A stretch of 64,000 nucleotides of DNA from Bryobacterales bacterium (GTDB taxonomy: Bacteria > Acidobacteriota > Terriglobia > Bryobacterales > Bryobacteraceae), in assembly GCA_963752695.1 (NCBI GenBank), contig CAVVZB010000001.1, positions 430,989 through 494,988 of the forward strand, read 5' to 3'. Shown here piece after piece: positions 1 through 64,000 of the stretch (position 1 is its first letter; the number at the start of each line of letters is the position of its first letter). The notes under the pieces were generated by a model. That model made no database searches, was not told where the DNA came from, and was given only the letters and a program-made list of their open reading frames with translations. The translations under genes were made by a program, and so were the position numbers.

Positions 1-1757
1 TTTTGGATAGCAACCGTGTCATCGTGCCAGTTCGCTACTGGGGTCGAACTGGTGATGTTGCAGACCGCTCCGAAGTCCCGCACATCGATGACGTCGGAAG
101 CTTTTGCGTTTGCGTTGCGGGGCGTCGCGCCGGTTGGAAGCATCCCGAGGTTGGCGTGATCGTTATTGAGCTGGAATTGACTGCTGGTCAGTGGCACGTT
201 GGTTGGAATTTCTGCCACCTGGAGCTTAGCGTTGCCGTCGAGCGCGGCGTATCCATTGGCAGTGCCCTTATTCAGTTGCGATTCAGGGTTTGACCAAGCG
301 TACCCGGAACCAGTGTTGACGCATGTCAATAGCGCGTTCGGGGTGGTACCGGTGTTCATCCATAATCGCCCGATATGGCTCGCCGTTGTACATCCGGGGC
401 TGGAGGTTTGGCTGGTGAGCTGCACACCGGACGGATTAATCACCAGCCGAGCAGTTGGCGAATAAGCCTGCCCAGCTGTTAGTCCGCTGTCTGCCAGGAA
501 GCTGAATACGCCATTTTGAAATAACAACGAGTTTGCGGCGGGAGCGTTTGCTGTAAAGCTTCCCATATCCGTGGTGACGCCAGCCGATAGCGCCGCCCAC
601 GAGGGGTCGTTCTGATAGCCGTTCCCTATCATGTGAAGACCGCCGGCCGCGAAACCCTGGTTTGTAAGGCCCTGTTTCTGAATGATAAGGCCGTTAACGG
701 ATGTCTCGAAGAGTGCGCCGCCACCGGCGTCCGTTGTTTGAAGCAGGTTTCCAATCGTCAGAGTGGACGTCCCGATGTTTGTGGGAAGGTTCCCGGATGG
801 CAGTCGCCCGGTTGCATCCAGTGGTGCATAGCCGCTCGGCGCGCCCTTGTTGGTGTTGGCTTCGCACGTGGCGCAGGTAACGTCTACCCGGCTCTGCCCG
901 GCATTGGTGGTCGCGGCCAGTGGCCCGGCGAAGTTCAAAGAGTTTTGCGGCGCGACTACTGTTCCGCCGCTTTGAATCCCGATCGTGGAGACTGCCCCCA
1001 TGACATTCCATTTCGTGCTATCGGTACCAGGAATCACGTTTGTGTTGCTGATCACCGCCACATATGTAGATCCGTTGTAAGAAACAGAGTCCAATGCAGA
1101 ATAGGCTGTGGAACCGGACCATGTCCCGCGCGCTTTCAACGCCGGGCCAGTCGCACCTGTGGGTCCCGTGGGGCCTGTCGGTCCCGTAGGCCCGGTAAGT
1201 CCGGCCGGGCCCATCGGTCCGCTCGATCCGTTTGCACCATTAGGGCCCTGCGGTCCAGCCGGGCCTATCGAACCATTTAAACCTGCAGGTCCCGCAGGTC
1301 CAGTGGATCCAGCCGGGCCTTGTGCGCCTGCCGGTCCGGGCGATCCCGCGGCGGCGATTTGCGTCCACTTAGTGCCGTCTGATCCTGGCGTCACTCCAGT
1401 GTTCACGGCGGTTGCCCACCAGGATGATCCTTGGTACGTCACGACATCCAGCGGACTATAAGCTTGCGAAATGTTCCATGGCCCTCGTAAGGTTGGCGAC
1501 TGTCCGCCCGCCCCGCTACCTTGTTTCCAAATCCCAGAGAGGCAGGTAAAAATGTTCCCTGAAGCGAGCGAAAGAACCAAGTTGGTTTTTCCCGGCGACG
1601 GGTTGGTGCAAACTCCCGACGGATCGCTGCTCACCGCGGGCGGAATAAACGCGGCCGCGCTACTAAGATCGAGTTTGCCAAGAATCGTTCGATCGCCGTT
1701 AATCGTGGTCTGTCCCCATGCGGAAGCCGCAATTAGAAACAGCGCTAGTGTCTTCAT
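1..1757 (-). CDS. Secreted collagen-like/tail-fibre-like protein, 3' end outside the window; ends here at the start of a probable right-handed beta-helix (pectate-lyase-3/tailspike-like) domain
   Basis: Translated by hand from ATG 1757 with no stop to position 1. Signal peptide [16 protein letters not shown]; 23 Gly-X-Y triplets (1140-1346); two CBM5/12-like WxxxxxYxxxDxVxYxGSxW/Y repeats flanking the collagen; two NKGxxxGYAxLD repeats; ends [12 protein letters not shown]...DDTVAIQ. Missing from the ORF track because no stop is in the window. Confidence 0.85.
1140..1346 (-). repeat. Collagen triple-helix repeat, 23 uninterrupted G-X-Y triplets
   Basis: [69 protein letters not shown]. Confidence 0.95.
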
Positions 1758-1969
1758 TCGGAAGAGTCCTTTAGTGTCGAAATATCGGGGAGAGTAGGGC
1801 GTGAAAGCGTGCGCAGACTTCAGCCTGGCCCTCTTGAGCACTAGTATGCGGATTCAGGCCAAATCCGGGACAGTCAGGCGCGCCTCTTAGCCGGCCTAAC
1901 TTACTGAAATGTGGAGAGTTCTAACAACGTTGAAACACGCGTGACCCGACTACCATGCACATGTCGCAA

Positions 1970-1986
1970 ACCCGCTTTCGGCAGGT
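1970..1986 (-). terminator. Possible weak terminator hairpin right after the GT-C gene stop
   Basis: Minus strand ACCTGC-CGAAA-GCGGGT followed by only a short T run. Confidence 0.3.
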
Positions 1987-3605
1987 TATTTCGGTAAGTT
2001 CGAGGACACAACGATTTCCGGAGGTAAGCTACCTTGAAACAACGAGATATTTCTTTCGAGCATGGGCTCCACTTCCGGCTCCACGGCCAGGATCTTCACC
2101 GCGTCACCAGCCAGAACGAAGTTGTCGGACAGAGACCAAGTGGCAACCGGCACCCAGGCGAGCGGTATGGCAAATGACTCACCGGCCCACCCGGTGGGAT
2201 ACAAGATCGCCACGCGCGCATGCTCGCGCATAGCCCACTCTCGCAGCCATTCCGTGTTGTATCCGTTCCTCAGCTTTGCGCGCGCCGGCTCCATGCTGCC
2301 CAGCCCGTATACATCCAAAGCGCGTGCGTCCGTGAAGAAACAAACGGCGCCGATGTCGTTCAGCACAATCGTCTCTGTCGGGTAGTACTTCCCTACGAAG
2401 CGCGCCATTTGAAACTGCTGCTCATAAATGTTGTGAAACGCCCGCGGACCGAATGCCATGCTTCGATAACTCTTAAACCCGAGGGTAAGGATGGCAAGCA
2501 CGCCGGCGGCATAACCAACCCCGAACGCCCAGGAACGTGGGCCTAGGGAGAGCGGCTGCAATTGTAAGTCCTGGCTGCCGATGGCGCAGGTGAAGATACC
2601 GGTTGCCACCAAATAGGCTTCATAGCGGTAAAACCATCCTGTGCGCGCCAGTTCCAGATGCAAGAAGCCGATCACAAGGAATTGAATTAGAGCCAGAGAG
2701 GGATAGTTCCAGATCGTCCGGTCTTGCCTCCACCGTAGGTAGAGCAACACAAGCGCCGTCAATAGCAGAAACGCAATATGCGGCGCTTTTACCCCGGCGA
2801 GAGCCCAATTCCATAAAAACCGGAACGCCGGCATCGATACCGAACCGTGCGGAACGTTGGCCTTCAGCAAAATCGAATTGGGCAGCGGCAACCATCCCTC
2901 GCGAACGGATAGCCCGCCGTAGATCGCCAATGGAAGGAACGCGGCCGCTCCTAGCAGCACGGTCGCAAGCCATCGTCGTTGGGCCATTAACATCACACCG
3001 GCGGCAAAGACAAGAAATAGACCTTCGTATCGGGTCATCACAAGAACAGGAGCTAGAACGAACAGCCACTTCATGAAGCCATTAGACGCCCGGTTCATGA
3101 GCGCAAGACACGTCAAATGCACGAATGCAAGAGTGAGAATCGCGTGGAGTACGTGTTCCATCCCGCCTTCTACCACGGCCGGAAGCGGCATAAGAAGAAC
3201 GACCGCAGCGAGAGTGACAAAGATCCTGAAATTGCTCAAACCTGCTTCCTGAAGCAGGCGCTGGGTTAGAGCCAGCAAAGCAATACCCGCACCCAAATTC
3301 AGCAACAGGGGAATGACCTCGTGCACCCCGCTGACCCAGTAGACCCCGGCCAGCAATAGCGTGTAAAGCGGCGACGATGTGGAGGACGAGAAGGCGTAGC
3401 GCGTCACGCCCCAGACTCCATGAAGAGCGAAATTCTTGGCAATCGCCATATGGATATAGGTGTCATCCATCGGATACCCGAAATGGCCGTGACAAAGCTG
3501 CATCGCACGCGCAAACACGGCCGCCACAATCGCCAAAAACAGGGCAACCGAACCGGCCAAACTCGTTACAGCATGAACTCCAGGGGCACGCCCAGGGCGA
3601 GTCAT
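1986..3605 (-). CDS. Polytopic GT-C-fold glycosyltransferase (PMT/arabinofuranosyltransferase-like)
   Basis: 539 aa, many TM helices, acidic MDDTYIH motif in the first loop followed by SSTSSPLY, TRYEG motif, soluble C-terminal domain. Confidence 0.7.
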   Translation of the reverse strand: MTRPGRAPGVHAVTSLAGSVALFLAIVAAVFARAMQLCHGHFGYPMDDTYIHMAIAKNFALHGVWGVTRYAFSSSTSSPLYTLLLAGVYWVSGVHEVIPLLLNLGAGIALLALTQRLLQEAGLSNFRIFVTLAAVVLLMPLPAVVEGGMEHVLHAILTLAFVHLTCLALMNRASNGFMKWLFVLAPVLVMTRYEGLFLVFAAGVMLMAQRRWLATVLLGAAAFLPLAIYGGLSVREGWLPLPNSILLKANVPHGSVSMPAFRFLWNWALAGVKAPHIAFLLLTALVLLYLRWRQDRTIWNYPSLALIQFLVIGFLHLELARTGWFYRYEAYLVATGIFTCAIGSQDLQLQPLSLGPRSWAFGVGYAAGVLAILTLGFKSYRSMAFGPRAFHNIYEQQFQMARFVGKYYPTETIVLNDIGAVCFFTDARALDVYGLGSMEPARAKLRNGYNTEWLREWAMREHARVAILYPTGWAGESFAIPLAWVPVATWSLSDNFVLAGDAVKILAVEPEVEPMLERNISLFQGSLPPEIVVSSNLPK

Positions 3606-3718
3606 AATGTGGTCATTTTGGCACCACCCGCTGAGGAAGCCGCCGCACCTGTACCCCCGATTGCGAGCTTTTTGCCCCTATCGTTGTTAAACTGAAACTT
3701 GTAAGCCAGCCTTCTCTC

Positions 3719-5249
3719 ATGCTCACCGGCGCTGTGCAACGCCACAGCTGGGTTCTTAAAATCATTCAACCGATCCTGATCGGCTTTCTCGCGCTCGCGA
3801 CAGCGCTCGTTGTCTCGGTAAGAACCGAACTGTCGTTTCTGCTCGTTGAAGTCCTTCTTCTGGTGATCGTCATGGTGGTCTCCAAGGCAGAAGTCCCGAA
3901 GCCCATTGTCGCCTACATCGTCGCCGACCACCTTTGTCAGTTTTTTTAAGCGGTTTATCTTTCTTTGGGCGCCGCAGCCGCTCACGGTCTATTACGCCGT
4001 CCAACTATTGCCTTCTGTCTTCTTGGCTGCAGCGATGCTGGTCATTGTTCGCGCCCTTACCCAAAGCCGAATTACTCTGAGTTCGAAAATGTTCATGGGC
4101 TATGCGGGAGTGGCAATCCTTGCATCGTTGTTGAATGCGAAGGCAGTACCTCTTCAGGCTGGGGTGGGCGGTGCCTATCAAGATTTGATTCTGGTGTGCG
4201 CCATTTTTGCCGGAATGATGGTTCCGCTCAGTATATTCACCAGCTTGGGCCGCGTGTTTGCTGCATTGATTCTCATTTCCGTGCCCTATGGTGTTTATCA
4301 GTTCGCCACCGGACCGACATTCATGGATCGCACATGGGCAGAGGCTCTCCATGACACTTCAATGGAGGCAGCCAAAGTCTACCTGGCAATGACTGTCACC
4401 GGCAGCGAATTCCGCGCCTACTCGTATTACGCGGATCATACAACCTGGGGCCTCTTCCTCGCCTTGGCCGTAATCGCGGTGATCATCTCAGCCACGCTTG
4501 GCATGTTTCCGCGAAGATGGCTCTGGGTAGTGGTTCCGATGGGTATGCTCGGTCTTGTGATTTGCCAGACCCGCACGGCCTGGCTTGGTTTGTTAGGTAC
4601 CTTTGTCGTTTATCGAATCATCACCACGCGCCTGCTGCGACGTCCCATGCTGCTCATCATTGGAGTGCTCTCTTCGTTCGCAGTGGTGGTGACATTAGGA
4701 GACTACGTCACCCGCAACGTCAACGTGGGAGTTTTCTCTAGCGCCCTTCTGACCCGCTACGCCACGGTTGGGACCATGGCGGCTCGGACGTCCGCCTGGA
4801 AGCTCTTCGCCCGAAATCTTCCCGCGCATTGGCTGCTAGGGACTGGTTTCGGATTCGCCACCGCCGAGCGGAACGTCTCCCTGAGCGACGAGGTTTTCTC
4901 TCATAACATGTACGTGGAAATTCTGGTCACTGCCGGCTTGCCTGGACTCCTTCTATTTCTCGGCTTTTTCTATTACTGGATTAAGGAGGCATTCTGGGTC
5001 GCAAGGGTGGGGAGCAGGAACGTCTCGCGCGTGGCTTTGTGGTCGATTTCCTTAGCTGTCGGGATGCTGCTCACAGGAAGCGTGCAAGGCACTAATTTCA
5101 TGAACATCTACCTGTGTCTAATGCTGGGAATCACCAGTGGAGAATGGAGACGGCTGAAGAGCGTGGGCCGGGTTTACGCGCCGCGCCCCGCCAGTCAGTT
5201 CGGGCCCCTGCTTACCCGACCCGCTGCAATCGCGCTCCAAAAAGGTTAG
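3719..5249 (+). pseudogene. O-antigen ligase/Wzy-like membrane protein split by a +1 frameshift in a T7 run (phase-variable, pseudogene or sequencing error)
   Basis: ORF 3719-3949 (hydrophobic N-terminus) stops at TAA just after T7 (3941-3947). Removing one T joins it in frame to ORF 3906-5249 (...ADHLCQFFKRFIFLW...), about 509 aa. C-terminal part has QTRTAW, GTGFG and SHNMYVEILVTAGLPG (Wzy_C-like). Confidence 0.75.
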
Positions 5250-5320
5250 CGGTTGTGAGGCATTTCGGCTCTCTACTTGCATAGCCACCTGCGGGTGCAT
5301 GTCACCTTCGGAGGGTGTCC

Positions 5321-5491
5321 GTGAGTTTCGCTATTTACCTGATTGGTTACGCTTTGTTCATCATTGGCATCTGCTATGCTGCCGTTCTGCTCCACGTTCC
5401 CAGCCAGTGGGTTGCCGTGGGAGCCATCATTCTGATCGGCTTAGGTATATTCACTGGGGTGAAGTCCACGCGCACCAAGGACTCAAACTAG
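5321..5491 (+). CDS. Small two-TM membrane protein, 56 aa
   Basis: GGAGG SD then GTG; MSFAIYLIGYALFIIGICYAAVLLHVPSQWVAVGAIILIGLGIFTGVKSTRTKDSN*; below the ORF-track cutoff. Confidence 0.7.
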   Translation: MSFAIYLIGYALFIIGICYAAVLLHVPSQWVAVGAIILIGLGIFTGVKSTRTKDSN

Positions 5492-5554
5492 ACACGCTGT
5501 TCGAATCGCCTGTACACTGAGACAGACGCAGGTTTCAAAAACGCCAATTTATTC

Positions 5555-6154
5555 ATGATTCCAGGAAGAAATTTCCCGCCCCGCCGACAAAACCGTCGTG
5601 AAAATGTAAATGAATCGATTCGTGCCCGCGAAGTCCGGGCGGTATTTCCGGATGGTACAGCGGAAGTAATGCCTACTGCCGCAGCGGTAAGGAAGGCCCA
5701 GGACATGGGCCTCGATCTTGTCATCGTCTCCCCGACGGCCGTTCCACCGGTCGCTAAAGCTGTCGATTTTGGGCATTATCAGTACGAGCAAAAAAAGAAA
5801 CAGCACGACGCTAAGAAGAAGCAGCACGTTGTCCAGGTCAAGGAATTGAAGTTCCGGCCCAACACCGACGATCACGATTACGATTTCAAGAAGAATCACG
5901 CGATTCGGTTTCTGCAGGAAGGCAATCGAGTGAAAGCCGTGGTTCAGTTCCGTGGTCGCGAAATTGCCCACACGGACCTAGGCAAGCGTTTATTGACCCG
6001 GTTTTCGGAAGACTTATCGGCTTTCGGAACTGTGGAAGGCATTCCACGTATGGAAGGCCGGAACGCCCATATTTTGATCAGCCCGAGCAAGGCTCTGCAA
6101 AAGGCCGCAGAGACCGCCAAAGCCGACCAACCTAAGAAGGAAGCAACGACGTAA
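5555..6154 (+). CDS. infC: Translation initiation factor IF-3 (possibly a paralog)
   Basis: NESIRAREVR..LDLV..PPVAK, KELKFRP...HDYDFK, VKAVVQFRGRE, PRMEGR motifs. Confidence 0.93.
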   Translation: MIPGRNFPPRRQNRRENVNESIRAREVRAVFPDGTAEVMPTAAAVRKAQDMGLDLVIVSPTAVPPVAKAVDFGHYQYEQKKKQHDAKKKQHVVQVKELKFRPNTDDHDYDFKKNHAIRFLQEGNRVKAVVQFRGREIAHTDLGKRLLTRFSEDLSAFGTVEGIPRMEGRNAHILISPSKALQKAAETAKADQPKKEATT

Positions 6155-6177
6155 GTGACAGGTAGGTTACTACTGAT

Positions 6178-6300
6178 TCACGGGCGGGGGATAGGTACCG
6201 GCGTTAAAAAACGCCTCGGAGTGCCTGGGCCGCCTGGAAAAGTCAGCGCGGCCACGAGCACGAAAAACAGCACAGCAAGGGTAAGCAAATCCTGATTCAT
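6178..6300 (-). CDS. Small 40-aa single-TM protein with Pro/Gly-rich tail, last gene of the ligase operon
   Basis: MNQDLLTLAVLFFVLVAALTFPGGPGTPRRFLTPVPIPRP*; ATG 38 bp after the stop of 6339-7538. Confidence 0.5.
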   Translation of the reverse strand: MNQDLLTLAVLFFVLVAALTFPGGPGTPRRFLTPVPIPRP

Positions 6301-6338
6301 GGTTCGCCTGAAGCTAAATTGTCTTGGACGCTTTCAGG

Positions 6339-7538
6339 TTACCATGTTTCCGGCGGGTAAAACCCCGCCGACGCGCCGACCCAATCCAAATTTCGGTTCT
6401 GGTCGACGCCCATCATCTTTCCGCGGCCTGTACGGATGATCGTGTTCACAGGCTTCAGGCCTCCAGCCGCGCTAAGATACATGACGCGAACTTCGGCTTT
6501 CGCCCACCCCGGCGGAGTATCTATTGTCGCCGCGAAATCAACACGCTCCTGCAAAATATAGTCCCGGCGGCTCGCCTCTGCAATCCGTCCGATGTCTTCC
6601 CGGGTCGGCCCAATTTGAACCCCCAATCCCGCAAATGAGAACAGCGGCTTCAGCACCAACTGCTCCGGCGGTAGTGGCAAGTCCCGCACTTGGTCCAGGA
6701 ACCAAGTTCCAGGCACCGTCTCATGCCGGAACCAGGGTAGTGAAAACTTACTCAGCCGGAAAAACCAGTTCGGATGCCCCGCCCACTCGACATCCAAATC
6801 GTCGCGGAAATCAAAGTTTAGTTGAATGTCCCGCCGGATCAGCTCATCCGCAATCGCCCGATTGTAAATGCGCCGGATCGGCATTCGCTTTCCTTCCATC
6901 AGGTGGAACAGCCGGTTGCCATCTTTACGGACATTTCGGATGTCCACGGTCCGAATGCCGCAAATCCGTTCCGTAATCAGGAAGTCCGCAAGCGTCTTTT
7001 GCTCTTGCGGATCAACTTCAAGCAACACAACTTCATCCGGATCGTGCGCGCCTACAACAACGCTGCGTAATAGTGCTTCGTACCCCGATTCGTCCAGCCC
7101 CCCGAGTAACGTCTCAAGGGTGGAATCCAACTCGTACACCTCGCGATAGGCGTTCGCCAGCATCACCTGAAATCCGTAGAGCGAAGGGAAGCCCTGAATC
7201 TCTACAAGACGCGGCGCCCAATCACCGTTTGCATCCCGGATGATCCCGAAATCAGCTTGCACGAATAACGGCTGCTCGGGACAATTCGGGACATTGAACG
7301 CCGGCGGTATTACCTTTTCGGCCGCTTTCAGATACTCGGCGTTACCTACCAGTTGCGCCACCAATTCTTGTCCGGCCTCGACCATCTTGCGAATCAGATC
7401 GCCGGGGAAAAAGCACGCTGTCTCACTGCACCGGAACTTCACATGCGCGCCACTGCGAATGTCAATCTCTCGAAGAAAACGCGCGTACTTCTCTGGCGTG
7501 AAGCGCGCGTTGAAATCGCGGCGGAGGTCTGCAATCAT
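6339..7538 (-). CDS. Circularly permuted ATP-grasp / glutathionylspermidine-synthase-like amide ligase
   Basis: ADFG...RLVEIQGFPS, LVLKPLFSFAGLGV, YILQERV, EVRVMY motifs; ATG 7538 overlaps upstream TGA (ATGA). Confidence 0.65.
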   Translation of the reverse strand: MIADLRRDFNARFTPEKYARFLREIDIRSGAHVKFRCSETACFFPGDLIRKMVEAGQELVAQLVGNAEYLKAAEKVIPPAFNVPNCPEQPLFVQADFGIIRDANGDWAPRLVEIQGFPSLYGFQVMLANAYREVYELDSTLETLLGGLDESGYEALLRSVVVGAHDPDEVVLLEVDPQEQKTLADFLITERICGIRTVDIRNVRKDGNRLFHLMEGKRMPIRRIYNRAIADELIRRDIQLNFDFRDDLDVEWAGHPNWFFRLSKFSLPWFRHETVPGTWFLDQVRDLPLPPEQLVLKPLFSFAGLGVQIGPTREDIGRIAEASRRDYILQERVDFAATIDTPPGWAKAEVRVMYLSAAGGLKPVNTIIRTGRGKMMGVDQNRNLDWVGASAGFYPPETW

Positions 7539-8563
7539 GCGCCGTCGAACACGAACCGGCCGTGATCCATAATTTGCCGATCGTCCAGCCAAATGCTGAA
7601 TTCCTTGCCCACCACGTCGATGTGCGTCGCCGAATACCAGTCCGCGCCAGTATGAAATCCGTAAGGATTGCCAAACGCGATGTGGACACCCGGGATCTTC
7701 TCGTCTTGCAGAATGTTTCCGATTACACCGGTCAAGCCAACGTTTGTGCCGATGGCAAACTCTCCCACTCGATCGCTATTTTCGTCCGTGTGCGTGTAAT
7801 CCCAGAACTCCTTTTCGAGCTCCCGGTTTGCACTATGGGCTTCCACAAGGCGGTTCTTCTCGATCCGAACTGTCAGAGGCTCCGCTTGTAAATTCCCGTA
7901 CTTGGCGCAGAGGTAATCGCCGACCACTCCGTCAATGACAAAGGTCCCGTTGACTTCTCCTGGCGTCGTAAACGTCTCTCCGCCAGGGAGATTACCCCAC
8001 TTTTGCGGAGAGATGATCCCGCTGGTCTTCACCCAACGATATTCCGGATTCATGTCCGCCACGATATCCGTTCCCGCTGGTGTTGTCGCGCGGATCTTTC
8101 GGGCTGCGCCCGCGTTCTTGCAGATGATTGAACTGATCCGATCCACCTCGAGATAGTCGGCGCGCATTCCTTCCAACATAATCTGCTTGGTGATGTTGAC
8201 CATGTGGGCGTGCCGGATCCCACGCCGATTCACCACATCGGTCATCTGCATGCGCGTCTTCAACTCCCCAAGCTGGGCTTGTACCGCGAAAACGCTCACC
8301 TGGCTCGATTCCATGTCATCCAGAATCACCTGGGGCATGTTATTCAACGGCCGATCGGCATAATCCTCAAGGACAAATGCCTGGTGCCGCGAGCCCAATC
8401 GCTCGAGTTGATTCACAATCGATGCCGCGACTTCCACGGTCGCTCGATCTGTGATCACCGTGGTCTTCTCCGTTTTCTGCACCCTCAGACAAACATTTAC
8501 CGCGTTGTAAGCCCCTGGGGAAAGTTCCGGATCGAAGTGCATGCTACTAAGCGCCCCTTGCAT
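7535..8563 (-). CDS. Aminopeptidase, M29 / leucyl aminopeptidase-like
   Basis: NLPGGETFT, GEFAIGTN, DEKIPGVHIAFG, THID motifs; alternative start ATG 8542. Confidence 0.8.
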   Translation of the reverse strand: MQGALSSMHFDPELSPGAYNAVNVCLRVQKTEKTTVITDRATVEVAASIVNQLERLGSRHQAFVLEDYADRPLNNMPQVILDDMESSQVSVFAVQAQLGELKTRMQMTDVVNRRGIRHAHMVNITKQIMLEGMRADYLEVDRISSIICKNAGAARKIRATTPAGTDIVADMNPEYRWVKTSGIISPQKWGNLPGGETFTTPGEVNGTFVIDGVVGDYLCAKYGNLQAEPLTVRIEKNRLVEAHSANRELEKEFWDYTHTDENSDRVGEFAIGTNVGLTGVIGNILQDEKIPGVHIAFGNPYGFHTGADWYSATHIDVVGKEFSIWLDDRQIMDHGRFVFDGA

Positions 8564-9694
8564 CTAGCTCGCGCCGAGGGCCGCGGCATCGTAAACCCCC
8601 ACCTCAGTTTCCGAAATGATGTAATCCACCACGCGATGGAAGTCGCCGGTCTCCCGGTATACACGCAATTGACGGTCGGCGCCACTGCCGTTTCTCAGAA
8701 TCTGATGGATGTACTCGAGTTCCTTGCGCGAGCCGAGATCGTCCACAACATCATCAACAAACTCCAGGTACTCGTCCATCAATACACGAAGCGGAACTTC
8801 GGACTTCTTACCGAAGTCGATGAGACTTCCATCTAATCCGTAGCGCAGTGCTCGCCATTTATTCTCCATAATGAGTGCGCGCCGGTAGAGCCGAAAGCCT
8901 TGGTTTGCCGAATACAACTTATATAGCTTCGCCACTGTCGCCTGGATCAGAGCCGCGATCGCGATTGTCTCGTCCACCCGCATTGGCACATCGCAGCAGC
9001 GGAATTCCAGCGTGGGGAAGTTGGGGTGGGGCCGAATGTCCCACCAGATCTTCTTCGCGTTATCAATGCAGTTCGTTTTCACCAACAGGCTGACGAAGCT
9101 CTCATACTCGCCGTAGCTCGGAAAATAGTCGGGGATGTTGGTGCGCGGAAACTTGTCAAACACTTTGCACCGATACGATTTCAGCCCCGTATCCATTCCC
9201 AGCCAGAACGGTGAGTTCGTGGATAGCGCCAGAATGTGCGGCACAAAGTAGCGCGCCGCGTTCATGATTTGAATCGCAGTTTCCCGGTCTTCCACACCCA
9301 CGTGAACATGCAATCCAAAAATCAGGTTTGCGCGCGCCACCATCTTTAGATCTTGCACAATGGTGTGATAGCGCTCGTCCGGATAGATCTCCTGATTGCG
9401 CCAGTCCGCGAAGGGGTGGGTTCCCGCCGCCGCCAGCCGCAAGCCATTCTTGCGCGCCAGCTGAATAATTCCATGCCGAAGCTCGGTTACGTCGCTCCGC
9501 GCTTCCTGGATATCACGGCAGATCCCCGTACCCACTTCGACTACCGACTGATGCATCTCCGCCTTCACGCGCTCTTTGAGTAGCAGCTTCCCCTTTTCGA
9601 GAATTTCTGCTTCTAAGTGCGACCGTAGATCGCGCGTGACCGGGTCAATCGTCTGATACTCTTCTTCAATTCCGATTGTGAAGCTGGGTTGCAT
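8564..9694 (-). CDS. ybdK: Carboxylate-amine ligase, GCS2/YbdK family
   Basis: TIGIEEEYQ, VEVGT, FGLHVHVG, WWDIRP, TLEFR, ENKWRA.RYG motifs. Confidence 0.9.
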   Translation of the reverse strand: MQPSFTIGIEEEYQTIDPVTRDLRSHLEAEILEKGKLLLKERVKAEMHQSVVEVGTGICRDIQEARSDVTELRHGIIQLARKNGLRLAAAGTHPFADWRNQEIYPDERYHTIVQDLKMVARANLIFGLHVHVGVEDRETAIQIMNAARYFVPHILALSTNSPFWLGMDTGLKSYRCKVFDKFPRTNIPDYFPSYGEYESFVSLLVKTNCIDNAKKIWWDIRPHPNFPTLEFRCCDVPMRVDETIAIAALIQATVAKLYKLYSANQGFRLYRRALIMENKWRALRYGLDGSLIDFGKKSEVPLRVLMDEYLEFVDDVVDDLGSRKELEYIHQILRNGSGADRQLRVYRETGDFHRVVDYIISETEVGVYDAAALGAS

Positions 9695-9697
9695 GGT

Positions 9698-10630
9698 TCA
9701 CCCCCGTAGAAAAGATGCCCACCGGAGTTCTTTGGCAGGTTCATCGTCGCTGAGTGCCTTCTCAATCGCGAACTTGGCGACTTCCGTTACGATCCACTCG
9801 AAATTTGCCGGCCCAACCGAGTGAATGTCAGCATCCGGCGCCGGGTTCAGGAAATCGATGGCGTACGGCACCCCATCCTGCACGGCGAACTCGACGGTAT
9901 TTAGATCGTAACCGAGCGCCCGGCACAATGTTAGGCTGTCGTCATGCACCCGTTGGAGCAATCGGGGATTCACTGGGGGGCCGTCCAACACGTAGCGTTC
10001 CGCGTGGGGATTCCGCGGATCGTATTGCATGATGTGCACGGCCCGCTGTCCGACCACGTAACACCGGAAGTACTCCTGAAACTCGATTCCCTGCTGAAGC
10101 GTCATGCAGAGATCGCCCGTTTCGTCGTAAGCCGCAAACAGTTCCTGAGGATTGTGAACCTTATAAACGCTCTTCCAACCGCCGCCGCTGTACGGCTTCA
10201 GGAACGCCGGGAATCCAATATATTCGAACACCTCCTCCCAATTCAAAGGGTAGATGAGGTTCCGCATCGATTTGCCGGTGGTCCCCGGCGGGTTAACCTT
10301 GTGAGGCAAAATTACCGTTCGTGGAACCGCCACTCCGATCTTCGACGCTAACGCGTAGTTGAAGAACTTGTCGTCCGCGCCCCACCAGAACGGGTTGTTG
10401 ATAACGAAGGTCCCACTTAACACCGCATTCTTCAGATAAGCCCGGTAAAACGGGATATCGTGCGAAATTCGGTCCACAATTACGCTATACCCCGACGGTT
10501 CGGCCATCCTCACCGCGCCGATATGAATGTGCTCCGCCACCACGTCTTCAATGTTCCATTCATTGATCCGGTCGACCAACGCCCATGGAAACGTGCTCTC
10601 CATCCCGTAGATGATTCCGATTTTTCGCAT
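9698..10630 (-). CDS. RimK-like ATP-grasp protein
   Basis: DRISH, VINNPF..ADDKF, FLKPYSGGGWK, LQQGIEF..YFRCY, EFAVQDGVPYAIDF.NP. Confidence 0.8.
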   Translation of the reverse strand: MRKIGIIYGMESTFPWALVDRINEWNIEDVVAEHIHIGAVRMAEPSGYSVIVDRISHDIPFYRAYLKNAVLSGTFVINNPFWWGADDKFFNYALASKIGVAVPRTVILPHKVNPPGTTGKSMRNLIYPLNWEEVFEYIGFPAFLKPYSGGGWKSVYKVHNPQELFAAYDETGDLCMTLQQGIEFQEYFRCYVVGQRAVHIMQYDPRNPHAERYVLDGPPVNPRLLQRVHDDSLTLCRALGYDLNTVEFAVQDGVPYAIDFLNPAPDADIHSVGPANFEWIVTEVAKFAIEKALSDDEPAKELRWASFLRG

Positions 10631-10637
10631 GCCGACC

Positions 10638-11354
10638 TCAGCCGAAGTACTTCACCGCCATCTGTTGCCAGAACGGCCAATCATGTTTGATACCCGCACC
10701 CCAAACGTCCATCCAGTGCGGGATACTCTTGTTGCCCAATGTGCGCGCCATCCGCCAGTTCTCATCCAAACAAGGGTCCCATTCGGACGTGGCCAGAACG
10801 ATCCGGCTATTCTGCCGGTAACGCTCCAACGTGTGGTGATCGGTCATCCCTTGCACATAATCCGGGGGACAGTTGAAATAACAATTGTCGTCGTAATAAT
10901 GCCCAAGGAACTGGTGAATGTCAAAGGCGCCGCTCATACTCACGCAGTCGCTGAAAACCCACGGTTGTTTGAGCGCGAAGTTCATCGAGAAATATCCACC
11001 GAAGCTGCATCCCGTGGTCCCGAGCCTTGGGTTCTGGTTCTTCGTCCGAATAAGTGGCACCACTTCATTCAGAATGTAGCTCTCATATTGCATGTGGCGC
11101 TGCACACGCTGGGCCGGATGCACATGCCGGTTATACCAGCTTTCGGTATCCACGCTGTCCACGCAAAACGCCTGCATGTGCCCTTGTTCGTATTGCCAGT
11201 GCACGGCGCCGATCATTCCGTTATTCTCATAATCGTAATAACGGCCCCGCGACGATGGGAAGGCGATCAGCGGAAATCCGCCATGCCCGTAAATCATCAG
11301 TTCCATCTCCCGTCCGAGCGACGGGCTCCACCACTTGTGATATTCGCGATGCAT
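10638..11354 (-). CDS. Alpha/beta-hydrolase esterase family protein
   Basis: MHREYHKWWSPSLGREM start, GCSFGG nucleophile elbow, HDWPFW; start moved to ATG 11354, 4 bp after the upstream stop. Confidence 0.85.
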   Translation of the reverse strand: MHREYHKWWSPSLGREMELMIYGHGGFPLIAFPSSRGRYYDYENNGMIGAVHWQYEQGHMQAFCVDSVDTESWYNRHVHPAQRVQRHMQYESYILNEVVPLIRTKNQNPRLGTTGCSFGGYFSMNFALKQPWVFSDCVSMSGAFDIHQFLGHYYDDNCYFNCPPDYVQGMTDHHTLERYRQNSRIVLATSEWDPCLDENWRMARTLGNKSIPHWMDVWGAGIKHDWPFWQQMAVKYFG

Positions 11355-11358
11355 TCGG

Positions 11359-12597
11359 TCAGGGTTGAGAATCGATTTCGAATTTATGTGGCGCAGGCTG
11401 CGCGGCGGCATGCTGCTGCTGCACCAATTCAGCTTCTAACTCGTCCATCGCCTTCATTGCCGTTTCCTTACTGGATGCGCTCACGGCAGCTAGTGGAACC
11501 TGAATTTCACGCCATCGCGCATTATGCGTTTGGGCGTGTTTGCGCGTTAAATCGAGCACTGCGGCCGCCTGCTGCATCATCGGGGTATCCAGCTTCGCAA
11601 GGTTAATTCCGGCGCTCCACTCCTCGCCACTGAAGCTGCCCACGGCGCGCCCATCGATCTTCAACTGCCACTTGCCCGCGTGCAACCCGTCGATCTTCAA
11701 GATTTCCTGGTCCAGAGCCTGTAGAAAATCAGAAGAATTGACCGCCAGCGTCACCAGTGGGTCTTTCCAGTCAATCGGCATTGGCAGCGCCTTCTCCGTT
11801 ACCGTCCAGCTGCCGCCGTTCCAATCCGTGACTTCGGCATTCGTAGACCGATCGATATGATGCGTCCGCATATTCAGCGCCACATCGCTGACCACAGAAG
11901 GTGCGCGCCAGGCTTTCAAAAGCGACTCCGCCATCAGAAGATGACCGGCGGGGCCGGGGTGAATACGGTCGGGAATCAGCTTCTTGGCGGCCGCCGCGTC
12001 GGTCTCACTGGCCTTTTTCAAATCCGCGACTACCGGCGTATTCAGGTCGGCTGTGTCGATCTTGTCCGCTACCGCCAAATCGTGAATGAACTTGGAATAC
12101 CGCTGGAGCACGGCGTTATAACCGCCTTCAAATCGCGGGGGCTGCGTGACGTCATCAAATGGAGAGGGCTGAATGGCCGTGATCCGCGCTTTTGGCAGCG
12201 CGTTCTGAATCACCTCCACAATATGCTGATATCCTTTCTGAAACGTCTCGAAAGTCGCCGGGTCGAAGGCTTTGTATCCACCGTCGTTCATGCCAAGCAT
12301 GATGGTGACAACAGTCGGCTTATAAGCTAAGACATCGCGTTCCAACCGAAGGTCCACCGGTCCGCCCCCGCCGCCGCTCACCCGATCGCCGCCCCACCCC
12401 GAGTGCACGAAAGTGACGTTCTGAGCCGGGAACCGCGTAATGGCAAATGTTTCCGTGAATATCGTGTAGAGACGCTGATCGGTGATGCTATCTCCGTAAA
12501 ACACCACGCGATCGCCATCGCGCAGGTAGAATCCGGACTGTCCCCAGAGTCCGAACGCCGCCAAAAGGAGCAGGGTCAAAGTCTTCGGGAAAACCAT
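11359..12597 (-). CDS. Exported SGNH/GDSL hydrolase
   Basis: Signal peptide; GDSIT, GWGG, GMNDG, DRIHP blocks. Confidence 0.85.
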   Translation of the reverse strand: MVFPKTLTLLLLAAFGLWGQSGFYLRDGDRVVFYGDSITDQRLYTIFTETFAITRFPAQNVTFVHSGWGGDRVSGGGGGPVDLRLERDVLAYKPTVVTIMLGMNDGGYKAFDPATFETFQKGYQHIVEVIQNALPKARITAIQPSPFDDVTQPPRFEGGYNAVLQRYSKFIHDLAVADKIDTADLNTPVVADLKKASETDAAAAKKLIPDRIHPGPAGHLLMAESLLKAWRAPSVVSDVALNMRTHHIDRSTNAEVTDWNGGSWTVTEKALPMPIDWKDPLVTLAVNSSDFLQALDQEILKIDGLHAGKWQLKIDGRAVGSFSGEEWSAGINLAKLDTPMMQQAAAVLDLTRKHAQTHNARWREIQVPLAAVSASSKETAMKAMDELEAELVQQQHAAAQPAPHKFEIDSQP

Positions 12598-12662
12598 TCG
12601 AATGAGTGTATCGCATGGAGCTCACTGACACCGTTGTGCAGTTGATAGTGCTCCGCCGATCG

Positions 12663-13174
12663 TCAATCGTTCGAGTGGTAGGCCGATACGACTGAGCAGT
12701 TCCTGCAAGAATGATTTACCATTTCCTTCCGGCGTTGTCGGTGAAGGTGTCATGCGGTGCCGCGTCATCGCTGCTTGGCGCCTTTTCAGAGGCCGAATCG
12801 CAGATGTTGGCGAAGAAAGGGGAACCCTGGGCGCATATCGGGCATGTCATTTCCTGCGGGTTTAAGATCACGGGAAACCCGCCAATTTGATGCTGCTGCG
12901 TCGTCCACAAGTCCAAAGGAACCTTCAGCAGCTCAACACCGGCGTCCTCCATGATGCGGTAACTGAACACGCCAAACGGAATACTTCACGCCAAAACAGT
13001 ACAGGAGACGAATGGCAGGCGTTACAAAGGCGTCCAGGTTGAGTCGCGCTTCAGCAGCATCCAGCGAGAGCGCCCGGAGTAGTGGCTCGAACAGTTCGGA
13101 CAGATTGCGCCCTTGATCTCGGGCGCTCCGCAAAACTCATGCGCAATCTCAGACCTCTGCGGATTGAAGTTCAT
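12663..13174 (-). pseudogene. Relic of a CxxC-rich protein (YwqG/DUF1963-like, tentative) broken by about 3 frameshifts
   Basis: Three track ORFs in different frames join into one plausible protein: HEFCG..CPNC / EPLLRALSLD..LLYC / FSYRI..HQIGG..CPIC..DNAG / EMVNHSCRNCSVVSAYHSND*. Confidence 0.55.
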
Positions 13175-13307
13175 TCTATAGCCATTTTGGGGATTGCTCG
13201 TCCGTGGCGTCTCCATAGGTAGGGAGGAGAACAGGGCGACGGCAGCATCCGCCAGGCTCCAAACACATTCAATCGCGCCGAACGCTCACGAGATACACTC
13301 ACGAAAC

Positions 13308-15467
13308 ATGTCTAAGTTCTTGCTGCCGCTCTTCGCTGTACTCGCCCTTTCCGCCCAGGTAACTCCGGTGCCCGATCGCAAGCTTTGGTATTTGAATACC
13401 GCGACATCCAGCTACGTCGTGGGTATCAATGAGCGCGATCAACTGCAGAACCTTTATTGGGGCGGCCCTTTATCGGGCCAGACGGATTTCGCGACCGCCC
13501 ATTCCACCCCCGAGCGCTCCAGCTTTGACCCTTCCGAAACCCGCACGCGCGAAGAGTATCCCGCGTGGGGCGGAACGCGTTTTAATGAACCCGCTCTGAA
13601 GATCACGCGGGCCGATGGCGACCGGGACCTCGTGCTCATCTACCGGAGTTCCCGGAACACTCCCAACACGCTCGAGATCGAAATGCGCGACAGCCAGGAC
13701 CCCATCTTCGTGACGCTCTTCTATCGCGTCTATCCCGCTCTCGGGATCCTTGAGAAACACGCCCGGATTCGCAACGGCACGCGGGGAGTCTTGCACCTGG
13801 AGAGCGCGCAGTCGAGCGTGTGGTCCATGCCGCCGGGCGATAACTACAACGTCACCTACGTCTCTGGCCGCTGGGCCGCTGAAGACCAACTCACGCGCAC
13901 ACCCATCCATGCTGGCACGAAAGTTATCGAGAGCCGCCGCGGTAACACCAGCCACAATGCCAACCCTTGGTTCATGATCGATGAAAATAACGCCACTGAA
14001 GAAAATGGACGGGTCTGGTTTGGCGCGCTCGGATGGTCGGGCAATTGGAGACTGGCCATTGAACAGACGCCCTACAATCAGGTGCGCGTTACCGGTGGCT
14101 ACAACACCTTCGACTTCGATTACCCGCTCAAACCAGGCGAATCCCTCGACACGCCACCCTTTTACGGAGGCTTTTCCGCCCATGGATTTGGCGGGGCGTC
14201 TCGTACCCTGCATCGCTTTGAACGCGAGGCCATCCTCCCGGGCGGCGTCCAATCCCGCGTGCGCCCCGTGCTGTACAACTCCTGGGAGGCGACCACCTTC
14301 AACGTCGATGAGCCTGGGCAAAAGGCTCTCGCCGCTAAAGCCGCATCCATCGGCGTCGAGCTTTTCGTGATGGACGATGGCTGGTTCGGCAAACGCAATG
14401 ACGACCATGCCGGCCTAGGTGACTGGACCGTAAACAAGCAGAAATTCCCGAATGATCTCCAGCCTCTGATCGCCGAAGTCAATCGCCTAAGAATGGATTT
14501 CGGGCTGTGGGTGGAACCGGAAATGGTCAATCCAAATAGCGAACTCTACCGCGCTCATCCCGATTGGGTGCTGAATTTCCCTGGCCGCCCCAGAAGCGAA
14601 CTCCGCAACCAGCTCGTGCTTAACCTTGCGCGCCCTGACGTGAAAGAGTACATCTTCGGATTTCTCGACCGGCTCGCCACTTCTTACAACATTCGCTATT
14701 TCAAGTGGGATATGAACCGGTCCATGTCGGAGCCGGGTTGGCCGGCTGTCGCCGCAGCAGACCAGAAAAAAGTATGGGTTGAATATGTCCGCAACTACTA
14801 CGAAATCCTGGACCGCATCCGCGCCAAGCACCCAAAGTTGGAGATCGAGTCTTGCTCCGGCGGCGGCGCCCGGATCGACCTAGGCGTGCTTCAACGCGTC
14901 GATGAGGTCTGGGTTTCCGATAACACCGAAGCCTTCGACCGCCTGCATATCCAGGAAGGTTTTAGCTACGCGTATAGCCCCAAGATCATGTCCGCCTGGG
15001 TGACCGACGTGCCTAATATGAACGGCCGCAGCACGCCCCTCCAATACCGGTTCTTAGTGGCAATGCAGGGCGCGCTCGGCATCGGATCGAATCTAAATAA
15101 GTGGGCGGCCGAAGATTTTGAGCTCGCCCGAAAAATGATCGCGCTCGACAAACAAATTCGCTCGACCGTGCAAACTGGCTCGCTCTATCGCCTGCTCTCC
15201 CCTCGCGATCACGACGTTGCCTCGAACGAGTATGTTTCCCAGGACGGCCGACAAGCTGTTGTTTTCGCCTTCCGTCACTCGCAGGAGTTCGACTTGCCCG
15301 CTCCAGCGATCCGGCTACAAGGACTAGACGCCGGCGCGGCGTACAAGATCACCGACCTGCGCGGCCGGGCAAGCGAACACACTGGGGCTTTTCTGATGCA
15401 GCAGGGCTTGGAAGTCAGGCTTGCCGGCGACTACGATAGCGCGCTTCTGACTATCGAACGCCAGTAA
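13308..15467 (+). CDS. Alpha-galactosidase, GH36, with signal peptide
   Basis: YNSWEA, FVMDDGWFG, FGLWVEPE, YFKWDMNR, ESCSGGG motifs; start ATG 13308 (MSKFLLPLFAVLALSAQ). Confidence 0.93.
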   Translation: MSKFLLPLFAVLALSAQVTPVPDRKLWYLNTATSSYVVGINERDQLQNLYWGGPLSGQTDFATAHSTPERSSFDPSETRTREEYPAWGGTRFNEPALKITRADGDRDLVLIYRSSRNTPNTLEIEMRDSQDPIFVTLFYRVYPALGILEKHARIRNGTRGVLHLESAQSSVWSMPPGDNYNVTYVSGRWAAEDQLTRTPIHAGTKVIESRRGNTSHNANPWFMIDENNATEENGRVWFGALGWSGNWRLAIEQTPYNQVRVTGGYNTFDFDYPLKPGESLDTPPFYGGFSAHGFGGASRTLHRFEREAILPGGVQSRVRPVLYNSWEATTFNVDEPGQKALAAKAASIGVELFVMDDGWFGKRNDDHAGLGDWTVNKQKFPNDLQPLIAEVNRLRMDFGLWVEPEMVNPNSELYRAHPDWVLNFPGRPRSELRNQLVLNLARPDVKEYIFGFLDRLATSYNIRYFKWDMNRSMSEPGWPAVAAADQKKVWVEYVRNYYEILDRIRAKHPKLEIESCSGGGARIDLGVLQRVDEVWVSDNTEAFDRLHIQEGFSYAYSPKIMSAWVTDVPNMNGRSTPLQYRFLVAMQGALGIGSNLNKWAAEDFELARKMIALDKQIRSTVQTGSLYRLLSPRDHDVASNEYVSQDGRQAVVFAFRHSQEFDLPAPAIRLQGLDAGAAYKITDLRGRASEHTGAFLMQQGLEVRLAGDYDSALLTIERQ

Positions 15468-17150
15468 CTATGCTTCTTTGAGAGCTATGTATCGGTCGAG
15501 CGGCGGGTTTTCGATTCTTTGCACTCTGCCGCTCGGCTTCGGCCAGGTAATCTCCACCCAGTCGATCTTCTCGGCCTTACCTACGCCCAGAACCTCGCGC
15601 GGATCGTGCGAGGAAAGATAGCTTCCACCGCTATTTTTCATTCGCGATCGGACGACGCCGCCCGCCGACCATCGGATACGCGCCCCGATCCCGTCGCGAT
15701 TGCAGCTCACGCCCTCCAACTTGATCCCCACCCAGTGATTCCCGGCGCCTGCTCGGTTCTTGAGCAATACCGGCGCGCCGCCGTTAGTGGCAATTAGTAT
15801 GTCGACCAGACCATCGTTGTTGAAATCGCCTACGGCCAAACCGCGCGCTGGGTAAGACTTAGTAAAAGCCGGTCCAGCTTGACCGCTTACGTTTCGGAGC
15901 TTGCCCTCCTCCTGGTGAAACAGGAGGATCGGCTCCTTATACTTCACCTGCTGCGAATAATTCTCCACCATGTCGTCCGGATGACCGTTGGCGAGCATCA
16001 GGTCCATATTCCCGTCGTTATCGTAGTCAAAGAACTTCAGGCCCCACCCGCTAAGCAGCCGCGTCGCCTGCGCCACGCTATTGGCCCGCGCCACGTCATG
16101 GAACGTTTCATTCTTGTTGTTTCGATACAGCGAGAACATCTCCTGATCGACATTGGCGACGAACAGATCTTGATAGCCGCTGTTGAAGACATCCCCGGCG
16201 TCTACGCCCATGCCGGAACGCGCCTGTCCGTTCTCGCTATATCCAACTTCCGCCGCCAGCGCTACCTCTTCGAACTGCCACTTGCCTTTCTTGTCCGGCC
16301 CACGGTTCACAAAAAGGAAATTCTGGACAGTATCGTTGGCGACGAACAAGTCCATCCGGCCGTCGTTATTGATGTCCGTGGCGACCACGCCGAGTCCCTT
16401 ACCCAATGCGCGCTCGATGTCAGTTCCTTTCTGCGTTTGTGTGAAAGTTCCGTCACCGTTGTTGTGATAGAGAAAGCTGGACGTTGGCTTGAACACCCGC
16501 GGAATGCAGTAGTATTCCCTGCCAAGCTTGTTATCTCCGCAAGAAAGATGGTTGTTCTTCCCGTAATCGACAAAGCTGCAAATGAACAGGTCGAGCCGGC
16601 CGTCGTTGTCATAGTCGAACCACACCGCGCTCGTTGTCCAACCAGGTGTTTCCAGGCCCGCCGCTTTCGTGACATCGGTGAATGTCCCGTTGTGATTGTT
16701 CTTGTAGAGAATGCAGTTCCCATAGGCCGTCACCAGAATGTCCGGCCATCCATCGTTGTCGAAATCGCCGACGGCAACACCCATCCCAAAAGTCCCGCCC
16801 GCTACGCCTGCCTGCATAGTGACATCCGTGAAGGTGCCGTCCCGATTGTTTTTGTACAACGCGTTTCGAATAGGCTTGGAGGGCTGGTAGAAGTCGGAAG
16901 CTCCGCTGTTGACCAGGTAAATGTCCATCCAACCGTCGTTGTCGTAATCCAGAAATGCGCACCCGGGGCCGAGCGTCTCGGGCAAATACCGTTTGGCGGA
17001 CATCGCGTTATCGTGCACCCAAGTAAGACCGCTTGCTGAAGGCGAAACCTCCTCGAACAGCGGCGCCCCCTCGCTCGATATGGCTCCTAACAGGTGGGCC
17101 GCTCCGAATCCAGCGGTAAGCGACAACAATTGGCGGCGGGAAAAAAACAT
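15468..17150 (-). CDS. CRTAC1-family protein (FG-GAP repeats plus ASPIC/UnbV C-terminus)
   Basis: Repeated DYDNDG/DFDNDG calcium-blade motifs; [11 protein letters not shown] in the C-terminal domain. Confidence 0.9.
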
Positions 17151-17156
17151 TGCAGG

Positions 17157-18434
17157 CTACTGCTTTAAATGATACCGTTGCGCCTCGAGCAGGCCCGGCG
17201 CGCGCGCCAGCTTCTTAGACAATCGAGCTTGCCGCGCCCGCAGCTCAGGCGTGTTTTCAATCCGTAGCGCCTCGCTAGTCATGTCGAGCGCCATAGCCCA
17301 ATTGCGCTCGCGATGTTCATAGTACTTCGCCAACTCTTCCAGGGCTCGCACGCGAAACTCGTTTCGGCAACCTGCAACTTCGCTAAACATCGCGATCGCC
17401 CCTGCTTCGTTCTTCTTTTTCTTTTCGATTGACCCCATGTCGAACAGGGTCCGGAACAGCAGGTGGTCCGGCAAGCCAATCTCCACAGCGCGGCGCATCA
17501 AGCTCAGGCCCTCATCTTCGCGGCCCTGCTCGACGAGCCAGCGACTCAAGCCAAGCAGATCCGCCCCGTGCCGTGCATGCACCCGCGCCGGATCGCGAAA
17601 CGTTTGCGGAACCAGCGCCGTCAGGCATGCCAGCGTCACGATGTCCAACACGTTGTGATGGAAAACCGGGGCAAGATTCAGCGCTCGCCGGTACCGAACG
17701 TATTCAAAGTAAAAGTTTGGGATCAGACTTCCCGGTACGTCGCCCTCGCGCTCAAAGCCCAGGATTTGCTGTTCCAAATAGCCCAGCCTGCAGTTTTCCA
17801 GACGCAGCTTCCAAAGACGGCGCGCCCCAAACAATAGATCCAGGTGCTCCATCCGGGCGAACGGGTGCCGCATCCGCGTCATCGTGTAGCGCGTTTCCAA
17901 CAAAGGCTGATCGAAAGTTTTCCCGTTGTAGGTGATCAGTACGTCGAACTGGCTCAAATATTCGGCGACTGCCTGCAATTGGGAACGCTCTTCATTGTGA
18001 TCGCGCATGAAGAATTGCCTCACGCGAAAACCGCCCAACTCAATGCTTCCGATTCCGATTAGGAATGCGTAAGTTCCGCTGCCTCCGGCCAGTCCAGTAG
18101 TCTCTGTATCGAGAAATGCCCATCGTCCGGCGGGGCAATCCCGAATCGTTCCCCCGGAGAGCGCCTCCAGCAAGTCCCCCGGGAGTTCCGCCAAATCGGA
18201 GATGTCGATGCTTCCGTGACGGCGGTGCCGCGCATACATCTGCTCACATTGGAAGTGCTGGCCGTGGGTGGTTTCCACCACTACGCCAGGCACCACCGAT
18301 TCCAGCGGCGCCTCCGGCTCCCGTTCCGTCGGGGGTTCTAAAGCCTGGGGAGTGGAGTATTTCTTGGCGCAACGCTCCTCGACATGCGCAATCTTGCGCC
18401 GAAGCACCGCGAGCTGTTCCGCCAGATCTGCCAT
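17157..18434 (-). CDS. RNase H-like (YprB/MrfB-type) exonuclease with TPR C-terminus
   Basis: FLDTETTG, TYNGKTFD, HLDLL, HNVLD; helical C-terminus with ELAKYYEH. Confidence 0.8.
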   Translation of the reverse strand: MADLAEQLAVLRRKIAHVEERCAKKYSTPQALEPPTEREPEAPLESVVPGVVVETTHGQHFQCEQMYARHRRHGSIDISDLAELPGDLLEALSGGTIRDCPAGRWAFLDTETTGLAGGSGTYAFLIGIGSIELGGFRVRQFFMRDHNEERSQLQAVAEYLSQFDVLITYNGKTFDQPLLETRYTMTRMRHPFARMEHLDLLFGARRLWKLRLENCRLGYLEQQILGFEREGDVPGSLIPNFYFEYVRYRRALNLAPVFHHNVLDIVTLACLTALVPQTFRDPARVHARHGADLLGLSRWLVEQGREDEGLSLMRRAVEIGLPDHLLFRTLFDMGSIEKKKKNEAGAIAMFSEVAGCRNEFRVRALEELAKYYEHRERNWAMALDMTSEALRIENTPELRARQARLSKKLARAPGLLEAQRYHLKQ

Positions 18435-18497
18435 CTTCGCTTTTTGTTTGCCTTCCTTATTATGCCCGGTTTAACTCCACTCTTATAGAATCAGGGA

Positions 18498-19505
18498 GTG
18501 AATACATCGGCGAACGGCAAGCGCATCGTGGTAACAGGTGGAGCCGGTTACATCGGGAGCCATACCGTTCTGCAACTCATCGAGCACGGCTACGACGTCG
18601 TTATAATCGACGATCTCTCCCATGGCTATCGCCACAACGTGGAACCGGGCAGGCTGCGCGAAATTCATTTACGCGATACTTCCGCCGTCGCAAGCGTGCT
18701 TGCTGAGAGCCCGTGTGAAGCGGTCATTCACTTTGCGGCTTTTATCTCGGTTGGCGAGTCGATGAAAGACCCTGGTATGTACTTCGAAAATAATGTGGGC
18801 GGTTCGCTCTCGCTCCTGCAGGCCATGATCAAGTCCGGCGTGCGGCGCCTGGTGTTCTCGTCCACCGCCGCCGTCTACGGCATGCCCCAGTCCAACCCAA
18901 TCAGCGAAAAGTCCCCCTATGCGCCCGTTAACGTCTACGGCCAGTCAAAAGTGATGGTGGAAGAGATTTTGGGTTGGTACGACTCCATTCATCAGCTGAA
19001 GAGCGTCTGCCTCCGATACTTCAATGCTTCCGGTGCCGATCCGGAGGGGCGTCGCGGCGAAGAGCATCAGCCCGAGTCCCACCTGATCCCGCTGCTATTC
19101 CGCGCCATCGAATCCGGAAAGCCGGTCACCCTTTTCGGCGATGACTACCCAACGCCGGATGGGACTTGTATTCGTGACTATATCCATGTGAGCGATCTCG
19201 CAACAGCTCACCTTCTCGCGCTCGATCACCTGACTAAAAGTGGCGATTCCGATAGGTTCAACGTTGGTGTTGGTAAAGGATTTTCCGTGAGACAGGTAGT
19301 AGATTCGGTGGAACGGGTCACCGGACGTAAAGTCCCGTACAATTTCGGGCCGCGCCGGGACGGCGACCCAGCCGAGTTGGTAGCCGATTCAAGTCGCTTG
19401 CAACAAACTTTCGGATGGAAACCGCGGTTTGCCGAGCTAGACTCGATCGTCAAGACGGCCTGGGATTTTGAGCAAGCGCGTATTTCCAGGAATTTAACCG
19501 CGTGA
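18498..19505 (+). CDS. galE: UDP-glucose 4-epimerase
   Basis: TGGAGYIGSH, FSSTAAVYG, YGQSK, LRYFNASG, GTCIRDYIHV. Confidence 0.95.
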   Translation: MNTSANGKRIVVTGGAGYIGSHTVLQLIEHGYDVVIIDDLSHGYRHNVEPGRLREIHLRDTSAVASVLAESPCEAVIHFAAFISVGESMKDPGMYFENNVGGSLSLLQAMIKSGVRRLVFSSTAAVYGMPQSNPISEKSPYAPVNVYGQSKVMVEEILGWYDSIHQLKSVCLRYFNASGADPEGRRGEEHQPESHLIPLLFRAIESGKPVTLFGDDYPTPDGTCIRDYIHVSDLATAHLLALDHLTKSGDSDRFNVGVGKGFSVRQVVDSVERVTGRKVPYNFGPRRDGDPAELVADSSRLQQTFGWKPRFAELDSIVKTAWDFEQARISRNLTA

Positions 19506-20006
19506 TTACTTGCGTTCCCAGATCAGCGTTGCTACGTTGCTCCCGTTCGGGCTTTTCAATTTGATGTTTTCCGTCGCCACTTTCCTATCCCCGGAGATCT
19601 TCACGTTGAGAAGCTCATCGTAAGCTCCGTCTTTGGATTTCCGCTCGCTTTCCAAGATATTGCCGTTCCATCGGCTGGTCGCGACGATTTTGCCATCCGA
19701 GCCTTGCGACCGCTCTTTTCCGTCCAAATACCAATCGCCTTCCACGGCGTCCGGACCACCCGACTGATCGTAAGTAGTCTGAACAGAGTGCAGCGTCGAT
19801 CCGCGCCGGCTCACCTGCAACGTCATTCGAGTCGGAACTGGCATCTTCCCGAAGCGCGATTTCTCGAGATTAACCTCCCAATTCCCAGTGAGGTCCGGAT
19901 GGCCATCTTTACCGTTCCCACCATCTCGCCCAGTCGCTAACAAGCCGAGAGCGATCACAACCGTAAGAACAATCAGAATAGGCGCATCTCGCTTCATACC
20001 CGGCAT
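19506..20006 (-). CDS. Exported hypothetical protein (small beta-barrel-like)
   Basis: N-terminal TM/signal; DLTGNWEVNLEKS start of a beta-rich domain. Confidence 0.65.
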   Translation of the reverse strand: MPGMKRDAPILIVLTVVIALGLLATGRDGGNGKDGHPDLTGNWEVNLEKSRFGKMPVPTRMTLQVSRRGSTLHSVQTTYDQSGGPDAVEGDWYLDGKERSQGSDGKIVATSRWNGNILESERKSKDGAYDELLNVKISGDRKVATENIKLKSPNGSNVATLIWERK

Positions 20007-20057
20007 TTTGCATTTCTCTGGCCTAACCGCACGCGCGTGGCAAACAGAGTATTATGT

Positions 20058-20259
20058 GGAAGGCGTCTGTCGAGCTTCTGCTGGCTCCTCATTTTTGATC
20101 CGATACTCAAAAATGCAGGGGGCTGACTCAAGTAGCGCTGGTGTGCTAGTCCCATCCGGGTAAAACCGGAGGGTGACTCCTAAAGGCGTTCGGTTGGCTT
20201 CCGCCCTTTTCAAAAAGGGGTCAAAACCGGGAGCTGGCACAGTTCGACAGACTCCTTCC
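20058..20259 (+). ncRNA. ssrS: 6S RNA
   Basis: About 200-nt intergenic rod. 20058-20076 pairs with 20241-20259 (17 Watson-Crick, 1 G-U, 1 mismatch); inner stems TGCTGGCTCC/GGAGCTGGCA and TTTTGATCC/GGGTCAAAA; A-rich central bubble with a 3' mini-hairpin; terminal TCCGG/CCGGA loop; TATTAT -10 box at 20050-20055. G-U pairs favour the + strand. Confidence 0.8.
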
Positions 20260-20274
20260 TCTTGCTCGAAGTCA

Positions 20275-23034
20275 TCAATTCAGCGTTCGGGTTGCTCCCG
20301 GGCTGCTGGAATTCTCTTTTAAAACTCGGTAGTAAAGCGGCCCGAGTTGCGGGTCTCGGAACACCTTGCAAGTCTTGGTACAAGCCACGGTAGCGCCGCT
20401 GTCCACGTTTTCCTGGTAAAGATAGCCGTATCGGATTCCGGCGACTTGGCCGTCCGACGGTTGAAGAGGAATATTCACTGTTTGGAGCGGCATCGCACTG
20501 GCTTGGTTCGGGATTATATAAACCACCGACTCGCCGGCCTCTAGGTCAATTTTGTCGATCGTCTGAGCGCGCGGGAGTAGATCCGTCCCGATCGATGAAG
20601 CTCGCAACCGATAGCGGGCCACGCTGCCGGCGCCGCCGAACGGTCGCAAATCGACTGGGATGGAACGCGTCCAATCATTTCCGTTCACCACCAAAAGCAT
20701 CAATCCGGCCGCGCTCTGCCGTACCGCCGTGACGATATTCCGGCCGTACGCCGGGGAACTCCGCGCCGCGCCGAGTAGATACGGTTCTAGTACGTGTGTC
20801 AGCAGATTCGCCGAAGACCCCATGGCTTTCCACGAGTCTGATTGCAAATTGGACGGATTCGACCCGGTTTGCATATAAGTTCCGGGCGCGGCTTGAGCTC
20901 GAAAAGCCAGGTCGGACGGCGGCTCGAAGTAGTAAAGCCGGATGCCAGCGCCCCCGAGGGCCGCAGACGTCATCATTAAGGCGCTGACATGCGAGGGATT
21001 GACTCCCGGTTGGTCCAAGGAATCGACACCGGGCTCGTACGTCGAGCCTGTCCGATTCTGCTTGGTATACGACGGACCGGATAGACTCACCAGCATCAAT
21101 TGCGGTCGATCGAGCATGAGGTACGGTTCCCGGCTGTTGAACTCGGATTCAACTGAAGACACCATTTCCTGAATTCCCTCGGACCATGGATAAGTTGCCC
21201 TCGTCTTCAGTGATGTGAAGTACTGCGACGCGTAGTCGCTCACGCTACCCGGGCCCATCCACGCTCCATGCACGGTGGCAGGACTGGTAGCAAGCGGTGG
21301 AAATGCAATCGGGGTACTCGAAGGCGTCGCCGTCATCCAGCTGCGCATGACCGCAAGCGCGTTATTCGGGACGACTGGGTTACAGGGCGAGCCTTTGCAG
21401 TAATTGCCTGCAAACCAGAGATACTCTATCCCCGGATCGGTCGCGGCGGAGAACGATCCAGAGACGGGGCCGGAGGCGGAGAACTGAAATCCGTCACCTG
21501 TGCCGCCCGTGGCCGTGAACAACGAACCGGCTCTGCTGTTTAAGGCTGCGGTACTGGAGCCGCGCAATGCAAAGGGCCATCCATTTGGCAATGGGTTCTG
21601 GAGCCATTCGACCGCGCACGAGCCTGCGGTGCACTCAATCTTGTTAAACAAGTAATCGGCTTGCCCGATGTTTCCCTTCGGCACTGGCCGGTCGCCCCAG
21701 ATTGAACTCGCCTCGTCAATGGCTTCGATCCCGATCCCCACTCCCGTGGAGGCCAGCGCACCCACGGCGTACTTCACGGCCTGCTTTCCGTTAGGCCAGT
21801 TGAGTGTATACCAGGCATCCGTGCCGATGTTTCGGAAGATATCGTCACCGGTGAGGAGCAGATGAAAGCCGTTCTGCTTCGCCCACGTCATTCGCGGGAC
21901 GACGTTCTGATCGAATCCAGCTTTCCAGTCCGTAAACGCCGTCGCCGTGTTTCGCGGATTGGAATACACGCCAAAACTCAATGTGTTCACACCCGCTAGG
22001 GTGGCGCTCTCCAGAAGCCCGGAGTTTTGAGCTATGCTTGGCGGGTCAAGAAAGAACGGCGCAATCACGAACAGGCTTTTCCCCGCCTGGTAAGCCCGCG
22101 TCATCGTTCCGTCCCCCAGGAAATGAGGCACTCCCGCAACGTTATCAACTTGTACCCGGGACGTGCAGCTCCGTGACCCATCGGTCACCGTGACTAAGGC
22201 GAAACCCTTCTGCCCGGCCGTGACAATTCCGTTCGCGTCCACCGACGCAACTACCGGATCACTAGTCTGGTAGGAGACGTGACCGCACGCGCTGCTTACC
22301 CCGTCGGTATAAAGCTGGGTACATCCCACTGGCGCCTCCTGCCCCGGACTTAAGTAGAGGCTCTGCATTCCGGTGATGACATCCATCACCGCGTGACCAT
22401 TGTTGAAAGAGACCAGACGGTTCACCATGCCACGCCAATTTACCCATTGAGGCTGTGCCGGACCCGTGCGCGAATTCATCGAAATGTGCAATTCGTGCGG
22501 GCCATTGGAGAACCGCGTGGTATCCAGCGAAAACGTCACGTTTAAGGGACTCTTCCAGGTGTTGTCTGTCCAGACTGTCGATTGTTCTTCCCCGTCGATG
22601 TTCAACATCCAAACGGCAGGAAATGCAAGCGCGTCAGCCCCCGTCACCATCACCGAGACTGTGCCAGACAAGGGCTGATTCAGATCCGGGGCCGTCACCT
22701 TCAGATATGCTTGCCGATTTGAGATAGTCACCTCGCACGCCGCCGCTTCAACCTGATTCCCGAGAGCATCGAACCCGCGCGCCTGGATGTCCGAAACTCC
22801 GTCCATCGCTTCCGCCGTATTCCAATTCGCCGTAAATGGAGGGCGGGAAGCAACGCCTATTCGATTAGAACCAATCGCAAATTCCACCCGCGCAAGTGAT
22901 CCGGAGTTGGCCATCACCGTTAGTGCGGCCGTTCCCGAAATCTGCCCACCGCAAGCCGGGGCACTAAAGCTCATCGAGGCCCATAAGGATGCCCCTGCCA
23001 GACTCAGGAGCAGACCCGCACGCATAATCCACAT
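20275..23034 (-). CDS. Secreted multi-Ig-domain protein with a putative glycoside-hydrolase-like barrel
   Basis: Signal peptide; two bacterial Ig-like domains and a Big_2-like segment (VSYQTSDPVVASVDANGIVTA); central domain with GIEAIDEA; C-terminal beta-sandwich. Confidence 0.65.
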   Translation of the reverse strand: MWIMRAGLLLSLAGASLWASMSFSAPACGGQISGTAALTVMANSGSLARVEFAIGSNRIGVASRPPFTANWNTAEAMDGVSDIQARGFDALGNQVEAAACEVTISNRQAYLKVTAPDLNQPLSGTVSVMVTGADALAFPAVWMLNIDGEEQSTVWTDNTWKSPLNVTFSLDTTRFSNGPHELHISMNSRTGPAQPQWVNWRGMVNRLVSFNNGHAVMDVITGMQSLYLSPGQEAPVGCTQLYTDGVSSACGHVSYQTSDPVVASVDANGIVTAGQKGFALVTVTDGSRSCTSRVQVDNVAGVPHFLGDGTMTRAYQAGKSLFVIAPFFLDPPSIAQNSGLLESATLAGVNTLSFGVYSNPRNTATAFTDWKAGFDQNVVPRMTWAKQNGFHLLLTGDDIFRNIGTDAWYTLNWPNGKQAVKYAVGALASTGVGIGIEAIDEASSIWGDRPVPKGNIGQADYLFNKIECTAGSCAVEWLQNPLPNGWPFALRGSSTAALNSRAGSLFTATGGTGDGFQFSASGPVSGSFSAATDPGIEYLWFAGNYCKGSPCNPVVPNNALAVMRSWMTATPSSTPIAFPPLATSPATVHGAWMGPGSVSDYASQYFTSLKTRATYPWSEGIQEMVSSVESEFNSREPYLMLDRPQLMLVSLSGPSYTKQNRTGSTYEPGVDSLDQPGVNPSHVSALMMTSAALGGAGIRLYYFEPPSDLAFRAQAAPGTYMQTGSNPSNLQSDSWKAMGSSANLLTHVLEPYLLGAARSSPAYGRNIVTAVRQSAAGLMLLVVNGNDWTRSIPVDLRPFGGAGSVARYRLRASSIGTDLLPRAQTIDKIDLEAGESVVYIIPNQASAMPLQTVNIPLQPSDGQVAGIRYGYLYQENVDSGATVACTKTCKVFRDPQLGPLYYRVLKENSSSPGATRTLN

Positions 23035-23083
23035 CTGGGTGGCTTTCGGCAGATTTCCGGAACTTCTTTAGATCGCACTCCGC

Positions 23084-25183
23084 TTATTGCAAAATCTTCC
23101 AGAGATTGCTGAAATCGTCAGTCCAGGGCCGTAATCCGGGCCGGTCATCAATAGGCGACTCAGCCTCGGCCATCCACGGAAATCGCTTCAGTTCGTCGGC
23201 GCCCACCAGCACCCAATCAGAAGCGAAAGTTCGCGTCGGATCCTCACGCAGACTTTCGATCAAATGCGCTTCCCGTCCGGCCTCGACCGCCAACAGCTGC
23301 ACAGGAGTGGAAAGATCCAAATACTTGTTCGACGTGTGAATTGCCAAAATGCCGCCGGGGCGCAACTGCCGGAAATACACGCGGAACGCCTCACGAGTCA
23401 AAAGGTGAATCGGGATCGAGTCCCCCGAAAAAGCATCAACCGCGATAACGTTAAATTGCTGATTTTGCTCCCGTTCCATGGCCAGGCGTGCATCCCCTAA
23501 AGCGACCTCGACGTGGCCCGGACAATCTCGTAAATAGGTGAATTCCGATTGGGCCAGCCGCAAGACCAGCGGGTTAATTTCATAGAAGCGGATCGAGTCT
23601 CCCAGCCGCGCCCAGGTCGCCATCGTCCCCGTTCCGAGCCCAACCACGCCGATACTTACAGGCCCGCGTTTTTGTAGATCCTGCATTAGAAGACCGATCC
23701 CGGTTTTCGGCGCGTAGTACGTGATCGGTAATCGCCGTCGCACAGGATCCAGATACTGTTCGCCATGGTTGATCGTGCCGTGAGCTAGTTCTTTCAGGCC
23801 GAGGTCGTCATCCACGGTGACCCGCAAAGCGCCATAGAAATTGCGCACCAACAAGTCCGCGTCGCTCAGGAACTCCGCTTGCTGCTTGCCCAGGCAAATA
23901 GCCATCCCGAGAGTCGCGACAATCCCCAGCGCCCACGCAGCCCAAGTCATTTTGCCCGCCCCCCTGGCCTGCTTCACTAAAATCGACAGCACTGTTAAGG
24001 GGGTCAGAACCAGTAGAATCGGAAACTCCAGAAGTGCTGGAAAAACGGTCGGCGCAAACGCGGCGACGAAGAGCCCTCCGCATGCTCCGCCTAGCGCAAC
24101 CATCAAGTAGAAGCCGGTCAAGAATTCCTTCGCCGGCCGTCTTTTCACCAGCTCACCGTGACAGACCATGCAGCACGTGAACAGACCTAAGGTGAACAGC
24201 GGAATCAACAGCCGAATCTCGCGAATCTGCACCTGGCGAGCTAACGCGTATGCCATCGCCCCAATCGCAATCGTAAACAGTGGGAGCCAAATTCTTCGGC
24301 GATACCACCGCGAACTCTCGAAGGTGAGTATGAAACTCAGCAGATACAGACTTAATGGCAGTACCCAGAGAAAAGGAATCGCGGCGATATTTTGAGTAAT
24401 GTGGTTGCTGATCGCGAGCAGCAGCCCCGACGCGCACCCGGAAAGAATCAGCCATGCCAGCCGCGTTCCCCAGTCCGGCGCTATCGCCGGTTCTCGGGTG
24501 TTTTCCAGGTCTGGCGCAGCCGGCCAATCCGCGTCGCGCGCGAGCCACATACATAGGCCGGCGAAGATTGCATAACCCGCCGACCACATCCAAGCTTGGT
24601 TCCGCAGTGAAAGCGCCGGTTCAATCACGAAGGGATAGCTGAGCAGCGCCAGCATCGACCCTAAGTTCGACAGGGCGAAAAACCGGTACGGCAGTCCCGT
24701 GGTGCGCGTCCGCCCGTACCAGGTCTGCAGCAACGGACTTGTCGCCGCCATGAGGAAGTAAGGTGCTCCCGCGACGACCGTCAGAAGCTCGAGAATTCGA
24801 ATCAGTGGCAGTGATCCATCGAGCGGCTTCCACCTGACCGAGGGAATGATCGGCAAAGCGAGTAAGCTCACCAGAAGCAACGCGCGATGCACCCATTTCG
24901 CCCGCGCGCCACTCTGTCCGCCGCCCAGCCAGTGCGCGTAGCCGTAACCCGCCAGCAGAGCCAGTTGGAAAAAGAGCATGCAGGAGGTCCAGACCGCGGC
25001 AGACCCACCGAACCAAGGCAAAATCTCTTTGGCAACCAGCGGTTGCATCTGGAACAACAAGAACGCGCTTAGAAATATTGTTAACGCATAAACCGCTGCA
25101 GGAGCGCCCGCCCTAGTTGTAGGCGGCGACGCCCGTGACGCGTTCCCCGATAACCAGGGCGTGGATGTGGTCGGTTCCCTCAT
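23084..25183 (-). CDS. Fused membrane domain / spermidine-synthase-like SAM-dependent protein
   Basis: TIFLSAFLLFQMQP start of a multi-TM region; GTINHGEQ, VVGLGTGT, GDAR, VDAFSGDSIP; start uncertain. Confidence 0.85.
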   Translation of the reverse strand: MREPTTSTPWLSGNASRASPPTTRAGAPAAVYALTIFLSAFLLFQMQPLVAKEILPWFGGSAAVWTSCMLFFQLALLAGYGYAHWLGGGQSGARAKWVHRALLLVSLLALPIIPSVRWKPLDGSLPLIRILELLTVVAGAPYFLMAATSPLLQTWYGRTRTTGLPYRFFALSNLGSMLALLSYPFVIEPALSLRNQAWMWSAGYAIFAGLCMWLARDADWPAAPDLENTREPAIAPDWGTRLAWLILSGCASGLLLAISNHITQNIAAIPFLWVLPLSLYLLSFILTFESSRWYRRRIWLPLFTIAIGAMAYALARQVQIREIRLLIPLFTLGLFTCCMVCHGELVKRRPAKEFLTGFYLMVALGGACGGLFVAAFAPTVFPALLEFPILLVLTPLTVLSILVKQARGAGKMTWAAWALGIVATLGMAICLGKQQAEFLSDADLLVRNFYGALRVTVDDDLGLKELAHGTINHGEQYLDPVRRRLPITYYAPKTGIGLLMQDLQKRGPVSIGVVGLGTGTMATWARLGDSIRFYEINPLVLRLAQSEFTYLRDCPGHVEVALGDARLAMEREQNQQFNVIAVDAFSGDSIPIHLLTREAFRVYFRQLRPGGILAIHTSNKYLDLSTPVQLLAVEAGREAHLIESLREDPTRTFASDWVLVGADELKRFPWMAEAESPIDDRPGLRPWTDDFSNLWKILQ

Positions 25184-26282
25184 ACGTCTTTACGGTTTCG
25201 AGGTTGCATAGATGGCGCATAACAGGATACTCCTCGGTGATCCCGTTGGCGCCGAGCAAATCGCGCGCGTCGCGGGCCGCGTCTAGTGCGATTGCAACGT
25301 TATTGCGCTTCAGCATGGAAATGTGTGCCGGTTCCAGCAAACCTTGATCCTTCAACCGCCCGCAATGCAGCGCCAGCAGTTGCGCCTTTGTAATCTCTGT
25401 AATCATGCGCGCCAGCTTCTCTTGCACCAGTTGATGGGACGCTAACGGCTTATCTGCGAACTGCTTTCGCGTGACTACGTATTCACGGGCCGTCTCAAAG
25501 CAGTCCATGGCGGCACCCAGCACGCCCCACCCAATTCCATACCGCGCTTGCGACAGGCACGAAAGCGGACCCTTCAATCCCCGAACCTCAGGAAGCATAT
25601 TGCAGCACGGGACGCGGCAATCGGAAAATGCGAGGCTGGAAGTCACCGAGGCCCGCATCGACCACTTTCCGTGTATGTCGGAGGTCGAATAACCGCGAGT
25701 TCCTTTCTCCACCAGAAACCCGCGCACGCCATCGTGGGTTTTCGCCCAGACTATGGCCACATTCGCCAGACTCCCGTTTGTGATCCAGGTCTTTTCTCCA
25801 TTGAGTACCCAATCCTGTCCGTCACGGACCGCGTTTGTGCGCATCCCGCCGGGGTTTGACCCGAAGTCCGGCTCGGTCAGCCCGAAGCACCCAATAGCCT
25901 CGCCCGATTGCATTTGCGGAAGCCATCTGTGTTTTTGCTCGTCGGAGCCGAACTTCCAGATCGGATACATGCAAAGCGCGCCCTGCACCGAAACGAAACT
26001 GCGTAGGCCCGAATCGCCGCGCTCGATTTCCTGCATGACTAGCCCGTACTCCACGTTGCTCATCTCCGCGCAGTTGTATCCGGTCAAATTTGCGCCAAAA
26101 AATCCAAGGCGCCCCATTTCCCGGATCAGAGATGTCGGAAAGGTAGCATTCCGGTAAGAATCGTTGATCAGAGGCATTACCGCTGAATCGACGAAGTCCC
26201 GCGTAGTCTGGCGTACCATCTTCTCCTGTTCATCAAATTGCGAATCGATTCGAAGATAGTCCGTAAACCCTTTTGTCATCAT
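25113..26282 (-). CDS. Acyl-CoA dehydrogenase, glutaryl-CoA dehydrogenase-like
   Basis: CFGLTEPDFGSNP, LNGEKTWITNG, RKQF, YEGTDHIH. Confidence 0.9.
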   Translation of the reverse strand: MMTKGFTDYLRIDSQFDEQEKMVRQTTRDFVDSAVMPLINDSYRNATFPTSLIREMGRLGFFGANLTGYNCAEMSNVEYGLVMQEIERGDSGLRSFVSVQGALCMYPIWKFGSDEQKHRWLPQMQSGEAIGCFGLTEPDFGSNPGGMRTNAVRDGQDWVLNGEKTWITNGSLANVAIVWAKTHDGVRGFLVEKGTRGYSTSDIHGKWSMRASVTSSLAFSDCRVPCCNMLPEVRGLKGPLSCLSQARYGIGWGVLGAAMDCFETAREYVVTRKQFADKPLASHQLVQEKLARMITEITKAQLLALHCGRLKDQGLLEPAHISMLKRNNVAIALDAARDARDLLGANGITEEYPVMRHLCNLETVKTYEGTDHIHALVIGERVTGVAAYN

Positions 26283-26433
26283 GCAAATACTCTCGGTTCA
26301 TCGTATCAGCCAGTGGGATGGGGGCATGTGGCTAAAGCTACGGAACCTGGCGTGCATAATTTCTTAAAAAGGCCAAACTCCGCCTATACTTGAAAGAAGA
26401 ACCTGCCGATACTGGCTTTAGGTTGAAACGAAG

Positions 26434-27945
26434 GTGCCCGTGATGGACATGAAAGCTATAGCTAGTTCCCTGCTTTGGTTGGGCGGGATTGCTTTTGTCC
26501 TATCGGTCATTCTTACGCCAATCATGCGCGATATCTTCCGCTCCTATGGCGTGGTGGATTTGCCTGATCAGGGCCGTAAAGCTCATAAATACCCTATCCC
26601 GCGAGTGGGTGGCATCGCCATAGCGATTGCTTACACTCTGGCCTTTGTGTTTGCGCCAGCGCCCGAAGGCTCGCTGCTTCACGAAAATTTATACCTTGTC
26701 TGGCGATTGCTGCCGGCGGCTGGGGTGATCTTTGCTACAGGTATCATTGATGACCTATTCGGACTAAAGCCGTGGCAAAAGCTCATCGGCCAGTTCGGCG
26801 GTGCGACCTTGGCCTACTTCGCCGGTATCCGGGTCTTGATCGTAGTGGGCGTGGCGACCGAAGATTGGTGGAGCTATCCGGCAACTATCCTCTGGTTACT
26901 GGTTTGCACAAATGCTTTTAACCTGGTTGACGGAATGGACGGACTAGCTGGTGGGATCGGGCTTTTCTCGACGCTGACGATTTTCGTTGCGAGCCTGGTG
27001 CACCAGAGTCCCGCTCTGGCGCTTGCGACTGTTCCCCTGGCCGGCTGCTTACTAGGTTTCCTTTGTTATAACTTCAATCCGGCGACCATCTTTTTAGGTG
27101 ATTCGGGCAGTTTGTCCATTGGGTTTCTGCTTGGGTGCTTTGGCATCATATGGACACAAAAATCAGCGACTCTACTCGGAATGACGGCGCCTCTAATGGC
27201 GCTTTCCATCCCCTTGCTCGATACGTGTCTTTGCATCGTCCGCCGCGCGCTCAAGCGCCAGCCGATTTTCAGCCCTGACCGCGGACATATTCATCACAAG
27301 CTACTCGACCGCGGCCTCACGCCCCGGCGGGCAGTGCTAGTTGTCTACGCGGTTTGTAGCCTGGTCGCTTGCTTCTCGATTCTCCAAAGCACCGTTCGCA
27401 GCAATCGGATTAGCGGCGTAATCACCATCGTTTTCTGTGCAGTGGCGTGGCTCGGAATTCAATATCTTGGGTATGCAGAATTTTCGGTAGCCGGAAAGAT
27501 GCTCTTTAGCGGTGATTTCCAAAAGAGTCTGAAGGTCCAATTGGAACTGCATGCCTTCGAGCGCGAAATCGTTAAGGCCGAGACGTTGGAAGATTGTTGG
27601 CGCATTCTTCAGAGCACTGCCAAGAATTGCGGATTTCGATGTGAGCGCTTGCGCGTGGGAGATAGTAGTGTTTTTGAGTCATGCCTCGATTCACGATTGA
27701 CCGAAATGTCAGATCCGCCCGCGGAGTGGCGGTTACGAATTCCGATGCTCGATGGGGGTTACGTCGATCTCACCCGCCCTTTTAACACCGTGATCTCCGC
27801 GTCCGTCGTAGGCCCGTTTGTAGACGTCATCCGCGGAACGCTTGCGCCTACGTTAAAACGTGTGGCGGCAGAGGACCAGAAGCGCGTGGGACTAGGCTCG
27901 ATGGTTCCGGTTGCTGCGACAGGAAATCTTAAGGGCGCGTACTAA
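26434..27945 (+). CDS. wecA: Undecaprenyl-phosphate GlcNAc-1-phosphate transferase (MraY/WecA family) with C-terminal soluble extension
   Basis: PRVGG, GIIDD, NAFNLVDGMDGL, FLGDSGS, DRGHIHHKL. Confidence 0.85.
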   Translation: MPVMDMKAIASSLLWLGGIAFVLSVILTPIMRDIFRSYGVVDLPDQGRKAHKYPIPRVGGIAIAIAYTLAFVFAPAPEGSLLHENLYLVWRLLPAAGVIFATGIIDDLFGLKPWQKLIGQFGGATLAYFAGIRVLIVVGVATEDWWSYPATILWLLVCTNAFNLVDGMDGLAGGIGLFSTLTIFVASLVHQSPALALATVPLAGCLLGFLCYNFNPATIFLGDSGSLSIGFLLGCFGIIWTQKSATLLGMTAPLMALSIPLLDTCLCIVRRALKRQPIFSPDRGHIHHKLLDRGLTPRRAVLVVYAVCSLVACFSILQSTVRSNRISGVITIVFCAVAWLGIQYLGYAEFSVAGKMLFSGDFQKSLKVQLELHAFEREIVKAETLEDCWRILQSTAKNCGFRCERLRVGDSSVFESCLDSRLTEMSDPPAEWRLRIPMLDGGYVDLTRPFNTVISASVVGPFVDVIRGTLAPTLKRVAAEDQKRVGLGSMVPVAATGNLKGAY

Positions 27946-27963
27946 CTAAGAGACGGGCTAGCG

Positions 27964-29310
27964 ATGCGGGCCTTCTCTTTATTTCCAACTCAAACACTGA
28001 TCGTTCTCGTCGGCGATCTCCTGCTTTCCGCTCTTATCTATAGCGTCTCTGCGGCCTATTTGATCCAAGATCCGCTATTAGGCTTCCTTGCGGACTCAAA
28101 TGGATGGCTTCGGTTGCTGCTCGCCGTCATTAGCATCGTCGGGGGCATCTATTTCAACGAGCTATACTCCGCCGTTCGCGTGCGCTCCCGCATCTCACTC
28201 ATTCTTCAGCTATCGCACGTCTTCGGGCTTTCCCTTGTTATCCAGACGCTGCTCGTGTATCTGAATGCGAACTGGGCTCTACCCCGCCGGGTCGTGCTCG
28301 CGGCAACGCTGATCGGACTGCCGGCGTTTTTTCTTTGGCGACTCGCCTATAGCGCCTTTTTATGGAAGCTGTTCGGCACCCAATCGGTCTTGCTTGTGGG
28401 TAATGGCCCGCTCGCACAGGAGTTGGCCCGCTTGATTGCATCGAACCCCGATCGCGCCATGAGCCTCGCCGGCTATGTCGGTGACGCAGTTCCCATCGAT
28501 GCGATTCCAGGCATTTATCTTGGCCGCTTTGAGGAGTTACCGGCAATTACCGACGAAGTGCGGCCGCATCGCGTCGTCGTTGCTTGTTCTGACCGCCGCG
28601 ACGGAGGTATGCCGATTGCAGAGCTTCTAACCGTCCGGCATCGAGGCGTTCCGATCGAAGAAGGTGCCCGGCTGTATGAACTCCTGTGCAATCGTATATG
28701 CGCCAGCGAGTTCAGTCCTTCGCAGTTCATTTTCGATCAGACTCTTAAGCATCGGCCCGGCAGCGTGGCGCTGCAGTCGATCTACATCAATCTGATGGCC
28801 CTCGTCGGGATCGCCGTACTCTCGCCCTTATTGATCGTGTTAAGCATCCTCGTGAAGCTCTCGACACGCGGGCCTATTCTGAATCCGGTTCCATGCGTCG
28901 GCTACCGCCAAATTCCTTTCTCTTTTCTTCGGTTCCGAACCACTCGCCGGGCTCCTGGATCAAACCGTGAAAGCGTGACGCGCCTCGGCGCTTTTTTGCG
29001 AAAGACCAGACTGGAAGTGTTGCCGGCGCTGTTTAACTTGCTGCGTGGCGAAATGGCGATCGTGGGGCCGCGGCTTGATCGACAGGAGATTGGTGAGGAG
29101 CTGGCTAACCGCATTCCGTTTTATGAGCAGCGATATGCACTGCGGCCAGGTCTAACGGGCTGGAGCCAAATCAATATGGACCGTCAACCGGAAGCCCCGG
29201 ATGCGCTGATTTCGCTTGAGTACGACCTCTACTACCTCAAGAATATGTCCCTCTCCCTGGATGCCTACGTCTTGCTGCATCGTTTGCGGCACATGTTTAC
29301 GATCGCTTAG
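27964..29310 (+). CDS. WcaJ/WbaP-type sugar transferase homolog with degenerate catalytic motifs
   Basis: 4 TM + Rossmann-like + Bac_transf domain (LRKTRL, GEMAIVGPR, RPGLTGWSQIN, YDLYYLKN); DELPQ replaced by EVLPA. Confidence 0.85.
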   Translation: MRAFSLFPTQTLIVLVGDLLLSALIYSVSAAYLIQDPLLGFLADSNGWLRLLLAVISIVGGIYFNELYSAVRVRSRISLILQLSHVFGLSLVIQTLLVYLNANWALPRRVVLAATLIGLPAFFLWRLAYSAFLWKLFGTQSVLLVGNGPLAQELARLIASNPDRAMSLAGYVGDAVPIDAIPGIYLGRFEELPAITDEVRPHRVVVACSDRRDGGMPIAELLTVRHRGVPIEEGARLYELLCNRICASEFSPSQFIFDQTLKHRPGSVALQSIYINLMALVGIAVLSPLLIVLSILVKLSTRGPILNPVPCVGYRQIPFSFLRFRTTRRAPGSNRESVTRLGAFLRKTRLEVLPALFNLLRGEMAIVGPRLDRQEIGEELANRIPFYEQRYALRPGLTGWSQINMDRQPEAPDALISLEYDLYYLKNMSLSLDAYVLLHRLRHMFTIA

Positions 29311-29357
29311 ATTCCGGCATCATAAAGTTTTTGGGAAGCTCCACCGATAGGGTTCTC

Positions 29358-29714
29358 ATGACTCCGAACCTGATCCTGCTCAACATTTGCTCAATAGCAT
29401 TGATTGGCCTGCTTGGCCTATTTGCACTGCATAATCGAAAGTCGGGGTGGGTGAAGCACCGGACGACGGTCGTGGAAGATCTGCTCAGCCTTCAGAGAAT
29501 TTGGGATGAGGAAGAAACACGACTAGACGAGTCAGCTCAACCAACCACGGGGCATGCTGCGATATCGCATCAACCGGAACCCACAAAGGCAATGGGTGTC
29601 CAGCTATCTTCGTTGAACTCCGCGCTAAAAAGCTCTGTCTCGAGAAACTCTGAGGCACCCTTAGAACAGGTAAATGCCGACGAACCCCAGACCATGGCCA
29701 TTGAAGCTGCCTAA
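29358..29714 (+). CDS. Hypothetical protein, N-terminal TM and low-complexity tail
   Basis: ATG 29358, hydrophobic first ~25 aa; co-directional with the upstream sugar transferase. Confidence 0.55.
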   Translation: MTPNLILLNICSIALIGLLGLFALHNRKSGWVKHRTTVVEDLLSLQRIWDEEETRLDESAQPTTGHAAISHQPEPTKAMGVQLSSLNSALKSSVSRNSEAPLEQVNADEPQTMAIEAA

Positions 29715-30844
29715 GGCGACAGCTTTGGGATTTTAACCTGGGTAGTCTTCCATAAGCTTGCAGAAGGCACGAAAAATATCGAGACCGCAAATAGCGAAGC
29801 CGCCATCAGCATACAAAAAGTGTGAGCCGGCGCGGTAATCCGCTTCCAAAAAGCCCCTTCTGCGAGCAGATCATCCATTGCCGCCGAACCGTAGAAAAGT
29901 ATCTGCGGTGCAACTGCGATCCAAACCAGTGGCGATGGGAGAAACACGCTTGTCAGAGCAATTACCAGCAGCATGTACGGCAGTATCAGCCGCGTGATCT
30001 TATATGAGAAGAAATGAAACCACTTGGGGCCCAACCCATGGTGCCAGACGTATTGATACAGGCCAGCAAGGGTGCGGACCTTGCGTTGAAATTCCATGCC
30101 ACGGGCGGTAGGGTAGTCGTACGCGCGCGCAGCTGGCTCGAAGATCACCCGGAATCCCCGCCGCAGCACCAGCTGAGGCATAAAGATGTCGTCACCCAGC
30201 GCATCTGAGGGAAGGGGTTCAATAAGCGCGCGGCGCACCGCATAGAGACACCCGGTGACTACGAGTAACGTCCCCATGGCGCTCAGCTTGTGGCGGATCC
30301 ATTTTTCAACTTTCCAGTACAGGCCCACGGACGCTTCTTCGAGCGTATCGCCCCTCGGAATCATCAACTCGCCGCAGACCGCTCCGACGCGAGGATCCGC
30401 AAAGCATGCGACCATCTCGCGCAAGCAGTTCTTCTCCAGTTGTTGGCGCGCATCGGTGAAAAATACGATTTCACCCCGTGCCACCGACAGTCCGTGATTA
30501 ACAGCCGCGGCTTTTCCGCTCTTCGAAATGCAAATTACTTCAACACTCGCGAAGTTTCTCGCGAGTCGTTCCGTGCCATCGTCAGACCCGTCCGACACGA
30601 CGACAACTTGCAGGCATTCGCGGGGATAAACAAGCCTCTGGATCGACTCAAGCTTGCGCACAATCCATTCGGCGCCGTTGTAAACCGGGAGGATGATAGT
30701 CACCGTCAACGGCTCAAACTGCTTGTGTACCGGCCGGGCCCGCAGGCGCGCCAAAATAGCCAGTAGCAGCGGATAGACGAACAGCGCGTACACCACGAAA
30801 CCGGACGCGAATGAAAACAGAAATGCATTCATCCCAACGGCCAT
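29711..30844 (-). CDS. GT2 glycosyltransferase (CesA/IcaA-like)
   Basis: PVYNG, SDGSDD, GKAAA, FTDAR, LGDD, QRKVRT (QxxRW-like). Confidence 0.88.
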   Translation of the reverse strand: MAVGMNAFLFSFASGFVVYALFVYPLLLAILARLRARPVHKQFEPLTVTIILPVYNGAEWIVRKLESIQRLVYPRECLQVVVVSDGSDDGTERLARNFASVEVICISKSGKAAAVNHGLSVARGEIVFFTDARQQLEKNCLREMVACFADPRVGAVCGELMIPRGDTLEEASVGLYWKVEKWIRHKLSAMGTLLVVTGCLYAVRRALIEPLPSDALGDDIFMPQLVLRRGFRVIFEPAARAYDYPTARGMEFQRKVRTLAGLYQYVWHHGLGPKWFHFFSYKITRLILPYMLLVIALTSVFLPSPLVWIAVAPQILFYGSAAMDDLLAEGAFWKRITAPAHTFCMLMAASLFAVSIFFVPSASLWKTTQVKIPKLSP

Positions 30845-30847
30845 ACT

Positions 30848-32146
30848 CTATCGCACCGTTGCATTCACAGGTCTTGGGCTGTTCATCAGCTTGCGAACAT
30901 TGTTTAGCTGGGCGGCGGGCTTAGGGACCGCGACCTCGGCGTTCACGGCGGCCCAAATCGCTACGATCAACCCGGAAATCGCTGGCAGGTAGAAACGGTA
31001 CGCAAAGCTGACGAACACCGTAGCTGTCGTATAGGCCACCATCCCGATCAGGAGACAGAAAGCTGCCGTGGCGATCTCTTCGTTTCCAGCCGCCGCCGCC
31101 GCTTTCCGAGTCTTGACAAGCAGCCCGAAGCTGGAGAATAGAGCCCCCAAGTAGAAGAACAGAGCCGGCAGACCGCACTCCGAAGAGACTTGGGTATAAG
31201 TGTTGTGGGTCTCGTGCCAATTACCGCGCATTCCTTGACTGGTCATCGTACCCCCCTCGTAGCTGGAGAACTGACCCGGTCCGACGCCGAAAACTGGGTG
31301 ATGGAGCGTATAGATTAGACTCTGGCGGAAAAGATATTGCCGCGCAGCGCTCGATTCCAATGCTTCGTCGCTGGCGCTCTCATTCTCGGAAAACGAAGTC
31401 AGGCGTTTCCATGTGCTGCTAGGAATCAAGACCACCAGCGCGATCAGCGCTACCGGCGCGCCAACTACCACCGCCACCCGCTGGCGGGCGCTCCCCGTGA
31501 TCAGCACGAAAACGGCGGTGACTGCCAACGCCACAAGTGCGCCCCGCGATCCCGTATGCAAGATTTGATAGAGCCCTAAGCCCACCGCCACCACACCCAA
31601 GATCCGGACAACGGGAGCGCTCTTCGGTTTGATTACATAGAAAAGAACAAATGGAACCGCCAGCAAAAGATGAGCGGCTAAATCATTGGAGTTGGCAATG
31701 GTGCCGCCCCAGCTCAGCGCCAATCGATCGCTGCTCGTAGTCTGCATGAAGAAATGCGCGGTGCCCAGATTTACGATTGTTGCGAGAGCGATTACGCCAA
31801 TCATCTGCCTGCAGTCCTTCCATGTGCGTGCAAGGCCCGCGGTGATCAGAAACATGCAAACGTCGGTCCTCAGATAAGAGAAGAAATCGCTGGCGGAACC
31901 TCCCGGCCACGAGCTGAATACAATGTCGATCGCCATCCAGGCGAGAAATGCCAACCAGTATTTCCCGATCCGTTCACGAAGGCTTCGCTCCACCCCTCCG
32001 GAAACTGCGATTCCGAAAAAAGCGATCGGACCGAAGATATAGAGAACGTAAGTGTTGATGCCGGTTAAAAAAGTGATCGTCTCGTGCAGGTAGCTGAATC
32101 GCAGGAATAAGAGTGCAAGCGCGCACTTGAACGCCAGCCGGTCCAT
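30848..32146 (-). CDS. O-antigen ligase/polymerase (Wzy_C) family protein
   Basis: NSNDLA, TGSRGA, FGVGPGQF, THNTYTQVSSECG. Confidence 0.88.
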   Translation of the reverse strand: MDRLAFKCALALLFLRFSYLHETITFLTGINTYVLYIFGPIAFFGIAVSGGVERSLRERIGKYWLAFLAWMAIDIVFSSWPGGSASDFFSYLRTDVCMFLITAGLARTWKDCRQMIGVIALATIVNLGTAHFFMQTTSSDRLALSWGGTIANSNDLAAHLLLAVPFVLFYVIKPKSAPVVRILGVVAVGLGLYQILHTGSRGALVALAVTAVFVLITGSARQRVAVVVGAPVALIALVVLIPSSTWKRLTSFSENESASDEALESSAARQYLFRQSLIYTLHHPVFGVGPGQFSSYEGGTMTSQGMRGNWHETHNTYTQVSSECGLPALFFYLGALFSSFGLLVKTRKAAAAAGNEEIATAAFCLLIGMVAYTTATVFVSFAYRFYLPAISGLIVAIWAAVNAEVAVPKPAAQLNNVRKLMNSPRPVNATVR

Positions 32147-32575
32147 TTAGCTGGCGTTCCGTTCCAACAGCTCAATTAGAAGCTTCTCGGCGGTGAGGAC
32201 CCAAGCGATTCGCCGGCCCGCAAAGGCCACAGCCGGTTTTGGGCGCTTGGCAATGACTGCTCGCCGGCTGCGAAATGCAGCCAACTCCGAATCCAAATGG
32301 TCCACCTCGTAGCACAGGTGGTGTAAACCACCGCCCTTTTGCAGAAACTCGCGTACTGGGGACATCCCTTCCGCAGGCTCCACCAGTTCAATTTGGGCAT
32401 CCCGATCACGCACGGTAAGAAACGCTACTTTTACTCTCTGATTTGGGTCTTCAGAGATGACGCCGTCCCACCGGGCGCCCACCGAATGCGCGAAATTGTC
32501 GATTGAACCCGCAATGTCGGCGACTACATAACCGACGTGGTGAAGCGACCTTTCGGCGCTTAGCGGCTCCGGCAC
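32147..32575 (-). CDS. VOC-family protein (methylmalonyl-CoA epimerase-like)
   Basis: LHHVGYVV, IELVEP, GGGLHHLCYEV, IELLE metal-ligand pattern. Confidence 0.88.
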   Translation of the reverse strand: MPEPLSAERSLHHVGYVVADIAGSIDNFAHSVGARWDGVISEDPNQRVKVAFLTVRDRDAQIELVEPAEGMSPVREFLQKGGGLHHLCYEVDHLDSELAAFRSRRAVIAKRPKPAVAFAGRRIAWVLTAEKLLIELLERNAS

Positions 32576-32818
32576 TCAGGCGACCTGCAGCACGGAGTGA
32601 AGGTATTGCAGAATGCGCTCGAACGAATCGAGTTCAGCCAGCTCGTCCAAATCCATCTGGATCTGGAACTCGTCTTCGATGACGTTCACCAGGGTAATCG
32701 CGGCAATGGAGTCCCAGGCGGCTATCGACTCCTGGGTTGCACTGGGAATTTCAGAAACCGGCAACTCCGGGAAAACTGTTTCGAAGCAGCGTTCCAAGCG
32801 CGCCTTCGTATTATCCAT
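32576..32818 (-). CDS. Acyl carrier protein
   Basis: 80 aa, acidic, WDS phosphopantetheine site, IEDEFQI. Confidence 0.9.
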   Translation of the reverse strand: MDNTKARLERCFETVFPELPVSEIPSATQESIAAWDSIAAITLVNVIEDEFQIQMDLDELAELDSFERILQYLHSVLQVA

Positions 32819-34553
32819 TTGTCTCTACTCTCTCCGTCTCAGCAACATGGTGGTACAACGCCGGGCATTTCTCTTCAAACGCCAGGCGGCTTAACGCGAA
32901 ACTACCCGAAGGCTCCTGGCCTGTCAATGCGGCAAATAGATTTCGAGCCGGACCGTTCTTTGCCGTAGGCACGAATTCGATCTGCAATTTCTGCGCCGCA
33001 AACCTCTCGAACATCAGCTTTAGACACTGGAATTCAATACGGCGCGCGAAAGCGCGGCAACTCAACACCCAGGTTTCGATGACCACCGCGTCGCGCTCGC
33101 GCCGCCCCTGGATTACTCCAATTTTACCTAGCGGCCCAAACCGGTCGGCATAGCTGATCACCAGGAGAAATGCGCCGGGCCGGGTGAGCGCCTTTTTCCA
33201 TTCCGCCTCGGTATAGCGGGCCCCGTTGATGTTGAACTGATTTGTCTTATTTACCAGCTCGAGTGCGCGCGCGTCTTCCGTCCCTGCTCCGTAGTCAATG
33301 GTGAGCGTGGCTTCCGCTTGTTGAAGAAACGTCTCCGGAGTGGCGGCGGACGACTCGTGATGGAAATCCGCACCCCGGCGGATGCTCTCCAGCCGGATCG
33401 CGTCATCGCCCGAGACTTGCTCCTTCCCGCAGAGATCGCGCAAATTGCGCAACATTTCCAAAGCTGCCTGAGGCTTTTGCGTGGGGAACGGGACGGTTCG
33501 AATTCCGGGGTGCACGGCGGCAACTTCGGCCAGTTCCATCGGGCTATCGTCGACAAACACGACCGCATCAGCACCGATGTTCCAGGTCTGTAAAATTCGC
33601 TGGACGGAGCCAGACTTAGCTTCCCAGTGCACCTCCATCGGGAAAACCTGATCCGGCCGAAGCAGCAGATCTTCGCGCTGCAGGGCTTTTTGAACCACGG
33701 CTGGATCGTTCTTGCTCGCGATAGCGATCAGCACTCCGGCTTCAGCGAGACTGGCAAGTAGCTGCTGATACAGGCCGTGGACGCGATGATGGCTGGCCAG
33801 ATCCCAGGAGACATTTTCTGGGCCTACGTCGCCCACAATTCCTCGCCACAACGTGTCGTCCAAATCGGTAATGATCCCTTTTATGGGGCTTGCCGGGAGC
33901 AGCAGCCGCGCAAGTGTTGCGGCTAGAACATCGGCGTGCGCAAGCGTATATGGCAAGCCAGTCGCAAGGTCTGATTTCAGGTCGAGGCGTCCGCTCGCGG
34001 GCGAGTTCTCCTGAAGCCTGCGGGCATTGACCACGATCGTGCCCCGCCGTTCCGCGGCGCTGGCCGCGAACTGCGACAAGCTTTCTTCCAAAGCAAGCTC
34101 GGCCCGGCTGGCCTGCCATCCCACCGTGTGAAACGCCGGCGGAATTGGCAGCGTCGGCGTGCAAAGCGCAACCCGGATTCCGGTAGGCAAGCGATCAAGC
34201 GCCGAGCGCAACCGGTCCAACATCGCCCGCGCGCCATTCGCAATGTCCGTCACTGCGGACAGCCCCCAGTTGGCGGACTCGCGATAGCCAAGACGTGGAT
34301 CCAAGTCTGGCCATTCGATCGCGCACCCCACTGCGTCGACATCGGAAACCGCCGCGCCTTCCAAGCTGCCCGCAAGATCGCCGTACAAACCGGTGCTCAC
34401 CTGAACCAGCCGCGCGGGAAGCCGCTCCTGCAAACGCGCATTCAGAAACAACTGCAGATGCAGCGGCGTGAATCCACACGCTAGCAGCGCCGTAAACCGC
34501 GGTTGCTCCTTCGGCGCTAGCTGTAATATTTTGAGAGCTTCTGTGACTGTCAC
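32811..34553 (-). CDS. FkbH-like HAD-IIIC glyceryl transferase/phosphatase
   Basis: DLDDTLW.G, SKND, FVDD...E, LVNKTNQFN, DRFG..G, VLSCR. Confidence 0.92.
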   Translation of the reverse strand: MTVTEALKILQLAPKEQPRFTALLACGFTPLHLQLFLNARLQERLPARLVQVSTGLYGDLAGSLEGAAVSDVDAVGCAIEWPDLDPRLGYRESANWGLSAVTDIANGARAMLDRLRSALDRLPTGIRVALCTPTLPIPPAFHTVGWQASRAELALEESLSQFAASAAERRGTIVVNARRLQENSPASGRLDLKSDLATGLPYTLAHADVLAATLARLLLPASPIKGIITDLDDTLWRGIVGDVGPENVSWDLASHHRVHGLYQQLLASLAEAGVLIAIASKNDPAVVQKALQREDLLLRPDQVFPMEVHWEAKSGSVQRILQTWNIGADAVVFVDDSPMELAEVAAVHPGIRTVPFPTQKPQAALEMLRNLRDLCGKEQVSGDDAIRLESIRRGADFHHESSAATPETFLQQAEATLTIDYGAGTEDARALELVNKTNQFNINGARYTEAEWKKALTRPGAFLLVISYADRFGPLGKIGVIQGRRERDAVVIETWVLSCRAFARRIEFQCLKLMFERFAAQKLQIEFVPTAKNGPARNLFAALTGQEPSGSFALSRLAFEEKCPALYHHVAETERVETNG

Positions 34554-34619
34554 GCCCCCTCTACTTTAACGGTTTTCCCGGTTGGTACCATCAACGTGCT
34601 GAAAGCTTGAGAGTATCGA

Positions 34620-35357
34620 GTGATCGAGAGCATTCTTTTAAAAATCAAGCGCGGAGATTCGGCTTTCTACCGCAGGCTGGGGAGCATGGCTCGCTCCGTC
34701 TCGTCGAGCAACCTGCCCGTCCCTGGTTTTCTCTACCCCGTTCTCCGATTTCTTTTCAATCTCCATACGGAAGTGGCCGCAGGTCTTCGCTGGCTCATCA
34801 GTTATCTCTACTACGAGCCGCTATTTCGCAGCCGCTGCGCTTCCGTGGGCCGCCACTTTCGTCTATCCCGGCTCCCGTTTGTCGTGGGTCACACTCAAAT
34901 ACATATCGGCAACAATGTGAATTTTTTCGGAAAAGTCGATATTTTTAGCGGCCGCATGTATGACCGGCCGACCCTCATTCTGAAAGACCGCGTCGATATC
35001 GGCCACAATGTCGTGTTCGTAGTGAACCAGGAGATCGTTATCGAAGAGGATGTGAATGTGGCTTCGGGCGTGCGCTTCATGGATTCCGACGCACATCCTC
35101 GCGACACGGCGGAGCGGATTGCTGACCTGCCCCCACGGCTCGAAGAAATCAAGCCGGTGCGTATCGGGCGCTATGCGTGGATTGGCCAGAACTCCTTCAT
35201 TCTGAAAGGGGTTACCATCGGCGAAGGCGCGGTCATTGGAGTCAATAGCGTGGTCGTGACCGACATTCCGGCCTATTCGGTGGCGATGGGCAACCCCGCG
35301 CGGGTCGTAGTGAAGAATGCTGGCAAGCCGGTCGCCAGCGCTGATCCCCAGCCGTAA
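34620..35357 (+). CDS. Hexapeptide-repeat (left-handed beta-helix) acyltransferase
   Basis: IGRYAWIGQNSFILKGVTIGEGAVIGVNSVV..DIP....MGNPAR. Confidence 0.88.
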   Translation: MIESILLKIKRGDSAFYRRLGSMARSVSSSNLPVPGFLYPVLRFLFNLHTEVAAGLRWLISYLYYEPLFRSRCASVGRHFRLSRLPFVVGHTQIHIGNNVNFFGKVDIFSGRMYDRPTLILKDRVDIGHNVVFVVNQEIVIEEDVNVASGVRFMDSDAHPRDTAERIADLPPRLEEIKPVRIGRYAWIGQNSFILKGVTIGEGAVIGVNSVVVTDIPAYSVAMGNPARVVVKNAGKPVASADPQP

Positions 35358-35369
35358 ATGCAATAGAGA

Positions 35370-37202
35370 ATGTGCGGCATCGCGGGGTTCATCGAGGCAG
35401 GTCAGGCGGAATGGGCAGGAAATGCCGTGCGCGCAATGGTATCGGCCCTTCAGCGGCGCGGCCCCGATAGCGAAGGCATCCACGCGTGGGCCGATGCGAC
35501 GCTGGGACACCGGCGTCTTGCGATTCTCGATTTGAGCCCAGCCGGCGCGCAGCCCATGCTCTCCGCGGACGGAACGGTAGGACTGGTCTTCAACGGGTGT
35601 ATCTACAATTTCCGGGAGTTGCGGCGGGAACTCGAGTTATTGGGAATTGCTTTCCACTCGCATTGCGATACCGAGGTGCTTCTCGAAGGCTACCGCGCGT
35701 GGGGCATTCGTGAGCTCACACGCAAGATTCAGGGCATGTTCGCCTTCGCCATCTGGGATGCCCCTCAGGAAAAGCTTTTTCTGGTGCGTGACCGGCTTGG
35801 GGTCAAGCCGCTGGTCTACGCGGCAGCTGGCAACCGCATCGCCTTTGCATCCACCATCGATGCTCTCCGCGCAGCCAAGTTGACCGGCGCGGTCGATGCC
35901 GATGCCGTCTTGCAGTTTCTGGAATTCGGCTTCGTTCTGGATACCTCCAGCATTTTCGAAGGCGTCCAAAAGCTGCCCCCAGCGACCGTTCTGGAGTGGC
36001 AGGGCGGCCGCTTTGAGACGTATACCTATTGGGAACTGCCGGAGCCTTCTGCTGAGGCGGGGAACTTCGAAGACGCGGTGGATCGGACCGAGAGCCTTCT
36101 TGTGGAAGCGGTCCGGATGAGGCTGGTTGCCGATGTGCCGGTTGGGGCGCTATTGAGCGGCGGCATCGATTCCACCTTGATTTGCTGGGCGATGGCGAAG
36201 CTGAACGCGAACATCACGGCATTCACAGTCGCGGCCCCGGGAGACGCCGACGACGAGGCGGGCGCGGCGGCGATGACGGCCCGCGCTTTAGGAATCGATC
36301 ACTGTGTGGTTCCTCTGCCGGAAGCCGCCCCGGTCGTGATCGACAACTTGATTGCGGCCTTTAGCGAGCCGTTCGCCGTACATTCGGCGCTCGGTATGCT
36401 GCTGGTGTCGCAGGCAGTTCGGCCGAGGGCGAAAGTCCTGCTGACCGGCGATGGCGGTGATGACGTTTTCTTAGGCTATCCGTTCCTGCATAACGCGTGG
36501 CGCGCTCAGCGCGTAGCTGGATTGCTCCCGCCAGGTGCGGGAAGCCTCTGGGGAGCCATGCGAGGTTTGGTCCCCTGGCGGCGCGCGCGCAATTTCCTGG
36601 ATTACAGCACCGCCGGTTTGGCGGGACACGCTCAAGCCCACGACGGCCTTCCCTGGTTCGAGGCGCGCGGTCTACTGGGGCCGCAATTGCAGGGCCGGGC
36701 CTTAGCGGCGCGGTCCATGCAGGCGAGTTCCGAATCAGCCAGGAGCCTGCTCTCCGAGGTGCTGCGCTATCACCAGAACACGCATTTCACCAGCGAATTC
36801 CTGCCGAAGGTGGATGGTGGAACCATGTACCACGGGATCGAGGCGCGTTCGCCGTTGCTCGATCAGGCGCTCTGGGAACTGGCGGCTTCGCTTCCGTACA
36901 GCTTGCGCATGCGAGGCGGAGAGTTGAAGGCTGTTTTGCGCGCCATTGTCCGAAAGCGGGTAGGGCCGCAGATCGCCAGCCGCAGGAAACAAGGGTTCTC
37001 CATTCCGCTAGAACGGCGGCTGGCCGGAGCTTGGAAACAGGAACTGAAGTCGCTCACCGGCGTCACACTACTTGAAGAACAAGGATGGCTCTCCGCCGGT
37101 CAACTTCGCAGGGTCGTGGACGAGGCGCAACAGGCGAGCGCGGTGCCCGTTCAGATCTGGCGTCTCCTGGTGCTGGAACGCTGGCTTTGCAGCCGGACTT
37201 AA
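35370..37202 (+). CDS. asnB: Asparagine synthase (glutamine-hydrolysing)-type amidotransferase, probably amidating polysaccharide uronates
   Basis: MCGIAG N-terminal nucleophile, HRRLAILDL, RDRLGVKPL, LSGGIDS, TGDGGDD, RRKQGF. Confidence 0.92.
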   Translation: MCGIAGFIEAGQAEWAGNAVRAMVSALQRRGPDSEGIHAWADATLGHRRLAILDLSPAGAQPMLSADGTVGLVFNGCIYNFRELRRELELLGIAFHSHCDTEVLLEGYRAWGIRELTRKIQGMFAFAIWDAPQEKLFLVRDRLGVKPLVYAAAGNRIAFASTIDALRAAKLTGAVDADAVLQFLEFGFVLDTSSIFEGVQKLPPATVLEWQGGRFETYTYWELPEPSAEAGNFEDAVDRTESLLVEAVRMRLVADVPVGALLSGGIDSTLICWAMAKLNANITAFTVAAPGDADDEAGAAAMTARALGIDHCVVPLPEAAPVVIDNLIAAFSEPFAVHSALGMLLVSQAVRPRAKVLLTGDGGDDVFLGYPFLHNAWRAQRVAGLLPPGAGSLWGAMRGLVPWRRARNFLDYSTAGLAGHAQAHDGLPWFEARGLLGPQLQGRALAARSMQASSESARSLLSEVLRYHQNTHFTSEFLPKVDGGTMYHGIEARSPLLDQALWELAASLPYSLRMRGGELKAVLRAIVRKRVGPQIASRRKQGFSIPLERRLAGAWKQELKSLTGVTLLEEQGWLSAGQLRRVVDEAQQASAVPVQIWRLLVLERWLCSRT

Positions 37203-38473
37203 AACGGTCGTACGATCGTGGCCCCGTAAGTCAGCGTAGGTAGAGCGACGTTGCCGCCGCTGAAATTGCAAACGCGAATTGCGACTACGCCCGCAGCACT
37301 TACCCGCGCCATGCCGAAGAATCCCGCTGGCAAAGCAGGCCATCCTGGTACCACGCTGTCAGTCACTTGCGCGCCCGGCAGGGGAACGGTAAGTTCCCCG
37401 CTGCAAGCAGCCGTGTTCACGGTAGGAAACGTTAGCGGGGCTGAGCCTGCGATGGCCGTTGCTCCCATTCCAACCCCGCCCGAGCCGTTAACCGAACATC
37501 TTCCACTTTGCGGCGTGGCGAATTTGACCGTGACGTTGTACGTGGCCGGATCAATCGTAATCTGGCCCGGTTCAATCAGATTCGCTGGCGCGGCGTTATC
37601 ATAGCAACTCACCAGCAGGTTCGCAGTATTCAGATTGTGCTGGGTGCCCGCAATGGACAGCAAAGTGGTTCCCGTGAATGCCACGCTGTAATTAGGCGGC
37701 ACCTGCAGGGTTGTGGGCGTCCACGTACTATTCGTATTACTCCAACTCAAAAGCTGACCGCTAATCGGCGCGGCGCTGGAAACCGTTCGACCTTGTAAGC
37801 CCGCAACCGTAAGCGCGGCTGGCGCGCCGTTCACGTCGCCTCCAATCGCCACAGGCTCCCAGAAACCGGTCATGCCATTGAACTTGAGGAGTTGCCCATC
37901 GGTGGGGGCGAGCGATGAAACACCGCGGCCCTGCAGACCATTGACAGTCAGAGTCGACGGGTTGCCGTGGACATCGCCCGCCAGTGCGGCCGGCTCCCAA
38001 ACATTGCTGCCCGCGTTGAAGCGAAGCAGCTGGCCGTCTGTGGGTGTCGCCGTCGAAAGAGTTTTCCCGCGAAGCCCGCCGACCGTAAGAGCCGAGGGCG
38101 CGCCGCTCACGTCGCCGCCGATGGCTTGCCACACCGGATTACTCCCGTCCGTGCTCAGCAACTTGCCTGCGTTATTCAGTTCTGTGGGTACGAGACTGGA
38201 CTGCGGCACAGCTCCACCTTGAAGCGCCCAAGTGTTGGCAGCAGCGCAGACATAAAGGTTTTGTCCGGCGGGCGCCGAGCTCAGGAAGAAAAACTCTCCT
38301 TGGCCGCAGCTCGCGGGAAGTGTCGAGCCCATTCGGGCCGGTTTAGTTGCCGTGGCAGCGCTGAAGTCGACGCTCCTGGTCTGATTGCGCAGATCGAGCT
38401 TACTCTGACTGCCAAGCGGCGCCGCGCCTAAAATCAATATTGCGGAGCAACTCCGCATCACTCTTAAGTTCAT
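37199..38473 (-). CDS. Secreted fibre-like protein with three 46-aa repeats, 424 aa
   Basis: Start ATG 38473 (SD-like AGGTAGGG), signal peptide, Cys-pair module, three tandem GDVxG..TVxGLxG..PxxGQLLx(F/W)..WxP repeats, beta-rich C-terminal domains with Cys pairs. Confidence 0.8.
   Translation of the reverse strand: MNLRVMRSCSAILILGAAPLGSQSKLDLRNQTRSVDFSAATATKPARMGSTLPASCGQGEFFFLSSAPAGQNLYVCAAANTWALQGGAVPQSSLVPTELNNAGKLLSTDGSNPVWQAIGGDVSGAPSALTVGGLRGKTLSTATPTDGQLLRFNAGSNVWEPAALAGDVHGNPSTLTVNGLQGRGVSSLAPTDGQLLKFNGMTGFWEPVAIGGDVNGAPAALTVAGLQGRTVSSAAPISGQLLSWSNTNSTWTPTTLQVPPNYSVAFTGTTLLSIAGTQHNLNTANLLVSCYDNAAPANLIEPGQITIDPATYNVTVKFATPQSGRCSVNGSGGVGMGATAIAGSAPLTFPTVNTAACSGELTVPLPGAQVTDSVVPGWPALPAGFFGMARVSAAGVVAIRVCNFSGGNVALPTLTYGATIVRPF
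37706..38119 (-). repeat. Three tandem 138-bp (46-aa) repeats
   Basis: GGDVSGAPSALTVGGLRG... / AGDVHGNPSTLTVNGLQG... / GGDVNGAPAALTVAGLQG... Confidence 0.9.
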
Positions 38474-38604
38474 CGAATCCCTACCTGCCTTTACGAAAGC
38501 AGATAGCGGTGCTCCGCGAGCCCGCCAGGGCACGCAAGTCACTGTAGGAATTCGACAGAAAAAGTTTGCGCCGGGGTGAACGGCCAGACGTCCTAACCCC
38601 GCCT

Positions 38605-41034
38605 TCACCCTGCCGCCACAAACTCCTGAGCCGGAAAGATCATCTCAAAGTCAGTTCCGGAATGGTTGCAAAATTGGAACGTCCCGGCCAGTTGATGGGA
38701 AAGTATCTGCACGATTTTCAAGCCTAGGGTGTCCGACTTGGTCCAATCTAAAGCCGCGGGGATGCCGACCCCATCGTCTTTGACAGTGAGATGGAAGTTC
38801 CCGACGTCGTCCCGGGCGAAACCTACCCGGATCGTGCCAGGGCGGCCTTGCGGAAATGCATACTTAAACGCGTTCGAGAGAAGCTCGTTCAGAATCAGGC
38901 CGCACGGGATAGCTGTGTCGATCGGAAGCTCAATCGGGTCGGCCTCGATTTTTACGGCGATTCGCTCGGGTGACGCAAACGCCGTATAAAGTTCGTTCGC
39001 CAGCGTTTCAGCGTACTCGTCAAAGCACACCCGGCTGAGGTTCTTGGTTCCGTAGAGATGCTCGTGAATCAGCGCCATGGAGTAGACGCGCCGCTGACTT
39101 TCGAGCAACGGCTTCAGAGCGTCTTCGTTCTGCACAACGTCGGCTTGCATCTCCAGCAGGCTGGCCACTACGGTGAGATTGTTCTTCACCCGATGATGCA
39201 CCTCTTTCAGCAGAACCGTCTTTTCGGCCAGCGCGCTTTCCAGCCTTTCGGAGCGCTCCGCCAAGCCGATCTCCAGCCGCTTCCGCGCCGTAATATCCGT
39301 GGCCACTTTAAGGAAGCCGACCACATTTCCACTGCCATCGCGGATCGCGCTGGTGGAAAGACTAACAAATAGAGTGCTGCCGTCTTTCCGTACATAAGTC
39401 CATTCGCGCTCGCCAGTTCGCCCCGCGATCACTGGCGCCGAGAAGACCTCAAAGCCCTCGATATTACGCCCTAACTGCTTACCGACAATAATGGCTTGCT
39501 CGCGGCGCTCTTCGACGGTATGGAACTGGACAGGCGTGTAGATCCCGATCACTTCGTCCGCCCTGTATTGCAGCATCCGCTCCGCGCCAGGGTTGAATAT
39601 CGAAATGATCCCCTTGGGATCTGTGACAATAATCGCCACCTCCGTTGCACTCCTCACGATGGCGGAAAGATAGGTTTGACTTTCCGCGAGAGAGTGATTC
39701 AGCAGCACCAAACTAGCTTCGGCCTCTTTGCGGTTCGTAATGTCGAGAACGAACGCGATGCCCCCGCTGGAATCAACGTTTGTAACGGCGGCTCCTAACT
39801 CAACGGAGACGCGGCTTCCATCTTTCCGAAAGAACTCTTTTTCGACAGGCTTGGCGGCGCCAACACGCTGTAACTGTTCGAGCACGTCTTGATCCTGCGC
39901 CAAGTACTCGGCGGGCGTGAGTGCAACCCAATCTAACGTGCCAGCCTGCAAATCCTGTTTGTCATAACCGATAATCTCCAGGAACTTTCCGTTGCAATCG
40001 AAGATGGCGCCGTCGGGCTTCCAGTGAAAAACGCCCATCAGATCGGACTCATAAAGAGCCCGTTGCCGCTCCTGGCTTCGGCGTTGGTCCTCCACGTCCG
40101 TGTTCGTCCCTACCCACCGGACCACGCGCCCCTCACGGTTTTTCACTGGCGCCGCGCGCGTGGTAAACATGCGAAAATTGCCGTCCGCGCCTCGCAGCGG
40201 GAACTCCATCACCCATTGCGCATCGGATTCCAAGGCCCGTTTCCACTGGTCCAACACGATATCCAGGTACTTGGGGTCGTGCACCGCCTTCCAGCCCCAA
40301 CCTTGCATTTGTTCCGGCGTCGTCCCGGTGTACTCGTACCAGCGTTGGTTATACCAGTAGATCCAGCCATCAGCGTCCCCAACCCAGGCAAGCTGTTGGA
40401 TCGAATTGGCGATCAACTGGAAGTCACTCTCGCCCAAGTGGTTATAGCGGGCGTTGGTTCGCTCAAGTTGTTCTATGGTGGAGGCGAGCTGGGAGTCGAC
40501 GCGGGCCAGTTCCCCAGTCTGCGTATGCAGCAGGCCTTGCAACTCTTCGTTCAGACGCCGGATTTCCTGTTCGGAAAGAGAGCGCTCCGCGGCTTGCCTG
40601 AGCAGACTCACATTGGCTGCTTCCAGCCGCGTCTGACGGTCGGTTGAGACTTGAGCCTCGACGATCATCTGCATCACTTTTGGAATAGCTCTCGGCAGCA
40701 TGAAGGCAGTAGTCACCGAAGCGGCGGCCGTGACCATCTTGACCGCGCCGGAAAGCCAATACAGGGGAGTCCAGACCGTCCACACCTCCATCAGGTGGGT
40801 GCCGCCGCAAGCGATGATAAAGGTTCCAAAAGCCAAAAAGAGCCAGTGGAAGGGTATGTCACGCTGTGCCCGGCGAACCAGCATCCATAGCGTTACGGAA
40901 ATTGCTATGTACGAGAGGCCGATGAGCAGGTCGCTAGTTACGTGAATCCCCACCAAAGCTGGGTTCCACATATAACAGTGCCCATGCGAGAGGAATGCAT
41001 GGGCGTCAAAGAATCGGTGGATGAACTTAGGCAT
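38605..41034 (-). CDS. Sensor histidine kinase: ethylene-receptor-like 3-TM domain + 3 PAS + HisKA_2 + HATPase
   Basis: SDLLIGLSY, FGTFIIACGGTH, KMVTAAAS; PAS/PAC repeats; EVHHRVKNN; ELLSNAFKYAF, DDGVG, LGL. Confidence 0.9.
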   Translation of the reverse strand: MPKFIHRFFDAHAFLSHGHCYMWNPALVGIHVTSDLLIGLSYIAISVTLWMLVRRAQRDIPFHWLFLAFGTFIIACGGTHLMEVWTVWTPLYWLSGAVKMVTAAASVTTAFMLPRAIPKVMQMIVEAQVSTDRQTRLEAANVSLLRQAAERSLSEQEIRRLNEELQGLLHTQTGELARVDSQLASTIEQLERTNARYNHLGESDFQLIANSIQQLAWVGDADGWIYWYNQRWYEYTGTTPEQMQGWGWKAVHDPKYLDIVLDQWKRALESDAQWVMEFPLRGADGNFRMFTTRAAPVKNREGRVVRWVGTNTDVEDQRRSQERQRALYESDLMGVFHWKPDGAIFDCNGKFLEIIGYDKQDLQAGTLDWVALTPAEYLAQDQDVLEQLQRVGAAKPVEKEFFRKDGSRVSVELGAAVTNVDSSGGIAFVLDITNRKEAEASLVLLNHSLAESQTYLSAIVRSATEVAIIVTDPKGIISIFNPGAERMLQYRADEVIGIYTPVQFHTVEERREQAIIVGKQLGRNIEGFEVFSAPVIAGRTGEREWTYVRKDGSTLFVSLSTSAIRDGSGNVVGFLKVATDITARKRLEIGLAERSERLESALAEKTVLLKEVHHRVKNNLTVVASLLEMQADVVQNEDALKPLLESQRRVYSMALIHEHLYGTKNLSRVCFDEYAETLANELYTAFASPERIAVKIEADPIELPIDTAIPCGLILNELLSNAFKYAFPQGRPGTIRVGFARDDVGNFHLTVKDDGVGIPAALDWTKSDTLGLKIVQILSHQLAGTFQFCNHSGTDFEMIFPAQEFVAAG

Positions 41035-41068
41035 CGGCGAAGGTCTCCTCGCGGTTTAATCGCCCCGC

Positions 41069-43021
41069 TTACGGGTGGTTGCCAATACGTTGGACCTTAT
41101 TCAGCAAGAGGCTGACCTGCTCCAGCAGTTGATTCTGGCGAAATGGTTTGCGGAGCAGCGTGACTTGGTCGGGATCAAGGTCGTGATCCCGCAGCAGATC
41201 CCCGGAAAAGCCCGTAACGAAGATCGTCTTCATCGCCGGACTAACCATGCGCAGACGCTTGCTGAGCTCCGGACCGGTCATCTTAGGCATCATCACGTCG
41301 GTGATCAGTAGATCCACCGCGTGCTTTCCCGCCGCTGCTACTTCAAGCGCCTGCACGCCCGATTCCGCTGTCAGCAGCTGATACCCGCTTGCTTCGAGAC
41401 TCGACACTAAAACCCGAAGTACGGCTGGATCGTCATCCACCACCAGAAGCGTTCGGTCATCCGCCTCCACAGACAATTGTTTCTCCGGCGCGGGTACGGC
41501 CTTTGCGTCTCCATTGGCGCGCGGCAGGTAGATTGTGAAGGTGCTTCCCAGGCCAGGCTCGCTGTCGACGTCGACGCTTCCGCCCAAGTCGCGAACGATT
41601 CCATCGACAATGGAAAGCCCCAGCCCGGTTCCCTTGCCCGCGAACTTGGTCGTGAAAAATGGCTCGAACAGATGTTCGGCCGTTTTGGCGTCCATCCCCT
41701 TACCGGTGTCTTCCACAATCAGAGCCACGTAGCGGGTGACCTGACTGATCGAAGCTCCCTGGCTTTCCAGATCCACGTTGCGCGTTTGGATCGTCAAGTG
41801 ACCGCCGTCCGGCATCGCGTCGCGCGCATTGGTGATCAGATTCATCAGGACTTCGGTCAGGGCCGTCGGATCGGCGCGAACCAATCCGAGGTTCGGCGCC
41901 AGCGAACAACTGAAGCTGATATCGGGTCCTAGCAGGTGAAGGCTGAGATCCTCCAGATTGCGGACCACGTCATTCATGTTGACCACGCTCGCTTCCATGC
42001 TCTTCTTGCTGCTGAAAGTCAGCAGCTTGCGCGTGATATCAGCCGCCATTTCGCCCGCTTGAATGATCTGGTTGAGCGATTTAGTCAGCGCGGGATTGGC
42101 TGGAAAATTGGCCAGCGTCACCTCCGCTGTTCCTAGAATCACGGTCAGAAGATTGTTGAAGTCATGCGCCACGCCAGCGGCCAGACGTCCCACCGCCAAA
42201 ATCTTGTGATCGTGCCGGACCTCTTGCTCTTCCATCAAACGCTCGCTCGCGTTGCGGAACGTGATGACCGCGCCGGCCGTGCCGCGATCGTCTAGGCTCG
42301 GAGCGATCTCGCAATCGATGGGGAAGGTGGCCCCGCTTACATGCCGGGCTTCCACGTTTCGTGGGAGCGCGCTCGGGCTATTCTGCATGATGGCTTTCAG
42401 CAGCTGCTTGTTCATGGAGAGCTCAAGGCTTGGGTTAACCAGCGGCAATACGCGCGCGATGGGCTGTCCGGCTGCCTCGCTCGATTGCCAACCCGTTAAC
42501 TGCTCGGCGTGCGCATTGAGGAATTGGACCATCCCCAGCGCGTCGCTCACAATCACGCCATCTTCCATGCTCGCCAGGACCGTGTTCAGCCATGCCCGCT
42601 GTTGACGAAGCTCGGTTTCCACCCGGTGGCGGAATAGCGCGATCTCAATCGCCGTGAACAGATTAGCCTGTTGCACCGGCTTCGGTAAATAAGCGAATGG
42701 CTCCGTGATCTTCGCCCGGTTCAGCGTCTCCACGTCGGAGTGCGCCGTGAGATACACCACCGGTATCTCGTACAGTTCCTTTACCCGCTCGGCTACTTCG
42801 ATCCCGTTCATTCGCCCGCTCAGATGAATGTCCATCAGGATAAGCTGCGGGCGCAGATCGGAAACCTTCTCTAGAGCCTCTTCTCCGGAACCGGCAATAC
42901 CGGCAACTTGGTACCCGGCCCGGCGTAAGCTCGTTGCGATGCTATGGGCAATCAGCCCCTCATCTTCAACGACGAACACTCGGGCTTGAGTATTCTCCAT
43001 CTGGGTCATCGGTTGCGCCAA
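41069..43021 (-). CDS. Hybrid sensor kinase REC-PAS-HisKA-HATPase-REC
   Basis: VVEDE..LMDI..KP; AHDFNNLL; EPFFTTK..GKGTGLGL; VDDD..LITDV.MP..KP. Confidence 0.92.
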   Translation of the reverse strand: MAQPMTQMENTQARVFVVEDEGLIAHSIATSLRRAGYQVAGIAGSGEEALEKVSDLRPQLILMDIHLSGRMNGIEVAERVKELYEIPVVYLTAHSDVETLNRAKITEPFAYLPKPVQQANLFTAIEIALFRHRVETELRQQRAWLNTVLASMEDGVIVSDALGMVQFLNAHAEQLTGWQSSEAAGQPIARVLPLVNPSLELSMNKQLLKAIMQNSPSALPRNVEARHVSGATFPIDCEIAPSLDDRGTAGAVITFRNASERLMEEQEVRHDHKILAVGRLAAGVAHDFNNLLTVILGTAEVTLANFPANPALTKSLNQIIQAGEMAADITRKLLTFSSKKSMEASVVNMNDVVRNLEDLSLHLLGPDISFSCSLAPNLGLVRADPTALTEVLMNLITNARDAMPDGGHLTIQTRNVDLESQGASISQVTRYVALIVEDTGKGMDAKTAEHLFEPFFTTKFAGKGTGLGLSIVDGIVRDLGGSVDVDSEPGLGSTFTIYLPRANGDAKAVPAPEKQLSVEADDRTLLVVDDDPAVLRVLVSSLEASGYQLLTAESGVQALEVAAAGKHAVDLLITDVMMPKMTGPELSKRLRMVSPAMKTIFVTGFSGDLLRDHDLDPDQVTLLRKPFRQNQLLEQVSLLLNKVQRIGNHP

Positions 43022-43179
43022 TTCTCTAGTCCTCTCTTTGTAACCTCGGGGGCGCTGAACATAACGGGAATTATCCCCGCCATGGAACTACCATCCAGCG
43101 CCACTGGTTTCAACTCCAGTAAGACGTATCTCCAAAGCTGTCGAAATCTCACCAGACAAAACATTTTTAAGTGATACTT

Positions 43180-43192
43180 TTGACTTACAAGT
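43180..43192. repeat. 13-bp direct repeat TTGACTTACAAGT, copy 1
   Basis: Exact match to 44008-44020. Confidence 0.85.
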
Positions 43193-43917
43193 TAGCTTGA
43201 TCCGGCGACCAGACGCTTCAGTTCCGCCGTCTTGTCCGGGTCAAGCAGATTGTTCGACTCGGCAAGCTCCAGGATCTCCGCTGCAGCCATTCGAACCTGC
43301 GCCTTCGATAGAGGCGCCTTCTCGATTAGCTTGGACTCATTGTGCTTAGCCGTCGCGAGTTCCGCGCGCCGAAGCTGTTCCGTGTACCAGCGCAGCGAAG
43401 CGCAAATGGCGGCTGAAAATTCAGCGGCGCCATGGCTGGTACGTTCACTCTGCTCGAGCCGCAATTCCCGCCGTATCTCAAGCAGAACCTGCGTGGCCCT
43501 GGCTGCGCACCGGCTGAGTGTTTCGAACACGTTGGACTTCGCGCATTCGTCCCGGTAAGCGTAAGCCTGTGAGACAATCGTCTCGGTTACGGCGTCAGTT
43601 TGGCGATCGCTCTTGGCGCTGTTGTCCAAGCGGTCCGCATTCAGGAGGTTACACTCCAGCGCGCTCGCCCGATTGAGCCACCAGTTCGCGTCAATCACCT
43701 TCTGCGCCAGCTGCTCCTCGTGATAACCCACGGGCTGCAGAACCTTCAGATATGCAATTGCGCTACGAAGGTACGCGATTACCTCGCCCGCCGGCATGAA
43801 CTGCTTTTGGCCGGAGATGGCATTCTCAAAACCTTGCATCTCGATTTTCTGTTTGCCACTGGGCTTTTGTCCCGAAAGCGCGGCAACCTGTTGTAATAAA
43901 TCGGAAGAGCTGTTCAT
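43192..43917 (-). CDS. Hypothetical helical protein, 241 aa
   Basis: AAAGGGG SD before ATG 43917; LQPVGYHEEQLA..WWLNRA..LE motif; lies between the two 13-bp repeats. Confidence 0.7.
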   Translation of the reverse strand: MNSSSDLLQQVAALSGQKPSGKQKIEMQGFENAISGQKQFMPAGEVIAYLRSAIAYLKVLQPVGYHEEQLAQKVIDANWWLNRASALECNLLNADRLDNSAKSDRQTDAVTETIVSQAYAYRDECAKSNVFETLSRCAARATQVLLEIRRELRLEQSERTSHGAAEFSAAICASLRWYTEQLRRAELATAKHNESKLIEKAPLSKAQVRMAAAEILELAESNNLLDPDKTAELKRLVAGSS

Positions 43918-44007
43918 GACAACCCCCTTTCTGATCCGACGGTACATGGACAGACAGGAGCGCGGGCTTACTTCACCCGTAAGTGACTGGATTCGCTAAG
44001 AAGATAG

Positions 44008-44020
44008 TTGACTTACAAGT
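44008..44020. repeat. 13-bp direct repeat TTGACTTACAAGT, copy 2
   Basis: Exact match to 43180-43192, 828 bp apart. Confidence 0.85.
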
Positions 44021-44031
44021 GTGAATGCAGC

Positions 44032-45948
<1,917 letters not shown>

Positions 45949-45965
45949 GCCGAAATCTTATCAAC

Positions 45966-46394
45966 TCAGTCGCGCGAATCAGCTCCGCGCCGCAGCCCCG
46001 TGCGCAATACCAAATAAATCAACATCCCCACCGGACCCATCAGGAACGTGAGCAGCAAACACGGAATCACGGCCAGGTGCAGAATCTTCAAGCGCCGCGA
46101 ATCGCGAACCATCCACGCCCCGACAAACAAATCGAAAGCCAGAAAGTGTACCCAGCCCGAAAGCACGAGTCCCGGATTCTGAAACAGATACTCGACCGCC
46201 GCTAGCGATTTGAAATTCAGGTGCAGCCCGTTGAAGTTGACGATAAACAGAGCAATGTAAGCCACCGCCAGCAGCATCGGGAGCGTGAACATCGCAATGC
46301 GTTGCGTCCACCTCCACTTCGGCGCGAGCAACAACAACGCCCATCCCGGCAGGACGGCGATGTTAACCAGCAGGAAAATCGTTTCATTCCGCAT
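45966..46394 (-). CDS. ABA4-like (DUF4281) membrane protein
   Basis: PGWALLLLAPKW, GWVHFLAFDLFVG, LLTFLMGPVG. Confidence 0.82.
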   Translation of the reverse strand: MRNETIFLLVNIAVLPGWALLLLAPKWRWTQRIAMFTLPMLLAVAYIALFIVNFNGLHLNFKSLAAVEYLFQNPGLVLSGWVHFLAFDLFVGAWMVRDSRRLKILHLAVIPCLLLTFLMGPVGMLIYLVLRTGLRRGADSRD

Positions 46395-46414
46395 GCGCGC
46401 TTAGAACGCCCGCC

Positions 46415-47515
46415 TCAAGCGCCAGCCGCCTTGGCGAGCACCGCCGCTACCGCTCTCATATCTTCTTCCTCGCCTAGCAACACGCGGTGCGGAAGCCAGA
46501 AGGCGTCTTTCACACGGGCTTCGGCCACCGGACACGGCATCACGCGGCAGCCGCCGCGCTCATACACCGGATTGCGGTAAAGCGGATGCGGATAGAAGGC
46601 CGTGCACGGCACGCCCGCCGCGGTCACCTCTTTCTGGAATCGGTCACGGTTTGCGACCGTGCCCAAGAACAAATAGTTCGTATGCACCCGCGAACCGTCA
46701 AGCACGCGCGGAAACCTCATGCCCGGCACATCGCGCAATGCGTCCCGCAATGCCCGCGCATTCCGCTCCCGTGTACGGTTCTGCTCAGGCAGCCGCTCCA
46801 GCTGGGCAATCAGCACGGCCGCCTGCAACGCAGTTAAGCGATAGTTGGTGCCCACCTCGTAATGAAAAAACCAGCCGCCATCCGGCTTGCGGCCCTGGTC
46901 GGTGATCGACCGGACTCGCGCCGCAAACCCGTCGTCGTTCGACGTCAGGGCGCCGCCTTCACCGGCCGTCATCACCTTCGAATTCTGAAAGCTGAACGAA
47001 CCCGCCAGTCCGATGCTGCCCGAGCGCCGGCCTTCCCACTCCGAGCCGTGGGCATGTGCCGCGTCCTCGATCAAACAAGCGCCTGCGCCGCGGCTAATCT
47101 CGAGCAGCCGGCGCATGTCCGCCATCGGCCCGCCGAAATGCACCGCCAGAATCGCCGCCGTCTTATTCGTGATCGCCTGTTCCACGCAATCCGAATTCAT
47201 GTTAAACGTGTCGTCGATATCCACGAAAACCGGCGTCGCACCCCGCCGCGAGACCGCGCTTGCCGTGGCCACGAAGCTGATTGCTGGAACAATCACTTCG
47301 TCCCCCGGTCCAATCCCCGCTGCTTCCAGCGCCATCTCCAGCGTCACCGTCCCATTCGCCGCGGCAATCCCATGCCGGCATTGCTGAAACTCAGCGAAAC
47401 GCGCTTCGAACTCCGCAACGAACGGGTGAAACCCGCCCCAGCGATCGCTCTCTAACACCTGCCGCACCAGTTCGCGGTCGCGTTCGGTCGCTATCGGCCA
47501 CGAAGGAACGTTCAT
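46415..47515 (-). CDS. DegT/DnrJ/EryC1/StrS PLP-dependent aminotransferase
   Basis: NGTVTL, EDAAHAHG, SFQNSK..TAGEGG, GTNYR. Confidence 0.92.
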   Translation of the reverse strand: MNVPSWPIATERDRELVRQVLESDRWGGFHPFVAEFEARFAEFQQCRHGIAAANGTVTLEMALEAAGIGPGDEVIVPAISFVATASAVSRRGATPVFVDIDDTFNMNSDCVEQAITNKTAAILAVHFGGPMADMRRLLEISRGAGACLIEDAAHAHGSEWEGRRSGSIGLAGSFSFQNSKVMTAGEGGALTSNDDGFAARVRSITDQGRKPDGGWFFHYEVGTNYRLTALQAAVLIAQLERLPEQNRTRERNARALRDALRDVPGMRFPRVLDGSRVHTNYLFLGTVANRDRFQKEVTAAGVPCTAFYPHPLYRNPVYERGGCRVMPCPVAEARVKDAFWLPHRVLLGEEEDMRAVAAVLAKAAGA

Positions 47516-47537
47516 ACTGTCAAGGATAGAGGAGCCG

Positions 47538-47798
47538 ATGAGCGTCTACGACGAAATGCGCGACGAACTCGACAAACACGAGTTCATGTTCGGCGTCCCC
47601 CGCGGCCGTCTTGCCGTTGCTCTCGACCGCTTGACAGACGCATTGGTCCTGGTCGGCCAGCACGGCATCTATTGTCAGAGCGCCCGCCAGCCCGGCCGTC
47701 CCGCAATGGATATCCAGCTGATTTCGAAAGCCCTCGCCGACGCGAAAGAACTGGTCGGCAGCGCCCTTACGGAGCTGAAACACCCACGAACGGATTGA
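47538..47798 (+). CDS. Hypothetical protein, 86 aa
   Basis: GAGGAG SD before ATG; helical composition. Confidence 0.65.
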   Translation: MSVYDEMRDELDKHEFMFGVPRGRLAVALDRLTDALVLVGQHGIYCQSARQPGRPAMDIQLISKALADAKELVGSALTELKHPRTD

Positions 47799-48405
47799 AT
47801 CGTTTCTCCCGCTCAATCGTCGTGTTGCGCCCATGCCCCGGAATCACCACCGTGGGGTCGGGCAGGCGGAACAACTTCTCCCGGATCGATTCCACAATCT
47901 TCTTGCTGTTTCCTCCCGGCAAATCCGTTCGTCCGACCGTGTCGAAGAACAGCGTATCCCCCGCAATCAGCTTCCCTTCCATCGGAACGAACAAGCTGAT
48001 ACTCCCCGGTGTGTGGCCGGGCGTATGGATCACGTGAAATCCAGTCTCACCTACCGTCAGCGTTTCCCCTTCCTTGGCGTCCCGGTCCACGTGCGGGTTC
48101 TTAGCAAACGGCATCCCCACCCACGCCGCCTGCAAGGGCAGGCTCATCGCCGTTATTTCGTCCGCCGCGTTCATCCAAATCGGCGCGCCGGTCAGCTTCC
48201 GCAGCTTATCGGCCCCGCCAATGTGATCGATATGTGCGTGCGTCACCACAATCGCTTTCACTTTCAACTGGTCCCGATCCAGGATCTCCAGGACCTTCTC
48301 GATCTCCGCGCCTGGATCGATCACAATCGCCTCGCGCGTTGTCTCGTCCCCAAACACCGAGCAGTTGCACTGCAGCACGCCGACCGGAAACACCTCGTGG
48401 ATCAT
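47767..48405 (-). CDS. MBL-fold metallo-hydrolase (glyoxalase II/YcbL-like)
   Basis: THAHIDH, HTPGHTPG, GDTLF, PGHG. Confidence 0.92.
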   Translation of the reverse strand: MIHEVFPVGVLQCNCSVFGDETTREAIVIDPGAEIEKVLEILDRDQLKVKAIVVTHAHIDHIGGADKLRKLTGAPIWMNAADEITAMSLPLQAAWVGMPFAKNPHVDRDAKEGETLTVGETGFHVIHTPGHTPGSISLFVPMEGKLIAGDTLFFDTVGRTDLPGGNSKKIVESIREKLFRLPDPTVVIPGHGRNTTIEREKRFNPFVGVSAP

Positions 48406-48431
48406 TCGTCGCTATCATACGATCAGACCCC

Positions 48432-48881
48432 ATGGACATCGTCATCCCGTACCTGGCCCGCTGGCTCCACATCGCTTCCGCCATCACCCTGATGGGAGGC
48501 ATGATCTTCGCCCTCGTCGCGTGGCTCCCGGCCTTGAACACGGTGGACGGCACGGAACGGCAATCCATCAGCGACGCCATCGCGGCGCGCTTTCGGCCCT
48601 GGCTGCTGCTTTCCATTGGCGGGCTACTGCTGTCCGGCTTCTACAACTACATGCGCCACGCCACGGCCAAAGATGTTCCCACGATGTACCACATGCTGTT
48701 TGGAATGAAGTTCTTGCTTGCCCTGCACGTGTTTGCAGTTGGTTGGATCGCGCTCAACCGCGGCAACAATAAGCGCACGCGCCAGATTACCGGCGTCGTC
48801 ATCTCCGGAGTGGTCATCATTGCGCTCTCGGCGGGAATGCGGTTTCTGGCGATGAATGCGCCTGCGTTGATGACGCGATGA
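48432..48881 (+). CDS. Four-TM membrane protein (CopD/DUF4149-like)
   Basis: RWLHIASAI, LLSGFYN, KFLLALHV; start ATG 48432; overlaps the ygfZ start (ATGA). Confidence 0.65.
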   Translation: MDIVIPYLARWLHIASAITLMGGMIFALVAWLPALNTVDGTERQSISDAIAARFRPWLLLSIGGLLLSGFYNYMRHATAKDVPTMYHMLFGMKFLLALHVFAVGWIALNRGNNKRTRQITGVVISGVVIIALSAGMRFLAMNAPALMTR

Positions 48882-49813
48882 CGGAAGGCTATAAAGCGCT
48901 GACGCGTGATGCAGCGGTCCTCGATGTCTCCGCCCGCACACGCATCCGGGTTACCGGAGACGATCGCGCCCGCCTGCTGCACGCCCTCAGCACCAATCAC
49001 GTCCAGCAGCTTCTGCCGGGCCATGGCTGCTATGCATTTTTCCTCAATGCCAACGGGCGCATCTTGGCCGACGCGAATCTCTTTGTGTTCGCCGAATACA
49101 TCCTCATTGATGCCGAACCGGAAGTGCGCGAACGCCTTTGGGCGCACCTCGATCACTACATAATCGCCGACGATGTCACCTTGCATGACGATGCGGAAAC
49201 TACGTTCTCCCTCGCGGTTGAAGGCCCCGGCGCAAACACTCGCCTGTGCGCGGTCGGCATGCCCGTGCCCGCAGACGCATTCGCGCACGAAGTTTGGCAA
49301 GACTGCGCCATCGCTCACGTGTCCCTCACCGGTGAACCCGGTTATCGCATCTTCGGCCCTCGCGAACGCAAGACCGCCGTGCTCGATCTTTTGTATCTCG
49401 CCGAAGCCTCCCCGCAAGATGCCGAAACCGTGCGGATTGAGAACGCCAAGCCCCGCTATGGCGTCGATATCACTGCCTCGAACATCGCCGCGGAGCTCGA
49501 CTTACCCGAAGCTTTGCACTTCCAGAAAGGCTGCTATCTCGGGCAGGAAATCGTCGAGCGCGTCCGCTCCCGCGGGCGTGTCAACAAGCATCTGGTGAGC
49601 ATCGAACTCACCGGAAACCACGTTCCCGAGGCCGGCGCTCGCCTGCTTGTTGAAGAGAAAGAAGTCGGCGAAATCACGTCCGTTGTGAAATCGCCCGGAT
49701 TGGGCCAGATCGTTGGATTAGCCTACGTGCGCGTGCCCCACGACGCCCCCGGTTCCACCATCCACGCCGGTACTATTCCTGGAAGCGTGCGGGCAACCCC
49801 CAAGAAATCCTAG
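48878..49813 (+). CDS. ygfZ: Folate-binding protein YgfZ
   Basis: KGCYLGQE signature, GcvT-like fold. Confidence 0.9.
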   Translation: MTEGYKALTRDAAVLDVSARTRIRVTGDDRARLLHALSTNHVQQLLPGHGCYAFFLNANGRILADANLFVFAEYILIDAEPEVRERLWAHLDHYIIADDVTLHDDAETTFSLAVEGPGANTRLCAVGMPVPADAFAHEVWQDCAIAHVSLTGEPGYRIFGPRERKTAVLDLLYLAEASPQDAETVRIENAKPRYGVDITASNIAAELDLPEALHFQKGCYLGQEIVERVRSRGRVNKHLVSIELTGNHVPEAGARLLVEEKEVGEITSVVKSPGLGQIVGLAYVRVPHDAPGSTIHAGTIPGSVRATPKKS

Positions 49814-50568
49814 AGCCCCGGATCGAAGCCTAGGTCGAAATCTTCCGCCGGGTCGATCAGATCGCGGAGTAGAACATCAACCGTCCGCTCCGCGCGTCCA
49901 TCTGGCGTGAAGTGGATTCCGCACTCCTTCTCGGCGTCCTGTTCCCACCACCAGCGACCGGCGCGTTCATCTTCGCCCGGCATCGGCGCCCGCGTGCACG
50001 GCCCACATCCGATGCTCGTATACCCCTGGTCATACAGCGGATGGACCGGCACACCATTCCGCGCGATATAGCTCTCGACGTCTTTCTTCGACCAGTCCAG
50101 CAGAGGGCTGATCTTAGCTAACGCCGAACTGGTGTCCACCAACGGCAGCGCCGCCCGCAGCGGGTTCTGCCCCCGCCGCAGTCCCACCATGTAAGCCCGG
50201 AACCCCTTCAGCTTGCGTCCCAGCGGCCGCACCTTCCGGATCTTACAGCACAGCATCCGCAACGGCACCTCGCGCCGAAATAGGTTCGGTCCATGCCGCG
50301 TCACCATCGCTTCCACTTCGTTAGTTTCCGGCGAGACCGTCTCTACCTGTACCCCGTAATGCTGGCGGATCATCTCCATCATTTCGTAGGTCTCTTCCGG
50401 TAGCCGCCCCGTGTCAAGGGTGAAAACGCGCACCCCGGGGTCGATCTTAATCGCCATGTCCAGAATCACCGCCCCGGCCTTCTGGAAGCTGGTGCAGACA
50501 GCCAAGTCGCGGCCATACTCCGCGATGGACCAGGCAACGATCTCTTCGGCCGTGCGGGTTGCGATCAC
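49810..50568 (-). CDS. cysH: (Phospho)adenylyl-sulfate reductase, 4Fe-4S APS-reductase type
   Basis: TLDTGRL, CC..RKV.PL, SIGCGPCT, ECGIH. Confidence 0.92.
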   Translation of the reverse strand: MIATRTAEEIVAWSIAEYGRDLAVCTSFQKAGAVILDMAIKIDPGVRVFTLDTGRLPEETYEMMEMIRQHYGVQVETVSPETNEVEAMVTRHGPNLFRREVPLRMLCCKIRKVRPLGRKLKGFRAYMVGLRRGQNPLRAALPLVDTSSALAKISPLLDWSKKDVESYIARNGVPVHPLYDQGYTSIGCGPCTRAPMPGEDERAGRWWWEQDAEKECGIHFTPDGRAERTVDVLLRDLIDPAEDFDLGFDPGL

Positions 50569-50761
50569 GTTAATTCCGATGTTGATTGGGGGGATTAGGA
50601 TTCAGGCATCCAAAACGTGCTCCTCTACGTTTTGGACCGAACACTAAGAGGGATATGCCTAAAGGTCGATGGTGCATACCACCGATACTGCTCTATAGCT
50701 CGGACTCTTAGAAGCGGCGGCGTCTTCTTCAGGCACTTCTTGTCCGGATATATTTGAGAGA

Positions 50762-50837
50762 TGGAGCGGGAGACGGGATTCGAACCCGCGACATCGACCT
50801 TGGCAAGGTCGCACTCTACCAGCTGAGTTACTCCCGC
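50762..50837 (-). tRNA. tRNA-Gly (GCC)
   Basis: GCGGGAG acceptor stem, anticodon loop TTGCCAA, GGTTCGAATCC T-arm, encoded CCA, 76 nt. Confidence 0.97.
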
Positions 50838-50852
50838 GAAGGCAGAATCCCC

Positions 50853-50881
50853 ATTCTCCCTATTTCCGCCGCATCTGTCAA
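50853..50881 (-). promoter_or_regulatory. Sigma70-type promoter for tRNA-Gly
   Basis: TTGACA-N17-GAGAAT on the minus strand, -10 ending 15 nt upstream of the tRNA. Confidence 0.65.
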
Positions 50882-51016
50882 ACAAGATACCCGTTTCCAC
50901 CCCACGCAGACCGCATTCGCAGCACCATTGCCCACCTCCCGCACACCCTGCTTCCGATCATTTTCCACGCCTTTTGTTTTATTCAAACCATTCAATCTAA
51001 AGAACTTAAATTTTCA

Positions 51017-51044
51017 TTTGCTTTCCGGACGGTTGTGTTAAAGT
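51017..51044 (+). promoter_or_regulatory. Candidate dnaA promoter (extended -10)
   Basis: TTGCTT ... TG-T-TAAAGT about 200 bp upstream of the dnaA ATG. Confidence 0.35.
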
Positions 51045-51241
51045 GAGTTCTGCTGTTCCGAACCCCATGGCAAATCTTCATGGACTCGACACCTTGACCG
51101 CTCCTTAAACCAGCGCGATCCAACCGTCTAGAGTTTCCATAATTGCTGTTCTCCTGCCTCCGCCAAAACTGAGGTACGGGGACCGCTGCGTCCTTTTGCA
51201 TTTCGGGCGTTCGGGCAGATGTTTTAGGAATTGAGTCGCGC

Positions 51242-52567
51242 ATGAACGCCTGGGACCACGTAAAGCAGCAGTTATCTACATCGCTCAGCTCCGAAAGTTT
51301 TGACAACTGGGTCAGTCGAACGACCCTCGACCGAGTCGAGGGCGAAACGATTCACGTCCGCGTTCCCGATCATGAGACTCGCGCCTGGCTGGAATCCGAG
51401 TATGGCGACCTGATCCAGACCTTGGTCCGCGATCTCAACGGAGCGGTCTATCGGCTGGTTACGTATCACGCCCCCGGTAACGGCTCTAGTAACGCGAAGT
51501 CCAATGGTTGGGCAACCGAGCTGCCTTCCGAGGAACCCTGTTCCCACCTGAGCGCGTTGAATCCCAAGTTCACCTTCGATAGCTTTGTAGTGGGCGCCAG
51601 CAACCAGTTCGCCCACGCGGCCGCTCGCTCGGTCGCCACCAACCCCTCTCGCAGCTACAATCCCCTGTTCATATACGGCGGGGTCGGAATGGGCAAGACG
51701 CATCTCATGCATGCCATCGGCCGCGCGCTGATCGGCACCAACAAGATGCGCGTGGTCTACACCTCGAGCGAACGGTTTATGAACGAAGTGATCGCCGGTA
51801 TTCGCTTCGACCATATGCCCGCTCTTCGCCAGCGCTACCGGTCCGCTGATGTACTGCTGATTGATGACATCCAACTCCTCGGAAACAAAGAGCGCACCCA
51901 GGACGAGTTCTTTCACACTTTTAACGAGCTGCACGACCACCAGAAGCAGATCGTCATCTCCAGTGACGCCCCGCCCAAAGACATCCCCGGCTTAGTGGAG
52001 CGGCTCCGTTCGCGGTTTGAATGGGGGCTCATGGCCGACATTCAAGCACCCGACCTGGAGACCAAAATGGCCATTCTCGATAAGAAAGCCGAGGCCGAGG
52101 GAGTCCTGCTTCCCGAGGATGTCCGCACCTTCGTCGCCTCCCGAACGAAATCGAACGTCCGTGAACTGGAAGGCTCTTTAGTAAAGCTCTTGGCCTACTC
52201 TTCCCTCACCGGCTCGCCGATCACCCTGCCTATGGCCCAGCAGTGCCTCAAGCACCTGGTGCATGCCCAGGACCGTCGCGTCACCATTGACGCTATCCAG
52301 AAAGCGGTCGCCGATAAGTTCGGCGTCAAGCAATCGCAGCTCCGGGAGAAAAGCAACACGCGCGCCATCGTTTACCCCCGCCAGATTGCCATGTACCTCG
52401 TTAAGGAACTGACTACGGCCTCGCTTCCCGAGATAGGTCGTGCGTTCGGCGGCAAGCACCACACCACCGTGATCCACTCCATCGCGGTTATCACAAAGAA
52501 ACGGGCCGAAGATCCGGAATTGAACAGAATGTTGCACAGTCTAATGGATTCATTACAAGGCAGTTAG
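51242..52567 (+). CDS. dnaA: Chromosomal replication initiator DnaA
   Basis: YNPLFIYGGVGMGKTH, LLIDDIQ, RLRSRFEWG, VRELEG, RQIAMYL, GGKHHTTV. Confidence 0.98.
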   Translation: MNAWDHVKQQLSTSLSSESFDNWVSRTTLDRVEGETIHVRVPDHETRAWLESEYGDLIQTLVRDLNGAVYRLVTYHAPGNGSSNAKSNGWATELPSEEPCSHLSALNPKFTFDSFVVGASNQFAHAAARSVATNPSRSYNPLFIYGGVGMGKTHLMHAIGRALIGTNKMRVVYTSSERFMNEVIAGIRFDHMPALRQRYRSADVLLIDDIQLLGNKERTQDEFFHTFNELHDHQKQIVISSDAPPKDIPGLVERLRSRFEWGLMADIQAPDLETKMAILDKKAEAEGVLLPEDVRTFVASRTKSNVRELEGSLVKLLAYSSLTGSPITLPMAQQCLKHLVHAQDRRVTIDAIQKAVADKFGVKQSQLREKSNTRAIVYPRQIAMYLVKELTTASLPEIGRAFGGKHHTTVIHSIAVITKKRAEDPELNRMLHSLMDSLQGS

Positions 52568-52790
52568 CCCAGCCTTTCACAGGGTTGGCTGCCCAAGCCC
52601 GAGGAATTCTGTATAAATCGCGTAACAAGCCAGTTTTTCCGATTGGTTTCGCGAGGTTTCCTCAGGCGGGTGAGACAAGAACTTGTTTAATTTTGTATAA
52701 TTTAGAGAGAAATCAACATTTCGACAGGCTCTACTGATACGGGTTATTTCCGTTATAGGTATTGAGAACGTCAGAAGGATTAGCAAGCCC
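52568..52790. promoter_or_regulatory. AT-rich dnaA-dnaN spacer with degenerate DnaA boxes (candidate oriC and/or dnaN promoter)
   Basis: 8/9 boxes on the minus strand at 52608-52616 (TTATACAGA) and 52692-52700 (TTATACAAA); TATAAT at 52696-52701; TTTCGACA-GGCT-CTACTGATAC at 52719-52740. Confidence 0.4.
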
Positions 52791-56357
<3,567 letters not shown>

Positions 56358-56358
<1 letters not shown>

Positions 56359-57065
56359 TGGCCGTCCGTAAGGCGGATTGGGATCCCGCGTGTTACGAGA
56401 GCAGTCACGCGTTTGTTTGGGAGTACGGCGAGGATCTAGTTTCCCTTCTCGCGCCACAGCCCGGCGAACGCATTCTCGACTTCGGCTGCGGAACCGGACA
56501 TCTAACTGCGAAGCTCGCCGAATCCGGCGCTGACGTCGTCGGTATCGACAGCAGCCCCGCCATGATCGCGCAAGCGCGCCGGAATTACCCGCGGCTGCGG
56601 TTCGAGCTCGCCGATGGGCAACGCTACCGCGCCGCGCAAGCCTTCGATGCTGTCTTCTCCAATGCCGCCCTCCACTGGATGCTCGACGCTGAAGCCGCCG
56701 CCGCTTCGATTAGCGCCTCACTTCGCCAGGGTGGCCGGCTGGTGCTGGAGATGGGAGCACGGGGTAACATCGCCCTACTCGATCGCGCAATCAGAAGCGA
56801 AGTTCGAAACTACTATCCGTCCATATCTGAGTACGCAGGGGTACTCGAGCGGCACTGCCTGGAAGTGGTGAACGCTATCCTCTTCGACCGCCCCACCATC
56901 CTCGAAGGCGGCGATCAAGGCTTACGCAACTGGATCGCGATGTTCCGTCCGGATAACACGAGACCCGCGAATGAGATCGAAGCGGAGTTGCGGCCTCTGC
57001 TCTTTCGCGATGGCCAGTGGACAGCCGATTACCGCAGGCTGCGGATGATAGCGCGCCGAGTCTAA
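56358..57065 (+). CDS. Class I SAM-dependent methyltransferase (trans-aconitate methyltransferase-like)
   Basis: ILDFGCGTG, FSNAALHW, ADYRRLR; TAATG overlap with the gyrB stop. Confidence 0.85.
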
Positions 57066-57074
57066 CGCGAGGCT

Positions 57075-57815
57075 CTAGTGCGCGATCGGTTCGTCCTTCT
57101 CCACCTTGCCATCGCGCACGTGGATGATGCGGTGCGCATGCATCGCGATATCAAGCTCGTGCGTCACCAGAATGATCGTATTGCCTTGGCGGTACAGTCT
57201 CTCGAATAGGGCCATGATCTCGATGCCGGTTTGTGAATCGAGGTTGCCCGTCGGTTCATCGGCCAGCAGGATCGACGGGTTATTCACCAGCGCCCGCGCA
57301 ATCGCCACGCGCTGCCGCTGACCGCCCGAGAGTTCGTTCGGCTTATGGTTCATGCGCTTTTCAAGATCCACTTGCGATAACGCGCGCTTGGCCCGCTCGA
57401 TTCGCTCTGCCGCTGGCGTCCCGTTATAGACCAGCGGCAGTTCCACATTATGCAGGGATGACGCGCGCGGCAGCAGGTTGAACGTCTGGAAGACGAAGCC
57501 GATCTCCTTATTCCGAATCCGCGCGAGTTCGTCGTCGCCCATGGCGCTAACCAGGCTGCCATTGATGTAGTAAGCGCCGCGGGTGGGCGAGTCCAGGCAA
57601 CCGATCAGATTCATCAAGGTCGATTTACCCGAACCCGAAGGTCCCATGATGGCTACATATTCACCGCGCCGGATCTCGATATCCACGCCCGAAACGGCGT
57701 TGATGATCTGATCGCCCATTTCGTACGTCTTCCAGAGATCGTACGTGCGGATAACGATGTTCTGCTCTTTCAAGCGCTGGCCGCGCTCTTCGGTGGCTTC
57801 CACGGTCGATGGCAT
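57075..57815 (-). CDS. ABC transporter ATP-binding protein (MacB/LolD-like)
   Basis: [35 protein letters not shown]. Confidence 0.95.
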
Positions 57816-57853
57816 GCTTGTTCTCGCTCAGCGTTAAGGGGTTCAGATTGCGC

Positions 57854-59278
57854 TTAGGTTGCCGGCTTGACGACAGGCGGCTTGTTGTCCACTTTCACCA
57901 TGGCGCCGTTGCGCACCGTGCGAATTACCTGGAAAACGCCAGTGATGATCTCGTCGCCTTCCTTCAGACCGCTGGTGACCTGGATATCGCTGGTTCCAGT
58001 GATCCCGGTCTCCACCTTCCGGAACTGCGCCTTACCTTTCTCCACGACGAAGACACCTTGCAATTCTTCCTTCTTCGCCTTTTCCGCTGCCGGGTCGACC
58101 TTGGCCGGCGCCGGAGCGGGAGTCCCGTTGGCGGGCGCGTCCAGGTCCCCGCGTGTCCGCGTGGTAAGTGCTTGCAGGGGTATCGCGATCACGTTCTTCG
58201 CTGTTGCAGTGGTAATTTTAGCCGTGCACGAAAGTCCCGGCCGCACCTCGGCGGGAGGATTATCGAGCGCGATCACCACCTTAAAGTCCTTGGCTTCGTT
58301 GGTGGATGTGGTGCTCTGCGAGGCGGCCACTCCGGTCGACCGCAAAATGGCCGTGTCGCCAATCTCGGTCACCCGGCCTTTATAGACCTTGTTCGGAAGT
58401 GCATCGATGACGATCTCCGCCACCTGACCCAGCTTCACGTTCACGATGTCGGTCTCGTCCACCCGGATCTCGGCGGTGATGACGCTCATATCGGCGATCG
58501 TCATGATCGTGCTCGCCGTCGAACTCTGGATACCCGGCACCACCGTCTCGCCGACTTTCATCGGGAGATTGGTGACCACGCCATCCAGCGGCGAATAGGA
58601 GTTGTACTTCCGCAGCACGTCGTTGATACGCGAAAGACTCGCACGCTGCTGAGCTATATGCCGCTGCGTGGAGGCGTTCTGCGCGGAGTATTGCGCCAGC
58701 TGTGACTTGGCTTGGATTAGCCGAGACTTCGCTTCAGCCAACGACGCGACAGCCGAATCCATCGCGGCCTTCTTGGTGTCGAAATCCTGCCGCGCAATCA
58801 GCTTCTGATCGAACAGCTGCTTGCTGCGATCGAACTCCGCCTTGGCCTTCTCTAAGTCGGACTGCGCACGATCGATACCGGCCTGCATGGTGGCGACATT
58901 GTCCTCGCCCGCTTTGTAGCCCGCCTCGCTTGCCGCCGCATCGGCTTCAGCCGAAGTCAGCGCGGCTTTTTGAGCTTCAACGTCCGCCCGCGGCTGCGTG
59001 TTCTCCACGCTTGCCAAGAGCTGATTCTTGCGGACCCGGTCGCCTTCCTTCACGTAGATGGAGGTCAACTCTCCCATCGCGTTCGCGCCGATACTGATGT
59101 AGTTCTTAGGTTTGATTTCGCCCGAGGCCGTCACGAGGCTCGTCAGATCATCGCGCGTCACTTTGCTGGTCTGCACGGTGACTACGCCGCGTTGGCTGAG
59201 CCGGACGCTCGCCAGGATACCGCCCCCTACCAACAGCAACACGGCGACAGCGATAACTATCTTCCACTTACTTTTCAC
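57854..59278 (-). CDS. Periplasmic adaptor / membrane fusion protein (MacA/HlyD-like)
   Basis: N-terminal TM, ASGEIKP, coiled-coil hairpin, SPLDGVV, VDETDI, RPGLS. Confidence 0.9.
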   Translation of the reverse strand: MKSKWKIVIAVAVLLLVGGGILASVRLSQRGVVTVQTSKVTRDDLTSLVTASGEIKPKNYISIGANAMGELTSIYVKEGDRVRKNQLLASVENTQPRADVEAQKAALTSAEADAAASEAGYKAGEDNVATMQAGIDRAQSDLEKAKAEFDRSKQLFDQKLIARQDFDTKKAAMDSAVASLAEAKSRLIQAKSQLAQYSAQNASTQRHIAQQRASLSRINDVLRKYNSYSPLDGVVTNLPMKVGETVVPGIQSSTASTIMTIADMSVITAEIRVDETDIVNVKLGQVAEIVIDALPNKVYKGRVTEIGDTAILRSTGVAASQSTTSTNEAKDFKVVIALDNPPAEVRPGLSCTAKITTATAKNVIAIPLQALTTRTRGDLDAPANGTPAPAPAKVDPAAEKAKKEELQGVFVVEKGKAQFRKVETGITGTSDIQVTSGLKEGDEIITGVFQVIRTVRNGAMVKVDNKPPVVKPAT

Positions 59279-59384
59279 GGTACGGGCGCTCCTTTGGACT
59301 TAAACGAACGAAACAGTATTTTGGTTCAGGGAATCTTCTATCTTTCCACAAAACCGGGCAGAACGTCAGGATGCACGCGCACGT

Positions 59385-59651
59385 TCAATTCATCCAGCGC
59401 ACGCTCACGGGTTGCCCCGACGTGCAAACCATAGTCGCGGTCACACCCGACGCAATCTGCGCGCACGCATTATCGGTAGCCGACCGGAGTGCCGATTCCT
59501 TCTCCGCCGCCGATGCGATCCGGCAAGACGTTCGGCCTTGGTACGCCATACAAACCTGACATCGAAACTTGCGGTTACCGAAGCTCGTGTAAATCAGAAC
59601 CGCAAGCACGATCGCGGCGAAGACGATCCCGAGCAGCACCGGCTTTCTCAT
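59385..59651 (-). CDS. Small membrane-anchored Cys-rich protein, 88 aa
   Basis: N-terminal TM; CQVC plus three further Cys. Confidence 0.65.
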   Translation of the reverse strand: MRKPVLLGIVFAAIVLAVLIYTSFGNRKFRCQVCMAYQGRTSCRIASAAEKESALRSATDNACAQIASGVTATMVCTSGQPVSVRWMN

Positions 59652-59674
59652 CGCGCGATCTCAAACCCGTTTAG

Positions 59675-60571
59675 CTAAACGAAGAAGTTGCCCATGCGGC
59701 GGAACTTGTCGTAGCGGTCCTGCACCAGTTGCTCGCGCGAGAGTGGCTTCAGGGCGGTGAGCGCCCCCCGGACCGTGTCCCGCAACGAAGCGGCGGCTGC
59801 CTCAACATCTTCGTGCGCGCCCGAGCCCGGCTCCGCAATCACGCCATCAATCAGACCGAACCCTAACAGGTCCTGCGACGTCATTCGCAGAGCGACCGCG
59901 GCCTCTTCGGCCTTCCCGGAATCCCGCCAAATGATCGCCGCGCAGCTCTCGGGCGAAATCACGCTATAGACCGAGTTCTCGAACATGTACACCCGGTTGG
60001 CCACGCCTACAGCTAACGCGCCACCACTGCCACCTTCGCCAATGCAGACCGCAATTACCGGCACCGGCAACCGGGCCATTTCCCGCAGATTGCGCGCGAT
60101 CGCTTCCGCTTGCCCACGCTCTTCCGCGTCGATTCCGGGATAGGCGCCCGGCGTATCCATCAAAGTCAAAATCGGACGGCCAAATTTCCCGGCCATTTCC
60201 ATCAGCCGGATCGCCTTGCGATAACCCTCTGGCTTCGGCATGCCGAAGTTGCGGAGCAGTTTCTGTTTGGTATCGCGCCCTTTCTGCTCGGCGATGATCA
60301 TGATCGGCTCGCCTTCGAAAAAGCCCATGCCGCCGATAATAGCCGCGTCGTCCCCGAAGAGACGATCCCCATGCAGCTCCTGAAACCCGGTAATGAGCCG
60401 CTCGATGTAATCGGAAGCGTGCGGCCGCTTGGGATGCCTCGCCTTGAGAACACGCTCCCAGGCCGGCGCGGGCGTACGCGCCGGCGCGGCCTGTTCGGCT
60501 GCAATCCCAGGTTCGAGAGAGGCTTCGGGAGACGTTTCGGCGGACGCTTCAGAAGACGCTTCAGAAGACAT
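59675..60571 (-). CDS. accA: Acetyl-CoA carboxylase carboxyltransferase alpha subunit
   Basis: ARHPKRP, ELHGDR, FGMPKPEGYRKA, DTPGAYPG, GEGGSGGA; start ATG 60571. Confidence 0.93.
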   Translation of the reverse strand: MSSEASSEASAETSPEASLEPGIAAEQAAPARTPAPAWERVLKARHPKRPHASDYIERLITGFQELHGDRLFGDDAAIIGGMGFFEGEPIMIIAEQKGRDTKQKLLRNFGMPKPEGYRKAIRLMEMAGKFGRPILTLMDTPGAYPGIDAEERGQAEAIARNLREMARLPVPVIAVCIGEGGSGGALAVGVANRVYMFENSVYSVISPESCAAIIWRDSGKAEEAAVALRMTSQDLLGFGLIDGVIAEPGSGAHEDVEAAAASLRDTVRGALTALKPLSREQLVQDRYDKFRRMGNFFV

Positions 60572-60602
60572 GGATATCAGGATACCTAAATCCAGGGCTC
60601 CA

Positions 60603-63600
60603 CTAGCTGGCCAGTGTCTCCATTGCGTCTGCCCCGCAAATGCGTTCGAGTTCGGCGCGGAACCCGCGATCCGGTCGGACCATCGCGGGAATGTCCAATA
60701 AGACGCTGAAGTCCCCCGGCGATTCCAACTTGAGCCGGACATGCGTTTCCCCAGGCTTTTCCGAAAACAGCCGCGATAGCTCAGAGGCGCGATCGATGCC
60801 GTTCTTTCCGAGCCGGACCTTCACCGCAACCAGCGAAGGCATGGGAACGCGTACCAAATCAAGCGGCACGATCTCCTGCACAGACACCTTGGTTGCCACG
60901 CCTTCCTCCGGCAGCGCCGTCGCCCGCACCAACACCGCCCGATCTTCTTCCAGCATCGACAGCAGCCGCTCGTACTGCGTCGTGAAGAGCAGCGCTTCGG
61001 TGGCGCCCTCGCGATCTTCCAATTGCATCACCGCCCACGGCTTGCCTTCGCGGTTGCGCTTCCTTACGATGCCCGTAAGCACGCCGCACAGCGCCACGTC
61101 CGCACCCTTAGCTAAGCCTTCGAGGCTGCCGCTGGTATGGGTGGCCACTTCGCAGATCTTGTCTTCGTATTGATCCAGCGGATGCCCGGTCACATAGAAC
61201 CCGAGCATGTCCTTTTCGGCCTGCAGCTTGTCTCGCGCCGTCCAATCCTGCGCTCGCGGCAAGGACGGCTCGGGCGTGTCCACGTCCGCCGCCAACATGC
61301 CGAACAAATCCTCCTGGCCCGACGCCCGATCGCGCAAACTGCGCATCCCGGTCTCCATCGCGCCTTCCACCGCCAGCATCAACTGCGCGCGCGTCCCGTT
61401 CAACCCATCCATGGCGCCCGCGCGAATCAGACTCTCCACCATTCGGCGATTGATCTGGCTGATGTCCACCTTTTCGCAAAAATGAAAGAGCGAGCGGAAC
61501 CGGCCAACTTCCTGCCGCGCCTTCACCACCGCATCCACAGCCGTCCCACCCACGTTCTTGATCGCTCCCAGGCCAAAGCGAATCGCATCCCCGTCCGGCG
61601 TGAAGTTGCAATCGCTCGCGTTCACGTCCGGCGGCAGCACGCGGATCTTCATCTCGCGGCATTCGTTGATGTACTTGACCACCTTGGGGACGTTCCCCGT
61701 TTCCGATGTCAGCAGCGCCGCCATGAAATCCACGCGATAGTGCGCCTTCAAGTACGCGGTCACAAATGCCAGGTACGCATACGCCGCCGAGTGCGACTTG
61801 TTGAACCCGTAGCCGGCGAACTGCTCCATCAGGTCGAAGATCTTCTCCACCTTCTTCGCCGGATGACCCTTGGCAGCCGCGCCGGTGATAAACCGCTCGC
61901 GTTGCTTGGCCATCTCCTCGGCCTTTTTCTTACCCATCGCGCGCCGCAACAGATCGGCTTCCCCGAGAGAGTATCCGGCGATCCTGCTCGAGATCTGCAT
62001 CACCTGTTCCTGATACAAAATCACGCCGTAAGTCTCTTCGAGCACGCCTTTCAAATCGGGCAGCTCATACACGATTGGTTTGCGGCCGTGCTTGCGCTCG
62101 ATGAAATCGTCCAGCATTCCGCCTTGCATCGGCCCAGGACGGTACAGCGCGTTTAACGCTGTTAAGTCCTCGATGCGCGATGGCTGATAGCGCCTCAGAA
62201 TGTCGCGCATGCCGGGCGATTCGAACTGAAACACGCCGCTGGTGAAGCCCTTGCAGAACAGCTCGTAGCTCTGCGGATCGTCCAGCGGCAGATCTTCCAT
62301 CACCAGCTTGACTTTATGCCGCTTCTCGATATTGCGCATCGCATCTTCGATCAGCGTCAGCGTCGTCAGGCCCAGAAAATCCATCTTGAGAAGCGCCAGC
62401 TTCTCCAGGCCGTTCATGTCGTACTGGGTGACAATTTCGTCGCGATTGGTGCGGTAGAGCGGCACCAGGTTCTTCAGCGGTTCGGGCGAAATCACAACGC
62501 CGGCCGCGTGCACCGACGAGTTCCGCGCCAGGCCTTCGAGCTTGAGGCTGGTATCCAGTACGTCCCGCATGCGCGAGTCTTTGCGCGCCGCCTCGTCAAA
62601 CCCGGGCTCGGCCTTCATCGCGTCTTTCAGCTTGATGTTGAGCGGCATGCCCGGCACCAGCTTGCTGAGCTTATCCACGTCCCCGTAGCTGATATCGAGC
62701 ACGCGCCCCACGTCTTTTATGGCCGCGCGCGTGCCCAACGTATTGAAGGTGATAATCTGCGCCACCTGCTCGCGCCCGTACTTCTCGGTCACGTACCGGA
62801 TCACCTCGCCACGCCGGTTCATGCAGAAATCGATATCGATATCCGGCATTGAAATGCGTTCCGGATTCAGAAAGCGCTCAAATAGCAGGCCATACTGCAA
62901 AGGATCGATATCGGTGATCTCCATTGCGTAGCTCACCAGGCTGCCCGCCGCCGAGCCGCGCCCGGGACCTACCGCAATTCCCGCGTCTTTGGCATAGCGG
63001 ATGAAGTCCCAAACGATCAGAAAATAGCCCGAGAACCGCATCTGCTGGATCATGCGGATCTCAAAATCCATCCGCTCCAGGTAATCCGGCAGCGCGCAGC
63101 GCAGCTTGCCCGCCGCCGCCAACGCTTCCAAACGCCCGCGCCGCTTCTCGAAGCCCTGACGCGCGACGAACTCGAAATACGTGTCGATGGAATGCGCTGG
63201 CGGAACGTCAAACTTCGGAAACGGTTCCTTAACCTTTTCGAGCTTCACCTGACAGCGTTGCGCGATCTCCCACGGGCGATCCACCGCGTCGGGCAATTCG
63301 CCAAACAACTGCAGCATTTCCTCTTTCGTCTTGAGGTAGAACTCGGGATGGTCGAACCGCATCCGGTTGGGATCGGACATGGTCTTGCCCGTCTGGATGC
63401 ACATCAGGATTTCGTGCGCCCGCGCATCATCCTTGCGCAAGTAGTGCGCGTCGTTGGTGGCAACCAGCGGAATGCCGGTTTCGCGCGACATGCGCACCAG
63501 CCCCGGCGTTACCACCTTATCGTGATCGATGCCGTGGTCCTGCACTTCGAGAAAGAAATTGTCTTTTCCGAACAGGTCCTGATACTCGTGCGCGAGGCGG

Positions 63601-64000
63601 CGAGCATCGCTATAACGATCCGCGATGATGGTCTCGTTGATGTCCCCGCGCAAGCACGCCGAAAGCGCAATCAGCCCCTTCGAATGGCGGTTTAGCAGGT
63701 CTTTGTCGATCCGCGGCTTATAGTAAAAGCCGTCCAGAAACCCCGTGCTGACCAGATTGATCAGGTTGCGATAACCCTCCTGGTTCTCGCACAGCAGTAC
63801 CAGATGGTTGTAGCGGTCGGTCTCCGAACGCGTCTTGTGACCGCGTTGCGAGACGTACACCTCGCAGCCGAGTACGGGGTGAATGCCGTTCTCCTTGGCG
63901 GTGTTATAGAACTGCACGGCGCCGAACATATTTCCGTGATCGGTCATCGCGATAGCCGGCATATTCTGCTCGGTCGCGACTTTCATCAATTGGCCGATCT
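60603..64000 (-). CDS. dnaE: DNA polymerase III alpha subunit (5' end outside the window)
   Basis: TDHGNMFG PHP motif, GPGRGSAAGS, MPDIDIDF, KMDFLGL, GYGFNKSHS; frame open to the window edge. Confidence 0.97.
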   Translation of the reverse strand, partial: IGQLMKVATEQNMPAIAMTDHGNMFGAVQFYNTAKENGIHPVLGCEVYVSQRGHKTRSETDRYNHLVLLCENQEGYRNLINLVSTGFLDGFYYKPRIDKDLLNRHSKGLIALSACLRGDINETIIADRYSDARRLAHEYQDLFGKDNFFLEVQDHGIDHDKVVTPGLVRMSRETGIPLVATNDAHYLRKDDARAHEILMCIQTGKTMSDPNRMRFDHPEFYLKTKEEMLQLFGELPDAVDRPWEIAQRCQVKLEKVKEPFPKFDVPPAHSIDTYFEFVARQGFEKRRGRLEALAAAGKLRCALPDYLERMDFEIRMIQQMRFSGYFLIVWDFIRYAKDAGIAVGPGRGSAAGSLVSYAMEITDIDPLQYGLLFERFLNPERISMPDIDIDFCMNRRGEVIRYVTEKYGREQVAQIITFNTLGTRAAIKDVGRVLDISYGDVDKLSKLVPGMPLNIKLKDAMKAEPGFDEAARKDSRMRDVLDTSLKLEGLARNSSVHAAGVVISPEPLKNLVPLYRTNRDEIVTQYDMNGLEKLALLKMDFLGLTTLTLIEDAMRNIEKRHKVKLVMEDLPLDDPQSYELFCKGFTSGVFQFESPGMRDILRRYQPSRIEDLTALNALYRPGPMQGGMLDDFIERKHGRKPIVYELPDLKGVLEETYGVILYQEQVMQISSRIAGYSLGEADLLRRAMGKKKAEEMAKQRERFITGAAAKGHPAKKVEKIFDLMEQFAGYGFNKSHSAAYAYLAFVTAYLKAHYRVDFMAALLTSETGNVPKVVKYINECREMKIRVLPPDVNASDCNFTPDGDAIRFGLGAIKNVGGTAVDAVVKARQEVGRFRSLFHFCEKVDISQINRRMVESLIRAGAMDGLNGTRAQLMLAVEGAMETGMRSLRDRASGQEDLFGMLAADVDTPEPSLPRAQDWTARDKLQAEKDMLGFYVTGHPLDQYEDKICEVATHTSGSLEGLAKGADVALCGVLTGIVRKRNREGKPWAVMQLEDREGATEALLFTTQYERLLSMLEEDRAVLVRATALPEEGVATKVSVQEIVPLDLVRVPMPSLVAVKVRLGKNGIDRASELSRLFSEKPGETHVRLKLESPGDFSVLLDIPAMVRPDRGFRAELERICGADAMETLAS

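Follow-up and report, generated by a model that had tools for sequence, protein, structure and literature searches.

In the Arabidopsis receptor ETR1 (AtETR1), seven residues of the membrane domain (Asp25, Tyr32, Ile35, Pro36, Ile62, Cys65 and His69) are needed for ethylene binding and serve as the operational test of a functional domain, as set out in PMC6586836 and PMC11819568; the former, citing Wang 2006, states that replacement of Pro36 by alanine, like that of the six others, abolishes binding. The roles of Cys65 and His69, of Asp25 and of Lys91, which form an Asp25-Lys91 relay, are also established (PMC10266040). Among bacteria, ethylene binding has been shown for SynEtr1 (Slr1212/UirS/PixA) of Synechocystis PCC 6803 and for AzoEtr1 of Azospirillum brasilense Sp7 (PMC11819568, PMC6682694), and for AzoEtr1 it is saturable with residues 1-130 (PMC11819568). 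The receptors shown to bind ethylene are described as carrying all seven residues (PMC11819568, PMC6682694). [quoted passage not shown] The middle part of these cyanobacterial proteins is of cyanobacteriochrome/GAF or PAS-GAF type and is followed by a classical HisKA domain, with phototaxis and biofilm formation as outputs. To our knowledge, SynEtr1 and AzoEtr1 are the only two proteins with demonstrated ethylene perception in bacteria, and earlier surveys kept only proteins with all seven residues. Predictions for other bacteria rest on these seven residues, defined in Arabidopsis.

The gene described here lies in a window of 64,000 nucleotides, the whole stretch of DNA that was analysed. The RpoB protein of the genome has its best named matches in Bryobacteraceae, at 89-91% identity, and by this marker the genome belongs to the Acidobacteriota, near that family, in line with an earlier note on this DNA that had called it a probable acidobacterium. 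The same note had read the gene as an ethylene-receptor-type domain followed by three PAS domains and a HisKA_2 kinase, an architecture that Pfam and NCBIfam searches recover in full. Its N-terminal domain is termed Ser-type, for the serine at the position of ETR1 Pro36. The features of the gene are as follows.

38605..41034, minus strand: whole gene, an intact open reading frame (ATG at 41034) for an 809-residue membrane sensor histidine kinase
38605..41034, minus strand: overall layout, comprising Ser-type ethylene-binding-type domain, coiled-coil linker, three PAS domains, HisKA_2 and HATPase_c (Pfam and NCBIfam)
40963..41034, minus strand: N-terminal segment, residues 1-24, probably periplasmic, with the motif H17-G-H-C20-Y-M-W (from the alignment)
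40666..40956, minus strand: ETR1_N domain of ethylene-binding type with three transmembrane helices, residues 27-123 (Pfam PF25487, E=2.7e-34)
40420..40665, minus strand: helical linker from TM3 to the first PAS domain, residues about 124-205 (AlphaFold2 helix 92-134 is continuous with TM3)
40078..40407, minus strand: PAS domain 1, residues about 210-319 (PAS_4 and PAS_3 matches)
39700..40068, minus strand: PAS domain 2, residues about 323-445, borders approximate (PAS_8 at 323-372; three PAS_9 and three TIGR00229 stretches)
39286..39669, minus strand: PAS domain 3, residues about 456-583 (PAS and PAS_9 matches)
38983..39204, minus strand: HisKA_2 domain for dimerisation, with the phospho-acceptor, residues 611-684 (89 bits for PF07568; cut-off 22.3)
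39181-39198, minus strand: H-box HHRVKN, residues 613-618, of the conserved form H-x-x-K-N, within HisKA_2
38626..38898, minus strand: catalytic HATPase_c domain, residues 713-803 (42.7 bits for PF02518; cut-off 26.4); its N-box reads NELLSNAFKY and its G1 box DDGVG

The N-terminal domain matches the full ETR1_N model (positions 2-97 of 97) at 117.7 bits against a cut-off of 27, and scores 122.5 bits in a whole-genome Pfam scan. This similarity, far beyond chance, supports its identification as a true homologue of the ETR1-type ethylene-binding domain. An AlphaFold2 model of the sensor domain has three helices (residues 25-56, 63-85 and 92-134; pLDDT 88), and hydropathy and the positive-inside charge distribution indicate an N-out, C-in topology. 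A PDB sequence search with residues 1-150 gave no match at E<=1, and a Foldseek search of the model against the PDB gave none at E<=0.001. The motifs quoted in the earlier note, SDLLIGLSY (residues 34-42), FGTFIIACGGTH (residues 69-80) and KMVTAAAS (residues 99-106), agree with the translated open reading frame, and the CGGTH sequence falls exactly at the coordinates given there when checked codon by codon. Five sites carry the comparison with ETR1.

40930..40932, minus strand: codon GAC for Asp35 (ETR1 Asp25); Asp in 219 of 219 Ser-type domains
40897..40899, minus strand: codon TCC for Ser46 at the ETR1 Pro36 position, read from the sequence; the sole required residue that is not conserved
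40795..40809, minus strand: C76-G-G-T-H80, putative Cu(I) ligand motif on TM2 (ETR1 C65...H69)
40738..40740, minus strand: codon AAG for Lys99 (ETR1 Lys91, the partner of Asp25 in signal relay); Lys in 215 of 219 Ser-type domains
40693..40695, minus strand: codon for Pro114 at the ETR1 Val106 position, at the cytoplasmic end of TM3, covarying with Ser46 (from the alignment)

Alignment with the Arabidopsis ETR1 domain, in a numbering consistent with the papers, gives 31% identity over 103 residues with E=1e-16. Identical residues occur at ETR1 positions D25, Y32, I35, I62, C65, H69, K91, T94, S98, A102 and P110, of which the first six correspond to D35, Y42, I45, I73, C76 and H80 of the kinase. 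The Cys and His expected to hold copper, the Asp and the Lys are all intact, and the four ETR1 residues that the note had named (D25, Y32, C65 and H69) each have a counterpart. The Cys and His of the CGGTH motif are invariant in all 120 of the nearest homologues. The kinase differs from ETR1 in having Ser for Pro36, Pro for Val106, and an HxxC motif in place of the Cys4/Cys6 pair. The two residues of this motif, His17 and Cys20, are invariant across an alignment of 49 sequences and lie outside the Pfam model, which begins at residue 27. Further along, it lacks the GAF and receiver domains of ETR1, and its transmitter is HisKA_2. On the seven-residue criterion, the kinase scores six of seven, with Ser46 in place of the proline, compared with seven of seven for AzoEtr1 (PMC11819568) and for SynEtr1 and GeiEtr1/2 (PMC6682694). 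AzoEtr1 is likewise a membrane histidine kinase of a soil bacterium, a two-component sensor with an N-terminal three-helix ETR1-type domain, but differs from the present protein, which has three PAS domains, HisKA_2 and a hybrid-kinase neighbour.

What is the significance of the missing proline? Judged from the alignments, Ser46, on which the earlier note is silent, is a trait of a subfamily, not a one-off. Serine occupies this position in 119 of the 120 nearest homologues. Of the top 150 representatives, 138 were newly retrieved, and 99 of these have it too. Within the Ser-type domains it is found in 219/219, accompanied by proline at position 106 in 213/219, whereas position 106 of the Pro-type domains is Val, Ile or Ala in 55 of 63, proline being absent from the three commonest residues. 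Elsewhere the two types agree closely. Residues D25, I28, Y32, I35, L39, F58, G59, I62, C65, G66, T68, H69, K91, T94, S98, A102 and P110 (ETR1 numbering) are each at least 97% conserved in the 219 Ser-type domains, as in the 63 Pro-type domains, implying that the site for metal and ligand is constrained just as it is in the canonical branch. Among bacterial domains the HxxC motif is likewise common to both, being present in 214 of 219 of the Ser-type and in 62 of 63 of the Pro-type. In a phylogeny of the domain, a check that the earlier note had proposed, a single split, with support 0.93, parts the Ser-type proteins from the Pro-type clade that contains AtETR1. The tree includes AtETR1 but neither SynEtr1 nor AzoEtr1, whose placement as Pro-type is that of the published seven-of-seven statement, and it was read by unrooted split analysis, midpoint rooting being misleading here. 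Both the serine at the Pro36 site and this split weigh against ethylene as the signal. Ser-type proteins occur widely, with Acidobacteriota, Cyanobacteria and Nitrospirota among the phyla that have them, and we found no report of an ethylene-binding test on any of them in the searchable literature.

The same genome encodes a second ETR1_N protein, of 554 residues, on contig 4 (G000; L001:1399-3063), and this one is canonical. It has all seven residues, with the motif YFVIPLAL, scores 134 bits against the Pfam model and falls in the AtETR1 clade; by published criteria it is the better ethylene-receptor candidate. Its domain is 46% identical to that of the 809-residue kinase and shares the HxxC motif, but it is followed by one PAS domain and a classical HisKA, in contrast to the three PAS domains and HisKA_2 of the Ser-type protein. 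No signalling gene adjoins it. Both types also occur together in another Acidobacteriota metagenome-assembled genome, G302. The domain as a whole is widespread in bacteria: a set of 1.84 billion representative proteins contains about 8,100 clusters with it. It is found in roughly 5% of sampled Acidobacteriota genomes, including many metagenome-assembled ones. Its presence in this phylum is thus not surprising. As the earlier note had supposed, no characterised acidobacterial receptor was found in the searchable literature. The genome shows no link to plant association that we could find, and a profile search of it for ACC deaminase (TIGR01274) found none.

The combination of an ETR1-type head with HisKA_2 is a minority architecture, present in 4 of the 120 nearest domain relatives and in six more that were found. 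The orthologues P0121 (57% identity) and P0123 (54%) share the whole architecture. The H-box, N-box and G1 motifs are all intact, and it is the HisKA_2 profile, the HxxKN box and the HATPase_c domain with its N and G boxes that assign the protein to the HisKA_2/HWE type of kinase. The LOV-HK and PhyK-type kinases of Alphaproteobacteria have the same transmitter type and H-box form, and are mostly soluble or of LOV/PAS input. Orthology to PhyK was considered and rejected: the NCBIfam PhyK model matches the C-terminal 210 residues, at 108 bits against a cut-off of 750. In the related locus L018, a tandem paralogue headed by a CHASE3 domain aligns with the present kinase only from residue 201 on, and has the same PAS3-HisKA_2 transmitter (57% identity). 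Since a different head is thus found on the same transmitter, the N-terminal module can be seen as a swappable input domain, and the linker between TM3 and the first PAS domain fits the point where one sensor head is traded for another. The real input could also come by way of the three PAS domains, which would tell against gas sensing by the head.

The genes preceding the kinase are arranged as follows.

41069..43021, minus strand: upstream partner gene for a 650-residue hybrid kinase, REC-PAS-HisKA-HATPase-REC (Pfam)
41045..41050, minus strand: GAGGAG, resembling a Shine-Dalgarno sequence and placed 10 nt before the ATG, within the 34-nt gap that follows the hybrid kinase stop codon
43192..43947, minus strand: conserved hypothetical gene of 251 residues upstream of the kinase pair, with no Pfam match and 49% identical to the gene at the same position in L018

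The hybrid kinase also directly precedes the orthologue in L018, where it is 68% identical, and in L019, where it is 31% identical and collinear, so that the pair is conserved in three genomes. The two genes are probably co-transcribed. A promoter and terminator scan found no terminator-like site in the 34-nt gap, but the number of sites that it returned was at or below the shuffle expectation and the scan is uninformative. The only two receiver domains nearby are both in the hybrid kinase. No stand-alone response regulator adjoins the kinase gene, and any assignment of its output is therefore a guess; for AzoEtr1, the gene neighbourhood points to a two-component system (PMC11819568). A secreted fibre gene and an exopolysaccharide (EPS) locus just downstream had brought to mind an EPS or biofilm output, by analogy with SynEtr1 and AzoEtr1. 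This was dropped as evidence, the L018 gene at the corresponding downstream position having no similarity to the fibre gene.

Given the observed domain identity, residue conservation, subfamily placement and gene pair, we consider it on balance probable that the 809-residue kinase uses Cu(I) to sense ethylene, or another small gas like it, and feeds a phosphorelay. The protein would be a dimeric sensor histidine kinase of the inner membrane, whose N-terminal three-helix domain holds copper(I) in the ETR1 manner. Cys76 and His80 on TM2 would hold the metal, and Asp35 on TM1, bridged to Lys99 on TM3, would tune the site. The copper would bind an unsaturated ligand that is small and dissolves in the membrane, ethylene being the likeliest, and the signal, we infer, would pass from TM3 through the long helical linker and the three PAS domains to the HisKA_2 transmitter. 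There it would alter autophosphorylation of the histidine in HHRVKN, whichever direction the regulation takes. From there the phosphoryl group would most likely go on to one of the two receiver domains of the hybrid kinase encoded alongside, making a branched phosphorelay. The Ser-type and canonical copies in this genome are probably not alike in their affinity, their kinetics or the ligands that they accept. The earlier suggestion that the protein may sense ethylene holds insofar as the domain is a true homologue with its ligands intact, and is weakened by the score of six in seven, the Ser-type clade and the canonical paralogue elsewhere in the genome; the protein is, as judged from sequence, a plausible but unproven ethylene sensor.

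The strongest alternative, though rather unlikely in our estimate, is that proteins of the Ser36/Pro106 subfamily retain the copper site but are tuned to some signal other than hormone-level ethylene, for example CO, propylene, acetylene, isoprene or another small π-acceptor or alkene, or else that they provide a second channel for ethylene beside the canonical paralogue, with much lower affinity and faster release. The change is discrete and coupled, the two types being split in the tree, and their coexistence in this genome and in G302 suggests non-redundant functions. Natural Asp25 to Asn variants, moreover, retain function with an affinity some 100-fold lower (PMC10266040, PMC11971883). 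Yet all other residues lining the site are conserved exactly as in the canonical branch, and nothing positive favours a different ligand. By helical register, about three turns of helix separate position 36 from Asp35 and bring it level with the FG motif of TM2, and the residue there may thus affect packing rather than ligand chemistry.

It is distinctly improbable that the signal is no gas at all but the supply of copper, or the redox state of Cys76 or of the bound metal. Strict conservation of the Cys, His and Asp ligands would suit such a sensor, as would the invariant His17 and Cys20 on the periplasmic side, which could take up or sense copper. In AtETR1, however, the metal serves as a cofactor and is not itself the signal (PMC10266040). 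A hydrophobic ligand better explains the conserved hydrophobic residues of the pocket (I28, I35, I62 and Y32). We know of no family member that senses copper or redox state. Least likely of all, and very improbable, is that the domain is a mere membrane anchor or dimerisation module beneath which the three PAS domains, on their long linker, take the real cytoplasmic signals, since every ligand and relay residue is kept, and is invariant over hundreds of relatives, a constraint that plain anchoring would not impose, and the head of the L018 paralogue is replaced by CHASE3, a known sensor domain, not by plain helices.

If copper-based gas sensing is retained as the preferred reading, what do these proteins mean for the family? 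A large and well-conserved bacterial branch breaks the seven-residue rule at one position, in a coupled manner (Ser36 with Pro106), and keeps the rest; one small acidobacterial genome with both versions offers a natural test of the Pro36 requirement. At stake is whether the Ser-type members of a family of roughly 8,000 clusters sense ethylene, with consequences for how the Acidobacteriota and other abundant soil bacteria read plant and soil volatiles. We propose tentatively, as a possibility that we would not yet call probable, that the Ser36/Pro106 proteins form a class of their own in function, as membrane sensors that detect gases by means of copper, in which the TM1 proline has been moved to TM3 and affinity, release kinetics or ligand is altered. 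If so, genomes with one receptor of each class would read two channels of volatile signal, and the seven-residue rule would miss or mislabel a large share of the bacterial family.

The minus-strand gene at 38605-41034 is a real, intact gene for a sensor kinase, probably functional, with an ETR1-type copper domain. Its main features are as follows.

38605-41034, minus strand: kinase gene, one intact open reading frame of 809 codons with its ATG at 41034
41045-41050, minus strand: Shine-Dalgarno-like GAGGAG, 10 nt upstream of the ATG, within a 34-nt intergenic gap
41069-41071, minus strand: stop codon of the upstream gene, bounding the gap
Residues 27-123: ETR1_N (PF25487; Pfam model positions 2-97 of 97, E=2.7e-34, 117.7 bits against a cut-off of 27)
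Residues about 210-319, 323-445 and 456-583: three PAS domains (Pfam)
Residues 611-684: HisKA_2 (Pfam, 89 bits)
Residues 713-803: HATPase_c (Pfam)

These matches bear out the earlier note, which had described an ethylene-receptor-type domain on a kinase with three PAS domains and HisKA_2, and the ETR1-type match is far from a chance resemblance. The motifs quoted in that note are also present, with SDLLIGLSY at residues 34-42, FGTFIIACGGTH at residues 69-80, KMVTAAAS at residues 99-106, and CGGTH falling exactly at 40795-40809. The H-box HHRVKN (residues 613-618), the N-box NELLSNAFKY and the G1 box DDGVG are intact. The suggestion of a probable acidobacterium likewise holds: in the source genome, 3.7 Mb in four contigs, RpoB (L049:194-4519) shares 89-91% identity with proteins labelled as Bryobacteraceae, Acidobacteriia or Acidobacteriota MAGs.

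Is the window protein then an ethylene receptor? In a pairwise alignment with AtETR1 (31% identity over 103 residues, E=1e-16), the counterparts of D25, Y32, C65 and H69, the residues singled out in the earlier note, are D35, Y42, C76 and H80; I35, I62 and K91 correspond to I45, I73 and K99, and P36 to S46 (codon TCC, 40897-40899). The numbering of the AtETR1 sequence used is consistent with all numbered residues in PMC6586836, PMC11819568, PMC6682694 and PMC10266040. Ethylene binding by AtETR1 requires D25, Y32, I35, P36, I62, C65 and H69 (Wang et al. 2006, as cited in PMC6586836), PMC11819568 and PMC6682694 judge whether a domain is functional by the same seven residues, and K91 pairs with D25 in signal relay (PMC10266040). 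The proposal of an ethylene sensor thus stands as regards an ETR1-type domain with its copper ligands, but it had passed over P36, which is replaced by Ser here, leaving six of the seven residues. The window gene belongs to Pfam ETR1_N but lacks one of the seven published determinants of a predicted functional ethylene receptor, and for this reason we class it as a variant rather than an ethylene receptor.

The family and its spread are already known, putative receptors having been described in several bacterial phyla (PMC11819568). When 1.84 billion representatives were searched exhaustively with phmmer, independently of shared words, the domain turned up in 8,128 clusters at E<=1e-3 and in 5,712 at E<=1e-10. 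Of 301 evenly sampled Acidobacteriota genomes, 15 gave a match, 13 of them above the cut-off. Named relatives among species-representative genomes are mostly Acidobacteriota, Terriglobales, Acidobacteriaceae or Sulfotelmatobacter MAGs, with a few Verrucomicrobiota or cyanobacteria; isolate names such as palsa and SPRUCE point to a peat or soil origin. Only a minority of members join the domain to a HisKA_2 transmitter, but this arrangement recurs in both the Ser-type and the Pro-type branches, named for the residue at AtETR1 position 36.

Ser occupies position 36 in 119 of the 120 nearest homologues. Among the top 150 phmmer matches, the 138 newly retrieved proteins comprise 99 with Ser, 26 with Pro, nine with Ala and one each with Thr and Gly, with two that did not fit the typing pattern. 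Across a 300-domain alignment, the covariation of Ser36 with a Pro at ETR1 position 106 (Pro114 in the window protein) is almost perfect: Pro is found there in 213 of 219 Ser-type domains, whereas 55 of 63 Pro-type domains have Val, Ile or Ala and Pro is absent from their three commonest residues. The earlier note had called for a phylogeny of the domain; in an unrooted FastTree a single split, with support 0.93, sets the window protein opposite AtETR1, with 216/219 Ser-type domains on its own side and 63/64 Pro-type domains, including the source genome's own paralogue, on the other. Where a source is named, Ser-type members belong to cyanobacteria (Oscillatoria, Laspinema, Phormidium), Nitrospirota, Vampirovibrionales and the acidobacterial groups Bryobacteraceae, Terriglobia, Pyrinomonadaceae and Thermoanaerobaculia. 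A literature search found no mention or binding test of the Ser36 variant.

Other residues occur naturally at this position. Ala, whose introduction in AtETR1 (P36A) is reported in PMC6586836 to abolish ethylene binding, is present in nine of these 138 proteins, for example P0366, P0326 and P0340, and Gly, Thr, Phe, Cys, Val and Asn are found in acidobacterial copies (L008, L009, L010, L004, L021).

The other key columns, D25, I28, Y32, I35, L39, F58, G59, I62, C65, G66, T68, H69, K91, T94, S98, A102 and P110 (ETR1 numbering), are each at least 97% conserved in Ser-type domains and similarly conserved in Pro-type domains. Constraint on the entire metal and ligand site is thus the same in the Ser-type branch, which is set apart by one discrete, coupled change. 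Helical register would place TM1 residues 35, 38, 42, 45/46 and 49 of the window protein on one face, with residue 46 about three turns below Asp35 and level with the invariant F69-G70 of TM2. An AlphaFold2 model of residues 1-135, built with a 49-sequence alignment (pLDDT 88, pTM 0.72), has helices at 25-56, 63-85 and 92-134, and TM3 leads unbroken into the linker on the cytoplasmic side; by hydropathy and the positive-inside rule the topology is N-out, C-in. No solved structure similar to the domain was found by sequence or by fold search.

Just ahead of TM1, presumably on the periplasmic side and outside the Pfam ETR1_N model, lies an invariant His-x-x-Cys (consensus F-M-P-H-G-x-C-Y-L-W), here H-G-H-C at residues 17-20 (40975-40986, within 40963-41034, minus strand). 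Among bacterial domains, 214/219 of the Ser-type and 62/63 of the Pro-type have it, whereas plant ETR1 has Cys4/Cys6 instead; the motif may serve for copper entry or dimerisation.

We lean, with reserve, towards a sensor that uses copper to detect ethylene, or some closely related small unsaturated gas, and signals into a phosphorelay by way of the adjacent hybrid kinase. In the main alternative, possible if distinctly less probable, the Ser36/Pro106 branch would differ in affinity, kinetics or ligand. Strict conservation of the pocket makes copper or redox sensing improbable, and a purely anchoring role slightly more so.

For the proposed gas sensor, the neighbouring genes offer a candidate route of output.

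41069-43021, minus strand: hybrid kinase gene, 650 aa, 68% identical to its counterpart in L018, the locus of a relative
43192-43947, minus strand: hypothetical gene, 251 aa, with no Pfam match, 49% identical to the L018 gene between acs and the hybrid kinase and, from that shared position, a conserved neighbour
44032-45948: acs, in the upstream block shared with L018

Orthologues of the same architecture, both with Ser, occur in metagenome contigs (P0121, 57% identity; P0123, 54%). Gene order in L018 (acs, a 236-aa hypothetical gene, a 650-aa hybrid kinase, the ethylene-binding-type kinase) matches that of the window, and in a more distant relative, L019, a collinear REC-PAS-HATPase gene (31% identity to the window hybrid kinase) lies directly upstream of the kinase. 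This pairing of hybrid kinase and sensor kinase is thus conserved, and the two genes probably form a single transcription unit. Both receiver domains of the window hybrid kinase retain their Asp (LILMDIHL, LLITDVMMP); as the only phospho-acceptor near the sensor kinase, this protein is its proposed relay partner, to which phosphate would pass. The L019 partner (L019:392-2365) appears degenerate, AHDFNN at the DHp histidine of the window protein aligning to its ATTLGY and ITDVMMP of the second receiver to its LTGLLP, and may be a pseudo-kinase or pseudo-receiver adaptor.

Directly after its kinase, L018 carries a tandem paralogue (L018:10501-13194) with a CHASE3 head on the same 3xPAS-HisKA_2 transmitter, 57% identical to the window protein from residue 201 to the end, implying that the N-terminal module is an input head that can be swapped at the helical linker. 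No second tandem gene of this type follows the kinase in the window. The gene just downstream, 37199-38473, encodes a secreted repeat ('fibre') protein that Pfam does not match and that shows no detectable similarity to its positional counterpart downstream of the L018 kinases; its adjacency looks specific to the source genome, and we set it aside, with the EPS locus, as the kinase output.

Finally, the same genome encodes a second ETR1_N protein of 554 aa (EBD-PAS-HisKA-HATPase; contig 4, L001:1399-3063, also L050:7651-9315), 46% identical to the window domain. It scores 134 bits (Pfam) and has all seven residues (YFVIPLAL ... FILACGTTH), so that by the published criterion the predicted ethylene receptor is this paralogue, not the window gene. 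It sits between carboxylesterase and enoyl-CoA hydratase genes, with no regulator or other signalling gene adjoining. Another Acidobacteriota MAG, G302, likewise has one Ser-type and one Pro-type copy. The main value of the finding is that the natural pair of Ser and Pro paralogues in the source genome makes the Pro36 requirement directly testable.
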